The position numbers were made by a program, and so were the translations under genes. A DNA stretch of 64,000 nucleotides from NCBI GenBank assembly GCA_040879785.1, contig JBBDJR010000006.1, positions 410 to 64,409 on the forward strand. Reading direction: 5' to 3'. Below are positions 1-64,000 of this stretch, piece after piece. This DNA comes from Candidatus Pacearchaeota archaeon (GTDB taxonomy: Archaea; Nanobdellota; Nanobdellia; Pacearchaeales; GW2011-AR1). Below the pieces are notes generated by a model, which had not been told where the DNA came from, searched no databases, and saw nothing but the letters and a program-made list of their open reading frames with translations. Positions within the stretch are counted from its first letter, which is position 1, and each line of letters begins with the position of its first letter.

Positions 1-2839
1 CCCAACCTATCATATACCTATCTGCGTCATTCTCATCAAAATATATATTGCTGTCAGACGCATCAGCAGAACTTATCCGAATCGCCCCATACCCACTTGA
101 AGATTTAAAGTGAGCAACCTGATTCCCTCCAAGAACATCTAACTGATACCCAGGACTCGTCGTCCCAATCCCAACATTATCACTCGTCGAGTCGACGTGC
201 AGAACGTTCGTGTCGACCGTGAAGTTGTTAGCTCCAAGGTCCACGTTTCTCAACGCTCCGGTGTAAGGGACGTATGTGTCCGAGACGTTGCTCCCGCTGC
301 CGTCGTATAACGTTCCTCCGACGTGCAAGTCGCCCGTGAAGTTCCCGTCGCCGGCGACGTTAAGTAGGTTTTGGGGGGACGTCGTTCCGATGCCTACGTT
401 TCCTGTATTTTCCAAAAATAGAGATGTTCCTATTTCTCCGGATGAGTATTTTCCATAAAACTCTAACCCATCATATTCATTATCTGTTGAACTCGGTTTA
501 ATCTGCCAATAATCTCCTCTGTATCCTTCAATAACGAATCCTTCTGTATTATTAAAACTCCTAATTCCACCGTGCACATCTAACAGACCAGGACCCTGTC
601 CGATTCCAAAGGGGTCCGTCGTCCCGATGCCGACGTTGCCGTTGTTTGTTATTGTCATCTTAACTGACCCTGTCTCATACTCTCCTACATCAGTCGTCCC
701 AAATTGCAATCCTGCGTCTGCTGCACTGTGACCTGTACCATCCCTAAGATGGACTGAGCGAATCCATGCATTATATCCATTAACCGTACTGCTAACATCA
801 GCAGTACCAAACTCTATTGTAGAATAAACTTCTCCATAATCACTTGTTCCATCATCATTCGTCCCGACCCGAGAATCTGTAAATCGAACTTTGCCCGCAT
901 CTTTTGATGTCTCGAAAATATCCGAAGGACTCGTCGTTCCGATGCCGACGTTGCCCCCATCTTCAACCCATAATCCCAAATTACCTGCATCATCTTTTAG
1001 ACCTATCCCACTGCTATCCATTGCTTGAAGAGTATCATCAAATTTGAAAATTCCATCATTCATACCAAAACTTGCTCTCAGAGTACGTGCATCTGTTTCA
1101 TAAAAATCAATAAGGTGGTCTGAACCTAATTCTAATTGGCCATTACCTGATTGTTGCCTAATATACCCCCAGTCACTTGAATGTGCCGAAGCATCTTCAT
1201 ATTTCTCCCCAAAATAAATCCCTGTATAATCCGTATCATCAAACAAAACACTTGAAGCAGTAAAATCCAAATCCCCTGTCATCGTATCTCCGCTTTCATC
1301 AACATAAATATCCGAAATATCCGAACCACCCGAGCCATAGATTGTCCCGGTTACATTCAAATCTCCATCAACATTCGCATCTCCTCCAAGATACAAATCC
1401 CTCCATCTTAATGAAGAAGAACCAAGGTCAAAAGTATTATCAAAATCTTCTGCAGGTATTAAACTACCATTAATACTTAAAGTTGTAACCTCCAAGCTGG
1501 ATATATTATAAAAGAAACCCGTCTGTGCATAAATATCCCCTCCAATTATACTCAAACCATCATTCTGCCAACCATCATTAAAATCAAAATCTCCATAAAC
1601 AGACTTATTCAAAGGCATGAAAAAACTAGAATCATACCCATCAAGAGTATCAGAATCCTGAGCAGAGATATTAATACAATTTAAAGTATCACCAATCTGT
1701 TGAACAGCATGGCCCGCAGGACACGGGTCAGGATAGTCCGTAAGATTCGTCCAACCAAGAAGATTTGTTCCGTAATCAAGAGCGATACTATCTCCGGTAA
1801 TTGTTATTCCCGAGCCAGTATTAACAGACAAAACCCCTGCAAGAAACGAAAGAGCCGAGCCGGCAACAGAACTCGAAAGATTAACAGTATCAGTCCCGGC
1901 GTCCGTCGTCAAACCCCAACCCGGACTAACAACCAAAGGACTTCCATCCGCACCAGTCAAACCCGTCCCGGCAACAGAAGAAGCCAAATCAGGATTAGGA
2001 TAAGTCCCGGTCAACTGACCCCCTGCACTCTGCCCCTCATCAATATAATTATCTGAAAGGTATGTTGTATTCAAAGCAATATTATTCGCATTAACAATAA
2101 TCCCTGTCCCGGCACCAACATTCAAAGTAACATTCTCCGAAATCTGACCGCCATCAGTCAAACCAGAGCCGGCAATCACATAAGGATAATTATTAAGCTT
2201 ACTCCAATCAATATCCGCAGAAGCAGAAATGTCCTCATTCAAAATAGTCCCGTCGACAATATGAGTTGTATTCACAGAATCCGGAGCAATCTTCACATCA
2301 GTTACAGAACCGTTAGCCAGGTTTATTGTTCCTACAACACCCGTACCAAGCTCCAAAACATCATATGTTCCGGAAACATCTCCTCCAAAAATCGTCTCTG
2401 TATCCAAAACCTGATTACCATCCTGGAAAATAACATTCCCATAAATATTCGTAGTCGCATTAATATCCCCAATCACATTCAAGGTGTTTTGAGGCGTAAC
2501 GGTCCCAATCCCAACCAAATCACTATTCGAGTCAACAAATAAGACGTTCGTCCCGACCGTCAAATTCCCTCCAACATCAACATCTCCGGAAGCATCAATG
2601 TCCTGAACAAACAAACCCGTGATTCTATTAGCCAAACTTCCAAGGAAACCAAAAAATCCATCCTGAGCTTCAATATCTCCAGTAACTGTTAAATTCCCGG
2701 TATCTCCATGAATTCTCGTCAAATCATCTCCGGACTGATTCTGGAACACAAAATCCTCCTGTGCACTAACCAAAGGCACAAAAGCCAGGCTAAAAGCTAA
2801 GAAAATTGCAAATACTATAAATGTTAATCTAGTTTTCAT
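1..2839 (-). CDS. Large surface/adhesin-like protein, C-terminus beyond window edge, 5' end frame-disrupted
   Basis: The minus frame was hand-checked open at 1-60, 371-391, 1442-1500 and 2741-2800. It is absent from the ORF track because it runs off the edge. It encodes repeated GNVGIGTTSP / LNV.GD motifs and a GFF.FLG..NRITGLF.QDI.ASGDVDV block shared with 3253..5706. ATG 2839 reads MKTRLTL then TAG, and the signal-peptide core lies in another frame. Confidence 0.65.
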   Translation of the reverse strand, partial: MKTRLTFIVFAIFLAFSLAFVPLVSAQEDFVFQNQSGDDLTRIHGDTGNLTVTGDIEAQDGFFGFLGSLANRITGLFVQDIDASGDVDVGGNLTVGTNVLFVDSNSDLVGIGTVTPQNTLNVIGDINATTNIYGNVIFQDGNQVLDTETIFGGDVSGTYDVLELGTGVVGTINLANGSVTDVKIAPDSVNTTHIVDGTILNEDISASADIDWSKLNNYPYVIAGSGLTDGGQISENVTLNVGAGTGIIVNANNIALNTTYLSDNYIDEGQSAGGQLTGTYPNPDLASSVAGTGLTGADGSPLVVSPGWGLTTDAGTDTVNLSSSVAGSALSFLAGVLSVNTGSGITITGDSIALDYGTNLLGWTNLTDYPDPCPAGHAVQQIGDTLNCINISAQDSDTLDGYDSSFFMPLNKSVYGDFDFNDGWQNDGLSIIGGDIYAQTGFFYNISSLEVTTLSINGSLIPAEDFDNTFDLGSSSLRWRDLYLGGDANVDGDLNVTGTIYGSGGSDISDIYVDESGDTMTGDLDFTASSVLFDDTDYTGIYFGEKYEDASAHSSDWGYIRQQSGNGQLELGSDHLIDFYETDARTLRASFGMNDGIFKFDDTLQAMDSSGIGLKDDAGNLGLWVEDGGNVGIGTTSPSDIFETSKDAGKVRFTDSRVGTNDDGTSDYGEVYSTIEFGTADVSSTVNGYNAWIRSVHLRDGTGHSAADAGLQFGTTDVGEYETGSVKMTITNNGNVGIGTTDPFGIGQGPGLLDVHGGIRSFNNTEGFVIEGYRGDYWQIKPSSTDNEYDGLEFYGKYSSGEIGTSLFLENTGNVGIGTTSPQNLLNVAGDGNFTGDLHVGGTLYDGSGSNVSDTYVPYTGALRNVDLGANNFTVDTNVLHVDSTSDNVGIGTTSPGYQLDVLGGNQVAHFKSSSGYGAIRISSADASDSNIYFDENDADRYMIGW

Positions 2840-2856
2840 TTTCCACCTCCAAAATG

Positions 2857-2864
2857 TTTAAATA
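2857..2864. promoter_or_regulatory. A/T box TTTAAATA usable in both directions
   Basis: Lies about 25 nt from ATG 2839 on the minus strand and 30 nt from ATG 2887 on the plus strand. This matches the window-wide box-to-ATG spacing. Confidence 0.4.
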
Positions 2865-2886
2865 TTCTGAATCATTAGGCTCTTCT

Positions 2887-3093
2887 ATGGCTGAAACAGA
2901 CATTTCAATAAAAATAGATGTCCCCGAAGACTTAAAGCACGAATTTAGGTTAAACCTAGCTAAAGCAATTGAGGAAATGGTAAACCGTTTTGAGCTGTCA
3001 ATGGCAAAAGAAATCGTCTCAAAAAGTAAATTCACAGATAAAGATGCAGATGAGTTATCTGAAAAAATCAAACCATCAATGAGCAATGAATAA
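2887..3093 (+). CDS. Small antitoxin-like protein (alternative start 2854)
   Basis: MAETDISIKIDVPEDLKHEF...IVSKSKFTDKDADELSEKIK has K/E-rich composition typical of this proteome. The C-terminal SKSKFT.KDA.EL motif recalls small archaeal antitoxin-like proteins; this is from memory, not searched. A decayed PIN-like frame follows it. Confidence 0.45.
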   Translation: MAETDISIKIDVPEDLKHEFRLNLAKAIEEMVNRFELSMAKEIVSKSKFTDKDADELSEKIKPSMSNE

Positions 3094-3252
3094 AGAGGTT
3101 GATTAATTGAATTTTTAAGAGTTGTAATAGATTCTAACGGATTCTTTGATTTAGGAATTGCTGTTTCAACTAAACAAATATCATCCCAACTACCTAAAAT
3201 CTGATTCCTTACCTCATTCCCTTTTTCTATTCTAAACTCTTGTTTTCCCATA

Positions 3253-5706
3253 TTATCCATTCAACCTAAAGATAGTGTCCCCGTTCGCGTCCGTGAAAAT
3301 TCTTGTGTCTCCAACATACAAGTTATCCGTAACGTTCGCATCGCCTTCAACATTTAATTCGTTTTGAGGATTATTTGTTCCGATTCCGAGTCTCCCGGTG
3401 TCATTATCCCAAAAGAAATTAGCGTTATTCTGGGAAATCAAACCTCCAGGTCCTGAAAACAAAACAGAACCCTGAGTCAAAGCAGACAGAGTCAATTGCG
3501 AAAATGTAGGACTGCTCGTTGTGTTAATATCCTGAGGCAAAGAAAGAATCACTCCTCCACTGCCATCATCCGAAACAGAAATCTGATTCGCAGTCCCGTC
3601 AATCCAGGCAACAAGATTAGTATTCTCAACATCATTACTTGAATCCAAAGCCAAAAGCCTTGAAGCACTCAGACCGGGAATCCTTATTTTCCCCGAACTT
3701 TCATTAACAATAAAATTACCCGTAACATTCAAAGCGACCCCGTCCGAATTAGAGCCAGCAATAATCAAACCGCCCGTCATAGTGTCCCCCGCCTTCAAAA
3801 CATACTTGTCAGATAAATTCTCTCCAGACTCAACAAACGAATCCGCGAAAACAGTTCCGGTAACATTAGCATCTCCAATTACATTCAATTCGTGAGAAGG
3901 GTCAACAGTCCCTATTCCAACCACATTCCCATCAGAATCAACAAAAAGAGCATTAGTTCCGATTGTTAAATTTCCATCTACATCAGCACTCCCGGAAACA
4001 CTCGCGTCACCCGAAACACCCAAATCCGTTCCAACATCCAACCTACCAGTAACATTAATATCTCCGTCAGCAAGAAGGTCATTAATATTCAAATTTCCTG
4101 AGATTGTCACCTCGCTTGCCCCCGCATCCTGACTTATTATCGAATCTCCAAGCTCATTCCCGGCAACCCATCTCGGAATAGTATTAAGGGTTCCGGAACC
4201 ATTAACAACATTCTCAGGGTCAACATCAATACAAGTCAAAGTATCGCCAATCTGCTGGACCGCCTGACCCGCAGGACACGCATTAGGATAATTCTGCAAG
4301 AAAGTCCAGTTTATAGGCCCCGAAAACTCTCCCGCATAAACAGTTTGAGTTCCATTTATATCTCCAACAACATTTAACTTATTCTGCGGAGTGACTGTTC
4401 CTATACCCACAAGATTACTATTAGTGTCTGCAAACAGAAGATTGGTTCCAACTGTTAGGTTCTGACCAATCTCAAAATTATTATTGAAAAGATAATCTCC
4501 TGAAACAGTATCTCCTCCTCTCAAAACATAAGTCTGATTTCCAACAGTTTGATTTATCCAATTTAAGTCATTGGTTATCTCACTTCCAAGAATATCCTCT
4601 ACATTCTCTTTGTTTCCCTCATTTGTTCTCCAGAAATTGGAGCTATTTACATCAAGATTTGCCTCATCAGTTATTAACAAATAACGAGTATCTCCTTCCG
4701 TGAAGTTTATCCATGCAAGATCATTTGAAATCCAGCTTCCAAGAAGATCCCCTACATTATCTAAATCACCTTCATCTGTCCTCCACCATTCAGACCTATT
4801 AACATTCAAATCCGGTTCATCAGTCAAAAGAACATATCTACCATCACCATCTGTGAAGTTTATCCAATTTAAGTCATTAACAAACCAACTACCCATTATT
4901 TCAGAAATATTCCTCAATGCACTTCTATCTCCAGTGTTCCAATAATCAGACATATTTACATGAAGATCTCCTTGTCCCTCAGAGATTCTAGAATCAATAG
5001 TACCATTCAAATTAGATTCATTAAAATCTAACTGAGTTCCGTTAAAATCCAAATATAATTGAGAATCAGGACCTACAATCCAGTTGAAAGCTCCAAAAAA
5101 CCAATTTGCAGAAACATTTCCCGTAACATCAACATCTCCAGAGGCATTAATATCCTGAATAAACAAACCTGTAATCCTATTACCTACCTCCCCTAAGAAA
5201 TCAAAAAATCCACTTGAAGCAGAAACATTAAAATCACCAAGAGTCAGATTAGAATCAATATCAATCTCACTCAAATTAACCTGCGTCGCTCTAAAAGAAT
5301 ACGGAACACGACCAAGCTGAGAAACATCTTTTAATTCTCCGTCCCTTGAATAACAAAGATAATACTGTTTATCAAAATTCAGAGCACTCAAATTTCCTCC
5401 GCCCGAACCAACAGTTGGGAGATATAGAGAAACAATTCCTCTGGTGTCCGTTGCCTGAGTTGAAGAATGATTGTAAACAGGATTCTCACAAACAGTTTGA
5501 TTAGAACTCTCAGTTACATTGAATGCAAAATTAAAAGTTCCTGTTACAATATCTCCTGTAGAATCTGTTGTCTGAATATTTATATGAAACGTGTCATTAA
5601 TTTGCGCAGACAATCCTGGAGCTAAAAAAACTAACAAAAACACAATAATAAATAATGTCTTACACTTCACTTGCGCGGGAAAGATATTTAACGACACTTC
5701 TGACAC
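3253..5706 (-). CDS. Secreted surface/adhesin-like protein, paralog of 1..2839
   Basis: 817-aa ORF with an N-terminal hydrophobic signal (KCKTLFIIVFLLVFLAPGLSAQ; an internal GTG at 5670 is a possible start). It has three (V/L)GIGT..P...LNV.GD.N.T motifs and many N-x-S/T sequons. Confidence 0.85.
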   Translation of the reverse strand: MSEVSLNIFPAQVKCKTLFIIVFLLVFLAPGLSAQINDTFHINIQTTDSTGDIVTGTFNFAFNVTESSNQTVCENPVYNHSSTQATDTRGIVSLYLPTVGSGGGNLSALNFDKQYYLCYSRDGELKDVSQLGRVPYSFRATQVNLSEIDIDSNLTLGDFNVSASSGFFDFLGEVGNRITGLFIQDINASGDVDVTGNVSANWFFGAFNWIVGPDSQLYLDFNGTQLDFNESNLNGTIDSRISEGQGDLHVNMSDYWNTGDRSALRNISEIMGSWFVNDLNWINFTDGDGRYVLLTDEPDLNVNRSEWWRTDEGDLDNVGDLLGSWISNDLAWINFTEGDTRYLLITDEANLDVNSSNFWRTNEGNKENVEDILGSEITNDLNWINQTVGNQTYVLRGGDTVSGDYLFNNNFEIGQNLTVGTNLLFADTNSNLVGIGTVTPQNKLNVVGDINGTQTVYAGEFSGPINWTFLQNYPNACPAGQAVQQIGDTLTCIDVDPENVVNGSGTLNTIPRWVAGNELGDSIISQDAGASEVTISGNLNINDLLADGDINVTGRLDVGTDLGVSGDASVSGSADVDGNLTIGTNALFVDSDGNVVGIGTVDPSHELNVIGDANVTGTVFADSFVESGENLSDKYVLKAGDTMTGGLIIAGSNSDGVALNVTGNFIVNESSGKIRIPGLSASRLLALDSSNDVENTNLVAWIDGTANQISVSDDGSGGVILSLPQDINTTSSPTFSQLTLSALTQGSVLFSGPGGLISQNNANFFWDNDTGRLGIGTNNPQNELNVEGDANVTDNLYVGDTRIFTDANGDTIFRLNG
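4510..4959 (-). repeat. Three tandem ~50-codon repeats inside the adhesin CDS
   Basis: Residues ~250-399 read W(R/N)T..G........(I/L)(M/L)GS(W/E)..NDL.WIN(F/Q)T.G...Y.L three times. Confidence 0.8.
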
Positions 5707-5747
5707 CTCTTTAAACTTGTAAATAATAGGATTTCTGATTTTATAAA

Positions 5748-5769
5748 GTTTACTTACACGTAAGTAAAC
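5748..5769. promoter_or_regulatory. Inverted repeat GTTTACTTAC-AC-GTAAGTAAAC next to a TTTATAAA box (5740-5747)
   Basis: Perfect 10-bp arms. The half-site TTTACTTACAC recurs at 5803-5813. It lies upstream of the 3253..5706 gene. Confidence 0.3.
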
Positions 5770-6298
5770 AGAGTTTTATCGTCGGTGACAAAAAAGAAGC
5801 TTTTTACTTACACTCAAAAAACGTACGGTAAAACCAATTTTGGGATAAAGAGGCAATATAAGGATAAATTAAAAGTAATTTTTATTCAGTATAAAATAAA
5901 TTATATTTGTTAAAGTATACTCAAAATAAAAAAGAAATATCTTTATTCTAACTAGAATAATTCCTTACATCTGGGCAAAATTCCATGGGTGCATGAAGGA
6001 ACCTAAACCCAAGAAAAGAGTCGCTACCATAACAAAAATTTAATTCCGTAAAATAAACAACCTGTAAAATTATAATTGTGTTCAGGATTTTGTCCGCTAT
6101 TAATACTATCAAAATTATTTTCAGCCCTTTGATTAACCATCGTTTTTTGTGTTAACATTTTATTGTTAGATACCCCGCCCTTTAGGGAAGAGCTGTTCAT
6201 TTAACTAAACAATTATTGGAGAAATAACTTCACTAAAAAATCTTATTAAATATAATTCTAAAATCTACCCAACACAAAAAAGAGATTTATTTAAAAAT

Positions 6299-6470
6299 TG
6301 AGCTTTTACTATGATTTCTTAAACAGGATATAGTTGCTCGCTCCGCTCGCAGATTTCCTAAACAATTAATATAATTAAATGAAAAACAAACGTGGATTAT
6401 AGTTAACGGGTTGGGAGGGTGGGATTTATTAAACACAAAAGACTAATTAAACAAATCCACACAAAAAAGA
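6299..6470 (+). repeat. Dispersed intergenic repeat, copy 1, with G-quadruplex motif
   Basis: Aligns by eye with 63028-63200. The two copies share the 17-mer TGCTCGCTCCGCTCGCA (6335-6351) and GGGTTGGGAGGGTGGG (6408-6423). Confidence 0.6.
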
Positions 6471-6475
6471 ACAAA

Positions 6476-6483
6476 TTTATAAA
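6476..6483 (+). promoter_or_regulatory. TATA box (TTTATAAA) for the tRNA-Ile leader transcript
   Basis: The consensus box lies ~28-35 nt upstream of the first leader module at 6511. Confidence 0.5.
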
Positions 6484-6510
6484 CATTATTCAGGTCTAAA
6501 AGTTTGTAAC

Positions 6511-6685
6511 GAGCCTGTAGCTCTAGTTTGGCTACACTTAGACGAACTAGTAGTGAAAGCAAATACAACAAGCCTGTAACTCTAAGCCGACCACGCTTGG
6601 GCGGTTTTGTAGTGTCAGGCGAACGAAGTGAGCCTGTAGCTCTTTCCTAAGTAACGTCTGGAAACGTAGCGAAGGCGAATAAAAC
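6511..6685 (+). repeat. Three tandem ~59-bp units, each starting with the first 13 nt of tRNA-Ile
   Basis: GAGCCTGTAGCTC occurs at 6511 and 6630, and AGCCTGTAACTC at 6571, each followed by 43-47 nt of GC-rich sequence. The fourth copy at 6686 is the real tRNA. Confidence 0.8.
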
Positions 6686-6836
6686 GAGCCTGTAGCTCAG
6701 TCTGGTCAGAGCGCTGGTCTTATAAGAATACAACCCGTAAGGATTGTAATCTCTTGGAAATCAAAATTTGTCCTGGTCGCAGGTGGTTTTCATCTAAGAG
6801 AGCCAGAGGTCCTCGGTTCAAATCCGGGCAGGCTCA
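6686..6836 (+). tRNA. tRNA-Ile (anticodon TAT) with 76-nt intron (6725-6800)
   Basis: Hand-folded: acceptor GAGCCTG/CAGGCTC, D arm GCTC..GAGC, anticodon stem CTGGT/GCCAG, loop CTTATA|A, T arm CTCGG-TTCAAAT-CCGGG, discriminator A. No CCA is encoded. Confidence 0.8.
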
Positions 6837-6891
6837 TAGGATTTGAATCTCGGTTTAGTGTGGATTTTTCTTTAGGGAAAAGACGCATTAG

Positions 6892-6940
6892 GCCAGAATC
6901 TCGTTAGAGATGTTCTGAGCCCAAATCCGGGCAGGCTCAT
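6892..6940 (+). pseudogene. Degenerate second copy of the tRNA-Ile 3' half
   Basis: GCCAGA...CAAATCCGGGCAGGCTCAT; the last 19 nt are identical to 6819-6837. The T stem is not foldable. Confidence 0.6.
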
Positions 6941-6977
6941 GATAATAAAAAGTTAGTAAAATAAAGCAACTAGAAAA

Positions 6978-7181
6978 ATGGTTAAGAAAAAACTCTATCG
7001 AAGCAAAAAGGAAAAAGTATTTGGCGGAGTGTGCGGAGGAATCGGAGAATTCTTTGATACAGACCCTACAATAATAAGACTCATCTGGGTTTTGGCAACA
7101 CTTCTAACAGGAATTTTTATGGGAATAATCACATACGCCATAGCATGGATAATAATTCCAGAAAAAGAAACAAAAAGATAA
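6978..7181 (+). CDS. PspC-domain membrane protein
   Basis: LYRSKKEKVFGGVCGGIGEFFDTDPTIIRLIWVL followed by a TM helix. Confidence 0.85.
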   Translation: MVKKKLYRSKKEKVFGGVCGGIGEFFDTDPTIIRLIWVLATLLTGIFMGIITYAIAWIIIPEKETKR

Positions 7182-7525
7182 ACGATTGATAAACTCTTAA
7201 ATTAATTAAAAATATGAGGGTAGTAAAAAAATTAAAGATATCTATAAAATATATAAGATAACACAAATAAATAAACTTTAAGATAAATTAACAGATAATT
7301 TCCATTCAAAAATCTTAATTCTTTCAACAATCGAGACAAACACCGTCGACAAAAGAACATTTAAATCTGAAATAAAAAAATGAGAAAAAATAAAAACATT
7401 TTTAAAGAAAAAAAACATAACAAAAGCGTCCAATAAAAAAGAGGATAAACATAAATTGTTTAAAACTCTAAAATAACAAAAACATTTATAAACATAAATT
7501 GTTTAATAAAATCAAGCTAATTAAA

Positions 7526-8008
7526 ATGAGGATGACAATGAAAAACAAAAGAGGTTTGTCCGCTGTCGTGGCTACCCTAATAATAATCCTATTAGTTCTT
7601 GTAGCAGTAGGTATTCTTTGGGGAGTTCTAGGTAATTTGTTTGACGATGCAGGAGAGACCATAGAATACAACCAGCTATGTAAAGATGTAAGTTTTAGGG
7701 AAATCAGCGTTTCAGAGGATCCTGACGGAGTATATGATGTTAGTTTCAAAAGAGGTCCTACAGGAGAAGAAATTGACGGATTGACGATAGTTCTCAGTAA
7801 TGAGACAGGATCTAGTAGCGGAACACTTGACTTCAACAAGAGTATCGGCGGAGACCTTGATGAAGAGACAATGGAATTTAATACAAGCTCCATTGAAGAC
7901 GCAGACAAAGTAATAAACGCCAACGAGATGGTTTACTCGGCTTACTTCACAGATGACTCAGGAAACAGGCACTCTTGTACTGAAGACACATACGAATTCA
8001 CTAACTAA
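7526..8008 (+). CDS. Archaeal type IV pilin-like protein (class III signal peptide)
   Basis: MKNKRGLS|AVVATLIIILLVLVAVGILW N-terminus. TATA at 7485-7492. Full-length paralog of the N-terminal part of 27240..28403. Confidence 0.75.
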   Translation: MRMTMKNKRGLSAVVATLIIILLVLVAVGILWGVLGNLFDDAGETIEYNQLCKDVSFREISVSEDPDGVYDVSFKRGPTGEEIDGLTIVLSNETGSSSGTLDFNKSIGGDLDEETMEFNTSSIEDADKVINANEMVYSAYFTDDSGNRHSCTEDTYEFTN

Positions 8009-8134
8009 GCATTTTTTATTTTTAATTTATTTTTTATTTAGATTAGAGAACACTTTTCTACCTTATTGAGATGATTCGTAAAAAAGTTATATTTAAAAAC
8101 TAATTCTGACATTCTTTTTGTATCTACACTGAAA

Positions 8135-8187
8135 GCCCTTGGCCGACGTCGCTACGGCAGTCTAGGGTGAGCGAACGAAGTGAGTGA
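8135..8187 (+). other. GC-rich leader module plus GAGCGAACGAAGTGAGTGA linker
   Basis: GCCCTTGGCCGACGTCGCTACGGCAGTCTAGGGT differs at 2 of 34 positions from 39917-39950. The linker is identical to 40006-40024. Confidence 0.6.
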
Positions 8188-8276
8188 GCCCCGATAGTTC
8201 AGTGGGTTTCTTTTTTAGAAAAAAAGAAACTACAATGGTAGAAAAAACTAAGATTGGAACTATCGGAAATCCAAAT
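8188..8276 (+). repeat. 15-nt tRNA-Glu 5' fragment plus 74-bp insert
   Basis: GCCCCGATAGTTCAG at 8188-8202 is identical to 8277-8291. The insert holds an 11-bp-stem hairpin (8206-8230) and GGAACTATCGG (8256-8266), antisense to the tRNA 5' region. Confidence 0.7.
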
Positions 8277-8394
8277 GCCCCGATAGTTCAGAGGCCAAGA
8301 ATGCGGCCCTTTCAAATAGCAACGCTTTGACGTTTGATTCAAAGTGAAGCTTTGAAGCACGGCCGTGACCCGGGTTCGAATCCCGGTCGGGGCG
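8277..8394 (+). tRNA. tRNA-Glu (anticodon TTC) with 45-nt intron (8315-8359)
   Basis: Acceptor GCCCCGA/TCGGGGC, D arm GTTC..GAAT, anticodon stem CGGCC/GGCCG, loop CTTTCA, T arm CCGGG-TTCGAAT-CCCGG. Confidence 0.9.
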
Positions 8395-8399
8395 TTCCC

Positions 8400-9266
8400 T
8401 TACTTCTTAAACCTAATCCCCCAATAACCTTTTTCAGTGTCAATCACACAGGTTTCCCCAATAGGTATTGTTAGATTTGGTTCGGAATGGCCAATAGGTT
8501 GATTCATGACTACAGGGCATTTAAAATTCTTAAAAAAATCTCTTAAATATGTATCAATATCTTCTCCACACTCTGTAAAATATCCTAAAATTACTCCTCT
8601 TACATGATCAAACTTCCCTGCTAATTTTAACTGACATAATATGTCATAAACTCTCCATGATCTCATCTTATAATCTTCTAAAAAAACTACTTTATCTTTA
8701 GTATCTATTTCAAACATTGTTCCCAAAGACCTACCTAAAAGCTCAACATTACCTCCAACAATCTTAGAACTAGCAGCCCCTTTGACGAGAGTGTCGGCTT
8801 CATTAAATGTAACTCTGTAATTCCTTTTAGCGATTACATCCTTTAGGCAGTTAATAGTTTTCATATCAAACTCTTTCTTGTTTCCCGTGTTAGGGCCGTG
8901 TAAACACCTTGAACCTGTCCTCTGATATATTGAATTTAGTAACAAGGTTACATCACTATAACCTAAAAAAATATTCTTTGACCTTTTTATAAGAGAGTAA
9001 TCTAAATAGGGCAATAAATGGATAGCCCCCATTCCGCCCTTTACAGAAGATATTAATGAATCTTCAACCCTATATGCATCATTTAATTCATCAGCCCTCC
9101 TAAGAAAATTACCTGCATAGGACAAATGTTTGTCCAATATATCCTCTCTATGTAAAATTTCTTCAAAATCAAGCTTATTCAACCTTCTTTTAGCCCTATT
9201 TAGATCCGACTTATCTATATTTCCTGAGGAAGCTACCAAAAAAACTCTCTTAAACTCCATTTTCAA
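8400..9266 (-). CDS. LD-carboxypeptidase / MccF-like serine peptidase (S66 family)
   Basis: GYSDVTLLLN nucleophile-region motif and C-terminal GHSEPNLTIPIG motif; ~290 aa. Confidence 0.75.
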   Translation of the reverse strand: MKMEFKRVFLVASSGNIDKSDLNRAKRRLNKLDFEEILHREDILDKHLSYAGNFLRRADELNDAYRVEDSLISSVKGGMGAIHLLPYLDYSLIKRSKNIFLGYSDVTLLLNSIYQRTGSRCLHGPNTGNKKEFDMKTINCLKDVIAKRNYRVTFNEADTLVKGAASSKIVGGNVELLGRSLGTMFEIDTKDKVVFLEDYKMRSWRVYDILCQLKLAGKFDHVRGVILGYFTECGEDIDTYLRDFFKNFKCPVVMNQPIGHSEPNLTIPIGETCVIDTEKGYWGIRFKK

Positions 9267-10170
9267 ATTTTCTCTCGACTGCCTGAACTACAGGTGATGA
9301 GAGATTATAAGAATCCCTATTTTTATTCACAGTAGGCGGAGCTATCCCTGTCCCAGATCCATTGATCTCAAGTAAATAATTGTCTCTAAAATCAATAGAA
9401 CAAAAGAACATATCTAGGCTATTTACAACCCCCCTAGCAATATCTATTTCTCTAGAGTCTCCTTCCATCAAATCAATTCCTACTACTTCTTCTTTTCCAG
9501 GCGCCCCTTCTTTAAGTGTTCTCCTACCAATAATAAATTGATTATCAAGAAAGATATATCTTCTTTCTTCATTAGCAGGTACAAACCTTTCATATAGATG
9601 GCCTTGGAGATTGTTTTTAACAAGACTAACATCTGCAATGTCCTCTAAAAAATGGATACCATTCCCTGCAGAACCTATTTTTGGTTTTGCAATTATCCTT
9701 TCTCCATAGTCCAATAAATCCGTTAAATCTTTTTCATTCCTTACATCAAAATCAGGTATCCAAGGAAGGTTCAGAGTTTTCTGTTTTGGTTTATGTTCAT
9801 AAGAAGTGCTTTCAGCACTATTTAACATAAGATTAACTTGCTTCTCTAAAGGATACAAAAAATCAAGATATCTCTGTGAAGAATCTGGCCTTTCTTCATC
9901 AAGGCTATAGACAAAAAAAACATCTCCTGATATAATAGAATTCTTTTCTTCTGGTCTGAATAAATCGTCTCTAAAGCTGTATGTATGCCTTGTAAAGATA
10001 TTTCCTCCTTTTTCAAACAAGTCACTAGGATGAACCACCCTTAAATCATGACCTCTTCTAACAAAGGCACTTGCCAAAAATCTCGAAGACATATATCCAC
10101 TCCCTTCTTCCATTAAGTTGCCTTTATATAAATTCCTAGCCTCCTCACTTAACCCTAAATAAACTTTCAT
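9250..10170 (-). CDS. ATP-grasp ligase (glutathione-synthetase/RimK-like fold)
   Basis: IIAKPKIGSAGNGIHFL and YLLEINGSGTG motifs. Overlaps both neighbours, suggesting an operon. Confidence 0.6.
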   Translation of the reverse strand: MKVYLGLSEEARNLYKGNLMEEGSGYMSSRFLASAFVRRGHDLRVVHPSDLFEKGGNIFTRHTYSFRDDLFRPEEKNSIISGDVFFVYSLDEERPDSSQRYLDFLYPLEKQVNLMLNSAESTSYEHKPKQKTLNLPWIPDFDVRNEKDLTDLLDYGERIIAKPKIGSAGNGIHFLEDIADVSLVKNNLQGHLYERFVPANEERRYIFLDNQFIIGRRTLKEGAPGKEEVVGIDLMEGDSREIDIARGVVNSLDMFFCSIDFRDNYLLEINGSGTGIAPPTVNKNRDSYNLSSPVVQAVERKFENGV

Positions 10171-11123
10171 TTAGCCGCCTCGATACTAATAATTCTTTTA
10201 TCATTAGAAGGAGATGAAATATAGGAATTTATTAGATTATTAACAATAATCTCCATTCTATGAAGATCATCTATACTATCAACAAAGTATGAGGGAGAGA
10301 TGTTTACTTCGATGACAAAGGGGCCTTTGCTAGTCATAATTATATCTGATTCGCTAAACGAAGCATCTAATACGGATGCAGCCCTCATCGCAACATTTAC
10401 CTCAGCCTCGCTCGGAGAGTATTCAAATTCAACAGAACCTCCAGAAGTAGAAGCAATCCATTTTTCTTCTGAACCTCTAGGGATAAAGCTTCTGGCATAA
10501 GAAAATTCAAAATTTCCTCCAACTATTCCAACTCTGCAATCGTGCTCCCTTACAGAACTCACAAATTCCTGGAGTATAAATCCCTTGTTATATCCTTCTT
10601 GACTCGCAACCCTAAATTTTTCCTTTAATGAAGATACCAAATCATCAAAGGATTTAACCATATCCACATCATAACTCTTTCCTCCACAATCCCTCTTCAC
10701 CACAATAGGAAATCCTAATCTCTTCTCAGCCAACTTAGAAACCTTTTCTATTCTATGTTCCGAGTTTAGGAATACAGTCTTTGGTGTAGGAATTCCTTTA
10801 CTAGATAATTCCTTAAACAGCTCAAATTTACTATAATCTGCTCTTGATGACCTATAAGAATTAATGCATTTCTTGCCTGAAATCTCTAAAATTCTCAATA
10901 GGTTTAGTGTCTTTTTAAGTATGTCTGAATCCCTTGAAACCACGCTACTGTAAACTCTATTAATAATTAGATCATAGTCAAGCAATTCCTTTTTTGAAGT
11001 CGACCTAATATCAACTAAATCAATCAAAACCCCTCTCTGTTCAAACAGTTCCTTAAATTTCAACTCAGGACTTTCCATATCATGATGTAGAAGGGCCACC
11101 TTAGCAATATTTCCTTTTTCCAT
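10167..11123 (-). CDS. ATP-grasp ligase, RimK/LysX-like
   Basis: FPIVVKRDCGGKSYDV, GFILQEFV, HDCRVGIVGG and FVIEVNISPS motifs. Confidence 0.7.
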   Translation of the reverse strand: MEKGNIAKVALLHHDMESPELKFKELFEQRGVLIDLVDIRSTSKKELLDYDLIINRVYSSVVSRDSDILKKTLNLLRILEISGKKCINSYRSSRADYSKFELFKELSSKGIPTPKTVFLNSEHRIEKVSKLAEKRLGFPIVVKRDCGGKSYDVDMVKSFDDLVSSLKEKFRVASQEGYNKGFILQEFVSSVREHDCRVGIVGGNFEFSYARSFIPRGSEEKWIASTSGGSVEFEYSPSEAEVNVAMRAASVLDASFSESDIIMTSKGPFVIEVNISPSYFVDSIDDLHRMEIIVNNLINSYISSPSNDKRIISIEAAK

Positions 11124-11320
11124 TTTTCTTTAATTTCCCTCAAAAAGGGCTTTTTATCTGTTTTTTATTTACTTATAAACCTTCTGTCTTTACTAAGAAA
11201 TAACAGAATCAGTATTAAAAAACGCCATTTCTTTAAATAATTTTATGTGATTTTATGATATTATCCTTCCAAATATATGGTGTTAGAAAATAGATATATT
11301 AAAAATATATATTAATTAAG

Positions 11321-11863
11321 TCACTCAGCCTTCCTGATAAAATCCAAAAAATTCTTTTTCTCAAACTTTATGATTTTTTTATCTTTTGGATCTATATGAA
11401 CACTCAAAAGCCCAAACATTGAAACAAAAACCGTGCAAACCAGCAGATCTTTTCCGTCAACTTTCTGTAACGAAATCATTATCTTTTGCAGTTTGTTCTT
11501 TATCGTCTGTTTTTTAATCTCTTCCTCAATAAGTTTCTGCACTTCGTCAAAATCAAAATCAATCTCAGAATCAATTTCCTTAGGCTCCAAAAAATCCTGC
11601 TGGATGTTTGTTCCAAAATTTCCCTGAGTCGGGACCTTTTGCACTCCTTTAGCATTTTTATCGTGGGAATCCACGGCATCCAACTTAAAACTCACAACCT
11701 CTTTCTTTTTAGGAATGTAAAAATCAATATGCCTCTGGTTGTCTTTCTTCTCCAAATCTATCGTAAAAAACCCGGAACACATAAACGCCTCCGGATTTTC
11801 CTTAATAAACTTTTTAAACTCGTCAGAATTGTGCAACTTTTCTAGGTAAAATTGGAAGTTCAT
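11321..11863 (-). CDS. Hypothetical protein
   Basis: 180-aa ORF with K/E-rich composition. An ATTATAAA box lies exactly 29 nt upstream (11885-11892). Confidence 0.7.
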   Translation of the reverse strand: MNFQFYLEKLHNSDEFKKFIKENPEAFMCSGFFTIDLEKKDNQRHIDFYIPKKKEVVSFKLDAVDSHDKNAKGVQKVPTQGNFGTNIQQDFLEPKEIDSEIDFDFDEVQKLIEEEIKKQTIKNKLQKIMISLQKVDGKDLLVCTVFVSMFGLLSVHIDPKDKKIIKFEKKNFLDFIRKAE

Positions 11864-11893
11864 AAAAAGGCTAAAATGTTTCCATTTATAATT

Positions 11894-12160
11894 TTATCTC
11901 TTGTAAATCTTGTCATGATGATCGTAATCTTCAAGGATAATTTTCTTCTTGTTTTCATCAATAGAAAACGTTAAAACAAAACTCCTGTCTATATGAACTC
12001 TTTTCCATTCTTGCAGAGGTTTTCTAAGATTTTTATATCTGTGAGGATTTTTAAGAATTTCTTCAACTTTTTTAGAAACAATATCTGCCTGCTTTGAGTT
12101 CTTCTTTCCCAATTTCTCTAGCTTTTTTCTTAAAGCGGGCTTAATACCAAGAACATACAT
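11894..12160 (-). CDS. RelE/ParE-family toxin
   Basis: 88 aa with ..NPHRYKNLRKPLQEWKRVHIDRSFVLTFSIDENKKKIILEDYDHHDKIY, a typical RelE-like pattern. Abuts the antitoxin ORF. Confidence 0.7.
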   Translation of the reverse strand: MYVLGIKPALRKKLEKLGKKNSKQADIVSKKVEEILKNPHRYKNLRKPLQEWKRVHIDRSFVLTFSIDENKKKIILEDYDHHDKIYKR

Positions 12161-12403
12161 TTACTCCAACCCCATGATATTTCTTAATTCCTTAACATTT
12201 CCAAGGGTAACTGCTTTCTCACGCATAATATTCTTAGCTTTTTTCACATACTCCGGCCTTAACTCAGGTTCCAATATATCCTCGCCATAACCAGAAACAA
12301 CTCTAGAAATTGCCTCACTTTTATCTTTAAGATTAAATCTTGCTTTTACAATGTTGAGTACATGATTAACATCCTCAGGAATATCTATCATTGCTTTTAC
12401 CAT
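12161..12403 (-). CDS. Antitoxin partner of the RelE-like toxin (start trimmed to MVKAMIDIPEDV)
   Basis: MIDIPEDVNHVLNIVKARFNLKDKSEAISRVV is an N-terminal ribbon-helix-like pattern. Its stop is adjacent to the toxin start. Confidence 0.6.
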   Translation of the reverse strand: MVKAMIDIPEDVNHVLNIVKARFNLKDKSEAISRVVSGYGEDILEPELRPEYVKKAKNIMREKAVTLGNVKELRNIMGLE

Positions 12404-12437
12404 ATATATCATATATATCCCAAATATATAAATCTTC

Positions 12438-14138
12438 CTACTCCCTCTCTTCAATCTCTTTTTTCAGGCTCTTAACAAAAGAATCAACCTTCACATTTTT
12501 TATCTTCTTATCCCCGCGAGTTCTTACAGCAATTCCTTTAGATTTCTCCTCTTTATCTCCAACAACAACGATATACGGGACTTTCATCAGCTCCGCGTCT
12601 TTAACCTTTGAAGGAACCGTAGTTCCCCTAAAATCAGAATCAATTCTCAACTCCGGAATTTCTTTAGACAACTCTTTAACAACCTTTTTCGCATACTCTT
12701 CATTCCTATCAGTAAAACTCAAAACACGAACCTGAACTGGAGCAAGCCACGTCGGGAGTCTGCCACGCGTGTGCTCAAGCAACACTCCAATAAACCTCTC
12801 AAAACTTCCAAGAATCGCCCGATGAATCATCACAGGAGTTTTCTTTTTATTATCTTTTTCGGTATATTCAAGACCAAACCTCTCAGGCATTGAAAAATCC
12901 AGCTGAACGGTTCCCAACTGCCAGCTCCTTCCCAAGGAATCCTTCAAATGAAAATCAATTTTAGGTCCATAAAACGCCCCATCGCCTTTATTAATTTTGT
13001 ATTTAACTTTATTTTTCTTTAGAACAGATTCAAGCGCCTTCTCCGCCTTGTCCCATATTTTATCATCTCCTATCCTCTTCTCCGGCCGGGTCGAGAGCTC
13101 AACATTATACGAGAATCCAAACTTCTTGTAAATAGAATCTGTAAGTTCCATTATCTTTAACACCTCAGCTTCCATCTGCTCCTCTGTGCAAAACACATGT
13201 GCATCATCCTGCGTAAACTCAACAACCCTAAACAACCCCGCCAAAACCCCTGAAAGCTCTTGTCTATGAACAATCCCAAACTCTGAAACCCTTAAAGGCA
13301 AGTCCTTATAAGATTTAGGCTGATTCCTAAAAACAATCAAACCCCCTGGACAATTCATCGGCTTTGACGCAAACTCTCTCCCTTCATAATCAGAAAGGAA
13401 AATATTTTCCTTATACTTCTCCCAATGCCCAGAAATCTGCCACAACTTTTTATCAAGAATCTCAGGAGTTCTTATTTCTTTATACTCCCTCTTCCTCAAC
13501 TCTTCTCTTACAAATTTAACCAACTCATTATAAACAATCAAACCGTTATTATGCCAAAACGCCATCCCGGGAGCCACATCATTAAAAGAAAAAAGGTCCA
13601 TCTCCTGTCCCAGAATCCGATGGTCGTTTTCTTTAAGCTTACTTCTATCAAGAATGTTCTTTCCTAAACTCCTTAAAAGACTCTTATGATCAACCTTCTC
13701 TTCCTTAGAATCATTACTTTTAACGACTATCTCCCTACTCAATTCAGAAAGAGGATGTCCCTTAACTTTTAACTCAAATTCTTTATAATATCCAAACGGA
13801 GCTTTTGAAACCCTAAAATCTTTTTTCAACCTCTTCTCGGCCTCATCCAAAACAGAAACAGCAACATCCGGAGAAGCCAGATTACTGGAAAGGTGAGCAT
13901 ACGGATAAAGAACAACTTCTTTCACATTCACCTGTTTCACAACGTCCTTAACAACTTTAACAAGCTCATTAACACTTTCTCCGACGCTATCGCCTTTTTC
14001 AACCGCAGTCAACACAACCAAACTCTCCTTAATACTCCCTCCTTTTTTTTCCGATTCAGAAAGCTCGGCAACATTTCTCATTGCCTTTTTCAACGGCTTA
14101 AAATTAATATAATCAACATGGAGTGTTATGATTTTCAT
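12438..14138 (-). CDS. thrS: Threonyl-tRNA synthetase, archaeal type with N-terminal editing domain
   Basis: MKIITLHVDYINFKP editing-domain start. Class II core motifs (FRVVEFTQDDAHVF, GAFYGPKIDF) and an anticodon-binding C-terminus. Confidence 0.9.
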   Translation of the reverse strand: MKIITLHVDYINFKPLKKAMRNVAELSESEKKGGSIKESLVVLTAVEKGDSVGESVNELVKVVKDVVKQVNVKEVVLYPYAHLSSNLASPDVAVSVLDEAEKRLKKDFRVSKAPFGYYKEFELKVKGHPLSELSREIVVKSNDSKEEKVDHKSLLRSLGKNILDRSKLKENDHRILGQEMDLFSFNDVAPGMAFWHNNGLIVYNELVKFVREELRKREYKEIRTPEILDKKLWQISGHWEKYKENIFLSDYEGREFASKPMNCPGGLIVFRNQPKSYKDLPLRVSEFGIVHRQELSGVLAGLFRVVEFTQDDAHVFCTEEQMEAEVLKIMELTDSIYKKFGFSYNVELSTRPEKRIGDDKIWDKAEKALESVLKKNKVKYKINKGDGAFYGPKIDFHLKDSLGRSWQLGTVQLDFSMPERFGLEYTEKDNKKKTPVMIHRAILGSFERFIGVLLEHTRGRLPTWLAPVQVRVLSFTDRNEEYAKKVVKELSKEIPELRIDSDFRGTTVPSKVKDAELMKVPYIVVVGDKEEKSKGIAVRTRGDKKIKNVKVDSFVKSLKKEIEERE

Positions 14139-15283
14139 TTTTCTTTGTAAATAAACTTATCAACCAGCTTTTTAGCCTTTTCCCTCTTTTTCTGATGCTC
14201 TTTAAGGAAAGCATTTATTTTCTTAATCAGATAATCTTTAAGCTCCGAAGTCAGCATTTTCCCGCTTCTGTAATCTTTTTCAATCTGCGCCAGATTCTCG
14301 TCATCAGGCTCAAAAAACATCCTAAGGTACTGGAAACTCACATCAATATCTGGATTTCCGCCTTTCTTCCTGTGCTCCTCTACCGTCTCCTGCCCGCCGG
14401 AAAAAGCATATTTCTTAATCTTCCTCTCAACTTCTTTTGGGGAGTCCGTAGTAAGAATTGCCATATTCGATTCAGTACTCGACATTTTACCTTTAACGCC
14501 TTTCAGCGGAGGCAAAAAAACGCCGTGAATAATTGCAGGTTTATAATGTCCTAACTTAGGATAAACATCCCTGGCAACCCTAAAATGAGGGTCCTGGTCA
14601 ATTGCAAGAGGAATCAAACAAGGAATTTTCTTTTTCTTTATAACTGAAGGTAAGAAAGCGGGAACCGCCTGCATACTAGTAAAAAATATCTCTCCTATGT
14701 TCTTTGAATCATTAAAACCAAAAGAGGCCTTAACGGTAGAATAAGTCACCTTCTTAGCAACTTTAATCGCCTCAGGATACAATAAACTAGCATGTTTTGT
14801 ATCAATAAGAAAATGAGTCTTTTTTGGGTCAAATCCAAGAGCGATTATGTCAAGCATATTTTCTTTAGTCCACTTCTGAATTTCTTCATACGATTTATCC
14901 TTAAATAAAAATTTCTCATCGTCCGTAAACTGAAACCAAAGCTCAGCATCAAATTTATCCTGTAACCACTTTGTAAACGTCCACGTCCCTAAATGGCCTA
15001 AGTGAATCGGACCCGAAGGACCGCAACCAGTATAAAGAAAGAAACTATTTCCTTTTTCATGCTCATCAAGAAGCCAGTTTAAATCTCTATGTGAAAAAAA
15101 CGTTTTCCTCCTAAGCATAAAATGAAGCTCTCCCGCATTTTTCTCAATTCTCTTTAGAAGTTTATCGTCCAATTTAGAAACCCCAAACTCCTTAATCAAC
15201 TTTTCATAATTAATATCTCCAGAAACCTCCCACGGCGTAACATTAACTCCCTGCATTTTACTCTTCCCTGCACCTTTTTTCAT
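14135..15283 (-). CDS. trpS: Tryptophanyl-tRNA synthetase (archaeal/eukaryal type)
   Basis: VTPWEVSGDINYEKLIKEFG, GPSGPIHLGHL (HIGH) and KMSSTESN (KMSKS); 382 aa. TTTAAAAA box 29 nt upstream. Confidence 0.9.
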   Translation of the reverse strand: MKKGAGKSKMQGVNVTPWEVSGDINYEKLIKEFGVSKLDDKLLKRIEKNAGELHFMLRRKTFFSHRDLNWLLDEHEKGNSFFLYTGCGPSGPIHLGHLGTWTFTKWLQDKFDAELWFQFTDDEKFLFKDKSYEEIQKWTKENMLDIIALGFDPKKTHFLIDTKHASLLYPEAIKVAKKVTYSTVKASFGFNDSKNIGEIFFTSMQAVPAFLPSVIKKKKIPCLIPLAIDQDPHFRVARDVYPKLGHYKPAIIHGVFLPPLKGVKGKMSSTESNMAILTTDSPKEVERKIKKYAFSGGQETVEEHRKKGGNPDIDVSFQYLRMFFEPDDENLAQIEKDYRSGKMLTSELKDYLIKKINAFLKEHQKKREKAKKLVDKFIYKEK

Positions 15284-15334
15284 AATCCATACACGGCATT
15301 CTTATTTTTAAACTTTAACAAAACCGACTAAATA

Positions 15335-15342
15335 TTTATAAA
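15335..15342 (+). promoter_or_regulatory. TATA box TTTATAAA, 29 nt before ATG 15364
   Basis: Consensus box at the fixed spacing seen across the window. Confidence 0.6.
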
Positions 15343-15363
15343 TAATCCCGCACTCTGTTTCAC

Positions 15364-17376
15364 ATGAAAAAAGCGGCAATAATACTAACATTAATCCTGA
15401 TTTTAATCCCTTTAGTCTCAGCGGAAATAATAATAAACCAACAACCAAAAGAAACTTACAGCCTCGGCGACGTTATTTCTATCCCAGTAACGGTAAAAAC
15501 ATCCTCAGGAATCTCGGGAAATCTTAACATGGATTTAATCTGTAACGGTATGGAAGAAAACTTCTATAAAAACGGAATAAGTCTTTCAGCGGGAGAAGAA
15601 AAAAGAGTAGAATCTTCCCTTGTTTTAACAAAAAATGTGATAGGAGAAATGAAAGGAGAGTGTGTAATAAAAGCCTATGTTGAAGAAGATTCAAAAACGA
15701 CACAGAAATTCAAAATCTCAAATAAAATAAATATTGAAATCAATACAGAAAAAACATCATTTAATCCGGAAGAAACAATCAGAATCACAGGGGAAGCAGT
15801 TAAAGAAAACGGTCAGGCTGCAAACGGATTTATTGAAGCATCCATTATTAACGCAAACAAATCTGAGATTGAGCAACTTGAAACAATTAACAACGGATTC
15901 TTTTCTATAGACATCGCACTTCCCCAGGAGATAATGGCCGGACTCATGACACTAAAATTGGAGGCATACGAAACAGATTCAAGAGATGAAAAAACTAATA
16001 AGGGAACTGCAAGTAAAAGTATAAGAATTAATCAGGTGCCAACAAGCCTGGAAATAGTCTTTGATTTAGAAGAAATAGAGCCTGGAGAAGATCTCCGCAT
16101 TAAACCAGTTCTCCATGACCAAACCGGAGAAAGAATAAACTCCACTTCAACTATAACAATAAAAAACTCAAACGACGAGACTATCCATCATGCTGAAGTC
16201 CCTACAGATGAATTCTATGACTTCCGAATCGCTAATAACGAGCTTCCGTCAGAATGGATGGCTATCGCAACATCAAGCGGATTTGAGAAAGAATCAAAAT
16301 TCACAATCCTTGAAAAAAAAGAGATAATCATAGAAATAACCAATAAGACTCTTACAATAACAAATACAGGAAACGTCCTCTACAATGAAACAGCCCTTAT
16401 CAGGATAGGCGACGAATCACTTAACGTAGACGTTTATCTTGAAGTGGGTGAAAGTAAGAATTATCTAATCAGTGCGCCTGACGGAGAATATAATGTAGAG
16501 GTTATTGCTGGTGAGGAAACAATTTCCCAAAGCATGGCACTCACAGGAAACGCCATAGAAATAAAAGAAATCTCAAACCGGGCAGGAAGTCTAATGAGAT
16601 ATCCTGCAGTCTGGATTTTCGCAATCCTTATCCTCGGATTAATCACATTTATCGTCTTCAAAAGAGGATACCAAAGAACGTTTATTGGATATATCTCATC
16701 CAGAATTGGAAAAAAAGATAAGAAAGAAAAAGAAGATAAAACAGTTTCAGAGCCTATCTCAAAAGGAGCACTTGTAAATTCAAAAAACAGGGCAGAACTC
16801 TCGCTTTCAATCAAAGGAAGCAAACAGGATGCAAGCGTCATGAACATCCATATAAAAAATCTAAAAGAAGTCCAATCAAAGCAGGGCAACGCAAAAGAAA
16901 CACTTCAAAAAATAGTAGATATGGCAGAAAGTCAAAAAGCAATAACTTATGAAAGCCACAACAATTTGTTCCTGATATTTGCGCCAATAAAAACAAAGAC
17001 GTTCAAAAACGAGAAGACATCCTTAGATATTTCAAATAAAGCGGTAGAAATTCTTAAAAACCACAATAAAATGTTCAAACAAAAAATAGACTACGGAATT
17101 TCCTTGGAACACGGAACAATAATCGTCAAAGAAGAAAAAGATTCAATAAAATTCATGACGCTTGGAAATCTCGCAGCAGTCTCAAAAAAGATTGCATCAA
17201 TTTCAGAAGGGGAAGTTTTGTTAAGCGAAAAGATAAATGATAAGTTAAGAAGTCACCTGAAAACAGAAAAACATGAAAAAGGGAATCTAAAATTCTACTC
17301 TATAAAAGAAATGAAAAACCCTGAAGAGCACAAAAAATTCATAAGAGGATTCCTCGAAAGACAAAAAGATAAATAA
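15364..17376 (+). CDS. Single-pass membrane protein: secreted N-terminal region, cytoplasmic degenerate cyclase-like domain
   Basis: Signal peptide MKKAAIILTLILILIPLVSA and TM helix YPAVWIFAILILGLITFIVF. The C-terminal ~170 aa resemble a class III nucleotidyl cyclase fold pattern without the metal-binding Asp residues. Confidence 0.75.
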   Translation: MKKAAIILTLILILIPLVSAEIIINQQPKETYSLGDVISIPVTVKTSSGISGNLNMDLICNGMEENFYKNGISLSAGEEKRVESSLVLTKNVIGEMKGECVIKAYVEEDSKTTQKFKISNKINIEINTEKTSFNPEETIRITGEAVKENGQAANGFIEASIINANKSEIEQLETINNGFFSIDIALPQEIMAGLMTLKLEAYETDSRDEKTNKGTASKSIRINQVPTSLEIVFDLEEIEPGEDLRIKPVLHDQTGERINSTSTITIKNSNDETIHHAEVPTDEFYDFRIANNELPSEWMAIATSSGFEKESKFTILEKKEIIIEITNKTLTITNTGNVLYNETALIRIGDESLNVDVYLEVGESKNYLISAPDGEYNVEVIAGEETISQSMALTGNAIEIKEISNRAGSLMRYPAVWIFAILILGLITFIVFKRGYQRTFIGYISSRIGKKDKKEKEDKTVSEPISKGALVNSKNRAELSLSIKGSKQDASVMNIHIKNLKEVQSKQGNAKETLQKIVDMAESQKAITYESHNNLFLIFAPIKTKTFKNEKTSLDISNKAVEILKNHNKMFKQKIDYGISLEHGTIIVKEEKDSIKFMTLGNLAAVSKKIASISEGEVLLSEKINDKLRSHLKTEKHEKGNLKFYSIKEMKNPEEHKKFIRGFLERQKDK

Positions 17377-17387
17377 TTCTATTAAAT

Positions 17388-18338
17388 TCAACTCTTACTT
17401 GAATTCTTATTTTTTCCGGTATTTTTATTTAAAACACTCTTTTCAGTTTTATCTTTCCCTGAACTTTTTTGAACAGATTCACTTTTCAAATCTGATTTTT
17501 TCTTACCTTTTTTATACTTGTCAATTTCAGATTTGACAATCTTCCTAACATCAGTACTCGAAAACTTCTTTTTAATCATATCACTTTGCCACAACCTTAA
17601 CCCAATTCCAAGGAGGAGTAAAATCAGCCCAAGAACAAAGACAATCCAGAAAACAAAATCAGCTCTGCTAAAAAACACTCGGATAAAGGGCGCAAACACT
17701 CTTCCTGTTACAGATTCCACAAAGTTCGCCAGTTTTAGTAAAGGAAGAGAGGAGATAATTAAAAACGAACCCAAAAAAATTGGAGCATTCTGTTTCTGTT
17801 CAACTAAAAAGAAAACTAAAACCGCTAAGACAAGTAATACCATAAGCGAAAAATAAAACTTATTCTGCCAATAATCTCTTGCATTTTCAGAAACAAGAAA
17901 GAAAGGAAGAGACTTCTCCTTCAAACAACTCCAAAACCCACACCCATAATCATAATAATATGCGCTCTCAACAAAGCCTTCAACAGCCTCCTCGACAACT
18001 ACATCTTCTCCTTCTTCAAAAGACGAACAGGAGAGAGTTACAACATATCCCTCAGAAACAAAAACATACTCCTCATAATCAACGCAATAATCCTCCATAG
18101 AATCTAAGGCCTCGTCAGTCTTCTTCCCTAAATCAAACTCAATAAGACTAAACTCATCAATAGAAAGAGTCTCATCAAAAGTCCCGTTAGAAAGATCAGA
18201 AACAAATGGAGAAAATTCTTCCTGAACATTTTCATATCCAAGGGAAAGCGACATTACATAAAAAATATTAGCTAAAAGAAGTGTTACAAAGAGCGCAACT
18301 GCAAGAATAATTAATAACCCACCTCTAAAAATTCCCAT
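17388..18338 (-). CDS. Multi-pass membrane protein, hypothetical
   Basis: 316-aa ORF with several hydrophobic helices and a K-rich tail. TTTATAAA box exactly 29 nt upstream (18360-18367). Confidence 0.75.
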   Translation of the reverse strand: MGIFRGGLLIILAVALFVTLLLANIFYVMSLSLGYENVQEEFSPFVSDLSNGTFDETLSIDEFSLIEFDLGKKTDEALDSMEDYCVDYEEYVFVSEGYVVTLSCSSFEEGEDVVVEEAVEGFVESAYYYDYGCGFWSCLKEKSLPFFLVSENARDYWQNKFYFSLMVLLVLAVLVFFLVEQKQNAPIFLGSFLIISSLPLLKLANFVESVTGRVFAPFIRVFFSRADFVFWIVFVLGLILLLLGIGLRLWQSDMIKKKFSSTDVRKIVKSEIDKYKKGKKKSDLKSESVQKSSGKDKTEKSVLNKNTGKNKNSSKS

Positions 18339-18376
18339 AAAACCCTAAAGAAACTTCTGTTTATAAATTTTGAGAA

Positions 18377-18829
18377 TTAAATAAAACCATTATAAATTCT
18401 TTCAATTTTCGCTTCTGAAGCCCCAACAGTAGAAGAGATGCACCTCCGGATATTTGCTTCCCTCATAAATAACTCATAGCTTGAAGGAAATTCTATTTTA
18501 TTATGAAGAACTCCCCACTTCCCGGAGTATTCTCCCTCAAATAATCCATTATGACCTTTGCTTAGAAAACAAACCTCTCCTGAAAAATTCCCTTTATAAA
18601 ATCTGAGGAAAACAATCCTATCTCTCTCTTCATCTTCAGGTATAAAATATCCCTTCATGTTTCTCTTATCATATTGTCTCCGAATTCCAAACCCCTTGTT
18701 AGGAAAACCTTCAAGCAAACTATCTTCTATCAAAGAAATCTTGCTTTCAAAATTCCCCAACATTCTCTCAGAGTTTTTATTTTCATAGGACTCTCTCAGC
18801 ATGAAAATTCTATTCATTAAAGAAAACAC
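18377..18829 (-). CDS. Hypothetical protein
   Basis: 150-aa ORF with normal composition. ATATAAAT box ~26 nt upstream. Confidence 0.65.
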   Translation of the reverse strand: MFSLMNRIFMLRESYENKNSERMLGNFESKISLIEDSLLEGFPNKGFGIRRQYDKRNMKGYFIPEDEERDRIVFLRFYKGNFSGEVCFLSKGHNGLFEGEYSGKWGVLHNKIEFPSSYELFMREANIRRCISSTVGASEAKIERIYNGFI

Positions 18830-19092
18830 AAAAGATTATTTAAAAACATTTATATGATCTTCATAACCAATCTAATTAATATCCCACTTAGTTATGATTC
18901 CATCCTTAATCACAATCTCATGCTTATCAAAATTATCGTCCCAGAAAGTTATTGTTTTTGTAATCCCTTCAGTTCCATCAGAAGATTTGTATGACCCTCT
19001 GATATTTCTATGAAATCTTAAAGAAACTTCTGTTTATAAATTTTGAGAATTGAGTATAAACAAGAAATCGTTTATTTAAACTATAAAAACTT

Positions 19093-20091
19093 TTACTCGG
19101 CTCCAATAATTGCCCACTGGCCTCCGCCAGTCTCTGAGAAGGCTACAATAGTTAGGGATTGGTAATCAGAAGTTAAGTCTACGCTATCCTGACCATTTAT
19201 CTTAGATACTGAATGAGGAGTTTCTATGTGCCATGTTACCTGATCCGAATTTGTGCCTACGCCTGCAATAAAGGTGAGAGATCTACCTTTTTCTCTAGAA
19301 CCAAACCCTATAGTAGGCAATGTAACAGGTATAATCTCACCTCCCTCAACCCCTCCATATATAAGATGCAGTATTTCATCATCGCTAGCAACACTAATTC
19401 CTGAAGAAGATACCTCGTAATCAGTAACTTTTTTGTATCGAGCACCATCATACCTAACAGAACCTTCAAATAAAGAGGATCCTATAACATGCAACGGTGA
19501 AGAAGGACTCGTCGTGCCGATTCCAACATTCCCACTATTAAAATAAATATTTGAATCTGACATGCCCCACAAAGAATCTCCGTTCCCGTTTAGATCATCC
19601 CAATCATCAATACAATCATCTTCGCCAATGCAAAGTTCTGACGCCCTAACATCTCCGTCAATATGAAGCAACGATGACGGATTTTTGGTTCCGATTCCTA
19701 CAAAACCATCATCATAATAAATATCCTCTCTGTCCTCATCAACGGCCCCACCGGTCAAACTGAAAAAATTATTAAAAAACGCAAAAGACGAAGATGCCTT
19801 CCCGTTTTCATCGGCTTCATCCCCGTCACCTGAAGGATTTTGCTGGTAAAAATAGCACTCTCCATTTGAACAAAGATGATTTTCGCCATATTCTGAAACA
19901 CAGTCACTATCATCTGAACACTCAGAGCCTTCAACTATCTCAGAATCATCAGACCCATTACTAGGACTAAAAACAATAAAACCTATTACGAGTAATATGA
20001 CGGCAGAAACCCCTATAGACATAAATATCAAGGGAAGATTTGTATCTTTATTAAAATCCCCGCGATGGTTTTTATGATTCTGATTTTTCAT
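19093..20091 (-). CDS. Membrane-anchored surface protein with GIGT..P..L(H) motifs
   Basis: N-terminal TM helix, a Cys-rich ECSDDSDCVSEYGENHLCSNGECYF segment, then FVGIGTKNPSSLLHIDGD and NVGIGTTSPSSPLHVIG. SDSNIYF matches the 1..2839 product. Confidence 0.8.
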   Translation of the reverse strand: MKNQNHKNHRGDFNKDTNLPLIFMSIGVSAVILLVIGFIVFSPSNGSDDSEIVEGSECSDDSDCVSEYGENHLCSNGECYFYQQNPSGDGDEADENGKASSSFAFFNNFFSLTGGAVDEDREDIYYDDGFVGIGTKNPSSLLHIDGDVRASELCIGEDDCIDDWDDLNGNGDSLWGMSDSNIYFNSGNVGIGTTSPSSPLHVIGSSLFEGSVRYDGARYKKVTDYEVSSSGISVASDDEILHLIYGGVEGGEIIPVTLPTIGFGSREKGRSLTFIAGVGTNSDQVTWHIETPHSVSKINGQDSVDLTSDYQSLTIVAFSETGGGQWAIIGAE

Positions 20092-20286
20092 TTAACACCT
20101 CTTAAACATCTACATTAAGAAAAACTATTTTATAAATGTTTCATGAACCATGTCTCCAAAACAAGATAGTTCCATAATCAACACAAAGAAACAACAAAAC
20201 AAAAACCTTTATTAATAATATCAAACTTTATGAGTCATGGAAAAAGAGCAAATGTAAAATTTGCTGCGATTTCCCATTAAAAGAAA

Positions 20287-23200
20287 ATGGAAAAAGAGGG
20301 TAGTGAAAATAAAAAAGATGATTCGCAAAGACCTGACTTTGTGAAATGGTTTTCTGAATTAAATAAAAGCTCCGGGAAGATTGTCGGAGGGAAAGGAGCA
20401 AACCTTTCAGAAATATACAATCTAAAGATTTCTGTTCCTCCTGGATTTGTAGTAACTGCACAGGCTTATGACTATTTCATAAAAAAAGCAGATATCGACG
20501 ATAAGATAAATAAACTTCTTGGAAGCATTGATTATGAAGATACAGGTCAGCTAACAAAAGTCACAAAAGAAATAAGAGATATCATAGAAAAATCCAACTT
20601 CCCTAAGGAAATGGAAGAAGAGATTATCGAAGCTTATGAAACTCTCGGAGCAGAAGAAGAGGGAATAAAGAATCAGCACGCACATGAGATTATTAAAAAA
20701 CCTTCAGAAGAGCCATTCGTTGCCGTGAGAAGCAGCGCCACAACAGAGGACCTTGCAGAAGCAAGCTTCGCAGGACAACAAGACACCTACTTAAATGTTA
20801 AAGGGAAAACAGAACTCTTAAATTCTATAAGAAAATGCTTCGCCTCGTTATTCACAACACGGGCAACTTATTACAGAAATAAAAAAGGTTTCAAACACGA
20901 AGAAGCAAGTCTCGCAGTAATCGTCCAGAAAATGGTAGATGCAAAAAAATCAGGAGTTATCTTCTCAAAGGACCCTTCACAAAAAAAAGAAAACGTCATA
21001 ATAGAAGCGGTATGGGGGCTCGGAGAAGGAATTGTTTCAGGAAGAATCTCGCCCGACAGACACACTCTTGCTAAAGACCCTGATGATCCCCACGACCCTG
21101 ACGACTTAAAGATAATAAAAAAAGAGATAGGAAAGAAAAAAATAGCAATCACGAGAGATTCTTCAGGAGCAAAAGAAGTCGTAAAACTTAATGAGGATAT
21201 TTCAGAAAGGCAGGTTCTCAAAGAACACGAAGTCAAAAAACTTGCAGAAATTGCATTGAAACTTGAGGACCATTACAAAAAACCTCAGGATATTGAATTT
21301 GCCATTGAAGATGACGAAATTTACATTGTTCAGACAAGACCTATAACGACTATGGAAAGTAGAGGTGAAGCTGACGAAGAACACGAGCTAAAAGGAGATG
21401 TTGTTCTAAAAGGACTGGCTGCCTCGCCAGGAATCGGTTCAGGAAAAGTAAGAATAATCAAAGACATCTCCGACCTTGAAAAAATAAGAGAAGGAGACAT
21501 ACTTGTAACATCAATGACCAATCCCGATATGGTTGTAACGATGCAAAAATCAGCTGCGATAGTTACCGATGAAGGCGGCCTCACTGCACACGCGTCGATA
21601 GTTTCAAGAGAAATGGGAATCCCCGCAATCGTCGGAACTCAGGAAGCCACAACAAAACTAAAAGATGGAGAAACAATAACTGTGAATGGATATACCGGAA
21701 AAATATACAAAGGAAAGGTTGCAGAAAGCGAACAAAAGGAAATAAAACCCGTAACTGCGGAGACTAAAACAAAAATAAAAGTTATTGTTGACCTTCCAAG
21801 TTTTGCTAAAAGAGCTGCTGAAACCAAACTAACAGGAGTGGGCCTTGCAAGAATGGAAGGAATAATCGCAGAATCAGGAAAACACCCTGCATATTTTCGT
21901 GATAAAGAAAAAACAAAAGATTACGAAGAACTAATATTTGACGGTATTTCCAAAATAGCAAAATATTTTGAAGAGTTATGGGTGAGGACTTCTGACATAA
22001 GAAGTGATGAATTCAGAGAGCTTGAGGGTTCTCCAAAAGAAAAAGAAGCCAATCCGATGTTAGGGATGCACGGGATAAGATACAGTCTAAAAAACCCCGA
22101 GATATTCAAAGCAGAACTGAACGCAATGAAGCGCGTTTCAGAAAAAGATAAGAAAATAGGAATACTTCTCCCCCAGGTCATCTCTATAGAAGAAATAAAG
22201 AAAGTTAAAGAAATTCTAAAAGAAATCAATTTTACTAAAGCAAAGATTGGTGTAATGATAGAAACGCCCGCTTCGGTCCAGATAATAGAAGAGATATGTG
22301 AGGAGGGAGTTGATTTCATTTCTTTCGGGACTAACGACCTAACGCAATACACTCTTGCAATAGACAGAGGAAACCGCCAGGTACAAAACATCTACAACGA
22401 ATTACATCCCGCAGTCCTGCACCAATTAGAACACGTAATAAAAGTATGTAAAGAAAACGAAACAGAAACAAGTATCTGTGGTCAGGCTGGAAGTAAAAAA
22501 GAAATGGCAAAGTTCCTTGTTGAGCAAGGAATAGATAGTATAAGCACAAACGCAGATATGGCATCAACAATTGCAGAATATGTCTCAGGCCTTGAGAAAG
22601 GTGAAGAATCTGAAAATAAAGATGATGAAAACAAACAGAGCAAAGAGATAGAAGATAAATCGATTCCCGAGAAAAACCTGACAGAATCAGAAACCGAACA
22701 AGAAGAAACATCAGGGCAGGAAGAGCAGGAAAAAGAAGAGATAGAAACAGAGGATGAAGAAATAGAAAATGAAGGGGAGTCGGAAAACGAAAAAGTACCT
22801 GAAGAATCTCCGGAAGAGGACAAAGAAGTAGATGAAGGAGAGGACAAGGATGAAAACAAGGATGAAAATCACAGCTCAGAGAAAAAAGAACCCGGAGAAG
22901 AGATAGAAGATATGGGAAAAGTACAAGAAACGGAAAAACCCGAAGAGACCTCTAAACAAGAAGAGCAAGGAGACGAAATGGAAGAGAAACAATCAGAACA
23001 ATCTCGGGATGAAGATAATGATGATGAAAGTGAATCTAATGAAAATGGTGAAAAAAACAAATACTGGGAAAAACAACCAGAAGAGAAATCTCCTAAAGAA
23101 GACGAAGAGAAAGAAGAAGAGGATGAGCTCCCAAGTATAAATGGTGCAGAACCTCCTGAAAAAGAAGAAAGTGAAGAAGACCTCCTTGAAGACGAACTCG

Positions 23201-23436
23201 GAGTTATCAATAATGTGAAAGAAAATGTTGAAAGAGGAAAAGATGCCGTAGAAAATATTGTGGATAGCGCATCAGGAGATAATTCTAAAACTGAAGAAGA
23301 GACAGAAAACGAGGAGAAAAACGATAATAGAAAAAGTACAGAAGACAAAACAAATGAAGGCGAAGAAAATAAAAAAGACAATAAGAGCAACGAAGAAAAA
23401 GATGATAGAAATGACGAAGTTCTTGATATTTTCTGA
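20287..23436 (+). CDS. ppsA: Phosphoenolpyruvate synthase (pyruvate, water dikinase) with ~280-aa acidic C-terminal extension
   Basis: GGKGANLSEI N-terminal ATP-grasp region, GGLTAHASIVSREMGIPAIVG phospho-His domain, and C-terminal PEP-utilizer barrel (FISFGTNDLTQY). An E/D/K-rich tail starts at ~22600. Confidence 0.85.
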   Translation: MEKEGSENKKDDSQRPDFVKWFSELNKSSGKIVGGKGANLSEIYNLKISVPPGFVVTAQAYDYFIKKADIDDKINKLLGSIDYEDTGQLTKVTKEIRDIIEKSNFPKEMEEEIIEAYETLGAEEEGIKNQHAHEIIKKPSEEPFVAVRSSATTEDLAEASFAGQQDTYLNVKGKTELLNSIRKCFASLFTTRATYYRNKKGFKHEEASLAVIVQKMVDAKKSGVIFSKDPSQKKENVIIEAVWGLGEGIVSGRISPDRHTLAKDPDDPHDPDDLKIIKKEIGKKKIAITRDSSGAKEVVKLNEDISERQVLKEHEVKKLAEIALKLEDHYKKPQDIEFAIEDDEIYIVQTRPITTMESRGEADEEHELKGDVVLKGLAASPGIGSGKVRIIKDISDLEKIREGDILVTSMTNPDMVVTMQKSAAIVTDEGGLTAHASIVSREMGIPAIVGTQEATTKLKDGETITVNGYTGKIYKGKVAESEQKEIKPVTAETKTKIKVIVDLPSFAKRAAETKLTGVGLARMEGIIAESGKHPAYFRDKEKTKDYEELIFDGISKIAKYFEELWVRTSDIRSDEFRELEGSPKEKEANPMLGMHGIRYSLKNPEIFKAELNAMKRVSEKDKKIGILLPQVISIEEIKKVKEILKEINFTKAKIGVMIETPASVQIIEEICEEGVDFISFGTNDLTQYTLAIDRGNRQVQNIYNELHPAVLHQLEHVIKVCKENETETSICGQAGSKKEMAKFLVEQGIDSISTNADMASTIAEYVSGLEKGEESENKDDENKQSKEIEDKSIPEKNLTESETEQEETSGQEEQEKEEIETEDEEIENEGESENEKVPEESPEEDKEVDEGEDKDENKDENHSSEKKEPGEEIEDMGKVQETEKPEETSKQEEQGDEMEEKQSEQSRDEDNDDESESNENGEKNKYWEKQPEEKSPKEDEEKEEEDELPSINGAEPPEKEESEEDLLEDELGVINNVKENVERGKDAVENIVDSASGDNSKTEEETENEEKNDNRKSTEDKTNEGEENKKDNKSNEEKDDRNDEVLDIF

Positions 23437-23448
23437 GAACTATAAATA

Positions 23449-23456
23449 TTTATAAA
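23449..23456 (+). promoter_or_regulatory. TATA box TTTATAAA, 29 nt before ATG 23478
   Basis: Consensus box at fixed spacing. Confidence 0.6.
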
Positions 23457-23477
23457 TTAAAAAAACTCTAATAATAT

Positions 23478-24491
23478 ATGGCTAAGGCTTCTAAAGAAAA
23501 GGGGAAAGTAAAAGCAACAAAAAAATCCGGGAAATCTGGTTCTGAGCACGCACCGGTACTTTACAAAACAACCGTCTCGGGAATTATTGAAACAGATGAA
23601 GATACCAAAAAAAAGAAAAAAACCGGGAAAAATAAAGAAACAACAAAGACTTCTAAAAAAACCAATAAAAAAAGGACTCCTAAAAAAATAACCAGAAAAA
23701 CAGATAAAAAGAAAACCGGGAAAAAACACGCTAAAAAAAAGACTACAAAAAATAAAAGTAAACCCTCAAAATCTCATGAAAAAAGAGAGATTGAGAGGAT
23801 GGAAAAAAAGATTTCTCATGAAAAAGAAAAGGAGACCGACAAAGCCCTCACAGATAATTTTATTGCCCTTCAAAAAGTAATGGTAAACCTCTCATCAAAA
23901 TTTGACGGCCTTTCCACGCAAATATCAAAGCTACTTGAACTATTTGAAATATCTGCAAAATCGCTCGCCCAAAAAGACTTTGAAAAGAATAAAGAAAACA
24001 AGGATTCAAAAGAGATTCTTGAAAAACTTGATAACATCTCACAACAAGCAGGTCTAATCGGGAAGGGTCTTGTCCTTATCCATGAAGCAAGCGGAGGGAG
24101 AGGTTTCTCGACCGAATCAGGAACAGGACCTCAAAGCCACGAAGAAAAAATGAAAGGGATGCAGGCATCAAGAGGAATGAAACCTGTACCTTCAAGAATT
24201 CATTCACAACCGACAGCTCCTGAGAAAAAACAAGTGAAAACTCAAAACAGAGATCAAGAAGAGCAAGAGGAAAGTTCTAACGAAGATGAAATGAGTCCAG
24301 AATCTACAGAACAGCAACAGGGTTCTCCCGGGCAAACAAACCAGGAACAGCCAACTCCAAATCCCCTCAAAATGAATCCTCAACAAAACCAACAAACAAA
24401 TCCCAACCCAAACATGCAACAGGAACAAGAACCAGAGCAAAATCAAAACACAGAACCGGATAATAATCAGGAAAATCCCCAATCCAACTGA
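23478..24491 (+). CDS. Hypothetical protein: lysine-rich N-terminus, coiled-coil middle, Q/N/P/E-rich tail
   Basis: 337-aa ORF with a promoter at -29. The central non-repetitive segment is ALTDNFIALQKVMVNLSSKFDGLSTQISKLLELFE. Confidence 0.65.
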   Translation: MAKASKEKGKVKATKKSGKSGSEHAPVLYKTTVSGIIETDEDTKKKKKTGKNKETTKTSKKTNKKRTPKKITRKTDKKKTGKKHAKKKTTKNKSKPSKSHEKREIERMEKKISHEKEKETDKALTDNFIALQKVMVNLSSKFDGLSTQISKLLELFEISAKSLAQKDFEKNKENKDSKEILEKLDNISQQAGLIGKGLVLIHEASGGRGFSTESGTGPQSHEEKMKGMQASRGMKPVPSRIHSQPTAPEKKQVKTQNRDQEEQEESSNEDEMSPESTEQQQGSPGQTNQEQPTPNPLKMNPQQNQQTNPNPNMQQEQEPEQNQNTEPDNNQENPQSN

Positions 24492-24558
24492 ATCAATTAA
24501 TTTAAAAAACGCGGGAATACTAAATTAAAATAAACATAATTTTATACGAATTAATAAA

Positions 24559-25317
24559 ATGCTTAAACAAACCTCTAAAAACTTTAAAGAATTTTTCATA
24601 CTTGAATTTACAAAAGAGCTAATAAGAAGCACTGATAAATACCAGGAGATATTAATTAAAAAAGAGGTCAGGGAGGTTCTTTCTTTCCACGAACTGGAGA
24701 AAAAACTGAGAGAGAAAAGAGAGCGCAAAGAAAGAGAAAAGTTTGGGGAGATAGTCCACGAAAAATTAAAGAAAGATAATGAAAGAATTAATAGATTAAA
24801 AAAAGAAGAGCCTCTTCAGGAATTTGCCTTTAATAAAAAACCTATAAAACAAAGGTATCTAAAACCTGGGAAAACCGAATTAAGAAAACCTCATCCACAA
24901 TCAGAAAGAACAAAACAAGGAATTTCATCTCCTCTTAGAATTCCTGAGTTAATGCTTCCTAAAACAGTCAGACACATAAAACCTCAACCTCTCCCTGGAG
25001 AAGTAGACTTAGGAAAACTAAATAACTTAGTCAAAGACCCTCTAGTTAAAGAAATAGAATGCAACGGTCCCGACACAAAAATTATAGTAAGAGGCGCTAT
25101 GGGAAGGAAAAGCACCTCAATCGTACTCACAAAAGAAGAAATAGACAGAATAATTAAAAGATTTTCTGAGGCCGGAAGAATCCCTATCAGCACCGGCGTC
25201 TTCAAGGTTGTTTACGGAAGTTTGATTCTATCTGCAATAATCTCCGAAGTAATTGACTCAAAATTCATAATTAAAAAGATGCCAAAGCCTCCATTAAGAG
25301 TCCCTTTTAGAAGATAA
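24559..25317 (+). CDS. Protein with FlaI/GspE/VirB11-type N-terminal domain but no ATPase domain
   Basis: LGKLNNLVKDPLVKEIECNGPDTKIIVRG...TSIVLTKEEIDRIIKRFSEAGRIPI...SKFIIKKM matches the pre-Walker-A region pattern of secretion ATPases. The ORF stops before any P-loop. Confidence 0.5.
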   Translation: MLKQTSKNFKEFFILEFTKELIRSTDKYQEILIKKEVREVLSFHELEKKLREKRERKEREKFGEIVHEKLKKDNERINRLKKEEPLQEFAFNKKPIKQRYLKPGKTELRKPHPQSERTKQGISSPLRIPELMLPKTVRHIKPQPLPGEVDLGKLNNLVKDPLVKEIECNGPDTKIIVRGAMGRKSTSIVLTKEEIDRIIKRFSEAGRIPISTGVFKVVYGSLILSAIISEVIDSKFIIKKMPKPPLRVPFRR

Positions 25318-25323
25318 TTTCAA

Positions 25324-27090
25324 TCACGAAAGACTTTTTACAATATCTTTAAGCCAGTTTATCCTATCCCTTTCTTCAAAACCTTCACGAACATTTTCAC
25401 TTAACTCACGGTCATAAGCAAACTCTACAGAATGGCTTCCCAGCCCGTAAATTACAACTCTTTCCCAGCTTCTGTTTACCTCTTCCTTGCTATTTTCAAG
25501 TTCAACACTATAATTCTCTCCAAAATGCTCAATAAGAGTCTGAATTTCCTCTTCAGTAAGATTTGAACTAAAATTAATAACCTCTCCGTCCGTTTCATTC
25601 GTCTGATTTAAATCGTCGTCATCTGAAGTCTCATTAGTTTCATTCAAATCAGAGTCAATAGGGTCTACTAAAATCACTTCATCTTCCTCTTCATCATCTC
25701 CTCTACCAACTTCCGGTGCTCCTCTCACAGAAGTCCGGTAAGAAATAATCTCTTCATCAGAATAAGAAACACTAATCCTCAAGTTTCCTTCTTCAACTTC
25801 CAAATCAAGACCGGAAACATCAAGTTCCAATTCCGTTCCGGAACTCTCCTCTCCTGAATAATCTGTCGTAACCACAACCCTGTTCCCTTCAACTTCAACA
25901 TTTACCTCATCATCAGACAAGCTTTCCGAGCCTGACGAAACGCTTCCAGGAGCAACTCTCGCATCAACTATAATTCCTTCTTCAATCTCATAAATAAAAT
26001 CTTCTTCCAAAGAAACACTTCCCTGAACAACCATTCCCTCGCCACTTCCAATTGCACGACCTGTTAACTCGGGCTCTGAAAATATATTACGAAACGCATT
26101 CAGAATCTTCGAAATTAAAATTTCTTCATCAGAGTCATTATTTCTCATTGTTATCCCTAATGCTACAAGATTCCCATTTCCGTTACCATCTCCAACACCA
26201 GAAGCGGTAATAGAATCGTCACTGGAATCCTCGTTGCCATCATCAGTTGTCTCCACAGTGTCATCACCATCACTAGAATCCTCTGTGTTCCCCTCGTCAG
26301 TTTCATCAGTTGTCTCCCCGTTTTCTTCTTCAATTATCTCTTCATCAGTCTCACCAGATTCTTCTGAATTTTCTGTGTCCTCTCCGTCTGTAGTTTCACC
26401 ACCTTCATCAATAACTTCGTCTTCCGCCTCATCAGTTGTCTCGCTCGTTTCATTATCTAATTCATTTGTGTCTTCAGAATCATTAAGATTAGTACTATTT
26501 GTCTCATCTTCAGAATCACTTTGTCCTTCGCCACCAGAAGAGGAATCACCCTGACCAGAGCCACCCTGACTTTCATCATCTGGACGCTCAACCTCAACAA
26601 TCAATTCAAAAGAAACCTCTGAATTAACATCTACAGAAGAAATCCCATATCCTTCCCCCGTTCCCGAGATAGAAGAACCGGAAACATAAAAACTTCCGTT
26701 AACCGCCTCTCCAGAAACAATCTCTCTTAACTCGCCCTCAAAAATAGTATTTCCATTATTCTCAAAAACAACTGTTGAAGATGCCGGAATAAACTCGTCC
26801 TCATCCAAAGACAAAACTAAACTGTTCTCGTTAAACCCCTCAAAAGAATCCGCATCTAAATTAAGAACAGCTCTTCCCGTTCCTATATTATCCGTGTCAA
26901 TCTGGCTGAAAACATAAACAAGAGCCAGCAATGCAAAAACGCCCAGCACCGCCAGAGAGATTTTCTTATAGCTCAATTTTTCCCCCGAACCTCGATACTC
27001 AGAAACAACTTTCCCATCAACTCTCCTACTATGATAAACATAAGGTCCGTATATCTTTCCGCCTCTTTTTATATATTTTTTATATGCCAT
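25324..27090 (-). CDS. Membrane-anchored, highly acidic surface protein
   Basis: MAYKKYIKRGGKIYGPYVYHSRRVDGKVV N-terminal motif, a TM helix, and a long D/E/T/S/G low-complexity region. Confidence 0.75.
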   Translation of the reverse strand: MAYKKYIKRGGKIYGPYVYHSRRVDGKVVSEYRGSGEKLSYKKISLAVLGVFALLALVYVFSQIDTDNIGTGRAVLNLDADSFEGFNENSLVLSLDEDEFIPASSTVVFENNGNTIFEGELREIVSGEAVNGSFYVSGSSISGTGEGYGISSVDVNSEVSFELIVEVERPDDESQGGSGQGDSSSGGEGQSDSEDETNSTNLNDSEDTNELDNETSETTDEAEDEVIDEGGETTDGEDTENSEESGETDEEIIEEENGETTDETDEGNTEDSSDGDDTVETTDDGNEDSSDDSITASGVGDGNGNGNLVALGITMRNNDSDEEILISKILNAFRNIFSEPELTGRAIGSGEGMVVQGSVSLEEDFIYEIEEGIIVDARVAPGSVSSGSESLSDDEVNVEVEGNRVVVTTDYSGEESSGTELELDVSGLDLEVEEGNLRISVSYSDEEIISYRTSVRGAPEVGRGDDEEEDEVILVDPIDSDLNETNETSDDDDLNQTNETDGEVINFSSNLTEEEIQTLIEHFGENYSVELENSKEEVNRSWERVVIYGLGSHSVEFAYDRELSENVREGFEERDRINWLKDIVKSLS

Positions 27091-27239
27091 TTCTAATAAA
27101 GTTCCAGGTTTTGTCTAATCTTTTTTTAAAAGATTATTGTAGGGTAACAATACCAACAACACTAACACGATACCAACTAAACAATAAGAAAGAGTTTAGA
27201 ATATATTTAAAGGTTTCTGGGATAAGGATAAAGGATAAA

Positions 27240-28403
27240 TTATTGTCCGCAATTCGCGGCTTCCCAAATATGATACTGCTCCCCAGGCAATATAACTGCA
27301 AGAGACATTGGAGGATCCGTGTCCATTGTTATTTCAGTCTTATTAATATCTTCAAAATATCTAGCTATATTAATATCGAAGCAACGTGTCTCACTAGAAC
27401 CAGAGAAATTCACTGTGGCCTGACCATAATTTCCATCTACCAACTCTTGCTGACTTTTTGGAAGATCATCACTTTGGAATCTATCAGCACCCCCATCTTC
27501 AGGCCAAACCGCATCAATAAATCCAACATCTATAGCATCATCTAAAGTACAATCCCCGTTTTCATCAGGAGAAAACCCTTCTCTACATAGACACTGAGAA
27601 GTACTATCCCCAAAATAATCAGACCCATCACTACATCCATCCGGAAGAGGATCTCCATCACACTCATAAATAGTTTCATTGTAATATTCCTGCTCCCAAG
27701 TTCCGTCACAAAGAGCCACACATTCTCCTGTTCCATTAACGTCTTCACATTTCAAACCATCTCCACAATCATCATCAGTCTCACACAAATCTCCTTCTAC
27801 AGTTTCATCACCGGTTTCATCTCCTGTTTCATCTCCAGTTCCATCATCAGTCCCATCTCCGGTAGATGTAGCAATTCCTCCCGAACCAAGAGTATAGGAA
27901 CTCGTTTGACGGCAATTCTCCTGATTTCCATTATCATCTATAAAATAAGGTGTAACACTGAACTCATTAGCATTTGTTACTATATTCTCACCTGAAGTAT
28001 CAACATCTCTAGTCAGAGTATCCAGCCGAGGAAGACTCTCGTTAATATCAATAGGCCCACTAAAATCACCTAATTCGTTAGAAAGTGTGACAATCACTCC
28101 ATCAATCTCCTCTCCAGAACTACTTCTCCTTAAAGAAACTGAATAAACTCCATCTCCCTCTTCACTAACCCCCACTTCAGAAAAACGAACATCCCTACAT
28201 TTTGCATCTAATTCAACATCTCCAGCGCCTCCAGTAATAACATTACTTATGACTGCCCAAAGAATCCCAACAGCAACCAGAACTAAAAGAATTATTATAA
28301 GAGTTGCAACAACACTAGAAAGACCTAACTTGTTTCTAATTTTTAGACGATTAGTTAGACCCAAATAAATAGTTTGTATCCTACCCTCTTTTTTCATAAA
28401 CAA
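27240..28403 (-). CDS. Type IV pilin-like protein with Cys-rich C-terminal extension
   Basis: NKLGLSSVVATLIIILLVLVAVGILW class III signal. The first ~170 aa are collinear with 7526..8008. A GDETGDETGDET repeat is followed by a multi-Cys domain. Confidence 0.8.
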   Translation of the reverse strand: MFMKKEGRIQTIYLGLTNRLKIRNKLGLSSVVATLIIILLVLVAVGILWAVISNVITGGAGDVELDAKCRDVRFSEVGVSEEGDGVYSVSLRRSSSGEEIDGVIVTLSNELGDFSGPIDINESLPRLDTLTRDVDTSGENIVTNANEFSVTPYFIDDNGNQENCRQTSSYTLGSGGIATSTGDGTDDGTGDETGDETGDETVEGDLCETDDDCGDGLKCEDVNGTGECVALCDGTWEQEYYNETIYECDGDPLPDGCSDGSDYFGDSTSQCLCREGFSPDENGDCTLDDAIDVGFIDAVWPEDGGADRFQSDDLPKSQQELVDGNYGQATVNFSGSSETRCFDINIARYFEDINKTEITMDTDPPMSLAVILPGEQYHIWEAANCGQ

Positions 28404-28480
28404 AATATGACTATACTATTTATAAATTTAACCAAAAATATAAATTAAAAGAAAATATAAATTAAAAACAAGAATTGAAA

Positions 28481-28852
28481 TTACTCTTCTGTTACCTGGT
28501 CTTCTTCTATTTGCTCGCCCTCAATAGACCCTTGTGCCTGTTGCTGTTGTTCAAGTTCAGGGAACCTGTCTGGGAAACACTCCATAGCAACAAGGTTAAT
28601 TGTCTGCTGATTTCCATCCTCACCTACAACAACTTCTCCATTCTCATCGACGAGAGGGAAAGGGATTGGTTGACATGTAGCTGCCTGTCGTGATACTGTA
28701 ATCACCGCAAAATCAATTCCTTCTTGTTGTCTCTCTACAGCATACCCTGTAAGACTTGGTTGAATCAAGAAAACATACGCAAGAATTGCAGCCATAACAA
28801 CTACAAGAGCAATCAAAGTCGTTACAAGAACTTTTGTTTTATCCATAAACAA
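28481..28852 (-). CDS. Small membrane-anchored protein
   Basis: N-terminal TM helix LVTTLIALVVVMAAILAYVFLI with an acidic/Q-rich tail. Confidence 0.65.
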   Translation of the reverse strand: MFMDKTKVLVTTLIALVVVMAAILAYVFLIQPSLTGYAVERQQEGIDFAVITVSRQAATCQPIPFPLVDENGEVVVGEDGNQQTINLVAMECFPDRFPELEQQQQAQGSIEGEQIEEDQVTEE

Positions 28853-28919
28853 TCTACAGAATCCTCATTTAAAAACTTTATGCATGTTTAATTACTATTA
28901 ACAAAGAATGTAATAAGAA

Positions 28920-29660
28920 TCAGTCCTTCGTCGTTATCTCAACCAGCGTCGTCACATCCTGCCATACAGCTTCTCCGTTAGATTTCAATTCAACAGAAAC
29001 AACATCGCCCGCCTCGAACTCAGCCACTCCTCCGGACAAAACATCATAATCTTTCTTTGAACCTTCACTTTCCGTACTTAGAATATTTCCGACGTTTATC
29101 CTATCTCCGTTAATGTAAACTACTATTTCTACATCTCCAGAAGCATCTGTTTCAGTGACTTCAAGATTTGTTGAAAGCGCGGTTAAGCTTCCGCCTCTCG
29201 TCATAACATAACCTTTCTCCAGGCTTGTCTCAACATCTGTCGCAGTCTTCAAAAACCCTGAATCAGACATCTCTCCCGAAAATCCAAAGCTTAGGAAAGA
29301 CCTTTTATAATCTTCAGAGGACAGAGTCTTTCTAAACGTCTCGTCGGAAACTGTTAAAACATAAATAGGCCTGTCACTTGAATCCGTCAACTCGTACAAA
29401 GCCAGATTAGTATCATCTATATTTCCAAGATCAATCCCTTTGGGCAAATCATTAAAATCCGCCCTCCTCACATTTTTTATCTCAGCCTCAGAAATCCCTT
29501 TTCCTTTTGCAACCTTCTTCACAAAATTAGAAATATCTTCTCCAAGATCTTCATCCTCATCGCCGATAATCTCCCCTTCCTGAGCAGAAACCGCCAATCC
29601 TAACAACAACATTACAAATAGAGAGAACATGACTCCTGAAACAAAAATCGTTTTCTTCAT
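28920..29660 (-). CDS. Secreted hypothetical protein
   Basis: Signal peptide MKKTIFVSGVMFSLFVMLLLGLAVSAQ. Confidence 0.7.
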   Translation of the reverse strand: MKKTIFVSGVMFSLFVMLLLGLAVSAQEGEIIGDEDEDLGEDISNFVKKVAKGKGISEAEIKNVRRADFNDLPKGIDLGNIDDTNLALYELTDSSDRPIYVLTVSDETFRKTLSSEDYKRSFLSFGFSGEMSDSGFLKTATDVETSLEKGYVMTRGGSLTALSTNLEVTETDASGDVEIVVYINGDRINVGNILSTESEGSKKDYDVLSGGVAEFEAGDVVSVELKSNGEAVWQDVTTLVEITTKD

Positions 29661-29725
29661 CCTCTTTTCACCTTACAAAATAAAAAAGGCACCATATTTA
29701 AATATTCCGAAATTATCAATAAAAC

Positions 29726-30007
29726 ATGAATGATAAGATAACTCCCGAAAAAATACAAAAATACAAAAACCTAACAGCCAATGCCCTAAAAAAAGCGAAA
29801 GCATCAACAATTAAGGGCAAAGAAACCGAAGCAAAGGAAATAACCGAAATGGTTTCAAACTACCTTTCAGATTCGAAATACTTCGAAGAAAACAACGATT
29901 TAGTAAACGCATTCGCAGCCTTAAACTACGCACACGGCTGGCTTGACTCCGGCGTCCGGCTCGGAGTTTTCAACGTAAAAGACGACTCACTTTTTACTAT
30001 TAGGTAA
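29726..30007 (+). CDS. DUF357-like small archaeal protein
   Basis: DLVNAFAALNYAHGWLDSGVRLG motif, recalled family signature. Confidence 0.6.
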   Translation: MNDKITPEKIQKYKNLTANALKKAKASTIKGKETEAKEITEMVSNYLSDSKYFEENNDLVNAFAALNYAHGWLDSGVRLGVFNVKDDSLFTIR

Positions 30008-30038
30008 ACTATAAAAATAAGAATTCCCTAAATTTTTC

Positions 30039-30728
30039 ATGAAAAAGAAGGTAATAGTTCTAAGTCTCGGCGGAAGCCTGATTATTCCTGACAAAGTTGA
30101 TACTAATTTTCTTAAAAAATTTAAAAAAACTCTACAAAAAAATACAAAAAAATACAAATTTGTTGTTGCATGTGGAGGCGGCTCAATCGCCCGAAAGTAC
30201 ATCGCCGCCTTACAAAAAAACAAAGCAAACCAAAAACTCCAAAGCTTCTCTGGAATTTCCGCAACACGAATGAACGCACGTTTTATGTCTTACTTCTTCG
30301 GACTCAATCCAGAAAAAGGAATTCCTCATAAGATGAGAGAAATACAAAAGTATCTAAGAAAACAGGACGTTGTTTTCTGTGGAGCCCTCGAATACAAGCC
30401 AAACCAAACTTCAGACTCAACAGCCGCGCAAATAGCAAAAAAATACAAAACAATTTTCATAAACCTGACAAATGTCCCCGGACTCTACGATAAAAACCCT
30501 AAGAAACATAAGAACGCAAAATTCATCCCCGAAATAAGTTGGAAGGAGTTTGACAAAAAGGCGAAAGAAATAAAGTACAAACCTGGACAACACTTCGTCC
30601 TCGACCAGACAGCCTCGGAGATAATAAAAGAACACAAAATACCAACATACATTCTCGGACAAGACATGAAACAACTTGAAGCAGTTTTACAAGGAAAAGG
30701 ATTCAAAGGTACTTTGATTAAGGGTTGA
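30039..30728 (+). CDS. pyrH: UMP kinase, archaeal type
   Basis: VLSLGGSLIIPD, VVACGGGSIARKY and amino-acid-kinase fold pattern; 229 aa. Confidence 0.8.
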   Translation: MKKKVIVLSLGGSLIIPDKVDTNFLKKFKKTLQKNTKKYKFVVACGGGSIARKYIAALQKNKANQKLQSFSGISATRMNARFMSYFFGLNPEKGIPHKMREIQKYLRKQDVVFCGALEYKPNQTSDSTAAQIAKKYKTIFINLTNVPGLYDKNPKKHKNAKFIPEISWKEFDKKAKEIKYKPGQHFVLDQTASEIIKEHKIPTYILGQDMKQLEAVLQGKGFKGTLIKG

Positions 30729-30748
30729 AAAATAATCGGACAAAAAAT

Positions 30749-31204
30749 TTATTCTTTCTTCATATACTTTCTAACTTCATCTTCTGTCAAATAATTATCA
30801 AGATAATGTTCCCACCTTGTCCCAGTGAGTATTTGTTTGGCTTTCTTTTTAGTCGCAATTAATTCTTTTCCGTATCCTTTCTTAATCGCAAGACGATCTG
30901 TAGCCTTTTCCATTTTAACTGCTTCTTCCTTAGTCGCAATAAAGACAAATTTCCAAAATCCTTTCCAACTACCTTTTTGAAAGGTGGAAAAGTGGGACAA
31001 CTCATGAGCAATTAGTCCTCTCAAAACATCTCTCGATAGTATTTTACATTTAGTACTAAAGGCCAATAAATTCAGGTTTGGGAGTATCCACAGAACTGAC
31101 GCACCCGGTATAGGAAAAGGGATTTTAATTATCCAGATTGCTCCTTTTATTTCGGGAAAAGACTTTTTCCGAATATCATTAACTTCTTTACAATAGTTAT
31201 ACAT
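30749..31204 (-). CDS. Putative zinc metallopeptidase (HExxH)
   Basis: LIAHELSHF motif in a 151-aa ORF. Confidence 0.45.
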   Translation of the reverse strand: MYNYCKEVNDIRKKSFPEIKGAIWIIKIPFPIPGASVLWILPNLNLLAFSTKCKILSRDVLRGLIAHELSHFSTFQKGSWKGFWKFVFIATKEEAVKMEKATDRLAIKKGYGKELIATKKKAKQILTGTRWEHYLDNYLTEDEVRKYMKKE

Positions 31205-31298
31205 AATACATTATCTTATTTAATTATTATAAATCTATCTAGTTTTACAAAATTTTATCAGACCAAATTCTTAAAAACATTATAAGACTCTCTTTCTT

Positions 31299-31751
31299 AT
31301 GAAACAAACCCTCATCCAGGCAACAGACTTTAACAAAGCGAGAAAAGCAATACGAGAAAACAAAGGAAAGGAAATAGTTTTTTCTTCAGACGATGACGAC
31401 TTAGCCAGGCAGGTTCTCGAAAAAGAAAATATAAATATTCTCTTAATAAATCTCTCAGGAAGAAAGGACAGAATGAAACAGCGTGATTCCGGTCTCAACC
31501 ATGTTATCGCAAAAATCGCAAAAAAGAACAACGTAAGAATAGGAATAAATCTTGATGAGATTCTGGATGCAAAATCAAAAAAAGAAAAATCAGAAATTCT
31601 CGGCCGTGTAAGACAAAACGTAAAACTCTGCAATAAAAATAAATTAAAAATGAAATTCATCTTCTCATCAAAAAATAAAAAAGACCAGCACGATTTAAAA
31701 TCACTCGGACTAACTTTAGGAATGCCTACGTGGATGATAAAAGAATTCTAA
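31299..31751 (+). CDS. rnp3: RNase P protein component 3 (Rpp30-like), short form
   Basis: RKD..SGLNHVIAKIAKKNNVRIGINL...FIFSS...DLKSLGLTLGM is collinear with the C-terminal two-thirds of archaeal Rpp30 as I recall it. Confidence 0.6.
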   Translation: MKQTLIQATDFNKARKAIRENKGKEIVFSSDDDDLARQVLEKENINILLINLSGRKDRMKQRDSGLNHVIAKIAKKNNVRIGINLDEILDAKSKKEKSEILGRVRQNVKLCNKNKLKMKFIFSSKNKKDQHDLKSLGLTLGMPTWMIKEF

Positions 31752-31792
31752 CAAAGCAAAACCCTTTTAACCTCTAACTTATTTAACCTTCT

Positions 31793-33313
31793 ATGGAAAA
31801 AAATGTGGAGAGCGCCCTGGAATCATTAAGTCCTAATGAAAAGAAAGTTCTCCCTCACCTGGAGGAGAAAAACATAATTGAGATATGTAAAAAGTCGAAC
31901 CTCGATAAAGTCTCAGTGATAAGATCTCTGGAGTACCTTAAAAATAAAGGCATAGTAAACATTCAGATAAATAAGAAAAGATTGGTGGATGTAGGAATTA
32001 ACGGGGCACTCTACAGAAAAAAGGGTTTGCCTGAAAGAAGACTTCTAAATCTGCTTGGTGAAAAAAGATTTCTAAAAATTGAAGAGGCAAAGAAAGAATC
32101 TAAGCTTTCTGACGACGAGCTTAAAGCATCAATAGGAGCACTAAAAAAAAGGGGTCTCATTGAATTAAGAAAGGAGAAAATTATTTTCAGCGCAAATAAA
32201 GAAGAAATATCAAAAAAAAGTCCTGAAGAAGCGCTGATAGAAATCCTGCCTCTCGAATACGAGAAACTTGACCAGGAACAGATTTCTGCACTAGAAAGCC
32301 TGAAAAAAAGAAAGGATATCGTCCAGATAAATGAAGAGAAAATCATTGACATAGAAGTAACTCCCTTAGGAAAGAAGGTTATGGAATCTGACATTAAAGA
32401 GGGGAACTTAGTCGAACAAATAACTCCCGAAATTCTTAGAAAAGAATCTCTTTGGAAAGGAAAAAAATTCAGAAAATATGATGTAACTCTACCCGCATCT
32501 CAAATAAACGGAGGTAAAAGACATTTTGTAAATCAAACTTCTGATTACATGAGAAGGATATGGACTGATATGGGCTTCAAAGAAATGACAGGAAATTTAG
32601 TCGTCAGTTCTTTCTGGAATTTCGATGCATTATTCCAGCCACAAGACCATCCTGCAAGAGATATGCACGACACATTCTTTATAGATAAAAACGCAGAACT
32701 TCCTGACAAAAAACTCGTGAAAAAAGTGAAAGAAAGTCATGAATCCGGAGTCGGCGGAAGCTCGGGATGGGAATACTCCTGGGACGAAGAAAAAGCAAAA
32801 AAACTAGTCCTTAGAACTCATACAACCTGCCTTTCAGCGCAAACGCTTGCAAAATTGGATTCCAAAGAACTTCCACAAAAATTCTTCGCCGTCGGTAAAT
32901 GTTTTAGAAACGAAACGGTAGACTGGAGTCACGGATTTGAATTCAATCAGACAGAAGGAATCGTCGTCGACAAAAACGCAAACTTTAGACATCTTCTTGG
33001 ATATTTAGAAAGCTTCTTTAATAAGATGGGATTCGAAAAAGTCAGATTCCGTCCGGGATATTTCCCTTACACCGAACCAAGCGTAGAAGTCGATGTCTGG
33101 CATCCTGAAAAAAAAGTCTGGCTCGAGCTCGGAGGAGCCGGAATCCTAAGGCCGGAAGTCGTAATTCCTCTTCTCGGCGAAGACATCCCTGTTCTTGCAT
33201 GGGGTCCCGGAGCAGACAGAATGCTGATGGACTACTACAAAATAAAAGACCTCAGAGAACTCTACAAAAACGACCTAAATCAAATAAGAAAAATGAGGTT
33301 TTGGATGAAATAA
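31793..33313 (+). CDS. pheS: Phenylalanyl-tRNA synthetase alpha subunit
   Basis: HPARDMHDTFF, FRNE and GAGILRPEV class II motifs; archaeal length of 506 aa. Confidence 0.9.
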   Translation: MEKNVESALESLSPNEKKVLPHLEEKNIIEICKKSNLDKVSVIRSLEYLKNKGIVNIQINKKRLVDVGINGALYRKKGLPERRLLNLLGEKRFLKIEEAKKESKLSDDELKASIGALKKRGLIELRKEKIIFSANKEEISKKSPEEALIEILPLEYEKLDQEQISALESLKKRKDIVQINEEKIIDIEVTPLGKKVMESDIKEGNLVEQITPEILRKESLWKGKKFRKYDVTLPASQINGGKRHFVNQTSDYMRRIWTDMGFKEMTGNLVVSSFWNFDALFQPQDHPARDMHDTFFIDKNAELPDKKLVKKVKESHESGVGGSSGWEYSWDEEKAKKLVLRTHTTCLSAQTLAKLDSKELPQKFFAVGKCFRNETVDWSHGFEFNQTEGIVVDKNANFRHLLGYLESFFNKMGFEKVRFRPGYFPYTEPSVEVDVWHPEKKVWLELGGAGILRPEVVIPLLGEDIPVLAWGPGADRMLMDYYKIKDLRELYKNDLNQIRKMRFWMK

Positions 33314-33314
33314 A

Positions 33315-33677
33315 ATGGCAAAAGTAAAAATTTTAAGCATATCTAAAAACGAAAAAAGAAGCTTGTATGCATTTAAGAAAGAACAAAATCTATTCAATAT
33401 AATAAGGGAAATTCTAATAAAATTAGATTTCGAAAAAAATCCTTGGTTGCTTGGACTTGGAAGACCTTGGGATGAAGAATCTGAAGAACCCATATTAAAT
33501 AAAGAAGATGATATAAACTCAGAAGATTATAATGAAAGAATACAAAATTTCCAGAATAAAAATTATTCTGTAGATATAATCTTCTTCATAAATAAAGTTG
33601 TAATTATATTCAACTACAATAAAGATATGCAGCAAGAAATTTCCAAAGTAATTGGGGAATTCATAAAAACAGAATAA
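33315..33677 (+). CDS. Hypothetical protein inside the pheS-pheT operon
   Basis: 120-aa ORF starting 1 nt after the pheS stop. Confidence 0.55.
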   Translation: MAKVKILSISKNEKRSLYAFKKEQNLFNIIREILIKLDFEKNPWLLGLGRPWDEESEEPILNKEDDINSEDYNERIQNFQNKNYSVDIIFFINKVVIIFNYNKDMQQEISKVIGEFIKTE

Positions 33678-33678
33678 A

Positions 33679-34008
33679 ATGGCAAAATTAAAATACGTTT
33701 CAAAAAATAAGGTTTACCCTGGAGCGTTTGGAGGAGCGGACGTAAAAAAGATGGTTGCATACGTTAGAAAAGATCTGCCAAAACCAGTTAGAAAATTTGT
33801 TGGAACCCATGAACTCTATCACCTAAGAGATAATGGAAAAAATTTAAAAGAAATAAACAAAGGAAAAAAAGGTTGGTTTTGGGAAGAAATTAAAACAAAC
33901 GCTTACGCTGGAATAAGGCACCCGATTGGATTTATAGCAACAATAATAATGAGTCTTCAACCCTATAGGATTAAACTATATATTGATAGATTCAAAAAAG
34001 GATATTAA
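33679..34008 (+). CDS. Hypothetical small HExxH protein inside the pheS-pheT operon
   Basis: VGTHELYHL motif. Abuts the preceding ORF and the pheT start. Confidence 0.55.
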   Translation: MAKLKYVSKNKVYPGAFGGADVKKMVAYVRKDLPKPVRKFVGTHELYHLRDNGKNLKEINKGKKGWFWEEIKTNAYAGIRHPIGFIATIIMSLQPYRIKLYIDRFKKGY

Positions 34009-34009
34009 A

Positions 34010-35677
34010 ATGGCAGTAATAACAATAGACAAAAAAACATTTGAAAAAGAAATCGGAAATCTGGATTCTGAAATGCAGAACAAAATTGCGATGTTCGGAA
34101 CGCCCGTGGAAGCCGTGGATTCCAATGAACTCCAGTTGGAAGTTTTCCCAAACAGACCGGACCTGCTTTCCTATCATGGATTCAGGCGAGCTTTCTTAGC
34201 CTTCCTCGGAAAAAAAACAGGTCTTAAAAAATACAAGATAAACAAACCTGAAAAAAACTACAACGTTTCAATAGAATCTTCCTTAAAAAACGTAAGACCC
34301 TACACAGCGTGCGCAATTGTCAAAGGACTTAAACTCGACGATGAAAAAATTAAAGAGTTGATTGAAATCCAAGAGAAACTCCATATAACAATAGGAAGAA
34401 AAAGAAAAAAAGTTGCAATCGGAATATACCCTCTTGAAGAAATAAAACTTCCTATAACATTCAAGGCAATGGAGCCAGACAAAATAAAATTCATTCCATT
34501 AGAAATGAACAGAGAAATCTCCGGACTAGAAATTCTTCAAAAACACCCTACAGGAAGAGAATACTCTCATCTTCTTGCAGGAAAGGCAAAGTTCCCCATA
34601 TTTACCGATGCAGAAAATAAAATTCTAAGCATGCCTCCAATAATAAATTCCCAGTCAACAGGAAAAGTAAACGAAAAAACAAAAGAGGTTTTTGTTGAAT
34701 GCTCCGGCTTTGATTTTGAAACTCTGAAAAGATGTCTCAACATAATTATTACAAGTATGGCCGAAATGGGAGGAAAAATCTATCAGATGAATCTAAACTA
34801 CGGTTCGAAAAAAGAAACAACACCCAACTTAACTCCTCAAAACAAAAAAATCTCTCTCGAAAAAACAAACAAACTTCTCGGTCTTGATTTAAAAGAAAAG
34901 GATCTGAAAAAACTGATTGAAAGAATGGGATATAATTACAACCAAAAAGAGAACTCCGTAGAAATCCCTGTATGGAGAACGGACATACTTCACGAGGTTG
35001 ATATCATAGAAGATATCGCAATAGCTTACGGATATGAAAACCTCATCCCTGAAATTCCTTCAATCTCAACAACAGGAGAAGAAGACAGAAAAGAAACAAT
35101 GAAACGGAAAATTTCAGAAATACTCTCCGGTCTCAGAATGAATGAAGTCTCAAACTATCACATTTCAACAAAAAAAGATCAGGTTGAAAAAATGGAGTTC
35201 TCAAAACAAGAAGAAACAATAATTGTTGAGGCATCCAAAACAGAAAACGACACGCTGAGAAAAAATCTTTCATCAATGCTCCTAAAAAACCTCTCTGAAA
35301 ATATTGACTCAGAATATCCCCAAGAAATCTTTGAGATTGGAAAAGTTTTCTACTTAAAAGAAGGAAATGTTAAGGAAAAAAACAACCTCGCTGCAGTAGT
35401 CTCACCTGGAAACTTCACGAGAATTAACCAGATTCTAGATTACCTATCAAGAATGACTTCCAAGAAATTAACTCTAAAAGAACCCGAGAAAACAGAAAAA
35501 ACGCCTCCTTACTTCATCGAGGGCAGAACAGCAGAAATATTCCTCAATGAAAAAAACATAGGATTCATCGGCGAAGTCCATCCAAAAATACTAAAAAACT
35601 GGAAAATCAAAATGCCCGTGGCTTTATTTGAAATAGAACTCGAGGATATATTAGAAGAATTAACTAAGAAGAACTAA
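34010..35677 (+). CDS. pheT: Phenylalanyl-tRNA synthetase beta subunit (start trimmed to MAVITIDKK)
   Basis: B3/4 and B5 region pattern (FPNRPDLLSYHGFRRAF, WRTDILHEVDIIEDIAIAYGY). Confidence 0.9.
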   Translation: MAVITIDKKTFEKEIGNLDSEMQNKIAMFGTPVEAVDSNELQLEVFPNRPDLLSYHGFRRAFLAFLGKKTGLKKYKINKPEKNYNVSIESSLKNVRPYTACAIVKGLKLDDEKIKELIEIQEKLHITIGRKRKKVAIGIYPLEEIKLPITFKAMEPDKIKFIPLEMNREISGLEILQKHPTGREYSHLLAGKAKFPIFTDAENKILSMPPIINSQSTGKVNEKTKEVFVECSGFDFETLKRCLNIIITSMAEMGGKIYQMNLNYGSKKETTPNLTPQNKKISLEKTNKLLGLDLKEKDLKKLIERMGYNYNQKENSVEIPVWRTDILHEVDIIEDIAIAYGYENLIPEIPSISTTGEEDRKETMKRKISEILSGLRMNEVSNYHISTKKDQVEKMEFSKQEETIIVEASKTENDTLRKNLSSMLLKNLSENIDSEYPQEIFEIGKVFYLKEGNVKEKNNLAAVVSPGNFTRINQILDYLSRMTSKKLTLKEPEKTEKTPPYFIEGRTAEIFLNEKNIGFIGEVHPKILKNWKIKMPVALFEIELEDILEELTKKN

Positions 35678-36171
35678 CCAAAATAACCTTTACTATTTAT
35701 CTCAACTTTATCATCCCACTTTCCTTTAACCTTTGCTGTAATCTCTAATAGGTCTTTTTTAACGTCCTGCCAAAGTTTGTAAGAATCTTTAATAAACTCT
35801 GCTTCTTTATTCTCGTCAAATTCTAAATCCCTCTCAATAAAAAGAATCTCGTTCTTCATCAATTCCTTATATATTACAGAAAGCTTTTTCTTATCCTCGG
35901 GCCCGAGAAGCTTCACAACGGAATAGATAAACACCGGAACATTCACTGGATTGATAAGATTCTCCAAGAACCTCATATAATTAATAATTTTATCTCCCAT
36001 AAATTTCCTTATCTCTCTAATAAGAATCTCAGTCTCAGACTCGGATATTTTTTCTATATGAAAATCCTCATTCAAATCCTCAAAACTCGGAAGATTATGT
36101 TTTTTCCTTAAAACCTCGTAATTCTTTCTAAGCCCCTCAAGTTTTGATTTATCTTCTGATTTTGCCATCAT
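35674..36171 (-). CDS. Hypothetical protein
   Basis: 165-aa ORF with normal composition. Confidence 0.65.
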   Translation of the reverse strand: MMAKSEDKSKLEGLRKNYEVLRKKHNLPSFEDLNEDFHIEKISESETEILIREIRKFMGDKIINYMRFLENLINPVNVPVFIYSVVKLLGPEDKKKLSVIYKELMKNEILFIERDLEFDENKEAEFIKDSYKLWQDVKKDLLEITAKVKGKWDDKVEINSKGYFG

Positions 36172-36205
36172 CTAAATTAACACGCGCGTTTTATAAATGT
36201 TAGCA

Positions 36206-36274
36206 AGCCTGTGTTGGGAGTTGAATGAGAACCTCCTGCGGGTTCCTCACACCTCCAGCCTCCCAACTCCAAAA
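36206..36274 (-). repeat. Degenerate second copy of the tRNA-Thr 3' end, forming a hairpin
   Basis: 36206-36225 matches 36275-36294 at 19 of 20 positions. On the minus strand GTTGGGAG pairs with CTCCCAAC. Confidence 0.6.
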
Positions 36275-36391
36275 AGCCTGTGCTGGGAGTTGAACCCAGG
36301 ACCTCGTCATTTTTGGATTTCTTTAAGTACCGAACTTTTCTAAAGCTAGGCATACCAATGACGCGCTCTACCTAATCTGAGCTACACAGGC
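36275..36391 (-). tRNA. tRNA-Thr (anticodon GGT) with 42-nt intron (36311-36352)
   Basis: Acceptor GCCTGTG/CACAGGC, D arm GCTC..GAGC, anticodon stem CGTCA/TGACG, loop TTGGTA|A, T arm CTGGG-TTCAACT-CCCAG, discriminator T. Confidence 0.85.
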
Positions 36392-36454
36392 ACACTACGT
36401 TCGCCTGTTCGCTACAAAACCGCCCTGGCGAGGTCGGCTTAGAGTTACACAGGC
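36392..36454 (-). other. Leader module starting with a tRNA-Thr 5' fragment, ending in a GCGAACGTAGTGT linker
   Basis: The minus strand reads GCCTGTGTAACTCTAAGCCGACC..GGGCGGTTTTGTAG..CAGGCGAACGTAGTGT. It is homologous to module 6571-6629. Confidence 0.6.
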
Positions 36455-36506
36455 ACAATTAACAATCTAACAAAACAATCAGAATCAGAGTATAAAAAGT
36501 TTAAGT

Positions 36507-36851
36507 CTAAGAAGATATCCCAAAAAAATTGTAAGTATATCTGCAATCCCAATCAATCCTCTCATCAACCTGAATCCCCTCTTCACAAACTAACACTTCC
36601 TGCCCGTCACACGATTTATATAAATTAAATACTCCTGTAAATAACACCGGCCCGTTAGATCCAAAACAACTGTTACAAGAAACCTCTCCTGTAAAATCGT
36701 CATCCTGAAGTTCACAAGGACATGCTAATAGTGTGCATCCCACGCCTCCTGCAGAAATCCCTGCAAACAAAAACAACAAATTCAACCCTAAATTAACAGT
36801 GACTAATAAAACAACCAGAAAAATAATAGATACCTTAAATGCATTTCTCAT
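36507..36851 (-). CDS. Small secreted/membrane Cys-rich protein
   Basis: N-terminal TM or signal helix and multiple Cys residues. Confidence 0.55.
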   Translation of the reverse strand: MRNAFKVSIIFLVVLLVTVNLGLNLLFLFAGISAGGVGCTLLACPCELQDDDFTGEVSCNSCFGSNGPVLFTGVFNLYKSCDGQEVLVCEEGIQVDERIDWDCRYTYNFFGISS

Positions 36852-36857
36852 TTAAAA

Positions 36858-37235
36858 TCACTTTTTTCGCTTTCGGGTTTTCTTAGCCTTTGGCTTTCCA
36901 CCCGCTTTATTCCTATTACCAGACTTTGAATAACCCACAATCAGCAAAACGATAAAGGCAATCAAAAATGCAAGGAATATGAATCCTGTTATAAAAGATA
37001 ATACCCAAAAGAAGCTGATAAAAAGGTCACTTGTAGAAGCACTATACAAAACAAACGAAGCTACAAACAGTATCAGGAACAAAATAAGATTCTTCCAAGC
37101 AACACCCAATTTTCTTGAGATACTATTAACTTTATTGGATGAAACTTTCTTTGCAACTGATTTCGAAGATTTCTTCACACTCTTCTTTGATGTTTTCTTA
37201 GCCCTCTTTTTTTGTGCCATTTTACATTTAAACAT
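36858..37235 (-). CDS. Small membrane protein with lysine-rich termini
   Basis: Two hydrophobic helices flanked by K-rich tails. Confidence 0.55.
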   Translation of the reverse strand: MFKCKMAQKKRAKKTSKKSVKKSSKSVAKKVSSNKVNSISRKLGVAWKNLILFLILFVASFVLYSASTSDLFISFFWVLSFITGFIFLAFLIAFIVLLIVGYSKSGNRNKAGGKPKAKKTRKRKK

Positions 37236-37284
37236 AATAAAAGGAGTATTTAAATATTTTCACATAAAGCCTGTCCAAAATAAA

Positions 37285-37503
37285 CTAACTCCCCTCAAAA
37301 TTATTCTCAGGGAGCCAACTGGAATCAAGGACATATTCTGCAACTTCACTTACTTGCAAAAAAATACTCCCTAACCATCCTGAATAAACATCAAAGAATA
37401 CTTCCCTCTCACCTGAATCTCCTAAATGCAAATTCCCGTTACTAACTACAAAAAGCGCAGAAATAAAAAAGAATTTTATAATCACAAGAGCCAGATATTT
37501 CAT
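37285..37503 (-). CDS. Small secreted/membrane protein
   Basis: 72-aa ORF with an N-terminal hydrophobic helix. Confidence 0.4.
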   Translation of the reverse strand: MKYLALVIIKFFFISALFVVSNGNLHLGDSGEREVFFDVYSGWLGSIFLQVSEVAEYVLDSSWLPENNFEGS

Positions 37504-37518
37504 TTTAAAACCTCAAGT

Positions 37519-37833
37519 TCATCCACTTGACACAGTAGCATTTACTAACTCATCTCCTTTCCATTCCTGATTAAAAACATAGCTGGATATCTCAACAATA
37601 TTTGAGCCAGCATTTACCAACCATGAAACATAAGTTTTCGCCGCAGAAGAAACTCCATCAAGGGTGCTAAAATTTACCTCTCCTCCCGAAAAAACCATAA
37701 ATCCTGTAACAAGCAAAAATCCTATTCCTAACACAATAAAAAGGTATGCCAGCTTCGTCCGATAGTTATTCCATTTAAACAAAATGAAAATTACTAACAA
37801 CGCCAAAAGACCCCACCATAAAAAACTGGACAT
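37519..37833 (-). CDS. Small two-helix membrane protein
   Basis: 104-aa ORF with two hydrophobic helices. Confidence 0.5.
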   Translation of the reverse strand: MSSFLWWGLLALLVIFILFKWNNYRTKLAYLFIVLGIGFLLVTGFMVFSGGEVNFSTLDGVSSAAKTYVSWLVNAGSNIVEISSYVFNQEWKGDELVNATVSSG

Positions 37834-37891
37834 TTTATACCTCTTTAATTAAAAGTCAAAGTTATATAAAAACCTTTCTGAACTCAAAAAA

Positions 37892-38344
37892 CTAAAAGAA
37901 GAACAGATACCTCAAGATTAAAAGCAGAATGAAAATCCCAAACACGACGTCTATTGTTTTCTCAGTTTTTCCTCCAAAAGTTATGAATCCTTTTGTTCTT
38001 GCTTTAAGTGGCCAGAAAGGACTTATTCCTTCAACGGTAAGACTGTCAAGAAACAAATGGAAAGAATATCCTAAGAAGAAAGGGAATGCAAGAATTGGAT
38101 AGAAAAAGGCCAGAAGAATTGAAATAAGAACACATAGAGTATAGCTGTGCATGAAATCCTTAGATATCTTAGACTTAATCGTTTTAATAGTGTTGTATTT
38201 ATTCCTTGAAGAAATAAAAGAATCGAGATCAGGAATAAGACTCGCAAGGAGAACTACCGGGAAAAACACAACTTTATAATTTACATAAGGTAGAAAATAA
38301 AGAGCTATAAAAATTCCTATTATAAAATGAGTTTTTTTAAGCAT
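37892..38344 (-). CDS. Membrane-bound metal-dependent hydrolase, YdjM/DUF457-like
   Basis: THFIIG..., SLIPDLDS, and HLFLDSLTVEGISPFWPL motifs. Confidence 0.7.
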   Translation of the reverse strand: MLKKTHFIIGIFIALYFLPYVNYKVVFFPVVLLASLIPDLDSFISSRNKYNTIKTIKSKISKDFMHSYTLCVLISILLAFFYPILAFPFFLGYSFHLFLDSLTVEGISPFWPLKARTKGFITFGGKTEKTIDVVFGIFILLLILRYLFFF

Positions 38345-38421
38345 GATTCAATAAAAAAACCATCAAATTTAAATCTATCCTTTAGAAATATTTTAATACT
38401 CTAATCACAGAACTCTTTAGA

Positions 38422-38447
38422 AGCCCCATAGTACAGTGGTCAAGTAG
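38422..38447 (+). pseudogene. Promoter-proximal 5' fragment of a tRNA-Gln gene
   Basis: AGCCCCATAGTACAGTGGTCAAGTAG matches 39391-39416 at 19 of 26 positions, with compensatory D-stem differences. No downstream tRNA body follows it. Confidence 0.65.
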
Positions 38448-39390
38448 TAAGATATATAAATGTATTTTTCTTTAATTATTTATGAGACTGAAATTAAAAA
38501 AGGGAAAACAAAGAGAACTAATAAAAGAATTTAAGGATGAAAAAAGATTAACATGGATTAATCTAGCAGACCTTCTTGGGATAAAATATGGTAGGCTAAA
38601 AGCATATGTTGATGAGACATCCTTAATTCCAAAAAGTTTTTATGAAAAACTTGATACAAAAAAGAAATTTTCAAAATATATAATTGAAGAGATGGTAGAG
38701 GGTTGGGGGAAGATAAAGGGAGGCAAAAATTCGGGAGGAAGTACTAAAGATATTAGTTTTCCAAGAGAATCAGGAAGTTTAGCAGAATTTTTTGGTATAA
38801 TGCTTGGTGACGGCAATTCGCATAAAACAGCATTTTATAATTCTAGAAAAGATAAAAGAGGAACCTATATGATAAGAATAGTTGGTGATTCAAGATATGA
38901 TAAAGACTATCTAATAAAATATGTAAAGCCATTGATTAGAAAGTTGTTTAACATAAATGTTCGTTCAGGCAAATTTAAGAAACAAAATGCTATTTATATT
39001 GAAGCACACAGTCGTCAACTAATAGAATTTTTAGAAGCAAAAGAATTTAAGCCAGGGAATAAAATAAAGAATAAATTGACAATTCCTGGATGGATACTTA
39101 ACGAAGAAACTTATCTGAAACACTGCCTTAGAGGTCTTATAGACACTGATGGGAGTATCCATAAAATGTCTAACAAGGATCCAAAATTAATTAGAATAAG
39201 TTTTAAGAATCATAATAAAACACTTCTTAAGAATACTAAGGAAGCATTTATCCAAATTGGATTCAATCCGTCAAAGATAATATTGAACAATGTTTTTTAC
39301 ATATCAAGACAGAGTGAAATAAAGAAATATTTAAAAGAGATTGGATTCTCCAACAATAGACATAAGGAAAGGTTAAAAGCTCTTAGAAAA
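38448..39390 (+). mobile_element. Insertion block carrying a LAGLIDADG endonuclease gene between the tRNA-Gln fragment and the intact tRNA-Gln
   Basis: Bounded by the imperfect 22-26-nt tRNA-derived direct repeat. Contains its own A/T box (ATATATAAA) ~25 nt before ATG 38482. Confidence 0.55.
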
Positions 39391-39405
39391 AGCCCCATCG
39401 TCTAG
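38482..39405 (+). CDS. Double-motif LAGLIDADG homing endonuclease with N-terminal HTH-like extension
   Basis: LAEFFGIMLGDGNS and LRGLIDTDGSI motifs ~115 aa apart. The stop codon TAG (39403-39405) lies inside the tRNA-Gln D arm. Confidence 0.85.
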   Translation: MRLKLKKGKQRELIKEFKDEKRLTWINLADLLGIKYGRLKAYVDETSLIPKSFYEKLDTKKKFSKYIIEEMVEGWGKIKGGKNSGGSTKDISFPRESGSLAEFFGIMLGDGNSHKTAFYNSRKDKRGTYMIRIVGDSRYDKDYLIKYVKPLIRKLFNINVRSGKFKKQNAIYIEAHSRQLIEFLEAKEFKPGNKIKNKLTIPGWILNEETYLKHCLRGLIDTDGSIHKMSNKDPKLIRISFKNHNKTLLKNTKEAFIQIGFNPSKIILNNVFYISRQSEIKKYLKEIGFSNNRHKERLKALRKSPIV

Positions 39406-39463
39406 CGGTCAAAGATCTGGCCCTCTGGAGGCTAGGACCCAGGTTCGAATCCTGGTGGGGCTA
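39391..39463 (+). tRNA. tRNA-Gln (anticodon CTG), no intron
   Basis: Acceptor AGCCCCA/TGGGGCT (A1-U72), D arm GTCT..AGAT, anticodon stem TGGCC/GGCTA, loop CTCTGGA, T arm CCAGG-TTCGAAT-CCTGG. Confidence 0.85.
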
Positions 39464-39510
39464 TTCTCCTATTCCCCAAAGTTTAAATATCCCTTATTCC
39501 TAGATAAGAT

Positions 39511-39774
39511 ATGGCGGAAAAAGCTGAAGAAGCCAAAAAAATCGGGACGGTGTCGGGATACTTTAGCCATGTCGGAGTGGCTGCCATAAAGCTTTCAAAC
39601 AACCTTAAAGTTGGAGACAAAATCCACATAAAAGGACACACGACCGACTTTGAAACTCAGATAAAAGATATGCAAATCAATAGAAAGGATGTCAAGGAAG
39701 CAAAGAAAGGAGATCATATAGGAATAAAAGTTCCGGATAAAGTAAGGCCCAACGATGATGTTTTTCTGGTTTAA
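39511..39774 (+). CDS. Small EF-Tu domain-2-like beta-barrel protein
   Basis: IGTVSGYFSHVGVAAIKLSNNLKVGDKIHIKG...AKKGDHIGIKV pattern; 87 aa. Confidence 0.5.
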   Translation: MAEKAEEAKKIGTVSGYFSHVGVAAIKLSNNLKVGDKIHIKGHTTDFETQIKDMQINRKDVKEAKKGDHIGIKVPDKVRPNDDVFLV

Positions 39775-39868
39775 TAAATCCTTCTGGACTAATTAAAAAT
39801 TACTCTACTAATAATCATATTAAGCAATCTTTAAAAACAAAATTCTCTCTTAATCTTTAGTTTTGTTT

Positions 39869-40024
39869 GCCCTGATTTTACTAAGCCAGGGCAGATTGGA
39901 TGAATGCAAGGTACAAGCCCTTGGCCGACGTCGCTATGGCGGTCTAGGGTGAACGAAGCGTAGCGAAGTGAGCCCTGATTTAGCCACGCTTGGACGAAGC
40001 AGGGTGAGCGAACGAAGTGAGTGA
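39869..40024 (+). other. Three GC-rich hairpin modules plus linkers forming the tRNA-Glu(CUC) leader
   Basis: M1 39869-39892 (GCCCTG..CAGGGC), M2 39917-39950 (GCCCT..AGGGT), M3 39972-40005 (GCCCTG..CAGGGT). Linkers are GAACGAAGCGTAGCGAAGTG and GAGCGAACGAAGTGAGTGA. Confidence 0.6.
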
Positions 40025-40142
40025 GCCCCCGTAGTTCAGAGGCCAAGAATGCGGCCCTCTCAAATGGCAAAGCTTTGACGTTTGATTCAAAGTGAAGCTT
40101 TGAAGTACGGCCGTGACCCGAGTTCGAATCTCGGCGGGGGCG
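40025..40142 (+). tRNA. tRNA-Glu (anticodon CTC) with 45-nt intron (40063-40107)
   Basis: Acceptor GCCCCCG/CGGGGGC, the same D and anticodon arms as the 8277 copy, loop CTCTCA, T arm CCGAG-TTCGAAT-CTCGG. Confidence 0.9.
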
Positions 40143-40227
40143 TCCAAACCCTCAAAAAACCAATTTTGACTTTTATCACTAAACAAAGTACACAATGATT
40201 TATATATAAAAAAGCCTTATTCTAAAC

Positions 40228-40674
40228 ATGGTCAGCGTCGGAAATCTCAAAAGAGAGCACGAAGAAATCTTCAGAAGCTTGCTGGACTTTGAAGAAGAAA
40301 TAAACAACGGCGAAAAAGACCCTCTGAAACTAAGCTATCATTTAAATAAAACAATTGACCTGATTCTGTATCACAACCAAAACCACAAATCATTTCTAGA
40401 AGATTTTGATGGCGAAGAGGCAAACAACATAAAAAACCAGATTAACAAATCAAGAATAAACCCAAGGGAAATAAGAGGGCACATCTTTGTCATAAGCAAA
40501 GCAATTAGTTCAAATAACGGCGGAATAAAAACAGCTCTTGAAAACGATGGAAGGATGTTCATATCAAAAGTAAAAGAGCACATACTCAACGAAGAGATGA
40601 TTCTTGATAAAATGCTTTTCTTAGGAGTTCTCCAGAGCCAGGAAAACAGAAACAAAATTGAAGAAATACACTAA
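40228..40674 (+). CDS. Hypothetical protein (possibly hemerythrin-like helical bundle)
   Basis: 148-aa ORF. LKREHEEIFRSLLDFEEEI resembles hemerythrin/HHE starts only weakly. Confidence 0.5.
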   Translation: MVSVGNLKREHEEIFRSLLDFEEEINNGEKDPLKLSYHLNKTIDLILYHNQNHKSFLEDFDGEEANNIKNQINKSRINPREIRGHIFVISKAISSNNGGIKTALENDGRMFISKVKEHILNEEMILDKMLFLGVLQSQENRNKIEEIH

Positions 40675-40745
40675 CCGAAACCCAGAGTAACAATGCCAAC
40701 TAATTTCACAGATAACTTTAAAAACGAATTCCTCTGAGTTCTATC

Positions 40746-40862
40746 ATGAAACGGTCATCAAGAAGGTGGAAAAAAGAAAGGCAAATGAGATGGAAATGGC
40801 AGAGAAAACGTCTTAAAAAAGAAAAAGCCAAGAGAAAAATCAAGAAAGCAAGAAGCAAATAA
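40746..40862 (+). CDS. 38-aa extremely basic peptide, ribosomal L41e-like candidate
   Basis: MKRSSRRWKKERQMRWKWQRKRLKKEKAKRKIKKARSK. It falls below the ORF-track length cutoff. A TTTAAAAA box lies exactly 29 nt upstream (40717-40724). Confidence 0.4.
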   Translation: MKRSSRRWKKERQMRWKWQRKRLKKEKAKRKIKKARSK

Positions 40863-40914
40863 AAATATTTCTTAGTATAACAAAGCTTTTAAGCAACATA
40901 TTTCTGGATGAGCC

Positions 40915-41112
40915 ATGACATTTAATTACAATCCAAGTGTAAAAGATTGTGTAGATCACATGAATAAAAGACCTGAGGAAAGGATGGAAGAAACATTCGG
41001 CTACTGGGCAACAGCAGAAAACCTCTCTGAAATAGATGAATACAGAGCAAAAATGGAAAGCGAAGACGGCCCAAATTCCGAAAGTCTTGAATCAATATTC
41101 TCTCACGAATAA
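40915..41112 (+). CDS. Small acidic hypothetical protein
   Basis: 65-aa ORF with a weak A/T box ~28 nt upstream. Preferred over the overlapping antisense ORF on composition. Confidence 0.4.
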   Translation: MTFNYNPSVKDCVDHMNKRPEERMEETFGYWATAENLSEIDEYRAKMESEDGPNSESLESIFSHE

Positions 41113-41178
41113 GCCAGCCTGACCATAATTCTTCTCGACTCCCACAATGTTTATAAGTTTCCATTAAATCAAGTTCAT

Positions 41179-42138
41179 ATGACATCTGAAATCTGGACAG
41201 AAAAGTACAGGCCCGAGAAGTTCCAAGACCTTGTCGGACAGGATGAAACGATAAAGAAAATCCAGTCTCTTACAAATTCATTAAACATTCCCCACCTTCT
41301 TTTCGCAGGGCCCGCAGGAACCGGAAAATCCACCCTCGCACTAATTGTTGTTAAAGAACTCTTTGGGGAGCACTGGAAAGACAACCACCTTGAACTCAAC
41401 GCAAGCGACGAGCGAGGCATCCAGATAGTAAGAGAAAAAGTAAAGAACTTCGCAAGAACCAAATCTATCGGAAACGTCCCTTTCAAAATAATCTTCCTTG
41501 ATGAAGCGGATGCATTAACTCCTGAAGCCCAGCAGGCTCTAAGAAGAACAATGGAAAACTATTCCACCACTTGCAGATTCATTCTTTCATGCAACTTCTC
41601 GAGCAAAATCATAGACCCAATTCAATCCCGTTGTGCAATCTTCAGATTCAAACTTCTGGAAAAAAAAGACATAGAAAAGGTCATAAGAAAAATAGAAGAA
41701 AAAGAAAATCTTCAAATAAATGACGAAGCAACAGAGCTTCTTTACGAGGGGAGCGAAGGAGACTGCAGAAGAATAATCAACATGCTCCAATCAACCGCAT
41801 CAATCTCGCCGACAATATCTAAAGAGCTGGTATCAACAGTTATCTCAAGCACAAAACCCAAGGACATCATTGTCGTTTTAGATTACGCTCTTTCAGGAGA
41901 CTTTCAAAAAGCAAGAGAAAAACTTCTTGATGTAATGCTCAAGGAAGGAATCTCTGGACAGGATGTCGTTAAAGCAATACAAAAAGAAATCTGGAACCTT
42001 CCTATAGAACCTGAAATAAAAGTTAAACTAACAGAAAAAACAGGTGAGGCAGAATTCAGGATTGTAGAGGGAAGCGACCCTTTCATTCAGCTCCAGGCTC
42101 TTCTTGCCAGTTTTGTCCTGGCCGGGTTAGGGAAGTGA
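41179..42138 (+). CDS. rfcS: Replication factor C small subunit
   Basis: WTEKYRPEKF, GPAGTGKST, FLDEADALT and SRC motifs. Confidence 0.95.
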   Translation: MTSEIWTEKYRPEKFQDLVGQDETIKKIQSLTNSLNIPHLLFAGPAGTGKSTLALIVVKELFGEHWKDNHLELNASDERGIQIVREKVKNFARTKSIGNVPFKIIFLDEADALTPEAQQALRRTMENYSTTCRFILSCNFSSKIIDPIQSRCAIFRFKLLEKKDIEKVIRKIEEKENLQINDEATELLYEGSEGDCRRIINMLQSTASISPTISKELVSTVISSTKPKDIIVVLDYALSGDFQKAREKLLDVMLKEGISGQDVVKAIQKEIWNLPIEPEIKVKLTEKTGEAEFRIVEGSDPFIQLQALLASFVLAGLGK

Positions 42139-42142
42139 TAAA

Positions 42143-43336
42143 ATGACTAACACAAAAAACTGGGTGGAAAAGCACAGGCCAAAATATTTTGGAGATATAA
42201 AAGGACAGGAACAAGCAGTAGAAAAATTAAGAGAGTTTGTTAGGGACTTCAAAAGAGGAGGAAAAAGTAAAAAAGCCATACTCATCCACGGGCCTCCGGG
42301 AACCGGAAAAACCACAATGGCCCATGTAACCGCGAATGAGGCTAATTCTGAAATATTTGAGTTAAACGCTTCTGATTTAAGAGATAGTAAAAAAATAAAA
42401 GAAATTTTAAAACCAGCAACAGAGCAACGCTCACTCTCAAAAGAAAGCAAAATAATTCTCGTTGACGAGGTTGACGGGATTTCTGGAGTTGACAGGGGAG
42501 GAGTTTCCGAATTAAAAAACCTGATTGAATCAACATCTTACCCTCTCGTAATAACTGCAAATGATATCTGGGATAAAAAATTCAGTGAGATAAGAAAAAA
42601 ATCCGAATTAGTAAAACTCAAAGAAATAGATTACAACACAATAAAGAAAGTGATGATTGACATCTTAAGAAATGAAAAAAAGTTTATTGATACCAACGTC
42701 CTAACGAACATCGCAATAAAAGCTAAAGGCGATATGCGGGCGGCAATAAACGACTTACAAATAGCCTCCGGGATGAAAGACCCTTCAAAGATTTTATTTG
42801 ACGAAAGAAACAAAGAAACAGATATATTCAACGCATTAAGGATGATTTTCAAAGGAAAGCCATCCAAAGAATTCTTAAAAGTTTTTGATTCAATAGACAT
42901 GCCCTTGGACGAGATAATTCTCTGGGTTGAGGAAAACATTCCCTCAGAATATCAGGGAGAGGAGCTTGCGAAAGCTTACGACTCTTTAAGCAGGGTGGAC
43001 ATATTCAGAAGAAGAATTTATCGGCAACAATACTGGAGATTCCTGATTTACGAAAACGCACTCTTAAGCTACGGAATTTCAAGCGCAAAGAAAACAGAAA
43101 AAACCGGTTTCACAAGCTACAAAAAACCAACCCGAATTCTTAAAATATGGATGAATAATAGGAAAATAGAAAAGAAAAAATCAATTGCAAACAAATACGC
43201 AAGATACGTTCACGTCGGACAAAAAAGAGCTCTTAAGGAATTCCCGACAATAAAACAATTCCTCATAAAACCAGAAGTCCAAAAAGAACTAAAACTCTCA
43301 GAAGATGAAATTGAGTATCTGAACAAGATTAGTTAA
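42143..43336 (+). CDS. rfcL: Replication factor C large subunit
   Basis: [19 protein letters not shown] and LVDEVDG. Adjacent to rfcS. Confidence 0.9.
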   Translation: MTNTKNWVEKHRPKYFGDIKGQEQAVEKLREFVRDFKRGGKSKKAILIHGPPGTGKTTMAHVTANEANSEIFELNASDLRDSKKIKEILKPATEQRSLSKESKIILVDEVDGISGVDRGGVSELKNLIESTSYPLVITANDIWDKKFSEIRKKSELVKLKEIDYNTIKKVMIDILRNEKKFIDTNVLTNIAIKAKGDMRAAINDLQIASGMKDPSKILFDERNKETDIFNALRMIFKGKPSKEFLKVFDSIDMPLDEIILWVEENIPSEYQGEELAKAYDSLSRVDIFRRRIYRQQYWRFLIYENALLSYGISSAKKTEKTGFTSYKKPTRILKIWMNNRKIEKKKSIANKYARYVHVGQKRALKEFPTIKQFLIKPEVQKELKLSEDEIEYLNKIS

Positions 43337-43356
43337 GATTTAAGTAAAATAAATAA

Positions 43357-44889
43357 TCAGGAGATTCTTCTATAAGTTTCTATTATTTTATTTGATAAAG
43401 AAGGAAAGTTTCTAAATCCTTCTAAATGTTCTGAAACCATTTTTGTATTGGCCACGATATTTTTATCAGTTAGCCAAACCCTTTGATCTCCGGACTTTAT
43501 TTGTACTTTTCCAACATTTTTAGCATATAAGTGTTCGGCCTCAAAATCTTCCGAATTAACCTGGCCATTTCTTTCTATATTGATTGACGCAGTCTCCTTA
43601 ACTCTAAAACAATCTCCATAAGGAGAACCATTAGGAAGAGTAATATCATCTCTTGCAACACATTCAAGGTTCAGATCCATGCTTCCAGATATTCCTGAAT
43701 CTGGTGAAATAATATTTGATTTGGTTGAATAATTTTTTCCAATCTTCATATGATTATCTCCCAATTCAATTGCCGGGTCAAAGAAAACATCTCCTATAGA
43801 AGGGATATTCAGCCCATACTGTTTCCAAGAATTTCCTGAGACACCAAAGTATTCTTTTCCTCCTGAAACATTCTCAACAACAGCAAGATTTTTACCCTTT
43901 ATTCGTTTAGTGCCTATTGCTTTCAAAGTATCATTTCTTCTGCCATCTGTGTAGGTCCACGAATTCCCTTCATTTATAGGAAGCATATACTTTATATCCT
44001 CCTCAGTTTTTCTTGGTGCTGTCCTCTCATACAACATTAACAACAAATCCTTTGAAAAGTTCGAAGAAGTATAAATAGGATATTTTTTATCTCTGGCAAT
44101 ATACTTCTCTGATTCAGGCCATATTCTATTAACCCCATCCACAACAGACCCTAATAGTTCTCCAATAAATCCTACCTTTGAAAGGATAGCATAAGAAACC
44201 CCTCCATCAGCAGGAGAGGCAATCAAACTCGCATTCTTAGCGATATTGGTTGTCTTTGTTAAATCGTCAATAGACCAACTCCCAAGATAGATAGTTCCCG
44301 GAGTATTAACCACCCTATTAGAATCAAATGTAGGGGAAGGAAGCTCAGACTCAAATTTAGAAACATAAATATCATTCAAAATATAATTTGCCACAGTTAT
44401 GGGAGAAACTCTTACAAACTGTGAATCGCTTACGCTACTTCTTTCATTCGACTTAGATAGCGAACGAGGAATGTGTAAATGAGGCATATATCTTCTTTGA
44501 GGATCAGAGATGGATAAAAACCCCTTATCATTTATATCTTCAATAAACAATCTGGCTTCCAATCCTTCTACTGGATCTACAGGACCTTTTTCAAGAAAAA
44601 AACTGTAAATTCTATTATCTTTCCTTCTTGAGAACTCAACCCTGCCATGAGAATTAGAAGTATCTGTTTTTCTATAGAAATCTCTACTGAAATAAGGATT
44701 ATCGCTATCAGGATTCCAATCATCATAAGAAACCCCTCCGTTCCCGGAACCGTTTCCTCCATTTCCAGAACCAGGACCGACTATTCCACTTCCGCCGCCA
44801 TTTCCATCACAGCCAGAAATATAAAAACCGGACGCAATACCTCCTGAAACAAGAGTAGCCTTCCTTAGGAAATCCTTCCTATCCATCAA
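43357..44889 (-). CDS. Secreted hypothetical protein with lipobox-like signal
   Basis: MMDRKDFLRKATLVSGGIASGFYISGC, then a Gly/Asn-rich linker. Confidence 0.7.
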   Translation of the reverse strand: MMDRKDFLRKATLVSGGIASGFYISGCDGNGGGSGIVGPGSGNGGNGSGNGGVSYDDWNPDSDNPYFSRDFYRKTDTSNSHGRVEFSRRKDNRIYSFFLEKGPVDPVEGLEARLFIEDINDKGFLSISDPQRRYMPHLHIPRSLSKSNERSSVSDSQFVRVSPITVANYILNDIYVSKFESELPSPTFDSNRVVNTPGTIYLGSWSIDDLTKTTNIAKNASLIASPADGGVSYAILSKVGFIGELLGSVVDGVNRIWPESEKYIARDKKYPIYTSSNFSKDLLLMLYERTAPRKTEEDIKYMLPINEGNSWTYTDGRRNDTLKAIGTKRIKGKNLAVVENVSGGKEYFGVSGNSWKQYGLNIPSIGDVFFDPAIELGDNHMKIGKNYSTKSNIISPDSGISGSMDLNLECVARDDITLPNGSPYGDCFRVKETASINIERNGQVNSEDFEAEHLYAKNVGKVQIKSGDQRVWLTDKNIVANTKMVSEHLEGFRNFPSLSNKIIETYRRIS

Positions 44890-45081
44890 AGCAACAAGAA
44901 AACCAGCTTTTAAAACATTTTTATTTCAGAGAATTTGTAAAATATAAGTTTCGACCTCATTTCCTAAACAAGAACAAATGCGGATTTTATTGATAAAGGT
45001 TCTCTGATTAATAAGTTGGGCAGAAATTATCAAAAACCTATTAAATGTTTATTAAAATAAAGATTATTAAAATAAAAACAA

Positions 45082-45459
45082 TTATTCTGAGATTCTTTCT
45101 CTGATATCCTCAAAAGTTTCATCAGAAGAAAAAGGTCCGTGATCAAATATGACACCACTCATTGCTTGTATGAAATAAGAATCTCCGCAATCAATAACAC
45201 GAATCTCAACATTTCCTCCTCCAAAAGGAATAGAGGGATCTTCATTTTCGGACGAGACAGTTATCATTTTCTCTTCCTCACCCTCACAACTCAAGGGATC
45301 ATTACTTGCAAATTCTCTATAAATATCATCTCTCAATGCAGGATATTCTTCAACCAAATTCAAACTCTCGGTATTTTCTTTATTATCCAAAACAAAAGCA
45401 AGCACCAAAACAAGAGCAACTATTAGAACTATAACAAGCCCTGTAACACTTTTCTTCAT
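45082..45459 (-). CDS. Small membrane-anchored protein
   Basis: N-terminal TM helix GLVIVLIVALVLVLAFVL. Confidence 0.6.
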   Translation of the reverse strand: MKKSVTGLVIVLIVALVLVLAFVLDNKENTESLNLVEEYPALRDDIYREFASNDPLSCEGEEEKMITVSSENEDPSIPFGGGNVEIRVIDCGDSYFIQAMSGVIFDHGPFSSDETFEDIRERISE

Positions 45460-45505
45460 ACTAACCTAAGAAAATATATGTTTAAAAAACTTTTGACACA
45501 CTAAT

Positions 45506-45513
45506 TTTATAAA
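45506..45513 (+). promoter_or_regulatory. TATA box TTTATAAA, 29 nt before ATG 45535
   Basis: Consensus box at fixed spacing. Confidence 0.6.
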
Positions 45514-45534
45514 CATCTTCCTCCACTAATTACC

Positions 45535-46854
45535 ATGGCCTACGAAATCATAGTCGGAAGAAACGCTGATGATAAAAAATCATTCTTAGACAGAGGCCTT
45601 ATTTTTGTCGGAAAGAGTTATGTAAAAATGGGGCAGTACACTTCTCTAAGCAACAAACTTCTGATGGATGTCGCAAGAAGCCATGTTGTTCTTGTAGCAG
45701 GGAAACGTGGAAGCGGAAAATCGTACACATTAGGGGTCCTCGCGGAAGAGCTTTCAAATCTTCCAAAAGAAGTAAGTCAAAACATCGGCTCGTTAATTTT
45801 TGACACAATGGGAATTTACTGGACGATGAAATTCCAAAACGAAAAAGACAAAGAACTCTTAGAAGAATGGGGATTAAAACCAAAAAACCTCCCTGTAAAA
45901 ATCTTCGTTCCCTTCGGTCACTACGATAAGTACGTTGAAAAAGGAATCCCTGTCGACGAATCTTTCGCCCTTGACGTCTCGGAGTTGGACCCTGAAGACT
46001 GGGTCCTAACATTCGGATTAGACATAGTTAATCCGGTATCTGTCCTAATCCAAAGAACACTCACAAAACTAAAAGAAAAAGGAAGTTTTGACATAGAAGA
46101 AATAATCCAAACCCTTGAAAGTGAAGAAAAAGTTCCCCAAGAAACACGAAACGCAGCGATAGGACTTTTTGAAGTTGCTAATACATGGGGAATTTTCGCA
46201 AAAAAAGATGAAGAAGCCACAAAGGTAAGAGACCTAATCTCCGGCGGAACAACCACAGTTCTTGACCTTAGCGTTTACAATGCCGTCGGAGCTTTTAATG
46301 TAAGAGCACTAGCAATAAGTCTTCTATCAAGGAAAATATTTAAGCAAAGGATGGACGCAAGAAAAAAAGAGGAAACCGACTCTATTTCAAAAGGTCTTGA
46401 CTTAGTTACAGGCGCAGAAAAAAAAGAATATCCTCTGACTTGGATTTTTATAGACGAGGCACACGAGTTTCTTCCTTTAAACGAAAAAACGGTTGCAACC
46501 GATGCCTTAATACAACTTCTTAGAGAAGGAAGACAACCCGGGATTTCTCTCGTCCTTGCAACTCAACAACCAGGACAAATCCACAGAGACGTAATGACTC
46601 AGTCCGACATGGTGATAAGCCACAGAGTTACATCAAAACCAGACCTCGAAGCACTAAACTACATAATGCAATCTTACGTTCTTGAAAGCATAAAAAAACA
46701 AATGGACGACCTCCCTTCACTAAAAGGTTCAACCATAATTTTAGATGACAATTCCGAAAGAATCTACCCTGCAAGAATCCGTCCGAGATTCACATGGCAC
46801 GGTGGAGAAGCTCCAACATCGATAAAGAAGGAGAAAAAATTGAGGGAGATTTAG
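45535..46854 (+). CDS. HerA/DUF87-type P-loop ATPase
   Basis: VLVAGKRGSGKSYTLG (Walker A) and WIFIDEAHEFLP (Walker B). Confidence 0.75.
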   Translation: MAYEIIVGRNADDKKSFLDRGLIFVGKSYVKMGQYTSLSNKLLMDVARSHVVLVAGKRGSGKSYTLGVLAEELSNLPKEVSQNIGSLIFDTMGIYWTMKFQNEKDKELLEEWGLKPKNLPVKIFVPFGHYDKYVEKGIPVDESFALDVSELDPEDWVLTFGLDIVNPVSVLIQRTLTKLKEKGSFDIEEIIQTLESEEKVPQETRNAAIGLFEVANTWGIFAKKDEEATKVRDLISGGTTTVLDLSVYNAVGAFNVRALAISLLSRKIFKQRMDARKKEETDSISKGLDLVTGAEKKEYPLTWIFIDEAHEFLPLNEKTVATDALIQLLREGRQPGISLVLATQQPGQIHRDVMTQSDMVISHRVTSKPDLEALNYIMQSYVLESIKKQMDDLPSLKGSTIILDDNSERIYPARIRPRFTWHGGEAPTSIKKEKKLREI

Positions 46855-46876
46855 AAGATTGAATCTAAGTTCTAAA

Positions 46877-47713
46877 CTACAAAACCCTAAAATCAACCCT
46901 AACCCTAAATCTATAAGGAGCAATCTCGCCGGCTTTTTTCACGTTCAAAATCTTAATTTTTTTATTAGCCTTCTTAGCCTCTAAATTAACCTTCTCAACA
47001 ACACTATCAATCTCTTCCCCTTTACAAAAATCGTAATAAAAGATTCTCGTTCCTTTCTTCCCGCCTTTAGAAAGCGCAAAGGCCTGCTCCAAAAAACTAT
47101 CCTTAAGCTGCGGACGAGGCATAACAATCATATCAAACTTCTTCCCTTCATCTTCAAGTTTTCGGGCAACGCGCTTCACATCCCCTGGCAACAGAACAAT
47201 CTTTTCCTTAACTTTATTTAACTCAACATTAAGCTCTGCATACTTTTTAGCTTCCCTATTTATCTCATTTGAATAAACTCTGCCTGCCTTTGAATTTTTT
47301 GCGATAACAATTGGATACGGGCCGACGCCAGCAAACATAACAAGAACCTCGTCCCATTTCTTAACACTGTCGGCAATTTCTTTTCTTTCATTGCTCAGCC
47401 GAGGAGAAAAATAAGTTTTATCAATATCAAATCTAAACACACATCCATTCTCCCTATAAATAACTTCCTTGGTCTTCTCGCCTGCAAGCCATTTCGTTTC
47501 CTGCTTCCTCAAACGTCCTTTAAACTTCTGGGTCTTTTCCAAAACCGTAGTAAGAGACTTGTGTCTTTTAAGAAGCCTCTCCGCAAATTCCTTTTTGTTT
47601 TTAGACTTCAGCGAAGAATCACTCGGAAACTTCACAAGGGCAATATTCCCAAAAATATCAAACCCTCCCGGATATTTTGATTTTATCATTTTAAAATTTG
47701 AATAATCTTTCAT
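46877..47713 (-). CDS. trm5: tRNA (guanine37-N1)-methyltransferase Trm5 / Met-10+ family
   Basis: FDIFGNIALVKF, YFSPRLSNER and VLVMFAGVGPY (SAM-binding). Confidence 0.8.
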   Translation of the reverse strand: MKDYSNFKMIKSKYPGGFDIFGNIALVKFPSDSSLKSKNKKEFAERLLKRHKSLTTVLEKTQKFKGRLRKQETKWLAGEKTKEVIYRENGCVFRFDIDKTYFSPRLSNERKEIADSVKKWDEVLVMFAGVGPYPIVIAKNSKAGRVYSNEINREAKKYAELNVELNKVKEKIVLLPGDVKRVARKLEDEGKKFDMIVMPRPQLKDSFLEQAFALSKGGKKGTRIFYYDFCKGEEIDSVVEKVNLEAKKANKKIKILNVKKAGEIAPYRFRVRVDFRVL

Positions 47714-48014
47714 AATCTTTATGGTTCATCCAGTCAAGAATAACACTAACTATTTTAATTTTATCTGGTGAGGAAACAGAGTACAATAATCTCCACCCAC
47801 TTTTTAAGTTATATATCCAAAGGTTATCTATTTCATAATCTCTTGAAAATTTCTTGGGAATTAATTTTTTCTTCACGTTTCGGCCGCAAAAAACATTTTT
47901 TCTTATTTCATCTGTGGCTTTATCAATCTGGTCATATAAATCTTCATCTGTATCTTTAAGGGTTTCAAAAGATTGTTTCAAACTCTTATCATTAAAAAAA
48001 ACTATGCCTTCCAT
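47691..48014 (-). CDS. RelE/ParE-superfamily toxin-like protein
   Basis: LIPKKFSRDYEIDNLWIYNLKSGWRLLYSV...ILDWMNHKDYERLF pattern. Overlaps its upstream partner by 13 nt. Confidence 0.55.
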   Translation of the reverse strand: MEGIVFFNDKSLKQSFETLKDTDEDLYDQIDKATDEIRKNVFCGRNVKKKLIPKKFSRDYEIDNLWIYNLKSGWRLLYSVSSPDKIKIVSVILDWMNHKDYERLFKF

Positions 48015-48307
48015 ATAAGATCCCCTCTTCCTTCAAATCTCTTTGCAAGACCAGGATTCCATATATACACAACATACCCTTCACTATCATAAGCTATTTT
48101 ATGTATGCCTTCCAAATATTCCATTATAACTTGAAATGTTTGCCACATTACTTTTTTTGGAAGTTTATGGAAAAGTTCTGTTTTTTTATATTCACCACTT
48201 TTTTCATCAATAAAGTTCTCTACCATCAAAACTGTCTGAAGGGTAGGAGACCTCACTAGATTGTTAATGCCTTTGCTTCTTTTACTTTGTTTAATCTCTG
48301 TTGCCAT
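48002..48307 (-). CDS. Putative antitoxin / winged-helix-like partner
   Basis: 101-aa ORF overlapping the toxin-like ORF start. Confidence 0.5.
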   Translation of the reverse strand: MATEIKQSKRSKGINNLVRSPTLQTVLMVENFIDEKSGEYKKTELFHKLPKKVMWQTFQVIMEYLEGIHKIAYDSEGYVVYIWNPGLAKRFEGRGDLIWKA

Positions 48308-48404
48308 CTTATGATATCAATCAATTATATAATCAATTGATACTATTTAAATTTTCCTATCTGAATTAAACATCCCTCTAACCACTCGATATTAATAGTC
48401 AATA

Positions 48405-48412
48405 TTTATAAA
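48405..48412 (+). promoter_or_regulatory. TATA box TTTATAAA, 29 nt before ATG 48434
   Basis: Consensus box at fixed spacing. Confidence 0.6.
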
Positions 48413-48433
48413 TATTAAATTCCTGACAAAAGA

Positions 48434-49393
48434 ATGATGAAATTGAAAAGAGGCGCATTAATTCCACTAATATTTCTTTCAGCAATAAGTTTCGTAAGCG
48501 CCCAGTTTTACAGAGGCTACGGAAGATTTTCCATCAGTAATTTCTTTGCTACAATCGATCCTCAGACAGTAACTATAATAACATTTTTCTTTATTTTCTT
48601 CGCGCTTCTTTTCTATGCACTTACAAAAGTTTTTAAGACGCCTACCGGAGAGCCAAACAAAGGGATTGCAGGAATTATCTCGCTTGCAGTTTCGTTTCTC
48701 ATGGTTTATGGAATATATCGTCAAGGATTCGATTTAAGCAGCTGGTTTTTCAGAATCGGAATTCCCACAGATTTCTTCTATGAAATAATGCCTTTCCTTC
48801 TACTGGCTTTCGCAATTATATTAATATGGAAAACAGGCATCGGAGTATTCTTAATGGTTTTCGGAGCAATAATATTTTCAATCGCAGTATTCACGGACAT
48901 CATCTATGAGAAAGGAATTGCCCTCGTGATAGGAGCTATTTTACTCTTTGCAGGATTGTTCATAAGAAGCAGACGCGCGAGAAGCTATGCATCAACCGCT
49001 GGAGGCTGGGGTGGTAAAAAAGTCCTCGGAGGAGGAAGATGGGCGGCTCAAAAAGTTAATCCCAGGCTCCAATCTAGATTAAGTAGAAAGGAGAGAAAAA
49101 TTCAGAGAAAAGAAGAGAAAAAACAAATGAGAGAAAGATTGAGTGAATTAGCCTCTGGAGGGAGAGGTCAGAGAAAACAAAAAAGGGAAGAAATAGGACA
49201 AAGAGCCAAAGATGTAACTTATGAGATTAGAAACATAGATAAGTACATTGAAAATATTCAAAATGAGAAAAATAATGCAAGAACTAATGACCAATTTTCA
49301 ATATTACAGCAAGAAGAATTGCGATTAAGACAGGAGAGAAAGGAACTTATAAAAGAACTAAGAAGATTAAGAAGAGATCATAGTAGAGCTTAA
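48434..49393 (+). CDS. Multi-pass membrane protein with basic coiled-coil C-terminus
   Basis: Five to six hydrophobic helices, then an R/K/E-rich tail. Confidence 0.7.
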   Translation: MMKLKRGALIPLIFLSAISFVSAQFYRGYGRFSISNFFATIDPQTVTIITFFFIFFALLFYALTKVFKTPTGEPNKGIAGIISLAVSFLMVYGIYRQGFDLSSWFFRIGIPTDFFYEIMPFLLLAFAIILIWKTGIGVFLMVFGAIIFSIAVFTDIIYEKGIALVIGAILLFAGLFIRSRRARSYASTAGGWGGKKVLGGGRWAAQKVNPRLQSRLSRKERKIQRKEEKKQMRERLSELASGGRGQRKQKREEIGQRAKDVTYEIRNIDKYIENIQNEKNNARTNDQFSILQQEELRLRQERKELIKELRRLRRDHSRA

Positions 49394-49460
49394 TTAATAT
49401 TATAAAATTACAACAAAACAGAAAGATTTATAAATAACTTTCAGAAACAACTAAAACCAA

Positions 49461-50504
49461 CTACCCAAACCACCCTCTCAAATCCTTCTGCTTTTTCTTT
49501 TTCTCCATTTCACGCAGCTTATCCAACTGCTTTTCAACTCTGTCCTCTGAGAAGTCATGCTTTTCAACTAAAATCTCCTTAACCTTATCTTCATCCATTT
49601 TTGGAAACTCCATTTCAAAATTTTTAACGTTCGGCTTATGAAACAACTCAAAAACCTCTCTCCAGTCAAACCTGTCCGCCTCGGGAAGAGAACTAATCCT
49701 CTCCTCAACACTCTTAAAAATCAAAACCGGCTGTTTGTATTTCCTTACAATGTCCAGCGCCTTTTTCTGTCCAATTCCGGAAACTCCTTTAGGATTATAA
49801 TCCGTCCCGACAAGAATCCCAAGACAAATCAACTGGTCAAGATTTATCTCCAAATAATTCAAAACTTTATGAAGATCAATCATTTCAGGATTTATCTCAA
49901 CCCATCCAGAGTAAGTTTTCCTTCTTCTTGCAAGACCAAGATTCCTTATCAACACGGGAGCTCCAAAAAGAAGGCTGTCATAATCTTGGCTCACCGTCGC
50001 ATAAATATCTCTGTTAATCTTGTTTAAGTAAGCCGCCTCGGCCTCCCCTTCGCCCGGAGCCTGGACAACAGAAACTCCCATCGCCTCAAGCAACTCCTTA
50101 CTCTCACGAATCATCTCATCATCAAGTCTTATCATCTGGGAACTATAACGCTTCATGCCTTCAACATCTTCCTTTCCTTTAGCCTCATCATACTTTTCCT
50201 TAGAAATTTCCCGCCCTTCTTTTCTTATATAATGCGTCTTTCCTTTCAAACCCGGCGCCTCGCCATCAAAAACATAAATCAATTTAATTCCTTCAGACAA
50301 AAGGTTAACATTCCTGTAAAAAATTCCTGACAAGTGAGAAGTCACACGCTTTTTATTATTCATAAGCGGAGTCCCGTCCTGCTGTCTTATCGTAGAAAGA
50401 AACTGATAAAGCATATTATAGGCATCTACACAAACAGTCTCGCCTTTCAGGTCAGAAATCTCCAAATCCTTCTTAGGAATAATCTCCCTTATGTTCAATC
50501 CCAT
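49461..50504 (-). CDS. fen: Flap endonuclease 1
   Basis: MGLNIREII...VCVDAYNMLYQFLS; XPG-N/XPG-I pattern GEGEAEAA; C-terminal PIP-like LRGWFG. Confidence 0.95.
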   Translation of the reverse strand: MGLNIREIIPKKDLEISDLKGETVCVDAYNMLYQFLSTIRQQDGTPLMNNKKRVTSHLSGIFYRNVNLLSEGIKLIYVFDGEAPGLKGKTHYIRKEGREISKEKYDEAKGKEDVEGMKRYSSQMIRLDDEMIRESKELLEAMGVSVVQAPGEGEAEAAYLNKINRDIYATVSQDYDSLLFGAPVLIRNLGLARRRKTYSGWVEINPEMIDLHKVLNYLEINLDQLICLGILVGTDYNPKGVSGIGQKKALDIVRKYKQPVLIFKSVEERISSLPEADRFDWREVFELFHKPNVKNFEMEFPKMDEDKVKEILVEKHDFSEDRVEKQLDKLREMEKKKKQKDLRGWFG

Positions 50505-50541
50505 CTAAAAACACCGTAAAAGAAATATAAATATTTATCCA

Positions 50542-50925
50542 TTACAGAACATTGATATTCTTAAGACTTTTGATAAATTGATTCCATAAATAATATCTAT
50601 CTTTATTCTTTATGTCCCCTACTCCAGGATCATAACCACTCTTTTCTAATCTTGAAAATTCTCCTCTCAAAAGATTCAGATTATATTTAGAAGATTGAAT
50701 TTCCTTAGGAGTATACTTTCTAAGACCAAGGTATCTCTCTTTTACTTCTCCTTTTTTATCCACAATCTCGCTAGAATCAATATCTTCTTTTTTTGGACTT
50801 TTCTCATCAACAACAGACTCTTCTAAACCCGAAACAGGCAAAGAATACCCTACATCTTCTGCAGCCTCTCTTGAAGGAAAGTTATTATCGCCAACAATAA
50901 CAAGCCCATTACTTAGCTCTTTCAT
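50542..50925 (-). CDS. Hypothetical protein
   Basis: 127-aa ORF. Confidence 0.55.
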   Translation of the reverse strand: MKELSNGLVIVGDNNFPSREAAEDVGYSLPVSGLEESVVDEKSPKKEDIDSSEIVDKKGEVKERYLGLRKYTPKEIQSSKYNLNLLRGEFSRLEKSGYDPGVGDIKNKDRYYLWNQFIKSLKNINVL

Positions 50926-51025
50926 AATGTAACTACTATTAAAGAGTATATAAATATTACGGTCACGCCTATAAAGAAAGTTTTCTCTTCATTAAACTTA
51001 AATAACTCTTATTCTTTTTAACAAA

Positions 51026-53491
51026 ATGATTAAGACGAGTTTTATTCCAGTAGAATACGATTACTTTGATTTCAACGGAAAGAATTACATAAAAATAATT
51101 GGAAGAGACAATGAAGGAAAAAGAACCTGCATCCTCGACTCGTGCGACATCTATTTATGGGCAATTCTTAAAGAAGACACAAAAAAAGAAAGGATAAACC
51201 CGCTCGTAAAAAAAATTGAAAAAATAAAATTAGATATTAAAGGGAGAAAAACGAAAGTAGAAAAAGTTGAAGTCCATGATAAAAATTTTCTCGGGAAAAA
51301 AGTCAAATCACTAAAAATCTACGCTACAAATTACAAGGACCTCCATGACATCGCGAACGAACTGGACTTTCCTGAAATAGAGAAAAGAAGAGGCTACGAC
51401 CTTGGTTTCATAACACATTACATAATTGAAAAAAAGATAATCCCTTTCAATTGGTATGAAATTGAGGGGGAAATTGCCGGAGGAGAATTTCAGGGAATAG
51501 AAAATCTTGACGTCGAAAAATGCATTGTCCTGCATTCAGCCAAAAAAACAGATGATAAAAAATTCAATCCAAAAGTGCTCGCATATGATATTGAAACGGA
51601 CGACATAAAAATAGGAGAGGGAGAAATTGTCATGCTTTCGCTTGTTTCAAAAAGTTTCAAAAAAGTTTTAACCTGGAAAAAAACCTCTGGAAAAAAGCCA
51701 GACTATGTTGAATATGTAAAAGACGAAGCAGAGCTTATTGAGAAATTTGTGGAAAACGTAAGAGAATTCTCTCCTGATTTTTTAATAGGATATTTCTCCG
51801 ATGGGTTTGACCTTCCGTATTTAAGAGCCAGAGCAAACAAACTTAATGTTCGGCTCAGCCTCGGTCTTGACGACAGCCAGCCAAAAATGTTAAGAGGGGG
51901 AAAAGGAATAAATTTCACAGGAAAAATTTCAGGAATTGTACATATCGACTTAATAAGATTCATCCAGACCGCCTACTCACAATACATGCAATCAGAAACA
52001 CTCTCACTAAACGAGGTCTCAAAAGAATTCCTCGGAGATACAAAAAAAGAATTCAAACCCAAAAGCTCTGAAAAAATCAAAGACCACAACTGGAAAGAAT
52101 ATTATGAATACAATCTCCACGACTCTGTTTTAGTTCTCGGTCTTTTTGAAAAAATGTGGCCCGACATCCTTGAGTTCACAAGAATAATGCAAGAGCCTGT
52201 TTTTGATGTAACAAGAAACGGAATGTCCTCAAATGTAGAAGACTACATAATTCATAACCTCGAAAGATTCAACGAAATTCCCGAAAAGAGACCGACACAC
52301 GACGAAATTGGAAAGAGAAGAAGTTCAGGAAAATACGAAGGTGCATTTGTGTTTGAGCCAAAGCCGGGCATGTATGAAAATATCTCAATTTTTGACTTCA
52401 CGAGCAGCTACGGAACAACAATAGTAACTTACAACCTTTCAAAGTCAACATTCCTTGAAAAAAAGCTGTCAAATACTCCCACATATAGTATAGATATACA
52501 AGATAAAAAAGTCTACTTCACAAAAAAGCCAGGGTTTTTCCCTGAAATGTTAAGAGAGATAATAGAAAAAAGGAAGAAATATAAACAAGAGCTTAAGAAA
52601 GAACCAGATGTAATTAAAAAAGCTAGAAGCAACGCATTTAAACTTTTGGCAAACGCGTCATACGGATACCAGGGATTCTTCGGAGCAAGATATTATCAAA
52701 GAGAAGCTGCGGCGGCGACAGCCGCCTTCGCAAAAAAACTCATAAAAGAAGCCATAGAAAATATAAACAAATCCGGATATGAGGTAATTTATTCCGACAC
52801 AGACTCCATCGCCTTCCAAATGAAAGAAAAAACAGAAAAACAAACACTCGAATTTCTAAACAAACTTAATTCAAAACTCCCAGGAATTATGGAGCTCGAG
52901 CTTGAAGGATTTTTCAAAAGAGGAATCTGGGTAACAAAAAGAACAGGGACCATCGGAGCAAAAAAGAAATACGCATTAATCTCAAAAGACAACAAGCTAA
53001 AGATACGCGGTTTTGAAACAGTCAGAAGAGACTGGTGTGCCTTAGCAAGAAAAGTTCAAAACGAAGTAATAAAGAAAGTTCTTGAAGATGGAAACGAAAA
53101 AAGAGCTATGGAATATGTAAAAAAGATCATAAAAAAAATAAAACAAAGGGAAGTCAACAGAGAAGATCTAATAATAAAAACCATGCTAAAAAAACCTCTT
53201 TCAGAATATAAGGCAATATCTCCTCACGTAATAGCAGCAAGGAAAATGAAAGAAAAAGAAATCCCTGCATCAAACGGAAATCTCATAGAATACTATATTT
53301 CTGAAACAGACAACAAAAAAGCTCTTGTAAGAGAGAGGGTAAAACTTCCGGAAGAGCCCGGCAACTACGACATAAAATATTATCTTGAAAGGCAGATTCT
53401 TCCCGCAGTAGAAAACATCTTCCAATTATTTAATATAAACACTCAAGAACACATTGAAGGGAAAAAGCAGACGAAGCTCGGGGATTTTTGA
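51026..53491 (+). CDS. polB: Family B DNA polymerase
   Basis: YDIETD (Exo I), FDFTSSYGT (motif A), KLLANASYGYQGF (motif B), YSDTDS (motif C). No intein-sized insert. Confidence 0.95.
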   Translation: MIKTSFIPVEYDYFDFNGKNYIKIIGRDNEGKRTCILDSCDIYLWAILKEDTKKERINPLVKKIEKIKLDIKGRKTKVEKVEVHDKNFLGKKVKSLKIYATNYKDLHDIANELDFPEIEKRRGYDLGFITHYIIEKKIIPFNWYEIEGEIAGGEFQGIENLDVEKCIVLHSAKKTDDKKFNPKVLAYDIETDDIKIGEGEIVMLSLVSKSFKKVLTWKKTSGKKPDYVEYVKDEAELIEKFVENVREFSPDFLIGYFSDGFDLPYLRARANKLNVRLSLGLDDSQPKMLRGGKGINFTGKISGIVHIDLIRFIQTAYSQYMQSETLSLNEVSKEFLGDTKKEFKPKSSEKIKDHNWKEYYEYNLHDSVLVLGLFEKMWPDILEFTRIMQEPVFDVTRNGMSSNVEDYIIHNLERFNEIPEKRPTHDEIGKRRSSGKYEGAFVFEPKPGMYENISIFDFTSSYGTTIVTYNLSKSTFLEKKLSNTPTYSIDIQDKKVYFTKKPGFFPEMLREIIEKRKKYKQELKKEPDVIKKARSNAFKLLANASYGYQGFFGARYYQREAAAATAAFAKKLIKEAIENINKSGYEVIYSDTDSIAFQMKEKTEKQTLEFLNKLNSKLPGIMELELEGFFKRGIWVTKRTGTIGAKKKYALISKDNKLKIRGFETVRRDWCALARKVQNEVIKKVLEDGNEKRAMEYVKKIIKKIKQREVNREDLIIKTMLKKPLSEYKAISPHVIAARKMKEKEIPASNGNLIEYYISETDNKKALVRERVKLPEEPGNYDIKYYLERQILPAVENIFQLFNINTQEHIEGKKQTKLGDF

Positions 53492-53503
53492 CTATTAAAT
53501 AAA

Positions 53504-54268
53504 TTAGTGATTCCCCTCAAACATCAACAACGCAGCCATTATCAAAATTCCTATTAAGAAGGCGGCAAGCTGCAGCAACGAAGACTTAAGCTTTGGATGC
53601 TTATTCATCTCAGGAATCAAATCGCTACCAGCAATATACAAGAACCCTCCGATTGCAAAAGGAACAATGAAAAATTCTATATTTTCTATATAAGACTCCA
53701 TTACTAAAGCAAATATTAGTCCAAGGAATGCAGTCAGTGCTGAAAGGAAATTGAACATTAATGCCTTTAACTTAGAAAAGCCTCCGTGAAGCAAAATCCC
53801 AAAGTCCCCTATTTCTTGAGGTATCTCGTGCAAGACTACCGCAAGAGTCGCTGCAATCCCTACAGGAATATTAATCAAATAAGCAGCTCCAATAATCATT
53901 CCATCAACAAAATTATGCAAACCGTCACCAAAAAGAATCATGATTGAAAACGGCTCAACGTGCTCCTCCCCCACAGCCATGTGATGGTGATGCCAATGGA
54001 TAACTTTCTCTAAAATAAAAAACAATACAATTCCTCCAAGAATCATATAAGAAACGTTAAGATTAAATCCGTGTTCCTCAATCAATTCGGGCAAGAGATG
54101 TAAAAAAGCTCCTCCAAGCAAAGCTCCCGCCGCAAAACTAACTAAATAAATAAGCCATTTCTTCAGTTTATCATATTTTATTGAAAGAGTAAAAATACCT
54201 ATAAACGAAATAAAACTAACAGCCAGAACGCTTACTAGAGAATAAATCCAGATATTTAACGAAACCAT
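53504..54268 (-). CDS. ZIP-family divalent metal (zinc) transporter
   Basis: HNFVDG and HEIPQEIGDF motifs, a His-rich loop (HWHHHHM), and 7-8 TM helices. Confidence 0.9.
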   Translation of the reverse strand: MVSLNIWIYSLVSVLAVSFISFIGIFTLSIKYDKLKKWLIYLVSFAAGALLGGAFLHLLPELIEEHGFNLNVSYMILGGIVLFFILEKVIHWHHHHMAVGEEHVEPFSIMILFGDGLHNFVDGMIIGAAYLINIPVGIAATLAVVLHEIPQEIGDFGILLHGGFSKLKALMFNFLSALTAFLGLIFALVMESYIENIEFFIVPFAIGGFLYIAGSDLIPEMNKHPKLKSSLLQLAAFLIGILIMAALLMFEGNH

Positions 54269-54289
54269 CAGAAATCAGAGAAGATTAGG

Positions 54290-54297
54290 TTTATAAA
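54290..54297. promoter_or_regulatory. Palindromic TATA box TTTATAAA shared by the divergent ZIP and Fur-family genes
   Basis: Read on the minus strand it lies exactly 29 nt from ATG 54268. On the plus strand it lies 37 nt from ATG 54327. Confidence 0.55.
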
Positions 54298-54299
54298 TG

Positions 54300-54322
54300 T
54301 TATTGATTCTAATTATCAATAA
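54300..54322. promoter_or_regulatory. Candidate Fur/Zur operator TTATTGAT-N7-ATCAATAA
   Basis: Perfect 8-bp inverted repeat immediately downstream of the TATA box and upstream of the regulator gene. Confidence 0.45.
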
Positions 54323-54326
54323 TAAA

Positions 54327-54707
54327 ATGCCTAAAAAATCAAGAAACACACGACAAAAAGAACGATTAGAAGAAGAAACTAAGAAATTCAGTTCTTTCTT
54401 TACTCCGGAAGACATTTTGAAAAAAGTTAGAAAAAAAGATTCAAAATTAGGAATTGCAACCATTTACAGATTTCTTAAAAACAAAACAACCAATAACGAG
54501 ATTCATACCTACACCTGCGACAGAAAAACAATCTACTCAAAAAATGAAAAAAGCCATTGCCATTTCACCTGTGAAAAATGCGGAAAAACAGAACATCTAA
54601 AGGTTAATACAATAGGTTTTATAAAAAACAGAGTTGAAGGAGAAATTTGCCATTTTCAGATTGATGTAACAGGAATATGCAACAACTGTAAATTTAAATC
54701 TGATTAA
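54327..54707 (+). CDS. Fur-family metalloregulator (Zur-like; start trimmed to MPKKSRNTRQ)
   Basis: TRQKERLEE...GIATIYRFLK wHTH region; HCHFTCEKCGKTEH and CNNC metal sites. Confidence 0.8.
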   Translation: MPKKSRNTRQKERLEEETKKFSSFFTPEDILKKVRKKDSKLGIATIYRFLKNKTTNNEIHTYTCDRKTIYSKNEKSHCHFTCEKCGKTEHLKVNTIGFIKNRVEGEICHFQIDVTGICNNCKFKSD

Positions 54708-54745
54708 ATCCAAAACTAATTAAAACGTTTTCTGCTAAAATTATT

Positions 54746-55726
54746 ATGGAACAAAAACAAGAATTAAAACCACTTCTCGCAGAAAGAATGGAAAATCTCC
54801 TTGGAAAAGACTTCCAGAAATTTAAAGAAATTCTTAGAAAAGAGCCTCCAAAATCTATTAGGTGTAACACACTAAAAATGACTCCCGAAGAACTTAAGAA
54901 AAGGCTTACTAAAAAAAGTTGGAAGATAAAACAGCCATTTAAATCAAATCCTGAGATAATGATTGTTGAAAACGAGATTGCGCCTGGAGAACTCGGCCGT
55001 TCAATTGAACATCTTTTAGGTTATTATTATGTTCAAGACATTTCAAGCATGCTACCTATCATAGCTCTTAATCCAAAACCAGAAGAAACCGTCCTTGATT
55101 TATGCGCCGCGCCAGGAAGCAAAACAACTCAGGCGGCAGCCAAGATGGAAAACTCGGGGACGTTAATTGCAAACGAACTTAGTCTTGGAAGAGTAAAAAT
55201 TCTTGCGTCAAATACTGAAAGGTGTGGAGTAACAAATATGATAATCACAAAAAAAGAAGGCTATCTTCTCTGTAAAAAACTTAAAGAAAAGGGATTCTTA
55301 TTTGATAAGATTCTTATCGATGCCCCGTGCTCAGGAGAAGGAACCCTAAGAAGCTCAAAGATGACACATAAAATGTGGAACATACACACAGTAAAAAAAC
55401 TCTCGGGAGTGCAAAAAAACCTCCTAACATCTGCAATTGAAATCCTGAAGCCGGGCGGAGAAATCGTATACAGCACCTGCACCCACTCCCCCGAAGAAAA
55501 CGAAGAAGTGATTAACCTAATCCTTAGAAAATTCAAGGACATAAAAATTGAAAAACTCTCTCTTCCTTCAGAACTTAAAACAAATCCTGGAATCCTTGGT
55601 TGGAAAGACAAAGAATATCTTGAAGATGTAAAATACTCATGCAGAATCTACCCCCAGGACAACGATACTGAAGGTTTCTTCATTGCTAAATTAAAAAAAG
55701 AAGAGGCTAAAGAAATAACAAGATGA
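54746..55726 (+). CDS. RNA cytosine-C5 methyltransferase (NOL1/NOP2/Sun, archaeal Trm4-like)
   Basis: DLCAAPGSKTTQ, DAPCSGEG and VYSTCT motifs. Confidence 0.9.
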   Translation: MEQKQELKPLLAERMENLLGKDFQKFKEILRKEPPKSIRCNTLKMTPEELKKRLTKKSWKIKQPFKSNPEIMIVENEIAPGELGRSIEHLLGYYYVQDISSMLPIIALNPKPEETVLDLCAAPGSKTTQAAAKMENSGTLIANELSLGRVKILASNTERCGVTNMIITKKEGYLLCKKLKEKGFLFDKILIDAPCSGEGTLRSSKMTHKMWNIHTVKKLSGVQKNLLTSAIEILKPGGEIVYSTCTHSPEENEEVINLILRKFKDIKIEKLSLPSELKTNPGILGWKDKEYLEDVKYSCRIYPQDNDTEGFFIAKLKKEEAKEITR

Positions 55727-56175
55727 AAATCGTAATTAATTCGGGATACTTTGACCCTCTTCATGTAGGTCATATAGAGTGTATGGAACTTTCAAAAAAT
55801 CTCGGAGATAAGTTAGTTATAATCTTAAACAATGACAACCAGTGCATCATGAAAAAAGGCAAGGCATTCATGCCTCAAGACGAAAAAAAGAAAATCCTCG
55901 AAACATTAAAACCCGTTGATGAGGTTTTTATTTCAATAGACAAGGACAGAACCGTGTGTGAATCTCTAAAAGCCATCGCTGAGAAATACGAAGGACACGA
56001 AATAATCTTCGCTAAAGGAGGCGACAGATTTGGCAACGAAATCCCTGAAGGGAAAATATGTAATGAAAAAGGGATAAAACTCGTTGACGGCCTCGGAGAA
56101 AAAATACAATCATCATCAAACCTAACAAAAATAAAAGAAGAAAAAAATAATAAAGAAGCGGATAAAAGAAGATGA
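55723..56175 (+). CDS. Cytidylyl/adenylyltransferase-family nucleotidyltransferase
   Basis: SGYFDPLHVGHI (HxGH) motif; 150 aa. Confidence 0.75.
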   Translation: MKIVINSGYFDPLHVGHIECMELSKNLGDKLVIILNNDNQCIMKKGKAFMPQDEKKKILETLKPVDEVFISIDKDRTVCESLKAIAEKYEGHEIIFAKGGDRFGNEIPEGKICNEKGIKLVDGLGEKIQSSSNLTKIKEEKNNKEADKRR

Positions 56176-56495
56176 AAACATTAAAGTTTAAAGAAAAATT
56201 AGCAAAAATGATATTAAAAGGAGAAAAAACTAACACTTGGAGGTTGTTTGATGATAAAAATCTCTCAGAAGGGGATGAGATATCACTTGTCGTTTCGGAG
56301 ACTAAAAAAGAATTTGGCAAGGCTAAATTGATAAAAGTTATCGAAAAAAAGTTTGATAATTTGGAAGAAAAAGATTTGCAAGGACATGAAAAGTTCAGTT
56401 CAAAAGATGAAATGTATGAAACATATTCAGGATATTATAAAACAAAAGTTGGTCCTAAAACAAAATTAAAAATAATTTTCTTTAATCTAATATAA
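56172..56495 (+). CDS. ASCH-domain protein
   Basis: MKTLKFKEKLAKMILKGEKTNTWRL start pattern. Confidence 0.55.
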   Translation: MKTLKFKEKLAKMILKGEKTNTWRLFDDKNLSEGDEISLVVSETKKEFGKAKLIKVIEKKFDNLEEKDLQGHEKFSSKDEMYETYSGYYKTKVGPKTKLKIIFFNLI

Positions 56496-56497
56496 AA

Positions 56498-57007
56498 ATG
56501 AACCCTCAACACAAAACAAATAATCCAAATAAATTCACTCCCCTAAAAATCCTGAACAAGCACGAAAAAGAAGAAATTGAAAAATCACTAAATGAACAAT
56601 TCGGGATAAAAAAGGTTGAAGGAATAATTGTGCAAAAAGGAAAAGAAAGGCTTTTCTTATTTACCGGAAGTTTCAATGAAAAGGGAATAAAAAAACTTGA
56701 AGAAGACATCATAATAGAAAGGACGGGAATTTATTTTGCAAAAATCGTCCCTGGAGAAAATGCAATTAAACTAAGCATCGAAGGAACACAATTTCTTAAG
56801 GACCAAATAAAAAAGAATACATTTTCACTAAACTCGGAACAAGCAAAAAAATGGATGGAAGGAAGTGAACTACAAATTAAAACAGGCAAGCGCGGATTTC
56901 TTGCAATTAAACACGGCCCGGATTTTCTAGGGGTGGGAAAAGCGTCCGAAGAAAAAATAGGAAACTTCATTCCTAAAAGTAGAAGGTTGAGGGTGAGAGG
57001 CAGTTAG
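56498..57007 (+). CDS. PUA-like RNA-binding protein (Nip7 / RsmF C-terminal-like)
   Basis: GFLAIKHGPDFLGVGKASEEKIGNFIPKSRRL pattern. Confidence 0.5.
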   Translation: MNPQHKTNNPNKFTPLKILNKHEKEEIEKSLNEQFGIKKVEGIIVQKGKERLFLFTGSFNEKGIKKLEEDIIIERTGIYFAKIVPGENAIKLSIEGTQFLKDQIKKNTFSLNSEQAKKWMEGSELQIKTGKRGFLAIKHGPDFLGVGKASEEKIGNFIPKSRRLRVRGS

Positions 57008-57086
57008 GCTTAAAGAAGATTCTAACTTAAACAAGATTAAACAACCAAACAAACACACTTAAAAAACACCTTCCTCTCCTAAAACC

Positions 57087-58130
57087 ATGACGGAAAAACA
57101 ATACGGAGGAAATACCGGAAGAGGCTCGGGAGAGAATTCAGCTAGAGTAAATGTTGAAAGATTAAAACCTCATCTTAACGAGACTCAAAATAAAAATCAA
57201 AAAGATATCTCCTCTGAAGAAGACTATAAAAGAATGAACAAAGAAGATAAAGAAAAGATAATCAAGGCGGGCAAAATAGCGTCGGAAGTAAAAGCCTGGA
57301 TAAAACCACAAATAAAAAAAGACATGTCTTTAGTTGAAATAGCAGAGAAAATTGAATCCCGGATTTTTGAACTCGGAGGAGAGCCGGCATTCCCTGTAAA
57401 TCTAAGCATTGACAATGTTGCAGCACACTACACTCCGAGCCACGACGACGAAACAAAGGCGCACGGATTACTAAAAGTTGACTTCGGCGTGCATATAGAC
57501 GGCTGGACTGCAGACAACGCTTTCTCAATAGACCTTGAAAACAACGAAGAAAACAAGAAACTGATAGAAGCCTCAAAAGAAGCGCTTGAAAACGCAATAG
57601 AAATTGTCAGAGAAAACAAAGAACAAACTTCAACAAACCAAATCGGAAAAAAGATTCAGGAAACAATTGAATCCAATGGATTTTCTCCAGTCATAAATCT
57701 CTCAGGACATAGTATGGAGCAATACCAACTCCATTCAGGAATAACAATCCCAAATGTCGGTGGCGGAAAAGAAGACATATTAAATGAAGGACTTTATGCA
57801 ATTGAACCTTTCGCAACAAACGGGAGCGGAAAAGTCAAAGACGGAAAACCTTCAGGAATTTATGAACTAATTTCAGAAAAAGGCGTAAGAAGCCCCATAG
57901 CAAGAGAGGTTCTCAAATTCATAACCGAAGAATACGAAACTCTTCCTTTCTGTTCAAGGTGGATTGTAAAAAAATTCGGAACTAAAGCCCTCTTCGGATT
58001 AAAACAACTTGAAGACAACGGGAACCTCCATCATTTCTCACAGCTTGCAGAGATTTCTGGAAGCAAGGTCAGTCAGGCAGAACAAACAATTCTGATTGAA
58101 AAAGATAAAGTGATTGTGACGACAGAATAA
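57087..58130 (+). CDS. map: Methionine aminopeptidase type 2
   Basis: AHYTP, DFGVHIDGWTADNAFS, GHSMEQYQLHSG, AIEPFAT and QAEQT motifs. Confidence 0.9.
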   Translation: MTEKQYGGNTGRGSGENSARVNVERLKPHLNETQNKNQKDISSEEDYKRMNKEDKEKIIKAGKIASEVKAWIKPQIKKDMSLVEIAEKIESRIFELGGEPAFPVNLSIDNVAAHYTPSHDDETKAHGLLKVDFGVHIDGWTADNAFSIDLENNEENKKLIEASKEALENAIEIVRENKEQTSTNQIGKKIQETIESNGFSPVINLSGHSMEQYQLHSGITIPNVGGGKEDILNEGLYAIEPFATNGSGKVKDGKPSGIYELISEKGVRSPIAREVLKFITEEYETLPFCSRWIVKKFGTKALFGLKQLEDNGNLHHFSQLAEISGSKVSQAEQTILIEKDKVIVTTE

Positions 58131-58171
58131 TTATGAAGAAAACTAGTTGTGTGCAATATTACTCAGACTTG

Positions 58172-58699
58172 CTAAGAAATGTATGTAAAAATATCACTTA
58201 GTTTTTTGATGGCTCTCTTTACTTGTGTTTTCTTTGGCTCGTATTCAGATTCAATTAACAAAGCATCAATCCCATTCTTTTTTGCAGGTTCAAAATCCCA
58301 TTTATAACTATCACCCACCATCAGTGCTTTTGATTTCGGAATTTTTTTCTTTTTTAGAATTTTGACAATCTTTCTACCTTTAGATTTGTTGATGCCTTTA
58401 TCTGGAGTTGCATAAACTTCGTCAAATAGTTTGTCTAATTTGAAGTGTTTAATTTTCTGATTGATTATGACCTCTGCCTCTTTTGGCGGATGAGGATGTG
58501 TAGAAAGAACAACTGCCAAGATTCCCATTTTCTTTAATCTTCTTAATGTTGTTAACGCTGTCGGTGTTAAAACTAAATGATTGCTGTGATCTTTGAACCT
58601 TTTATCTCTATAAAGCCAAACAGGATGCTTTGTATATCTTGTTTTCTTTGGATGCCAAAGAGTTCCATCACCATCAAAAAATATTATTTTCTTTTTCAT
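58172..58699 (-). CDS. HAD-superfamily hydrolase
   Basis: IIFFDGDGTLW (DxDxT) and MVGDSYKWD motifs. Confidence 0.8.
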   Translation of the reverse strand: MKKKIIFFDGDGTLWHPKKTRYTKHPVWLYRDKRFKDHSNHLVLTPTALTTLRRLKKMGILAVVLSTHPHPPKEAEVIINQKIKHFKLDKLFDEVYATPDKGINKSKGRKIVKILKKKKIPKSKALMVGDSYKWDFEPAKKNGIDALLIESEYEPKKTQVKRAIKKLSDIFTYIS

Positions 58700-58769
58700 C
58701 TTTTATTATTAATATTTTTATATATTATTAAATGTAACACAAGTCCTGCGTCATACTGTCGCCTTCGGC

Positions 58770-58830
58770 GATTTTTTCTTTCAGAAAAAACCCTCGAGGT
58801 CACTTCGTTTCGCTCGGGCCCTACGGATTT
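58770..58830 (-). terminator. Hairpin plus T-run carrying the GAGCGAAACGAAGTGA family motif (orphan copy, no tRNA)
   Basis: The minus strand reads CCCGAG-CGAAACGAAGTGAC-CTCGAGGG-TTTTTT directly after the stop of 58832..59131. Confidence 0.4.
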
Positions 58831-58831
58831 T

Positions 58832-59131
58832 TTAATCGCGAACGTTGTCTAAAATCCTATAAAAACCATAAGGATGATTTATTGGAGCTTTCGAGGAATC
58901 ATTAAACTTAATTTCTTTTACCATTTCTTCGAGAACCAAATCATCTATAATCCTGCTTGCCAAATCATTTGCATCTCTATGTGCTAAATCTAAATCGCCT
59001 CCATTAACTCTCATATTTTCATAAGCTAAACACAAAACAGGATGAAGAAGAATTACATGTCCCTTATTCTCTCCAAGAAGATTATATGTTATTTTTCTTG
59101 CTTGGTTATATATCTCCCTCTTTTCATCCAT
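58832..59131 (-). CDS. Hypothetical protein
   Basis: 99-aa ORF. Confidence 0.55.
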   Translation of the reverse strand: MDEKREIYNQARKITYNLLGENKGHVILLHPVLCLAYENMRVNGGDLDLAHRDANDLASRIIDDLVLEEMVKEIKFNDSSKAPINHPYGFYRILDNVRD

Positions 59132-59182
59132 AAAAACAAAGATATACTTGCCACTTAAAAGGATTATTGTATTAGAAACGGA

Positions 59183-61468
59183 CTAACCGAGATATCCACT
59201 TTCAGAAGGGACAGCGGAGCCGGCAGATTTTACCATATTATCCTCTATCTTTTTATACACTTCAAGAAGAGGTTTGCTTACACTAGGTTTCACTTTCTTC
59301 ATTGCTTCGTCAAAATGCTTGCTCTTAACAACCTTCGCATCTTTTGATTCTCTAAGAGCAATCATCGCTGCCTCTCTAGCAAGAGCCTCAAGGTCTGCAC
59401 CAGTGTATCCTTCAGTTTTCTTAGCTAGGCTCTTTAGATTTATATCCTTAGGCATGTTCTTAGTGTGGATTCCTAAAATCTGTTCTCTTCCTTTCTCTTC
59501 AGGAGCCCCTACCAAAAGAATTTTGTCAAATCTCCCTGGGCGCAAGAGAGCAGGATCCAACATGTCTGGTCTGTTTGTTGCGCCGATAACAAGAACATCA
59601 TTCAAATCTTCAAGTCCGTCCATCTCTGCGAGCATCTGGTTTAATACACGTTCTGTAACTTTAGCTCCTCCTGAACTTCCTCCTCTTTTACCTGCAAGAG
59701 AATCAATCTCGTCAAAGAAAATCACACATGGAGAAACCTGCCTTGCCCTCTCAAAAACCTTCCTCATACCTTCCTCAGATTTCCCGACCCACATACTCAA
59801 TAAACTAGGTCCTTTAACCTGGATGAAGTTCGCTTCGGATTCTTTAGCAACAGCTTTAGCCAGTAACGTCTTTCCGGTTCCGGGAGGCCCGTAAAGTAAA
59901 ATCCCTCGAGAAGGTCTTATCCCCATTCTCTTAAATCTATCAGGATATTTCAAAGGCCACTCGACAGCCTCCTGAAGTTCTTGCTTAATCTTTAAAAGTC
60001 CTCCGACTTCTTTCCATCCTAAACTAGGCGTCTCGACGAGAACCTCTCTCATTGCGCTAGGCCTTACAACTTTTAGAGACTCCATAAAATCTTTCTGGCT
60101 AATCACCAGATTATCAAGTTCTTCACTAGGTATCTCTTCATCTCCATCAAGTTTTATTCTTGGGAGAAGATTCCTTAAAACATTCATAGCAGCTTCCTTA
60201 ACAAGAGATTCCAAATCCGCCCCGACAAACCCGTGAGTTGTAGAAGCAAGCTCATTCAAATTAACATTTTTCGTTAAAGGCATCCCTCTTGTATGAATTT
60301 TAAGTATTGCAAGGCGACCCTCCTTACTAGGAACATTCATTTCTATTTCTCTGTCAAAACGGCCGGGTCTCCTCAAAGCAGGGTCAATAGAATTGATTCT
60401 GTTTGTTGCGCCGATAACAATAACTTTCCCTCTGGATTTAAGTCCGTCCATCATAGAAAGAAGCTGTGAAACAACACGCCTCTCGACCTCTCCCTGGACA
60501 TCCTCTCTCTTAGGAGCTATTGCATCAATCTCGTCAATAAATATAATTGTCGGAGCCGTCTTCTCTGCCTCTTCAAAAATATCCCTTATCTTCTTTTCAG
60601 ACTCTCCATAAAATTTACTCATAATCTCAGGACCATTAAGCAAAACAAAATTAGCCTCTGACTCGTTCGCAACTGCCTTCGCCAAAAGTGTTTTTCCGGT
60701 TCCAGGAGGCCCGTGAAGAAGAACACCTTTAGGAGGACTAACACCCAATTTATGGAAAATCTCAGGATGTTTCATTGGAATCTCAACCATCTCTCTTATC
60801 TTCCTTATCTCCTCACCCAATCCACCTATATCCTCATAATTTATCTCAGGAATATTTTCTTCAGTAATCTCAACTGCTTTAGGATTAAGAGAAACTTGCG
60901 TATTTTCTGTAACTATCACGGGCTGATTAGGGCTCGCACTTGCAACCAAGAACTTTATCTGAGTAAATCCTCCAGTCTGACCAAATCCCATATTCCCCAA
61001 CATATCTCCAAGAACATCTCCAAACTCAGAACCAAACTCATCCGAAAGAAGATCCTTCCTTCTCTGAACTCCCCCTAAAACAACAACATCTCCTTTTGTA
61101 ACAACCCTTCCCAACAAACCACGCCTTAGACTTGCAGGGTCTGCCTGAACCATTATATTTTTTTGTGTAGGAGCAATAACTATTTTTTTAGCCTCTTTAA
61201 CTTCTGCCTTAGAAACTGTAACCGTTTCTCCGATTCCGGTCTTAGCATTCCTTCTTATAATCCCATCCACACGAATTATATTCTCACCAACATCTGCAGG
61301 ATACGCCCTGTCAACAATAGCAACACCCTCTCTATTTCCTTTAACCTTTATAACATCCCCTCTTTTAACTCCCAAGTCTCTCATAACTTCTCCGTCTATT
61401 CTCGCAATTCCTTTATATGCATCATCCTGCTGAGCTTCAACAACCTTAAGCTGAATTTCTTTAGTCAT
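59183..61468 (-). CDS. cdc48: CDC48/VCP-type AAA+ ATPase
   Basis: N domain ([16 protein letters not shown]) and two GPPGTGKT Walker A motifs with DEID Walker B motifs. Confidence 0.95.
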
Positions 61469-61469
61469 T

Positions 61470-61865
61470 TTATTTTCTTAATTTCCTTTGATTATTTATT
61501 TGATTTATTCTTTCCATTTCTTTGTCAATTCCTCCAAAATTTAATGAAAGTCTGCCGAAATCCTCAAAACAAAGCCTTACCATATTGTCCATAACTTTTT
61601 CCTGCTCTCGGATAAAAGAAACAATCTCTTTGGGAATCGAAACGGCATAACTATTTCCAACGAGCCTCATCTTTACCTTAAATTCTTTGTTTCTTAAATT
61701 TATAAATCTGTTGTATTCCTGCTCGTCCGAAGGATGGATTATCTTTTCTCCACAACCCGGGCAAACAACCGCCCTCAAAAGAAATCCTTTTCTAACTACT
61801 TTAGCTTTCTTCATTTCCTTATCACACTTTCTGCAAGATATTTTATTATCAAATAAGTCTGCCAT
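61470..61865 (-). CDS. Zinc-ribbon plus AbrB/SpoVT-like domain protein
   Basis: CRKC..CPGC and [14 protein letters not shown]. Starts 1 nt upstream of the cdc48 start. Confidence 0.55.
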
Positions 61866-61991
61866 TTTGTTTAAATTGATTAATATGCAACCGTGTCAAA
61901 AGACACGGCCGGGTTGAAAAGAGGTGTGAGGATATACCTCTCGTGTATACAGACAAAGAACTACTATTTAAATATTTCGGTGCTTAAAAAA

Positions 61992-62306
61992 CTAATTTAG
62001 TCCACCTTTATAATCCGAAATTCCTACCTTTGTAAATTCAGGAACAAAATGAACTAATTCTCCTTTATTCATTGACCTAACTTTTTCCATAAATTCCTGC
62101 CTTTCTTCAAATAACGAGCCTCCATAAATTTCCTCATAGCACTCTTTATGAAGCTGTCCAGCCCCTTCAACATAATAATCTCTATCTCTTATATGAGTTA
62201 TCTTATTTACACTAGTCCCCTCTCCGCAAGAAACACAAACCTCTAACCCAATCTTCTCAGAAGGAAATTCAATAAGATTGAAATCAGAGACTCTAAACTT
62301 TCCCAT
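61992..62306 (-). CDS. Hypothetical CxxC protein
   Basis: 104-aa ORF containing CVSCGEG. Confidence 0.5.
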   Translation of the reverse strand: MGKFRVSDFNLIEFPSEKIGLEVCVSCGEGTSVNKITHIRDRDYYVEGAGQLHKECYEEIYGGSLFEERQEFMEKVRSMNKGELVHFVPEFTKVGISDYKGGLN

Positions 62307-62383
62307 AAAAACCCAACAAAAACAGATTATTTAAAAATATGTGTAATAAAACAATTTAAAAACAAAAAAAGCTAAACCTCATT

Positions 62384-63004
62384 ATGCCACTCAAAAAAGA
62401 GATTAAAAGTTACTATAAAAAATTCTGGGACTTGCTCTGGAACGACGACAGCTTCAAAGGATGGCTATTCTCAATAATTGTTATATTTGTGTTCATAAGA
62501 TTCATATTCTTTCCTCTTTTAATATTTCTAACCGGAACCCCTCTGCCTCTCGCGATTGTTGAATCTTGCAGCATGTATCATGACGGAAACTTACTCTCAG
62601 ACACAGATTCATGGTGGGAAGAAAATGCAAATAGATACTCAGAATTCTCAATAAATAAAACAGATTTTGATGGTTTCCCAATGAAAAAAGGTCTCAATAA
62701 GGGAGATATTCTCTTTATCGTGGGAGCGAATACTGATAATCTTGATGTAGGAGACATAATAGTTTTTAATACAAATCAAAAAACCCCTATCATTCATAGA
62801 ATTATCAAGATAGAAGAATCTAATGGAAGGAGGGTATTTTCAACAATGGGAGATGATGTAGGACACGTACAATTCTTTGAAGAGGAGATAAGAGAAAACC
62901 AAATCGTCGGTAAAGCTGTTTTTAAAGCAGCACCCTATCTGGGATGGATAAAACTCGCGTTCTTTGAGTGGCAAAGACCTAACGAACAAAGAGGTCTTTG
63001 TTAA
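62384..63004 (+). CDS. Signal peptidase I, archaeal/ER type (S26B)
   Basis: TM anchor, VESCSMYH (Ser box), GDIIVF, IIHRII and MGDD boxes. Confidence 0.7.
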   Translation: MPLKKEIKSYYKKFWDLLWNDDSFKGWLFSIIVIFVFIRFIFFPLLIFLTGTPLPLAIVESCSMYHDGNLLSDTDSWWEENANRYSEFSINKTDFDGFPMKKGLNKGDILFIVGANTDNLDVGDIIVFNTNQKTPIIHRIIKIEESNGRRVFSTMGDDVGHVQFFEEEIRENQIVGKAVFKAAPYLGWIKLAFFEWQRPNEQRGLC

Positions 63005-63027
63005 TACAACGGTTTTGTTCAAAAAAT

Positions 63028-63200
63028 AGATTTTTACTCCAACTCATTAAACAGAAATATACTGCTCGCTCCGCTCGCAAATTACCAAAACAACTAAAAA
63101 AATTAAATAAAAAACAAACGCGGATTTATGGTTAACATGGGTCGGGAGGGCGGGACCTAAGAACTTATTAAGAATAGGATACTAATTAAACAAACCCGAA
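63028..63200 (+). repeat. Dispersed intergenic repeat, copy 2, with G-quadruplex motif
   Basis: TGCTCGCTCCGCTCGCA (63063-63079) and GGGTCGGGAGGGCGGG (63139-63154). Collinear with 6299-6470. Confidence 0.6.
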
Positions 63201-63249
63201 TACAACGGAAGCTTTTTAAACAAAGTTATGTAGGAAATATAACTAAAAA

Positions 63250-63558
63250 ATGGAATTTTGTCCTAAATGTGGTGCAGTCCTTGTCCAAAAAACAAAGAGA
63301 GACGGATGTCCCAGGTGCAATTATTCTTCAAAAACTAAGGTCAAGCTAAAAACCTCTGAAAAAATTGGGGAGAAAAAGAGAATTAATGTCGTTTCTGAAA
63401 AAGACTCTGAAGTCCATCCCGTAATAGAGGAAAAATGTCCTAAATGCAACAATAAAAAAGCTTATTTCTGGACAATGCAAACACGCGCGGCAGACGAAAC
63501 AGAAACAAAATTCTTCAAATGCACAAAATGCGCAAACACCTGGAGAGACTATCAATAG
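63250..63558 (+). CDS. tfs: Transcription factor S (TFIIS-like Zn-ribbon)
   Basis: CPKC..CPRC N-ribbon; CPKCNNKKAYFWTMQTRAADETETKFFKCTKCANTWR C-ribbon. Confidence 0.9.
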   Translation: MEFCPKCGAVLVQKTKRDGCPRCNYSSKTKVKLKTSEKIGEKKRINVVSEKDSEVHPVIEEKCPKCNNKKAYFWTMQTRAADETETKFFKCTKCANTWRDYQ

Positions 63559-63588
63559 GTTTTTAACTTGTTCTAATTTTATTTTACG

Positions 63589-64000
63589 ATGAGGGCACTA
63601 CTAAAATCGCTCAAAGAAAAAAAAGTAAAATCAACCGTCGCAGGAATAATTGAAAAAGACAATAAAATTTTTCTGACAAAACGAAGTAAGATTCTTCCAG
63701 AAGGAGGGAAATGGTGTTTGCCCGGAGGGCACATGAAAGCGGGCGAAAAAGCAGAGGAATCCCTAAAAAGAGAAATAAATGAAGAAACAAATCTAAAATC
63801 TAAAAAATTAAAATTCTTATTCTACCAAGACGAGATTATTCCAAGACTTAAAATAAATAACATAGTTCTGGTCTTTTCTGTTAAAGTTTCAGGAAAAGAA
63901 AGATTCAATTTTGAGGTAGTAGATTCAGGATTTTTCAGCAAAAAAGAAATTGAAAAATTAAACATAGCATTCACTCATAAAGATATAATAAGAAGATTTT
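63589..64000 (+). CDS. NUDIX hydrolase (3' end beyond window)
   Basis: GGKWCLPGGHMKAGEKAEESLKREINEETNL Nudix box. Open to the window edge. Confidence 0.8.
   Translation, partial: MRALLKSLKEKKVKSTVAGIIEKDNKIFLTKRSKILPEGGKWCLPGGHMKAGEKAEESLKREINEETNLKSKKLKFLFYQDEIIPRLKINNIVLVFSVKVSGKERFNFEVVDSGFFSKKEIEKLNIAFTHKDIIRRF

Follow-up and report, generated by a model that had tools for sequence, protein, structure and literature searches.

The three 13-nt repeats ahead of the tRNA-Ile(UAU) gene can tentatively be read, at somewhat less than an even chance, as the 5' arms of tandem conserved hairpin cassettes forming transcribed tRNA leaders in DPANN archaea of the Pacearchaeota type and their relatives. 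The cassette family has not been described before and probably serves a function within the tRNA precursor, rather than being a chance repeat. In the literature searched, the block sequence GCGAACGNAGUGA, carried by most cassettes, was not found in any paper, and such tRNA leaders were not described. The best reading is that the cassettes are tRNA-derived, structurally constrained and removed at 5' maturation; their role would be the control of folding or processing. Homologous leader cassettes are present in the 64-kb window (the whole stretch of DNA analysed) also at tRNA-Thr and at both tRNA-Glu genes.

At the Ile locus, the 13-mer GAGCCTGTAGCTC is located at 6511-6523 and 6630-6642 and recurs at 6686-6698 as the first 13 nucleotides of the tRNA. 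In the second copy, AAGCCTGTAACTC (6570-6582), 11 of 13 positions are identical, with A in place of G at positions 1 and 10. These placements, with the second copy at 6570/6571, had been reported in the first-pass annotation and are read directly from the sequence. The 59-60-bp period proposed there describes the first two start-to-start distances (59 and 60 nt), the last one being 56 nt. The repeat itself is longer than the 13 nt assigned to it, as conservation extends upstream of the 13-mer to a total of 26-33 nt (families D1 and D4, 65-85% identity). The 12-mer AGCCTGTAGCTC has three exact copies and one copy with a single mismatch, all inside 6512-6698, at a chance expectation of about 0.008 for the exact 12-mer; elsewhere it has a single two-mismatch match (128 kb, both strands). 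An identical Ile locus was found in a separately assembled Logan contig from run SRR27977663. The locus contains the following features.

6476..6483, forward strand: TATA-like box TTTATAAA, recognized from the sequence, starting 35 nt upstream of cassette U1.
6511..6569, forward strand: cassette U1, with the 13-mer 6511-6523 as its 5' arm, an inner hairpin and the 3' arm GTAGTGAAAGC.
6570..6629, forward strand: cassette U2, with the type A inner hairpin GCCGAC..GGCGG between the 5' arm AAGCCTGTAACTC and the 3' arm GTAGTGTCAGGC.
6616..6636, forward strand: junction hairpin CAGGC-GAACGAAGTGA-GCCTG, formed between the U2 3' arm and the U3 13-mer.
6630..6685, forward strand: cassette U3, a hairpin fold with the type C inner hairpin CTC-TTTCC..GGAAA-CGTAGCG, adjoining tRNA-Ile.
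6686..6836, forward strand: tRNA-Ile(UAU), Rfam RF00005, 55.1 bits.
6908..6940, forward strand: tRNA-Ile 3'-end relic of 33 nt, 82% identical to 6805-6837.

The tRNA-Ile(UAU) gene (6686..6836), not detected by ARAGORN, comprises exon 1 (6686-6724), a 76-nt intron (6725-6800) and exon 2 (6801-6836). In the bulge-helix-bulge (BHB) scan, the intron showed a canonical BHB with cuts after 6724 and 6800, giving the anticodon UAU. To judge from the sequence, transcription of the unit would start near 6506-6511. U1 folds as a hairpin from its third nucleotide on, leaving the final 9 nt free, and its linker AAATACAAC is degenerate, as is the linker GAATAAAAC of U3. U2 has a minimum free energy (MFE) of -23.1 kcal/mol (z=-2.8) and, as judged by eye, shares about 85% identity with the tRNA-Thr cassette (36454..36392). 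The z-score for the whole Ile leader is -1.44.

Four parts can be distinguished in a cassette: a 5' arm repeating the first 3-19 nt of the tRNA's own sequence, a variable inner hairpin, a complementary 3' arm and usually the purine-rich block GCGAACGNAGUGA, which ends 0-4 nt ahead of the tRNA +1. Cassettes are 35-90 nt in size and form arrays of 1-3. The 3' arm resembles the D-stem and acceptor 3' strands of a tRNA, and each 13-mer pairs with such an arm. This agrees with acceptor-stem mimicry, one of several options that the first-pass annotation listed without choosing among them, so that its interpretation is supported in part. Long 5' copies (at least 12 nt) were found at 6 of the 18 DPANN tRNA loci, while matches of at least 10 nt arose in 1 of 3600 shuffles. 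The cassette-bearing tRNAs (Ile-UAU, Thr, Arg, Glu) all begin with GCC or GAGCC. In each of the 17 cassettes examined, the first 1-3 nt pair with the nucleotides directly 5' of the purine block, and the block is unpaired in the cassette-only folds. The z-scores of single-cassette folds are modest (+1.5 to -4.7). For some cassettes the block must be dispensable, since it is absent or degenerate in U1, U3, the Ile cassette of contig L035 and the type B cassette. Of the tRNA fold, the cassettes retain just the pairings resembling the acceptor and D stems, with no T or anticodon arms, and the Rfam tRNA model gave no match over 6511-6685 or 8135-8276 at E up to 10. With all Rfam families, tRNAs were the only matches at the gathering threshold, and nothing credible was obtained over the leaders at E up to 10.

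A covariance model, R1, was built from four cassettes, and the window was searched with the filters off. This yielded six matches, all of them in tRNA leaders, with E from 1.7e-22 to 1.3e-4. The cassette-bearing genes other than tRNA-Ile are listed below.

8135..8186, forward strand: type A cassette with the GAGCGAACGAAGTGAGTGA block in the tRNA-Glu(UUC) leader, an R1 training member (80 bits).
8187..8276, forward strand: type B cassette of the tRNA-Glu(UUC) leader, with AT-rich hairpins.
8277..8394, forward strand: tRNA-Glu(UUC) with an intron (Rfam, 51.5 bits).
36392..36454, reverse strand: type A cassette of tRNA-Thr(GGU) (R1 match 36445..36389, E=1.3e-4).
36275..36391, reverse strand: tRNA-Thr(GGU) with an intron (Rfam, 52.2 bits).
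39869..40024, forward strand: three cassettes of tRNA-Glu(CUC), namely a hairpin at 39869-39892, type A at 39917-39971 and type A' at 39972-40024.
40025..40142, forward strand: tRNA-Glu(CUC) with an intron (Rfam, 48.9 bits, local search).

R1 matched U1 (6520-6556, E=8e-5), U2 (6579-6634, E=1.3e-8) and the tRNA-Glu(CUC) leader (39917-39957, E=3.7e-10; 39972-40027, E=1.9e-21; a weak match at 39867-39894). The tRNA-Glu(CUC) gene was absent from the whole-window Rfam run and was recovered only by local search; ARAGORN detected one of the five tRNAs of the window. The type B cassette contains an exact 15-nt copy of tRNA-Glu nucleotides 1-15 (18 of 19 identical over nucleotides 1-19) and a perfect 10-nt antisense, GAACTATCGG; its MFE of -27 kcal/mol (z=-4.7) was equalled in none of 200 shuffles. 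The 5' arm of the tRNA-Thr cassette, GCCTGTGTAACTC, is identical to tRNA nucleotides 1-13 at 12 of 13 positions. Sporadic 3' copies are located downstream of this tRNA-Thr and of the tRNA-Arg on contig L057. Every exact match to GCGAACGNAGTG in the window is on the same strand as the tRNA and stands immediately before either the tRNA itself or a 5'-end copy in its leader. The spread of cassettes over a subset of tRNA genes across the genome had escaped the first reading.

Outside the window, the block 12-mer and a cassette were found ahead of tRNA-Thr (GGU, CGU, UGU), Arg (UCU, CCU) and Glu (UUC) on seven distinct low-GC DPANN metagenome contigs. The search demanded the block beside a tRNA-like 5' end, so the apparent tRNA association outside the window is biased. 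The last 26 nt are identical in the L055 Arg cassette and the window Glu cassette. The 5' arms follow the downstream tRNA, with GCCUGUG versus GCCUGCG in two Thr loci. The tRNA-Ile(UAU) ortholog on L035 has one cassette versus three in the window, and an intron of 123 nt versus 76 nt. Its cassette is an ortholog of U3, in which the 13-mer and the TTTCC/GGAAA stems are 100% conserved and the loop is identical at 3 of 12 positions. The unit number, for which variation between genomes was to be checked, thus does vary, and conservation of the 13-mer relative to its flanks, set beforehand as a refutation test, was found for the 13-mer together with the stems, the loop being randomized. In a relative with about 64% protein identity, tRNA-Glu carries no cassette; the cassette can therefore be dispensed with.

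Several other observations were made in these sequences. An internally deleted tRNA relic is located upstream of tRNA-Met on L055, beyond its TATA box. L004 has an integrase next to a tRNA, and a further integrase is encoded by L013. A bacterial contig carries two near-identical 124-nt units, each beginning with tRNA-Gly nucleotides 1-32. Among 185,579 species genomes, the strict cassette pattern gave a single chance match, which lies within a GC-rich gene of a bacterium, and a looser GC-rich pattern gave only chance matches in viral contigs. High-GC metagenome matches were mostly chance ones in coding DNA. The matches in Acidobacteria-like leaders were rejected as homologous cassettes and are regarded as a parallel phenomenon.

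Over 183 kb of DPANN loci, R1 returned the known cassettes only, and it found no match in the cassette-less relatives L004, L009 and L013. The R1 alignment comprises 14 matches from 9 loci. In this alignment, which was fitted to the model, 88.7% of the pairing cells are paired versus 74.1% in shuffles, and 9 of the 14 pairs are changed at both partners. The covariation score, likewise from the model-fitted alignment, is 0.374 versus 0.186 in shuffled alignments, a value reached in none of the 500 shuffles if the 0.374 is taken, and it collapses in the slid controls. On this model-fitted alignment, the cassettes count as a conserved structured RNA element in the general sense. The reverse strand scored far weaker with R1 (11 vs 80 bits). 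The strand-specific G.U and G.A pairs and the weak reverse-strand scores favour an RNA structure on the sense strand.

The location of the copies between the TATA box and the tRNA agrees with their earlier assignment to the leader. The distance from the start of the TATA box to the first cassette nucleotide is 31-35 nt at five loci (window Ile, L029, L038, L055 and L035-Ile) and 40-44 nt at five others. On L057, the cassette starts 12 nt after one tRNA and stands directly before the next; it lies between the two and leaves no room for a promoter. The cassettes are, on this geometry, probably transcribed as the tRNA 5' leader. At the five loci where the promoter lies about 10 nt further upstream, a leader would have to be removed in any case.

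In the preferred reading, the cassettes would have originated as partial or internally deleted tRNA copies that were spread or duplicated between loci. Each would close co-transcriptionally, making the leader self-contained: with the 3' arm paired to its own upstream 5' arm, the cassette would be closed and the tRNA free to fold. The conserved block could act as a recognition or folding element in precursor processing, and 5' maturation, presumably by RNase P, would remove the cassettes together with the leader.

The relics of tRNAs located downstream of the genes or upstream of a promoter speak against this reading, as they fit a mutational by-product. At the Ile locus, 6917-6939 reads as GAGCC, CAAATCCGGGCA and GGCTCA, i.e., an internally deleted tRNA copy whose acceptor strands still pair (z=-3.25 for the fold of 6837-6945). 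This relic is sporadic, since it is missing from the L035 ortholog, and transcription may terminate ahead of it, at a run of five T (about 6865-6869). The cassettes could similarly be non-functional debris, i.e., partial tandem duplications, internally deleted tRNA copies or att-site leftovers that came to lie in a leader by chance, with the hairpin shape kept only because a free 5' copy or antisense would disturb tRNA folding. Such an origin is considered unlikely. In its favour are the clear relics at 6917-6939 and upstream of the L055 tRNA-Met, the sporadic 3' copies after tRNA-Thr and the L057 tRNA-Arg, the copy number of one versus three and the relative without cassettes, the integrases (one beside a tRNA on L004, one encoded on L013), and the bacterial contig with its paired tRNA-Gly-derived 124-nt units. 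In addition, the attB of pTN3-like integrases is the 5' half of a tRNA, and a displaced 5' fragment is left behind (PMC8371274). Debris does not readily account for the same cassette types and an invariant 12-26-nt block before different tRNAs in at least seven genomes, for stems that are conserved while loops are randomized, or for the compensatory changes. The interiors of the three Ile units are homologous but diverged, unlike products of a recent duplication. At 46 nt, an interior falls far short of the size of an integrated element, and it is implausible that deletions should three times in succession have left the same length. A scar of repeated insertion at the D loop and a plain tandem duplication, both offered in the first-pass annotation, were not supported: neither accounts for the conserved GCGAACGNAGUGA or for the recurrence of cassette types before different tRNAs and across genomes.

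The purine-rich block is also the loop of a second predicted hairpin, which closes on the first nucleotides of the tRNA. Since the 5' arm of the cassette has the sequence of the tRNA 5' end, the 3' arm could pair with either of them; this alternative clamp on the real tRNA was missing from the first-pass account. The hairpin at 6616..6636 contains tandem G.A pairs and a C-G closed GAA triloop (-12.5 kcal/mol in RNAfold), the block motif matching at 6619-6630; at tRNA-Thr, the junction hairpin is ACAGGC-GAACGTAGTGT-GCCTGT. The general form is GGC-GA-AC-GNA-GU-GA-GCC. Junction hairpins of -4.7 to -12.5 kcal/mol are predicted at 9 of the 10 junctions with a canonical block, the exception being L031. 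The 17-mer GGC-GAACGNAGUGA-GCC spans tRNA positions -14 to +3 and recurs in DPANN leaders and in intergenic regions of viral contigs. In the viral hairpins, the stems are mostly longer than GGC/GCC and the G.A position is constrained, with A in 60 of 62 low-GC cases. No description of the 17-mer was found in the literature searched, and the junction hairpin appears to be an undescribed motif. On paper, the order GGC-GA-[ACGNAGU]-GA-GCC fits a K-loop of the L7Ae-binding kink-turn class, while the structure preferred in nearest-neighbour folding has no bulge and consists of a symmetric 2x2 G.A loop, A-U and C-G pairs and the triloop. It is conceivable, if rather unlikely, that the cassettes and the junction hairpin together constitute a hitherto unknown regulatory or processing device acting in cis on tRNA precursors, either a register-shifting decoy or antisense switch for clamping or releasing the 5' strand of the tRNA or a mark of the 5' cleavage site for a factor recognizing the GA-rich hairpin. 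The hairpin module, found as well in an Acidobacteria-like tRNA leader and in many intergenic regions of viruses, would then be common to different domains.

With the 3' arm paired to the next copy or to the real tRNA 5' end, the junction hairpin would form, and the pairing register could serve as a conformational switch that frees or clamps the 5' strand of the tRNA, tuning or checking its maturation, perhaps through a factor binding the GA hairpin. This reading is distinctly unlikely. The 3' arm is equally complementary to the upstream and downstream copies, the MFE structure of the nascent tRNA-Thr transcript is the junction state, and the upstream-copy fold is iso-energetic or better in three of six full precursors. 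The junction hairpin is, moreover, the most conserved part, stands free in viral intergenic regions with its constrained G.A position, and has a counterpart in the Acidobacteria-like tRNA-Thr leader, where the same loop is closed on tRNA nucleotides 1-6. In all cases, however, the closed cassette exceeds the junction hairpin in stability by 3-11 kcal/mol (nearest-neighbour energies), and the co-transcriptional order favours it too. Several cassettes lack the canonical loop, and neutral expansion would explain the arrays equally well.

Conservation of the type A cassette and its block across genomes and different downstream tRNAs could also reflect stand-alone small RNAs of about 50 nt that ride with tRNAs, are released by tRNA processing and act in trans; the L057 position between two tRNAs would define their ends. 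The chance of this is small: the arms track the 5' end of the downstream tRNA, no block-complementary target was found on either strand of the window, and R1 scans of the window and of the 183 kb of DPANN loci found no cassette away from a tRNA. A slimmer chance still is given to a DNA-level element, in which the hairpin of sense-strand DNA would act in replication, recombination or priming or would provoke template switching and thereby the repeats. In some viral contigs, DnaA-box-like TTATCCACA repeats are located close to the 17-mer, the tRNA genes considered here are flanked by partial copies in both direct and inverted orientation, and minihairpins of the d(GCGAAGC) class, with a GNA triloop and sheared G.A pairs, are unusually stable in DNA. 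The distance of the cassettes is fixed to the tRNA +1 and not to the promoter, many pairs are G.U, and the orientation is always that of the tRNA, all of which fits RNA better. Most improbable of all is a non-canonical intron or a split or permuted tRNA in which the first 13-mer is the true exon 1 and the rest up to the last 13-mer is spliced out: although at five loci the first copy lies at the +1 expected for a leaderless tRNA relative to the TATA box, the cassette-less L057 and L055 tRNAs appear to have a similar TATA-to-+1 distance and the upstream copy is able to form the acceptor stem, no canonical BHB is present at the cassette borders, the sole self-complementary register (AGCU) would put U for the universal A14, and at the five loci with the more distant promoter a leader must be removed regardless.

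For the BHB, the motif of a 3-nt bulge, a 4-bp helix and a 3-nt bulge was sought at the cassette borders of 10 loci and was not found; the scan, restricted to canonical forms, did recover the canonical introns at 5 of the 10 loci (window Ile, L035-Ile, L035-Glu, L029-Thr and L039-Thr). A CRISPR array was rejected as well. The resemblance is superficial, as already suspected: conservation covers 26-33 nt with an identity of no more than 65-85%, and the supposed "spacers" are structured hairpins of 23-26 nt that are conserved and common to loci and genomes. Only three units are present, and the last "repeat" is the tRNA itself. No Cas families were found among the 15 window ORFs scanned against Pfam. 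Tandem Repeats Finder reported no array at a score of at least 30, because the unit interiors differ: three different cassette types lie inside the units, which are thus not a simple tandem repeat. An integrase att-site duplication was rejected because the repeats flank 43-47 nt (75 nt in type B) with no ORF; no integrase was found among the window ORFs scanned. Homology of the Ile intron and leader through the shared AATACAAC was dropped, the local alignment being no better than shuffles (p=0.05-0.5). A pseudoknot that would pair the apical loop of type A (CGCY) with the block (RGCG) covaries in the window and is absent from L055 and L057, and was dropped. Leader-trailer pairing, 10 of 11 pairs by hand for tRNA-Glu(UUC), does not occur at other loci and is taken as coincidence. 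C/D-box or H/ACA guide RNAs were rejected for the lack of boxes, the only match being a weak one to snoR09 on the opposite strand (E=0.55), and integron attC, REP and IS200-type ends were rejected because their core motifs were absent on inspection.

The tRNA genes of DPANN archaea are already difficult to annotate, and their maturation is poorly understood; to our knowledge, the related Nanoarchaeum has no RNase P. A conserved tRNA-specific leader module imitating the tRNA 5' end would add a new level to the organization of tRNA precursors, one that predicts alternative folds, defined cleavage products and stable leader RNAs. The module illustrates the retention and reuse of tRNA-derived fragments and bears on how disrupted tRNA genes arose. 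In genomes of this kind, tRNA genes and the correct positions of their 5' ends can be marked with R1 and the block GCGAACGNAGTGA. The 17-nt junction hairpin is widespread in viral intergenic regions and merits its own study.

Among known systems, the haloarchaeal t-element upstream of 5S rRNA and the leader hairpins of rRNA/tRNA operons are structured elements removed by processing. Like the t-element, the cassette would be a cis-encoded, co-transcribed mimic of tRNA parts, namely the acceptor and D stems, that lies beside a mature RNA end and is discarded. Unlike it, the cassette copies the downstream tRNA's own 5' end without T and anticodon arms, stands in arrays of 1-3, has a conserved GA-rich block and is not matched in Rfam. 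The plastid trnF(GAA) pseudogene arrays of the Brassicaceae are tandem partial tRNA copies upstream of a functional tRNA. They share with the cassettes the stacking of partial copies upstream of an intact gene in a lineage-variable number; however, they are recent near-identical duplicates without conserved non-tRNA modules, whereas the cassettes have divergent structured interiors, common to different tRNAs and genomes, with compensatory changes. The C-GNA-G core of the junction hairpin, flanked by tandem G.A, resembles the d(GCGAAGC)-class minihairpins, from which it differs in the longer conserved 17-mer, the position at tRNA -14 to +3 and the viral intergenic recurrence.

Archaeal disrupted tRNAs, i.e., those with non-canonical introns and split and permuted tRNAs, are processed at BHB motifs (PMC4090602, PMC3978253). 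Here too, extra sequence occurs at intron-rich archaeal tRNA genes and the leaders are complementary to tRNA parts, but the cassette borders have no canonical BHB and the downstream tRNA is complete alone. With the att duplications of pTN3-like integrases, which target the tRNA 5' half (PMC8371274), the cassettes share direct repeats of a tRNA end and the presence of integrases near tRNAs in related contigs. They differ in that the interval of 23-75 nt is conserved, forms hairpins and holds an antisense of the repeat, that cassette loci are without an element or integrase, and that the promoter stays upstream. An analogy is also seen with leaders of the terminator/antiterminator kind (attenuators, riboswitch expression platforms), where an upstream decoy and a functional downstream sequence are likewise two exclusive partners of one strand, as for the cassette 3' arm; the event controlled by a putative cassette switch would be tRNA folding or 5' maturation rather than termination or translation.

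Three leader copies of the first 13 nt of tRNA-Ile, followed by the real tRNA at 6686, had been described in the first-pass annotation, and the region does read this way. The locus comprises the following features:

6511-6523 and 6630-6642, (+): copies 1 and 3 of the 13-mer, GAGCCTGTAGCTC (sequence)
6570-6582, (+): copy 2, AAGCCTGTAACTC, an 11/13 match to GAGCCTGTAGCTC
from 6686, (+): the 13-mer as nt 1-13 of the tRNA (sequence)
6686-6836, (+): tRNA-Ile(UAU), Rfam 55.1 bits, with a long anticodon-loop insertion
6476-6483, (+): TATA-like TTTATAAA, starting 35 nt 5' of the first 13-mer copy

The 13-mers are spaced by 59, 60 and 56 nt, and similarity reaches 13-20 nt 5' of each. Their 12-mer core has three exact occurrences and one with a single mismatch, all in 190 nt; elsewhere in the window, searched on both strands, only a two-mismatch match was found. 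Tandem Repeats Finder reported no array at this leader because the unit interiors differ. The likeness to CRISPR remarked on earlier is superficial; CRISPR is excluded. An identical locus is present on an independently assembled Logan contig (run SRR27977663). ARAGORN did not detect the tRNA at 6686-6836. A scan for bulge-helix-bulge (BHB) motifs placed its canonical intron at 6725-6800, the removal of which leaves the anticodon loop CUUAUAA and therefore gives tRNA-Ile(UAU). The UAU anticodon is rare for tRNA-Ile in archaea. A repeat of ~170 nt with GCTCGCTCCGCTCGC and GGGTTGGGAGGGTGGGA lies directly 5' of the Ile promoter (6313-6470); its second copy (63040-63215), where the Logan contig ends, precedes another gene (ATG at 63251), and the repeat has no match in Rfam. 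A 14-nt inverted repeat (6453-6466 / 6854-6867, 93% complementary) flanks the entire tRNA-Ile unit; its chance value, roughly counted, is about 0.05, which is borderline.

Leader cassettes, that is, hairpin-forming units with a 5' arm copying the tRNA 5' end, an inner hairpin, a 3' arm and usually a purine-rich block, stand ahead of four of the five window tRNA genes; the tRNA survey of the host genome covered the 64-kb window. Proteins encoded nearby are archaeal (CDC48, a family B DNA polymerase, and ThrRS carrying an editing domain of the archaeal kind), G+C is ~36%, and the LD-carboxypeptidase adjoining tRNA-Glu is 100% identical to a Candidatus Pacearchaeota protein, its next relatives being no more than 64% identical. 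The further cassette-bearing genes are:

36391..36275, (-): tRNA-Thr(GGU), one cassette in the leader
from 8277, (+): tRNA-Glu(UUC), two cassettes in the leader
8135-8186, (+): tRNA-Glu(UUC) cassette 1, related to the Ile and Thr cassettes
8187-8276, (+): tRNA-Glu(UUC) cassette 2, AT-rich
40025-40142, (+): tRNA-Glu(CUC), three cassettes in the leader

The tRNA-Thr leader reads GCCTGTGTAACTC-TAAGCCGACCTCGCCAGGGCGGTTTT-GTAGCGAACAGGC-GAACGTAGTGT; the first 13 nt of its cassette match the 5' end of its own tRNA at 12/13, and its interior is ~85% identical to Ile unit 2. In the AT-rich cassette the first 15 nt repeat the tRNA 5' end exactly, and the cassette also holds a perfect 10-nt antisense of that end. 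No leader cassette was found at tRNA-Gln (39391-39463), into the first 15 nt of which an ORF with a LAGLIDADG_3 domain (38482-39405) extends. The window has four exact occurrences of the block GCGAACGNAGTG (0.2 expected from shuffles), all directly 5' of a tRNA or a 5' copy and on the tRNA strand. Anticodon-loop insertions of 44-77 nt are found in four of the five tRNA genes (6686, 8277, 36391, 39391, 40025), that of tRNA-Ile being a confirmed BHB intron. ARAGORN detects tRNA-Gln alone among the five; tRNA-Glu(CUC) is absent from the whole-window Rfam output and scored 48.9 bits in a local Rfam search.

All 17 cassettes folded individually, a small sample from about eight genomes, share one predicted topology: nt 1-3 pair with the nucleotides directly 5' of the purine-rich block, the inner hairpin is variable and the block is unpaired. 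Within the Ile and Thr cassettes, (C)AGGC is the partner of the acceptor 5' strand (nt 3-7), GA or GAA stands opposite U8 and A9, and G(U)AG(C/U) is the partner of GCUC, the D-stem 5' strand, so that the 3' arm resembles the D-stem 3' strand plus G26 and then part of the acceptor 3' strand. As modelled, such a cassette is in effect a tRNA without positions 27-65, with a hairpin replacing the D loop. Fold z-scores of single cassettes are modest (+1.5 to -4.7), and that of the entire Ile leader is -1.44; the case for the cassettes is built on their consistency and on comparison rather than on folding energy.

The cassettes were joined into one family by R1, a covariance model built from four type A cassettes (the type of Ile unit 2) and applied, with filters off, to the entire window. 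Six significant matches were obtained:

8135-8190, (+): tRNA-Glu(UUC) leader
39972-40027, (+): tRNA-Glu(CUC) leader
39917-39957, (+): tRNA-Glu(CUC) leader
6579-6634, (+): Ile unit 2, E=1.3e-8
6520-6556, (+): Ile unit 1, E=8e-5
36445..36389, (-): tRNA-Thr leader, E=1.3e-4

Nothing else in the window was better than E=0.09. On 183 kb of DPANN loci R1 recovered all cassettes found by eye, and it gave no matches on the cassette-less relatives. In the alignment, which was fitted to R1 itself, 88.7% of cells are paired (74.1% in shuffles), both sides change in 9 of the 14 pairs, and covariation scores 0.374 (0.186 in shuffles), a value that 0/500 shuffles reached. Shifting the partner by 1-3 columns makes all these measures collapse. 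Both tRNA-Glu introns (8312-8337, 40060-40085) gave weak R1 matches (E 0.1-0.3), with a hairpin and then UGAAGC, a possible sign that introns and cassettes are related; the tRNA-Ile intron has no significant similarity to the cassette leader. The alignment also makes GCUC (tRNA positions 10-13) of the Ile/Thr 13-mer homologous to the GCCC/GCCU start of the Glu/Arg cassettes, so that the prefix derived from the tRNA may consist of nt 1-9, with the junction at a GCYC microhomology. Copies of the 5' end of at least 12 nt occur in 6/18 tRNA loci, and a match of at least 10 in 1/3600 shuffles. At the two Thr(GGU) loci, position 6 of the copy agrees with that of its own tRNA (U for the window, C for L029).

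Searching for the strict cassette pattern in one genome per species yielded only a chance match. A metagenome scan, which required a tRNA-like 5' end after the block and was thus biased to tRNA-adjacent blocks, gave 33 loci, with real cassettes on nine low-GC contigs (seven distinct), in these leaders:

L029: tRNA-Thr(GGU)
L031 (= L044): tRNA-Thr(CGU)
L039 (= L050): tRNA-Thr(UGU)
L038 and L055: tRNA-Arg(UCU)
L057: tRNA-Arg(CCU)
L035: tRNA-Glu(UUC)

The L057 cassette lies 12 nt 3' of one tRNA and directly 5' of the next, an arrangement by which it presumably must be co-transcribed. L035 also carries an ortholog of tRNA-Ile(UAU) with the cassette GAGCCTGTAGCTC-TTTCC-CGAGTCTATGAA-GGAAA-CGAGTGAAAGC-TTCAT, in which the 13-mer and both stems are identical to window unit 3 and the 12-nt loop is 3/12 identical; its intron is 123 nt (76 in the window). 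The variation in unit number, raised as a check in the first-pass annotation, is borne out, tRNA-Ile(UAU) having one cassette in L035 and three in the window; the comparison thus indicates that unit number varies and that the paired parts are under constraint. In a more distant relative (64% protein identity) tRNA-Glu has a short plain leader, so the cassette is not universal. A cassette-less relative (L004:16149-19430) has a reverse transcriptase, an Rfam RT-16 RNA (70.8 bits) and a phage-type integrase beside tRNA-Glu.

In the leaders, the purine-rich block is, by folding prediction, the loop of a second hairpin, the 5' stem half of which is the end of the cassette 3' arm and the 3' stem half the first 3-7 nt of the tRNA or the next copy. 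RNAfold gives such junction hairpins -4.7 to -12.5 kcal/mol in 9/10 canonical-block junctions and predicts none at the L031 junction. The 3' arm would therefore have two mutually exclusive partners, and for this reason the 5' arm would have to resemble the tRNA 5' end. Viral contigs searched for GGCGAACGNAGTGNGCC gave at least 120 matches; among the matches listed, the G.A position is under constraint, with A at the free second position in 60 of 62 distinct low-GC contexts, and extra pairs lengthen the stem in 45 of the 62. The 17-nt hairpin GGC-GAACGNAGTGA-GCC with A at the G.A position was found at no fewer than 89 distinct viral places, 74 of the 89 outside ORFs of at least 90 aa among the matches listed. 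As read from sequence, this is a real, widespread hairpin with a GGC/GCC stem, putative tandem G.A pairs, A-U and a C-G closed GNA triloop. Examples are L077:7122-7138, L083:3299-3315 and L069:1312-1328, from loci L062-L141 (IMG/VR) and further ones; many copies follow AT-rich TATATA stretches, and some are found next to TTATCCACA (DnaA-box-like) repeats.

The tRNA 3' end recurs as a copy 60-100 nt 3' of the gene at 6908-6940, at ~36232..36205 (-) and after tRNA-Arg in L057. The segment 6917-6939 (GAGCC+CAAATCCGGGCA+GGCTCA) is a tRNA-Ile relic with positions ~6-56 deleted, the acceptor strands of which still pair. The trailer 6837-6945 folds with z=-3.25, and the downstream copy is absent from the L035 tRNA-Ile ortholog. 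At L055:4747-4840 (-), 20 nt copying the tRNA-Met 5' end are accompanied by ACTCCTCA, a copy of its 3' end; this internally deleted relic lies ~85 nt 5' of the gene, 5' of the TATA box and outside the leader.

The cassettes form a conserved, strand-specific, tRNA-associated hairpin family with compensatory changes, a conserved junction motif and variable copy number, and the modelling establishes two alternative predicted pairings of the 3' arm. The reading tentatively preferred is that they are functional, transcribed, cis-acting cassettes which maintain a self-contained leader and offer a signal for processing or folding. They would be transcribed as part of the tRNA leader and removed at 5' maturation, and we infer their function as well. 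Their probable source is partial or internally deleted tRNA copies, and internally deleted relics lie nearby (6917-6939; also tRNA-Met in L055). Integrases targeting the tRNA 5' half exist (PMC8371274), but the conserved 46-nt interiors are not accounted for by them. That the cassettes are structurally compensated debris is unlikely, though a serious alternative. A true conformational switch is rather doubtful. Folds of full precursors with the upstream copy in the acceptor stem are iso-energetic or better in 3/6, and the predicted MFE of nascent tRNA-Thr RNA is the junction hairpin; by nearest-neighbour energies, however, the closed cassette, which is transcribed first, is always more stable than the lone junction hairpin. 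Release of the cassettes as small RNAs is improbable, and a hairpin element acting at the DNA level slightly more so.

TATA-like boxes start 31-35 nt 5' of the first cassette nucleotide at Ile unit 1, L029, L038, L055 and L035-Ile, and 40-44 nt in five other loci. In cassette-less tRNAs of L057 and L055, read by eye, the box is seemingly ~31-35 nt from +1, and thus the first copy often occupies the +1 site of a leaderless gene. This geometry and the Nanoarchaeum example raised the reading in which the genuine exon 1 is the first copy and all the remainder is a spliced intron, which is highly improbable, given that no canonical BHB motif was found at cassette borders in ten loci (the control recovered canonical anticodon-loop introns in 5/10), that the sole self-complementary register swaps A14 for U, and that half of the loci have a short leader before the cassette anyway.

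As regards known systems, no Rfam family matched the cassette leaders, the block sequence was not found in the searched literature, and the 17-nt hairpin has no counterpart in Rfam or that literature. The Acidobacteria-like leaders are bacterial parallels: on one such contig the same loop is closed on tRNA-Thr nt 1-6. L054:190-520 (-) and L034:5680-5860 are Acidobacteria-like in appearance, with CCA-encoded tRNAs. There, tRNA-Gly(CCC) has two near-identical 124-nt units 5' of the gene, each made of tRNA-Gly nt 1-32 and a 90-nt element (GTGAGCGAAGCGGGAGCC...), and the same element forms the tRNA-Thr leader, in which a GCCGAT/ATCGGC stem carries the GAACGAAGTGA loop.

Follow-up and report, generated by a model that had tools for sequence, protein, structure and literature searches.

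Architecture of the tRNA-Glu(UUC) Locus

The window (the whole 64,000-nt stretch of DNA analyzed here) contains a complete tRNA-Glu(UUC) gene at positions 8277–8394 of the + strand, which also carries the upstream features described in this section. The gene is recognized full-length by the Rfam tRNA model RF00005 (51.5 bits, model positions 1–71) and consists of exon 1 (8277–8314), a canonical 37/38 intron of 45 nt (8315–8359), and exon 2 (8360–8394). Joined, the exons match intronless orthologues (e.g., that of L002) in sequence, and the acceptor and T arms fold. An Rfam 15 covariance search of 8100–8420 at E ≤ 10 returned the tRNA and otherwise only chance-level hits; there was no Rfam match to ribozymes or to C/D or H/ACA guides at the locus, and no C/D boxes were seen by eye. 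When the adjacent S66 peptidase was used to seek syntenic relatives, only a 3.4-kb Logan contig that ends 33 nt before the tRNA was recovered, and no related locus was found among the genome contigs searched.

Upstream of the gene lies an ordered series of smaller parts. A putative old promoter-like box (AGTTATATTTAAAAAC), assigned by similarity alone, occupies 8085–8100 and matches an (A/T)AGTTATCTTTAAAAA(G/C) box found 24–60 nt 5' of the tRNA-Glu or leader units in most related loci. It is followed at 8135–8168 by a leader hairpin unit, module 1, whose stem (GCCCT...AGGGT) resembles the 5' strand of the tRNA-Glu acceptor; homologues with altered stem sequences lie 5' of tRNA-Glu in L015, L016, L018, L024, L030, L041, L052, and L056. 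Next comes a purine-rich linker, GAGCGAACGAAGTGAGTGA (8169–8187), the core of which (GCGAACGAAGTGAG) is found again at 6619–6632; with up to three mismatches allowed, the linker has 9 matches against 2.5 expected. The linker abuts an orphaned copy of tRNA-Glu nt 1–15 (GCCCCGATAGTTCAG, 8188–8202) that is identical to 8277–8291 at 15/15 positions. These are the only two exact matches to the 15-mer within the 64-kb window; the third match, with two mismatches, is the tRNA-Glu(CUC) gene itself.

The two copies of the 15-mer are separated by an insert of 74 nt (8203–8276) that contains no ORF. Its first 48 nt (8203–8250) are a copy of a dispersed repeat, composed of a T, an A/T palindrome hairpin, and CTACAATGGTAGAAAAAACTA. 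The hairpin reported in the initial annotation is real, although its stem measures 12 bp (8205–8216 paired with 8220–8231) and not 11; it contains a T3CT6 run, 6 nt past the orphan copy. A joint, AGATT (8251–8255; AGTTA in L067), leads from the repeat to an antisense segment, GGAACTATCGG (8256–8266), which had been described as antisense to tRNA positions ~3–13. Indeed, 8257–8266 is a perfect complement of nt 4–13, which are available as targets at 8191–8200 in the orphan copy and at 8280–8289 in the real tRNA. A spacer, AAATCCAAAT (8267–8276), then precedes tRNA nt 1; it is not conserved, being TCAAGACGAACAA in L067 and usually ..GGAGCAAA in other tRNA-Glu cassettes. The unit as a whole (8188–8276) folds at -27 kcal/mol (z = -4.7). 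The near-terminal inverted 8-mers to which attention had been drawn match at only 7/8 positions and are probably due to chance, since they are missing from the orthologous L067 cassette, which has a different spacer. A candidate leader–trailer pairing of 8177–8187 with 8396–8406 (10/11 bp) was likewise dismissed as chance, being absent at the CUC locus, L052, and L015.

Filled and Empty Alleles

According to the initial annotation, the UUC locus equals the tRNA-Glu(CUC) locus plus an 89-bp insertion. The shared linker, the duplicated 15-mer, and the 74-nt insert all proved to have the coordinates and sequences claimed: the linker recurs identically at 40006–40024, and the final 24 nt ahead of the 15-mer or the tRNA are the same at both loci. 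Module 1 has its counterpart at 39916–39957 (92.9% identity over 42 nt), and the tRNA with its intron is ~92% identical by a hand count on the alignment. Pairwise alignment nevertheless showed that strict collinearity breaks down beyond the 89 bp, because the CUC leader has an additional hairpin unit of ~54 nt (39951–40005), consisting of the linker-like GAACGAAGCGTAGCGAAGTGA and the hairpin GCCCTGATTTAGCCACGCTTGGACGAAGCAGGGT; a mini-hairpin is also present at 39869–39892. The tRNA-Glu(CUC) gene (40025–40142) scores 48.9 bits against the Rfam tRNA model with permissive filters and is missed by the default ones.

The related MAG L052, in which the same linker directly adjoins an intact tRNA-Glu(UUC), is a cleaner empty-site comparator than the CUC locus. 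Similarly, L036 has a cassette whereas L044, L002, L014, and L038 do not, with leaders that are ~95% identical as estimated by eye, and the claim of an insertion holds relative to all of these empty alleles. The cassette of L067 is nearly identical to that of the window and is placed behind a different leader and ahead of a tRNA-Glu that lacks an intron and differs in its anticodon stem; between the two cassettes, the orphan copy and the antisense (11/11) are conserved, whereas the spacer has diverged.

Recurrence Across tRNA Genes of Related Archaea

A survey of 56 related Pace-, Woese-, and Nanoarchaeota contigs together with the window covered 117 tRNAs. An upstream copy of the gene's own first 13 nt was present at 30 of the 117, and a 3' copy downstream at 7, the reciprocal control giving 0 in both cases; none of the 117 had a 5' copy more than 200 nt upstream. 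Orphaned 5' copies lie upstream in 17/58 tRNA-Glu loci. The upstream copies track local tRNA variants (e.g., GCCCCAATAG, GCCCCTGTAG, and GCCCCCGTAG), and some are mutated or decayed (L031, L033, and L036, as well as the Gln fragment in L013). Cassettes break the tRNA at different positions (nt 13, 14, 15, 16, and 24–27). The initial annotation placed the break in the D loop at the Glu, Gln, Ile, and Thr loci; a break in the D-arm coding region is borne out at Ile and Thr, with the Gln break lying further along the D arm. Other cassette cores too are common to different tRNAs of different genomes, the core of the L017 Thr cassette matching that of the L021 Ile cassette at 94.6% over 56 nt, and tandem arrays exist, the tRNA-Ile of the window carrying three units.

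The cassette architecture is therefore not confined to the window; it is a recurrent, directional, clade-wide class. It is apparently widespread at tRNA genes of DPANN archaea and previously undescribed: a full-text literature search yielded no description of the cassettes or of the 48-nt repeat, and on this topic a 2026 preprint on Nanobdellota complete genomes mentions putative split tRNAs alone (bioRxiv 10.64898/2026.05.13.725050).

The Dispersed 48-nt Repeat

A pattern scan of metagenome contigs matched the repeat in at least 120 contigs, with 106 unique contexts among the matches listed. TAGAAAA, which lay outside the search pattern, follows the repeat in 100 of these 106 listed contexts, and 37 of them (35%) are within 150 nt of a tRNA. 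The junction of tRNA nt 14 with TGGGTTTC is common to 18 unique cassettes among the matches listed; they represent at least nine tRNA identities (Thr, Glu, Gln, Lys, Ala, Met, Arg, Ile, and Phe), and 12 of the 18 have a significant antisense. Three places in a tRNA gene serve as junctions with the repeat: nt 14, the discriminator base, and the 37/38 splice site. The copy in the window matches the sequence flanking L036 tRNA-Ile on its 3' side at 98% over 48 nt. Clade-wide recurrence and the promoter/terminator-like character of the core had gone unmentioned in the initial annotation.

The repeat is not restricted to tRNA genes. Among the matches listed, it occurs inside three canonical introns, precedes an ORF start by 9–77 nt in 21 unique contexts, and lies upstream of 16S rRNA in 3 contexts (~25 nt) and of tRNAs in 19, with an orientation bias of 12 versus 3 (p = 0.035). 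Those of the downstream ORFs that were recognized by eye presumably encode PCNA, uL15, P0, and an L7Ae/L30e-like protein. Direct repeats flank it in 21 of 100 contexts among the matches listed, 18 of which are tRNAs; being mostly confined to tRNA contexts, they are therefore not ordinary target-site duplications. No Rfam family corresponds to the repeat, including its long form in L062, none of the viral contigs searched carries it, and a search of those contigs for an attP-like site gave only two chance matches, in coding sequence. A small ORF through the repeat (MGFFFRKKETTMVEK...) was also considered and rejected because the hairpin loop differs in length by 2–7 nt and not in multiples of 3.

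Splicing and Split-Gene Readings

The initial annotation had itself named an observation that would count against an insertion, namely splicing of the upstream 15-mer to the tRNA body as the exon of a bulge-helix-bulge (BHB) intron. This was examined by hand, with the geometry calibrated on the 37/38 intron of the locus (CUUU / CA|A ... GAAG / CA|C), because an automated strict scan missed even this canonical Glu intron. A splice pair can restore the tRNA only if the 4-mer that lies two nt before the cut, and would form the central helix, pairs with itself; AGUU:AGUU gives a central helix with two wobbles and flanking helices of 0–1 bp, and GUUC:GUUC fails. Since no BHB joins the 15-mer to the body, the upstream 15-mer is not an intron exon.

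A bona fide D-loop intron would make the upstream 15-mer the real 5' exon, with 8203–8291 removed by endonuclease and ligase. The predicted minimum free energy fold of the read-through 8188–8394, which builds the acceptor stem with the upstream copy, agrees with this reading and counts against an insertion. Cassettes are, moreover, enriched at intron-bearing tRNA-Glu (14/26 versus 3/31; Fisher p = 4e-4, with phylogeny uncorrected), and the repeat lies inside three canonical introns while a few cassette cores resemble such introns. Broad-specificity endonucleases are also attributed to the clade relatives Nanoarchaeum and ARMAN (PMC5829648). The absence of a drawable BHB weighs against all this, as does the completeness of the downstream gene, which makes splicing unnecessary. 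Furthermore, acceptor-breaking mutations occur in upstream copies (L031, L033, and L036) and never in downstream ones, and the break points differ from cassette to cassette. The D-loop intron is thus highly improbable and already largely refuted.

Nor does the locus behave as an interrupted or split gene in other respects. Positions 8277–8394 are full-length alone, so that no exon joining is required for a complete tRNA, and in place of the arrangement of a split or permuted tRNA there is an intact gene, with a complement that pairs with exon nt 4–13 and not with a trailer. A BHB at the leader/tRNA junction, at which an endonuclease would replace RNase P, was rejected because the candidate Hb/Ha pairs (CCAA/UUGG in the window, GAAC/GUUC in L067; cassette consensus ..GGAGCAAA|G) occur only in single loci and are not conserved across cassettes. 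Comparison of cassette cores with canonical introns gave no BLAST match at E ≤ 0.01, and Smith-Waterman alignment placed four pairs well above shuffles (e.g., the L043 cassette and its own intron); a general equation of cores with introns was discarded, as only a few modules are common to both. A tandem duplication involving the tRNA-Ile 3' end (TAGGCTCA) and the D arm (TAGCTCA) predicts equal spacers upstream of both copies and mostly fails, the spacers being equal in L176 and unequal in the window, L067, L071, and L076.

Antisense Pairing and Possible Regulation

The suggestion that the antisense could pair with either copy is supported by predicted folds. Its duplex with the orphan copy is predicted at -16.9 kcal/mol (z = -4.3 versus shuffles), and the alternative pairings are predicted to be nearly isoenergetic (DR:IR, ~ -14 kcal/mol; IR:tRNA hairpin, -14.2 kcal/mol). 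In the fold predicted without the orphan copy, tRNA nt 4–13 are trapped by the antisense (-55.9 versus -49.4 kcal/mol), which blocks the acceptor stem. Across the survey, an antisense with z < -2 accompanies 57% of the 30 loci with a copy and 0% of the 85 without, and a significant antisense is lacking from 20 of the 33 units.

These pairings could serve a functional switch of maturation, in which the leader antisense would hold the tRNA 5' end inactive and the orphan copy would release the tRNA, tying tRNA-Glu maturation to upstream promoter activity. The orphan copy might act within that transcript or be made as a small RNA of its own, with its end at the repeat's T-run. Such a switch would account for the confinement of the antisense to loci with a copy and for the conservation of both between the window and L067, where the flanks have diverged. 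The near-equal energies of the alternative pairings would suit it as well. The setting of the orphan copy, preceded by the promoter-like box and leader hairpin and followed by a hairpin with T3CT6, is also reminiscent of a small-RNA gene. The T3CT6 run may terminate transcription, in which case copy and antisense would reside on separate RNAs; combined with the predicted trapping, this would argue for a regulatory device more than for a neutral scar. The units are patchy in close relatives, however, and several tRNAs carry arrays of two or three different ones, a pattern that resembles accumulation rather than design. The numerous units without significant antisense and the decayed copies of L031, L033, L036, and L013 (Gln) tell against it further. 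We regard a switch as possible but doubtful, in the cis form and the small-RNA form alike.

Mobility, Integration, and Repair

The insert had been tentatively described as a decayed, non-autonomous relative of the element at the tRNA-Gln locus. Its core is indeed a multi-copy element without an ORF, but sequence homology to the Gln insert was not found: a blastn-short search of the 74 nt against the window gave just A/T matches of 13–14 nt and none to the LAGLIDADG insert, and the Glu and Gln inserts are alike only in layout (5' fragment, insert, intact tRNA). A Pfam scan of nine ORFs of the window detected no recombinase, transposase, or reverse transcriptase, the LAGLIDADG ORF at tRNA-Gln being the sole mobile-element-type protein among them.

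As at att-type sites, the insert is bordered on both sides by a direct repeat of a tRNA end (15/15), and the downstream copy completes the gene. The cassette might accordingly be the relic of a classical integration, in which a virus or plasmid with a tyrosine recombinase left attL and attR and its interior was deleted down to 74 bp. In archaea, integrated elements are as a rule bordered by partial tRNA duplications (PMC8371274), and a precedent in Caldiarchaeum includes a recombinase (PMC3293823). Long-range 3'-end copies with cargo also occur at the related loci L052, L006, L016, and L019, the L052 island spanning 4 kb and including an IS-like transposase (judged by eye from the ORF translation). 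Against this, more than 30 independent deletions would be needed, all ending as hairpin units of 46–120 nt with a matched antisense. Moreover, none of the 117 tRNAs has a distant 5' copy, the same 48-nt repeat adjoins tRNA nt 14 in at least nine tRNA species, and no integrase gene or fragment was noticed beside the cassettes. We therefore judge an integration relic to be quite unlikely.

A direct-inverted-direct arrangement is also the classic product of two template switches. In a local accident of replication or repair, synthesis at a highly transcribed and fragile tRNA gene would have switched template or folded back, with no mobile element involved, copying the 5' end in both direct and inverted orientation and taking the filler from nearby DNA. 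The antisense carries a C opposite G10, where the D stem of the tRNA has a U; it is thus genuinely complementary to the 5' strand, on which it was templated, and not a copy of tRNA nt 22–25. The filler resembles the tRNA-Ile 3' flank of L036, and tRNA-Ile often lies 5' of tRNA-Glu in relatives (1.4 kb upstream in the window). Random accidents would not, however, converge on the same junction (nt 14 | TGGGTTTC) and filler at nine or more tRNA species on unrelated contigs, on cores common to different genomes, or on cassettes conserved in different contexts, as in the window and L067. We consider such an accident very unlikely.

A Proposed DNA-Level Insertion Cassette

We give about an even chance to the reading that 8188–8276 is a small non-coding cassette, inserted at the DNA level at a D-loop coding position and leaving a complete gene downstream. 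From 5' to 3', the locus would comprise the old promoter and leader hairpin, the orphan nt 1–15, the copy of the 48-nt repeat of Nanoarchaeota (Pace- and Woesearchaeota), the antisense, the spacer, and the intact tRNA. Insertion or recombination, for which Caldiarchaeum offers the single published precedent, would have cut the old 5' end off from the gene and either carried in or made a new one, with the repeat serving as a terminator-plus-promoter module. Mature tRNA would then derive from the downstream copy through 5' cleavage at 8276/8277 and subsequent splicing of the 37/38 intron. The orphan copy and antisense would pair with one another, in cis or in trans, leaving the folding of the real tRNA undisturbed; if either were harmful alone, this would explain their joint occurrence and conservation. 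We know of no mechanism that would set an antisense matched to each local tRNA beside a constant repeat, which speaks against an insertion, as do the absence of a recombinase, transposase, or reverse transcriptase from the nine scanned ORFs, that of the repeat from the viral contigs searched, and the near-confinement of flanking direct repeats to tRNA contexts; the repeat could instead be a conserved promoter or operator motif and not a mobile element.

A bolder and rather unlikely version of the insertion cassette is that tiny mobile cassettes of DPANN archaea home to D-loop nt 13–16 of numerous tRNA genes, with a guide-like complement to the tRNA 5' strand, and rebuild the 5' end. The junction sites of cassette and repeat, whether nt 14, the discriminator base, or the 37/38 splice site, are places where the RNA ends or loops. 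Cleaved tRNA pieces could be ligated to repeat RNA and copied into DNA; alternatively, a single-strand DNA enzyme could act on extruded tRNA-gene loops.

Significance

The origin of interrupted, split, and re-joined archaeal tRNA genes is a long-standing question for which the Nanoarchaeota are the showcase, and the tRNA-Thr of Caldiarchaeum is the sole population-level example in which a mobile element is linked with the 5' fragment of a tRNA. Dozens of cases of the same layout in miniature constitute a large natural data set for the mechanism. If the cassettes do home to D loops, they would represent a new route of tRNA-gene fragmentation and re-promotion, and if copy and antisense control maturation, a new kind of tRNA-level regulation. 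For annotation, orphan fragments and hairpin leaders are prone to being missed or mis-called, and the 48-nt repeat is an unannotated signal that is very common in these organisms ahead of genes for rRNA, tRNA, and ribosomal proteins.

Comparison With Known Systems

MITE- and REP-like repeats and the mobile promoters of prokaryotes are short, ORF-less, multi-copy hairpin sequences in intergenic regions. The 48-nt repeat is similarly short, conserved, and hairpin-bearing, with many near-identical dispersed copies lacking an ORF, and it lies just 5' of unrelated genes; unlike such elements, it has no terminal inverted repeats or target-site duplication of regular, constant length, and it shows a tRNA association of 35% and fixed junctions.

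Bacterial leaders with three alternatively pairing segments follow an attenuator/anti-terminator logic. By the predicted folds, the orphan copy (1), antisense (2), and tRNA 5' end (3) would likewise form mutually exclusive 1:2 or 2:3 helices; here, in place of coupling to a terminator or to translation, control would be exerted on how the tRNA folds and is processed at its 5' end.

Known archaeal att cases mostly duplicate the 3' part of a tRNA around kb-sized inserts that carry an integrase. The present locus resembles the attL/attR sites of SSV- and pNOB8-type tyrosine recombinases in having direct repeats of a tRNA end around an insert whose own copy preserves the gene (PMC8371274). It differs in that the 5' 13–16 nt are duplicated, the insert is tiny, and an inverted copy stands beside the intact gene.

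The D-arm disruption and the exon-complementary intervening sequence recall the non-canonical BHB introns and the split and permuted tRNAs of Nanoarchaeum and the Thermoproteales (PMC4090602, PMC4033280), and the host clade is related to Nanoarchaeum, which is known for split tRNAs. In contrast to those genes, the downstream gene is complete, and the complement pairs with an exon copy in an uninterrupted 10-bp helix.

In Caldiarchaeum subterraneum, a 1.8-kb insert that encodes a recombinase separates tRNA-Thr-F, an orphaned 5' fragment (nt 1–27) with its original upstream sequence attached, from tRNA-Thr-II, and an insertion-free allele is present in the population (Sugahara et al., 2012; PMC3293823). 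The tRNA-Glu(UUC) locus likewise combines an orphan 5' fragment, inserted DNA, an intact copy of the same tRNA, a break in the D arm, and an empty allele. Its insert is, however, 74 bp without an ORF, and it has an antisense segment of a kind not described for Caldiarchaeum. Whereas the latter arrangement concerns one locus in one population, the cassettes described here occupy dozens of loci in many tRNAs and genomes and have a 48-nt repeat in common.

The tRNA-Glu loci and the inserted cassette

The initial annotation described the tRNA-Glu(UUC) locus as the tRNA-Glu(CUC) locus plus an 89-bp insertion, and direct reading of the window showed its strings and coordinates at both loci to be correct. 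The linker GAGCGAACGAAGTGAGTGA occurs at 8169–8187 and 40006–40024, and the 15-mer GCCCCGATAGTTCAG at 8188–8202 and 8277–8291, with 74 nt separating its two copies; these are the only exact sites of the 15-mer in 64 kb, and allowing up to three mismatches adds just the 5′ end of the CUC tRNA. The downstream copy opens a complete tRNA-Glu(UUC) gene (8277–8394; Rfam, 51.5 bits) interrupted at the canonical 37/38 position by a 45-nt intron (8315–8359); its exons, once joined, give the sequence of intronless orthologues. tRNA-Glu(CUC) is also intron-bearing (40025–40142; Rfam, 48.9 bits with relaxed filters). The whole-window Rfam scan at default filters overlooked this gene despite its score, and ARAGORN without the intron option detected one of the five window tRNAs.

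The equation of the two loci is approximate only: the leaders share a hairpin unit (92.9% identity over 42 nt) and an identical last 24 nt, but a further linker-plus-hairpin unit (39951–40005) and a mini-hairpin (39869–39892) are present in the CUC leader alone. As a whole, the CUC leader (39869–40024) consists of three successive hairpin units that mimic the acceptor (39869–39892; 39917–39950 plus linker; 39972–40005 plus linker). The purine motif GAAC(G/A)AAGTGA is the linker behind leader hairpins in the window (6619–6632, 8171–8184, and 40008–40021) and, in relatives, also serves as the loop in hairpins that follow tRNAs (3′ flanks in contigs L036, L007, and L017); the GA...GA on either side of it might fold into a K-loop or K-turn, which would be a site for L7Ae.

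Related contigs supply empty and filled alleles of the cassette (8188–8276). In L052, the window's hairpin-plus-linker adjoins an intact tRNA-Glu(UUC) directly, and in L036 a cassette lies behind a promoter and leader approximately 95% identical (by eye) to those of four contigs (L044, L002, L014, and L038) in which the leader adjoins the tRNA directly. In both comparisons the native upstream sequence remains with the upstream copy, indicating that this copy is the orphaned original. Judging from these comparisons, the cassette is an insertion and not an ancestral leader. On a 407-kb contig (L067), essentially the window's cassette follows an unrelated leader and precedes a tRNA-Glu that has no intron and differs in its anticodon stem; copy, repeat, and antisense are conserved, whereas the spacer differs.

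Copies and antisense segments among relatives

Searching by protein recovered no syntenic loci. The relatives comprised 56 contigs from Pacearchaeota, Woesearchaeota, and Nanoarchaeota MAGs, obtained with an exact-pattern scan spanning the tRNA-Glu D arm to anticodon arm, a result that marks the source of the window as a DPANN archaeon. Together with the window they hold 58 tRNA-Glu genes. In 17 of these, the gene's own first 14–15 nt recur 46–118 nt upstream, and the copy matches the local tRNA variant in every case. Among all tRNAs detected, the 5′ 13-mer was copied upstream in 30 of 117 and the 3′ 13-mer downstream in seven, while the two reversed searches used as controls (5′ 13-mer downstream and 3′ 13-mer upstream) each gave zero. 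Exact repeat lengths cluster at 13–16 nt, with a few of 24–27, placing the break within the D-arm coding region. The 40 nt upstream of the gene are complementary to tRNA nt 1–16 only at loci with a copy (n = 30; median antisense z −2.1, z < −2 in 57%), as against a median of +0.4 and no locus below −2 where the copy is absent (n = 85); the window antisense (8256–8266) is among the strongest (z = −4.3). Cassettes are commoner at intron-bearing tRNA-Glu genes (14/26 vs. 3/31, p = 4e-4, uncorrected for phylogeny).

Folding and proposed origin of the cassette

Folding bore out the suggestion that the antisense could pair with the upstream or the downstream copy, the two pairings costing about the same. 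In the predicted minimum free energy structure of the read-through transcript, the acceptor stem is built from the upstream copy; in a transcript lacking that copy, the antisense is predicted to trap tRNA nt 4–13. We propose that a DNA-level insertion orphaned the old tRNA 5′ end and provided a new one, that mature tRNA-Glu would derive from the downstream copy, and that orphan copy and antisense would neutralise one another. Either alone would disturb folding, which could explain their strict co-occurrence and conservation. We give this explanation as a whole roughly an even chance of being right.

That the upstream 15-mer might instead be an exon of a bulge-helix-bulge (BHB) intron is very improbable. 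With BHB geometry calibrated on the locus's own canonical intron, hand analysis found no tRNA-restoring splice pair with a workable central helix and flanking helix, and the downstream tRNA-Glu gene is already complete. Moreover, acceptor-breaking mutations occur in the upstream copies of three relatives (L031, L033, and L036) and never in downstream copies.

Three considerations weaken the insertion–neutralisation explanation. No enzyme was linked to the cassettes, nine of the window's ORFs having been scanned against Pfam; an antisense matched to each tRNA calls for a mechanism that the explanation does not supply; and the T3CT6 run within the palindrome of the insert's repeat may place copy and antisense on different transcripts. 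The last point favors a regulatory device, in which the copy/antisense pair would control tRNA maturation; we consider this unlikely, though less so than the other alternatives. An origin as an integrase relic is improbable, and local template switching more so, both being, like the true intron, less likely readings.

A dispersed 48-nt repeat

The first 48 nt of the insert (8203–8250) match, at 98% identity, the sequence that directly follows tRNA-Ile in L036, and a metagenome pattern scan found the hairpin part in at least 120 contigs. Among the matches listed, 106 contexts are unique; TAGAAAA forms the 7 nt after the search pattern in 100 of these, and T precedes GGG in 92. The sequence is thus a strongly conserved dispersed repeat, without a match in Rfam. 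A tRNA lies within 150 nt in 37 of the 106 listed contexts: a same-strand tRNA starts downstream in 19, the repeat is directly 3′ of a tRNA in five and at the start of a canonical intron in three, and the tRNA is on the other strand in ten. The window's architecture—that is, tRNA nt 1–14, TGGGTTTC..., 20–60 nt, antisense to the local tRNA, and the intact gene—recurs at no fewer than 18 unique loci, those among the matches listed involving Thr, Glu, Gln, Lys, Ala, Met, Arg, Ile, and Phe tRNAs, with antisense z < −2 in 12 of 18.

Elsewhere, the repeat lies approximately 25 nt upstream of the 16S rRNA 5′ end (L090, L125, and L127), where a promoter is expected, and 9–77 nt upstream of ORF start codons, with an orientation bias of 12 vs. 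3 among the matches listed; by eye, we take these ORFs to encode PCNA, uL15, P0, an L7Ae/L30e-like protein, and other housekeeping products. In approximately 26 listed contigs it falls within an endonuclease-III-like gene (by eye), as in L157 (8283–8370, antisense orientation), where it is flanked by an inverted repeat as well as by CACGAAA(A)T as an 8–9-nt direct repeat. The gene there also requires a frameshift at an A-run, and it may contain an mRNA intron, be split, or be a pseudogene. Within canonical tRNA introns of L087, L093/L153, and L107/L155, the repeat begins 1–2 nt past the 37/38 splice site, and if it terminates and re-initiates transcription, these tRNAs would be made in two parts, in the manner of a cis-encoded split tRNA. 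Most simply, the repeat may be read as a terminator-plus-promoter module that is mobile or has been recruited again and again.

Comparable units at other tRNAs of the window

The same kind of structure is found at the window's other intron-bearing tRNAs. tRNA-Ile(UAU) (6686–6836) is preceded by three units, each of which begins by repeating the first 13 nt of the gene (copies of GAGCCTGTAGCTC), at spacings of 59, 60, and 56 nt with differing interiors; a mirror-image unit 3′ of the gene repeats the last 18 nt of the gene at its own end (region 6511–6940). tRNA-Thr(GGU) (region 36206–36455, − strand) has one unit upstream and one downstream. Most units form irregular hairpins: a complementary segment close to the 3′ end base-pairs with the tRNA-like 5′ strand. 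The second tRNA-Ile unit and a tRNA-Thr(GGU) unit are 92% identical over 38 nt. An intergenic repeat of approximately 110 nt, CTCGCTCCGCTCGCA...GGGTYGGGAGGGYGGGA, occurs at 6323–6425 and 63048–63160 (86% identical), has no Rfam match, and in one copy lies a short way upstream of the tRNA-Ile array.

At the tRNA-Gln(CUG) locus (38423–39463), a diverged D-arm fragment (38423–38448) resembling the Gln tRNAs of relatives is followed by a LAGLIDADG ORF (38482–39405; Pfam PF14528), whose stop overlaps nt 1–15 of the intact tRNA-Gln. The arrangement recurs in L013, where the ORF is 307 aa long and the fragment is decayed, with a TATATAAAT box after it. The ORF looks like a homing-endonuclease gene that colonised a tRNA gene via 5′ end replacement.

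Comparison with known systems

Apparently ordinary islands that have integrated at the 3′ ends of tRNAs are also present in this clade: in L052 (approximately 490–4430), L006, L016, and L019, copies of the tRNA 3′ end lie 0.5–4 kb downstream with cargo between, which in L052 presumably encodes, by eye, an IS-like transposase, a HicB-like protein, and a large ATPase/regulator-like protein. A full-text literature search found no account of the cassettes or of the 48-nt repeat. The only described precedent found for an insertion leaving an orphaned 5′ end is the tRNA-Thr locus of Caldiarchaeum, ordered tRNA-Thr-F, a 1.8-kb recombinase-bearing element, and tRNA-Thr-II (PMC3293823). Duplication of a tRNA end on both sides of inserted DNA is in itself a known layout, and it is the abundance, fixed junctions, and matched antisense of the cassettes that are noteworthy.

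Follow-up and report, generated by a model that had tools for sequence, protein, structure and literature searches.

Homing endonucleases residing in a gene without an intron or an intein have been described in fungal mitochondria, as mobile ORFs (mORFs) found in atp6 of Allomyces macrogynus and in atp6, atp9, cox2 and nad3 of Glomus sp. (PMC3630166). These mORFs encode a LAGLIDADG or GIY-YIG protein and bring in a diverged, expressed gene end, and the displaced native end is more similar to the gene of ORF-less relatives than to the inserted copy (PMC3630166). In archaea, a 1.8 kb insert encoding a DNA recombinase was found in the tRNA-Thr(GGU) gene of Caldiarchaeum subterraneum (Sugahara et al. 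2012, PMC3293823). This element delivered an extra intron at position 24/25, which its authors proposed to block further invasion (PMC3293823). Archaeal LAGLIDADG endonucleases such as I-DmoI and I-Tsp061I are encoded in spliced bulge-helix-bulge introns of rRNA. All 39 archaeal group I introns of one survey were located in rRNA genes (PMC6125680).

We describe a tRNA-Gln locus in the genome of a Candidatus Pacearchaeota (a DPANN archaeon), analysed within a stretch of 64 kb (hereafter the window), whose closest precedents are, by analogy of organization, the mORFs and the Caldiarchaeum element. Full-text literature searches retrieved no prior description of such an archaeal tRNA-gene element. 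As in the mORFs, an endonuclease ORF is accompanied by a carried gene end, with the native end displaced alongside. In contrast to the mORFs, which affect the 3′ (C-terminal) end of mitochondrial protein genes, the insert of the window affects the 5′ end of a tRNA gene on an archaeal chromosome; it would also supply a promoter for both the endonuclease and the tRNA, and its family would be protected at the RNA level, by compensatory stem swaps or a spliceable mini-intron. With the Caldiarchaeum element it shares the succession of a 5′ tRNA fragment, mobile DNA and a complete tRNA, and the family members with a mini-intron share, in addition, the extra intron on the D-arm side. However, the Caldiarchaeum insert encodes a recombinase, which implies att-site recombination, whereas the only gene of the window's insert encodes a LAGLIDADG endonuclease, which implies a double-strand break and its repair; moreover, the former case concerns one population and the latter family hundreds of DPANN genomes. 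The free-standing Seg and Mob endonucleases of phage T4 also perform intron-less homing, the gene being co-converted, together with the markers around it, into the allele that was cut, while a differing sequence at the cut site shields the donor allele. These phage enzymes belong to the GIY-YIG or HNH families and sit between genes; unlike the window's cassette, they neither duplicate nor displace a part of their target gene.

The locus (Table 1) is ordered as the presumed native promoter, the displaced tRNA nucleotides 1-25, the TATA box of the cassette, a leaderless-type ORF, and a tRNA composed of replacement nucleotides 1-25 and native nucleotides 26-73. We consider it probable that this is a selfish homing-endonuclease cassette of DPANN tRNA-Gln genes, which spares the tRNA by replacing its 5′ end instead of by splicing. 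From the sequence comparisons below, the first ~25 nt of the complete tRNA-Gln(CUG) appear to be supplied by the cassette and followed by native sequence. The only ORF of at least 60 aa between the repeats (+ strand) is the LAGLIDADG gene. The earlier note had read from the letters an A/T box proper to this gene, a stop codon inside the tRNA D arm and a complete downstream tRNA-Gln, all of which were recovered, the last with ARAGORN. The spacing of the box to the ATG implies a leaderless mRNA.

Table 1. Features of the tRNA-Gln locus (positions within the 64-kb window).
Feature	Coordinates	Strand	Remarks
TATA-like A/T-rich box	38387..38399	+	~29 nt 5′ of the fragment; read from sequence
Displaced native tRNA-Gln 5′ end	38422..38446	+	acceptor strand, D stem, D loop, most of the D-stem 3′ strand
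Inserted cassette (approximate extent, 969 bp)	38447..39415	+	promoter, endonuclease gene and replacement tRNA 5′ end; boundaries can slide within the repeat, left junction inferred from the point at which the match with the endonuclease-free allele stops
Cassette-borne TATA box ATATATAAAT	38452..38461	+	centre ~26 nt 5′ of the ATG
Endonuclease gene, 307 aa, two-motif single-chain LAGLIDADG	38482..39405	+	small helical N-terminal domain, residues ~1-72
LAGLIDADG motif 1 LAEFFGIMLGDGN, residues 100-112	38779..38817	+	G109, D110, G111 invariant (25 homologues)
LAGLIDADG motif 2 LRGLIDTDGS, residues 216-225	39127..39156	+	D221, T222, D223, G224 invariant (25 homologues)
tRNA-Gln(CUG), complete, functional-looking	39391..39463	+	ARAGORN; Rfam tRNA model 53.8 bits; D stem GTCT/AGAT
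TAG stop of the endonuclease gene	39403..39405	+	tRNA nucleotides 13-15, D arm

The upstream fragment (38422-38447) is identical to the start of the complete tRNA (39391-39416) at 19 of 26 positions, as previously claimed, the two copies lying 969 nt apart. Scanning both strands of the window, this match is unique at ≥17/26, and the other four real tRNAs score below. A D-loop motif, AGYRGYCAA, recurs at -70 to -25 in 50 of 72 homologous loci and has no match in 55 kb of ORF bodies. Chance similarity of the fragment was therefore ruled out, given its uniqueness in the window and the absence of the motif from ORF bodies. The fragment reproduces 25 of the 26 bases of AGCCCCATAGTACAGYGGTCAAGTAT, the commonest endonuclease-free tRNA-Gln allele in metagenomes, the sequence read by the 37 of 73 intron-less, endonuclease-free tRNA-Gln genes that have a GTAC/GTAT D stem. 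The displaced end is thus closer to the ORF-less allele (25/26) than to the linked tRNA (19/26), pointing to an insertion into an allele of this kind. The D-stem differences between the two copies had been considered compensatory; this holds only in part, since the GTAC..GTA(g) of the fragment forms three of four pairs; its significance lies rather in its correspondence to the widespread endonuclease-free allele GTAC..GTAT.

The position of the fragment is that of the tRNA start in syntenic empty loci. In two of these endonuclease-free loci (L093 and L152), a similar A/T box precedes the intact tRNA-Gln at an equal distance, and the box upstream of the fragment is presumed from this resemblance to be the original tRNA promoter. 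More generally, the gene is absent from 95 of the 101 scorable tRNA-Gln loci having the same T arm in the metagenome sample, and six are occupied. Empty sites with the flanking genes of the window were found in L093, L152, L167 and L097, and occupied sites in the same synteny in L033, L034 and L044. L152 had been a candidate occupied site, but its weak tblastn match (E=0.001) covers the tRNA 5′ end itself and, on inspection, the site is empty. Homologous genes are, therefore, polymorphic for the presence of the insert at a defined site, and the comparison of related loci that the earlier note had proposed does yield insert-free alleles. Occupied and empty alleles within one population were not found by exact look-up of the flanking proteins, in which the 87-aa protein had no match and the 150-aa protein retrieved nothing but this occupied locus itself, from sample SRR27977663. 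In addition, short 5′ duplicates resembling footprints are present in L097, L123 and L134. The ORFs are intact in 68 of 81 loci (84%) and decayed in about 12% of them, six by in-frame stops or frameshifts and three by N-terminal truncation.

The 307-codon ORF with two LAGLIDADG motifs, read from the sequence alone, is confirmed by the profile search (Pfam LAGLIDADG_3, E=1.1e-8, above the family cut-off), and the metal-binding D110 and D223, together with the flanking glycines, are invariant across 25 homologues, as expected of an active nuclease. A search of the PDB with the sequence only gave weak intein matches (E about 0.01). In contrast, Foldseek with the AlphaFold model (pLDDT 87) gave 132 matches at E≤1e-3, of which the best 50 are all LAGLIDADG-family proteins, led by I-AniI, I-DmoI (TM 0.72) and I-Tsp061I (TM 0.74), with bI3 also matched. 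The predicted structure has the pseudo-dimeric alpha-beta-beta-alpha-beta-beta-alpha fold. The model resembles I-DmoI and I-Tsp061I (TM 0.72-0.74 over about 200 residues) as a single-chain, two-motif protein of archaeal origin whose target, as inferred for the window, would likewise be a conserved stable-RNA gene. However, sequence identity to them is about 18%, the window protein has an extra N-terminal domain of ~72 residues, and its ORF is not in an intron.

This last point requires discussion because archaeal rRNA introns do carry LAGLIDADG genes and the best fold matches include I-DmoI and I-Tsp061I. The locus could accordingly be a giant intron, or the fragment an alternative 5′ exon, joined to the downstream body by the archaeal splicing endonuclease or a group I ribozyme, with the ORF being intronic. 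The mini-intron loci described below offer some room for this, as their 4-bp central helix uses the exon GGUC, also present in the upstream fragment, making distal exon use possible there. However, the downstream tRNA is complete by itself, and the duplex between the fragment and the ORF end (-18.7 kcal/mol, vs -16.7±3.5 for shuffled sequences) is equalled by 85 of 300 shuffles; a bulge-helix-bulge intron with an ORF was rejected on these two grounds. Rfam detected neither Intron_gpI nor any other ribozyme at the gathering threshold, and no group I intron or other family at E≤1 in 38000-40600. Furthermore, a T5 run and a TATA box separate the fragment from the ORF, and in 31 of 50 loci, among them the same-genome paralogue, the fragment has a degenerate acceptor strand; both tRNA-Gln isoacceptor genes of this genome bear an endonuclease ORF. 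We therefore regard a giant intron as highly unlikely. The earlier note had also concluded against a simple intron, correctly in view of the missing bulge-helix-bulge pairing and group I intron; its argument from incompatible D stems was wrong in form, because both D-stem strands are present within the fragment itself.

Rather than being a singular event, the locus belongs to a large conserved family of DPANN archaea, of about 1000 proteins with 45-70% identity. Among the 423 genomic relatives found, 80 loci were inspected; in nearly all of them the ORF stops inside a tRNA-Gln (CUG or UUG), rarely a tRNA-Glu, and the tRNA starts 2-15 nt ahead of the ORF end. A TATA-like box is located at -38 to -18 in 56 of 72 loci. 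The acceptor strand of the remnant is still present in 19 of the 50 loci with the D-loop motif; in the other 31 it has decayed while the D-loop part was kept, a pattern for which neutral decay of the remnant fails to account. Between L082 and the window, the first 40 nt (fragment and TATA box) are identical at 38 positions, whereas identity is 51% at third codon positions and no alignment of the flanks is possible. The earlier note's reading, an insertion that pushed the native 5′ end aside and brought in a new one, is thus supported by the identity of the fragment with the common free allele, the syntenic empty sites and the recurrence in about 80 loci.

This recurrence also bears on whether the locus could be what is left of an integrase-type element (pNOB8 or SSV type) that integrated into the 5′ portion of the tRNA, the LAGLIDADG gene being a passive passenger. 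Both borders do show a directly repeated tRNA end, a hallmark of such integrations, and the Caldiarchaeum layout (5′ fragment, 1.8-kb recombinase insert, tRNA-Thr with a new intron at 24/25) is very similar (PMC3293823). Nevertheless, the insert comprises just 969 bp with the LAGLIDADG gene as its single ORF, and such a one-gene insert, about 0.97 kb long, is seen again in about 80 independent loci without any integrase between the repeats. An integrase-type element was discarded because neither integrase nor recombinase was found in the insert, here or across the homologous loci, and we consider it the least probable of the explanations weighed.

The tRNAs linked to an endonuclease differ from the free ones in their D arms, although the Fisher p-values that follow are optimistic, since the free set was drawn from metagenomes by T-arm pattern and the linked set from genomes by protein, and since the sequences are phylogenetically non-independent. 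The GTAC/GTAT D stem is found in none of 13 linked and in 37 of 73 free tRNAs (p=4e-4). A D-arm mini-intron is present in 23 of 69 linked but 1 of 95 free genes (p=3e-9), an enrichment of about 30-fold in occupied genes which, within the same T-arm class, persists as 4/13 vs 1/95 (p=6e-4), and one extra D-loop base is present in 12/69 vs 0/95 (p=2e-5). Three loci (L033, L045 and L061) have a variant D loop without a D-arm intron and were counted accordingly. The mini-intron lies at position 21/22, that is, at the cassette junction, and forms a covarying helix-bulge-helix in which 5 of 12 pairs show compensatory changes. An origin of the cassette from an ORF-bearing intron at 21/22 was considered but found no support, as the sequence following the fragment is unlike the 5′ part of the mini-introns (ACAATAAATTTATA vs ATCTTTGTG). 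These changes (pair swaps, extra base, mini-intron) are all but missing among empty alleles, and they probably guard the linked tRNAs against self-cleavage. That they represent selected immunity to this very endonuclease, travelling with the cassette, is a more tentative reading, which we hold as a serious possibility and would not yet prefer.

Together, these comparisons point to a ~20-bp target in the D-arm/anticodon-stem region of tRNA-Gln. The endonuclease clades sort by isoacceptor (CUG, UUG, Glu), which fits a target reaching into the anticodon stem-loop; long vertical co-inheritance could likewise yield a tree tracking isoacceptors. We propose that the cassette promoter would produce a single RNA containing the endonuclease mRNA and the tRNA, the latter being freed by RNase P. 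By this shared transcript and RNase P release, the host could not silence the endonuclease without losing tRNA-Gln(CUG). As the earlier note had deduced from the coordinates, RNase P cleavage and endonuclease expression may be mutually exclusive. In a naive, that is uninterrupted, tRNA-Gln gene, the protein would recognize a site of roughly 20 bp surrounding tRNA positions 21-26 and introduce a double-strand break; the naive allele reads AGCCCCATAGTACAGYGGTCAAGTATAYSGSCC… and the naive tRNA-Gln(CUG) gene contains …TAGTACAGYGGTCAAGTATAYSGSCC…. During repair from an occupied allele, homology would be provided on the left by the fragment (nucleotides 1-25) and on the right by the tRNA body, so that the cassette is copied in and the recipient's own 5′ end is left stranded upstream. 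Because of the altered D arm in its replacement 5′ end, the rebuilt gene would no longer be a target. The protective change would be the GTCT/AGAT stem in the window and, in other lineages, the extra D-loop base or the bulge-helix-bulge intron at 21/22. Later, decay of the cassette, or its loss via recombination between the direct repeats, may leave footprints or resistant alleles.

The remaining explanation is that of a domesticated gene, a host factor passed on vertically (such as a regulator, or a helper in RNA processing, for tRNA-Gln) that is co-transcribed with the tRNA and no longer mobile. The wide distribution and good conservation of the family (about 1000 proteins at the identities given above), the isoacceptor-following clades and the existence of maturases among LAGLIDADG proteins, with bI3 and I-AniI among the fold matches, all agree with domestication, as do the high proportion of intact ORFs and the copies on both tRNA-Gln genes of the genome. 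However, the endonuclease is missing from most tRNA-Gln genes of this type, syntenic loci included, decayed copies and footprints are present, the metal-binding aspartates are invariant in both motifs, and the displaced fragment is the endonuclease-free allele; furthermore, domestication provides no rationale for a D-arm remodelling confined to linked tRNAs. Consequently, we consider it unlikely, and retain the selfish cassette as the preferred reading. The intact ORFs and the double occupancy of the genome are also compatible with some benefit to the host.

With the locus read as a selfish cassette, gene-end replacement would be a third way, beside introns and inteins, in which a homing endonuclease can leave its host gene unharmed, earlier seen in fungal mitochondrial protein genes and here in the archaeal tRNA genes of at least 423 species-level DPANN genomes. 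The family also constitutes a predicted pool of about 1000 natural meganucleases. The mini-intron at the cassette junction connects the family, in a testable way, to odd positions of tRNA introns, and bears on the long-standing proposal that unusually placed archaeal tRNA introns ward off mobile elements or come via them. If the immunity reading is true, non-canonical archaeal tRNA introns would be delivered and maintained by tRNA-targeting mobile endonucleases, as a widespread natural system, and a selfish gene would have become unsilenceable by being the promoter-proximal part of an essential tRNA transcript. As regards annotation, tRNA finders misname the endonuclease-linked tRNA genes, ARAGORN having assigned Ser, Thr or Leu to many of them, and the displaced fragments will escape genome annotation.

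The window locus comprises a complete tRNA-Gln(CUG) gene, recovered when ARAGORN was run on the locus, a LAGLIDADG endonuclease gene that ends inside it and, upstream of the latter, a displaced copy of the tRNA 5' end, hereafter the fragment (see the table). From the coordinates of the ORF end and the tRNA, the stop codon therefore corresponds to tRNA nucleotides 13-15, placing it in the D arm as the earlier note had read it. The similarity of the 26-nt fragment to the tRNA start, also pointed out there, amounts to 19/26 identical positions, and no other site on either strand of the whole window reaches at least 17/26. The endonuclease gene and the tRNA would be co-transcribed, and RNase P would presumably remove the endonuclease stop codon. 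The T5 run following the TATA box could act as a terminator for transcripts initiated at the old tRNA promoter; T-rich sequence is frequent at this position among the family loci. Elsewhere in the window, the Rfam model places four intron-bearing tRNA genes that are absent from the ARAGORN default run, one of which (40025-40142) is by reading a tRNA-Glu(CUC) with a 47-nt intron; tRNA-Glu adjoins tRNA-Gln in several related loci too.

Features of the window locus and of related loci (positions refer to the window unless a homologous locus, L-number, is named)
Feature	Position	Strand	Basis or remark
A/T-rich box	38387-38399	+	Read from sequence
tRNA-Gln 5'-end copy (fragment), 25-26 nt, AGCCCCATAGTACAGTGGTCAAGTAg	38422-38447	+	Read from sequence
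TATA box ATATATAAAT	38452-38461	+	T5 run next
T5 run between cassette TATA box and ATG	38465-38469	+	
Endonuclease ORF, 307 codons	ATG 38482; TAG 39403-39405	+	
Complete tRNA-Gln(CUG)	39391-39463	+	ARAGORN; Rfam 53.8 bits
tRNA genes with ~45-80-nt introns	6686-6836; 8277-8394; 40025-40142	+	Rfam model
tRNA gene with ~45-80-nt intron	36275-36391	-	Rfam model
Mini-intron at tRNA position 21/22	L001 3910-3945; L005 3929-3964; L007 1170-1205; ~20 further loci		Exactly at cassette junction

The assignment of the 307-codon ORF is borne out by a Pfam LAGLIDADG_3 match on the C-terminal half of the protein (E=1.1e-8) and by the presence of both LAGLIDADG motifs, whose G-D-G and D-T-D-G are invariant in an alignment of 25 homologues. 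Database records include an identical protein (100%), named LAGLIDADG endonuclease, from a Candidatus Pacearchaeota MAG. Its AlphaFold model is confident (pLDDT 87), and the closest PDB folds are the single-chain LAGLIDADG enzymes I-AniI, I-DmoI (TM 0.72), I-Tsp061I (TM 0.74), an archaeal intron enzyme, and PI-PfuI. Residues 1-72 form an additional small helical domain in the model, which may represent an added DNA-binding module.

An intron lying between the fragment and the tRNA body had been excluded in the earlier note because the two D stems were held to be incompatible. This argument is invalid, since the fragment has a D stem of its own with both strands present, but the conclusion stands: Rfam detects no group I intron or other ribozyme at the locus, RNA of the fragment side and RNA of the ORF-end side are complementary only to an ordinary degree (-18.7 vs -16.7±3.5 kcal/mol in shuffles), the tRNA downstream is already complete, and an acceptor strand is missing from many fragments in the family. 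An integrase element was also rejected, the 969-bp insert being without a recombinase.

A metagenome scan with the T arm and acceptor of the window tRNA-Gln gave 120 loci, 101 of them with enough upstream sequence; the endonuclease is absent from 95 of these 101, and L152 is empty too. Among the intron-less free genes (those without endonuclease), 37/73 carry a GTAC/GTAT D stem and share the sequence AGCCCCATAGTACAGYGGTCAAGTAT, to which the window fragment is identical at 25/26 bases. Judged from these alleles, the fragment is the displaced native tRNA 5' end. The window locus is flanked by a YdjM-family membrane protein gene upstream (opposite strand) and a gene for an 87-aa protein downstream; the same flanking genes surround empty loci (L093, L152, L167/L095 and L097) and occupied ones (L033, L034 and L044), and in the empty loci the tRNA begins at the position that the fragment start occupies in the window. 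The proposal that an insertion displaced the native end and supplied a replacement agrees with both the allele match and the syntenic empty loci. The insert, hereafter the cassette, contains the TATA box, the ORF and the replacement 5' end.

Decay products are also present: among 81 ORFs, 68 are intact, six have in-frame stops or frameshifts and three are N-terminally truncated. In three free genes (L097, L123 and L134), 14-15 nt of the gene's 5' end are repeated 54, 59 and 141 nt upstream, respectively, possible footprints of lost cassettes; such loss would proceed by repeat recombination. Free genes with the window's linked-type D arm (GTCT..AGAT) occur in L127 and in L132 (~1233-1306), where the nearest relative of the downstream 87-aa protein is also encoded (78% identity); these may be resistant alleles that persisted after the cassette was lost or after gene conversion that did not include the ORF. 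Compared with L082, the window endonuclease is 70% identical, third codon positions agree at 51% and the flanks are unalignable, while the first 40 nt (fragment and TATA box) share 38/40 positions, a conservation equal to that of the tRNA itself (93%). Two explanations fit this conservation: the fragment could be renewed each time a cassette homes into a naive allele, or it could be constrained, serving as a homology arm, promoter part or operator.

The window finding is thus real and its earlier reading correct in essence, and its scope extends far beyond one locus. Relatives were sought in one genome per species, giving 423 loci; the 80/423 retrieved are all from DPANN-type MAGs, some under other labels. 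In nearly all of them the tRNA starts 2-15 nt upstream of the ORF end. Conservation of this arrangement goes together with many insert-free alleles and abundant signs of gain and loss, so that the refuting condition set in the earlier note, conservation with neither insert-free alleles nor mobility, is decided in favour of the finding. The linked tRNAs, identified after correcting ARAGORN mis-calls of intron-bearing genes, are Gln(CUG), Gln(UUG) and a few Glu(CUC). The D-loop motif AGYRGYCAA lies at -70..-25 from the start codon in 50/72 loci (0 matches in 55 kb of ORF bodies), with the acceptor strand still in register in 19/50, and a TATA-like box at -38..-18 in 56/72. The upstream consensus, …TAGTnnAGYGGTCAA-ACAATA-AATTTATAWA, ~22 nt, ATGAGA, has a spacing that implies an archaeal promoter yielding leaderless mRNA. 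At -60..-35 from the ATG, the acceptor part has decayed in ~31/50 loci and the D-loop part AGYGGTCAA beside the TATA box is kept; the latter seems constrained, perhaps as promoter element, endonuclease binding site or homology arm.

The window's genome also encodes a 52%-identical paralogue before tRNA-Gln(UUG) (L081 2941-4003), whose fragment has a decayed acceptor part; this organism therefore has an endonuclease gene at each of its two glutamine isoacceptor genes. When 70 intact proteins are placed in a neighbour-joining tree, those associated with CUG, UUG and Glu fall into separate clades, which fits a recognition site reaching into the anticodon stem-loop, although long vertical association fits as well. 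Other layouts occur. Members of the L017, L055 and L059 subfamily have a tRNA fragment ~150 nt upstream; ~40 nt before the ATG, the usual TATA spacing gives way to a perfect hairpin, TTAATCACCCA…TGGGTGATTAA, immediately upstream of the start codon. In L077 (~1238-1271), the fragment (nucleotides 1-25) adjoins the ATG with no TATA box between, so this copy would depend for its expression on the promoter of the tRNA, and the fragment would be its leader.

In mechanism, the nearest counterpart is the mobile ORF of fungal mitochondria, which brings along a substitute C-terminus (PMC3630166); the window element is its mirror image at the 5' end of an RNA gene. Among archaea, the Caldiarchaeum tRNA-Thr insert has the most similar layout; it also delivered a new intron, at 24/25, but bears a recombinase, unlike the window insert (PMC3293823). 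Surveyed archaeal group I introns are in rRNA genes only (PMC6125680), and our literature search found no LAGLIDADG element described for an archaeal tRNA gene.

The D arms of linked and free tRNAs differ in three respects, with the caveat that the two samples were drawn differently and are phylogenetically non-independent: the GTAC/GTAT D stem, the most frequent one in free genes, occurs within the same T arm in 0/13 linked vs 37/73 free genes (p=4e-4); an extra D-loop base (AGTTGG) in 12/69 vs 0/95 (p=2e-5); and an insert of 20-45 nt immediately following GGTCAA (position 21/22) in 23/69 vs 1/95 (p=3e-9), or 4/13 vs 1/95 in the same T-arm class (p=6e-4). The insert folds into the D stem, a 4-bp helix (exon GGUC/intron GACU), a 3-4-nt bulge and a hairpin, with compensatory changes in 5/12 pairs, and thus represents a relaxed bulge-helix-bulge-like mini-intron. 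These mini-introns are dispersed over the CUG-, UUG- and Glu-associated clades. The endonuclease target would lie in the tRNA-Gln gene, and the three changes would destroy it in the rebuilt gene while keeping tRNA function, making that gene immune; the proposal that disruption makes tRNA genes resistant to mobile elements is credited to Randau and Söll (in PMC4390854). L203, the one free gene containing the insert, shares its allele type with the linked gene of L008 and may descend from cassette loss. Finally, the tRNA 5' ends of L003 and L004 (~3906-3935) have unusual D stems (GGAT/ATCT and AGAT/ATCT). Their 3' strand is identical to the four bases with which the mini-intron of sister loci begins, suggesting loss of the intron followed by a change in the 5' strand that made it pair with what remained.
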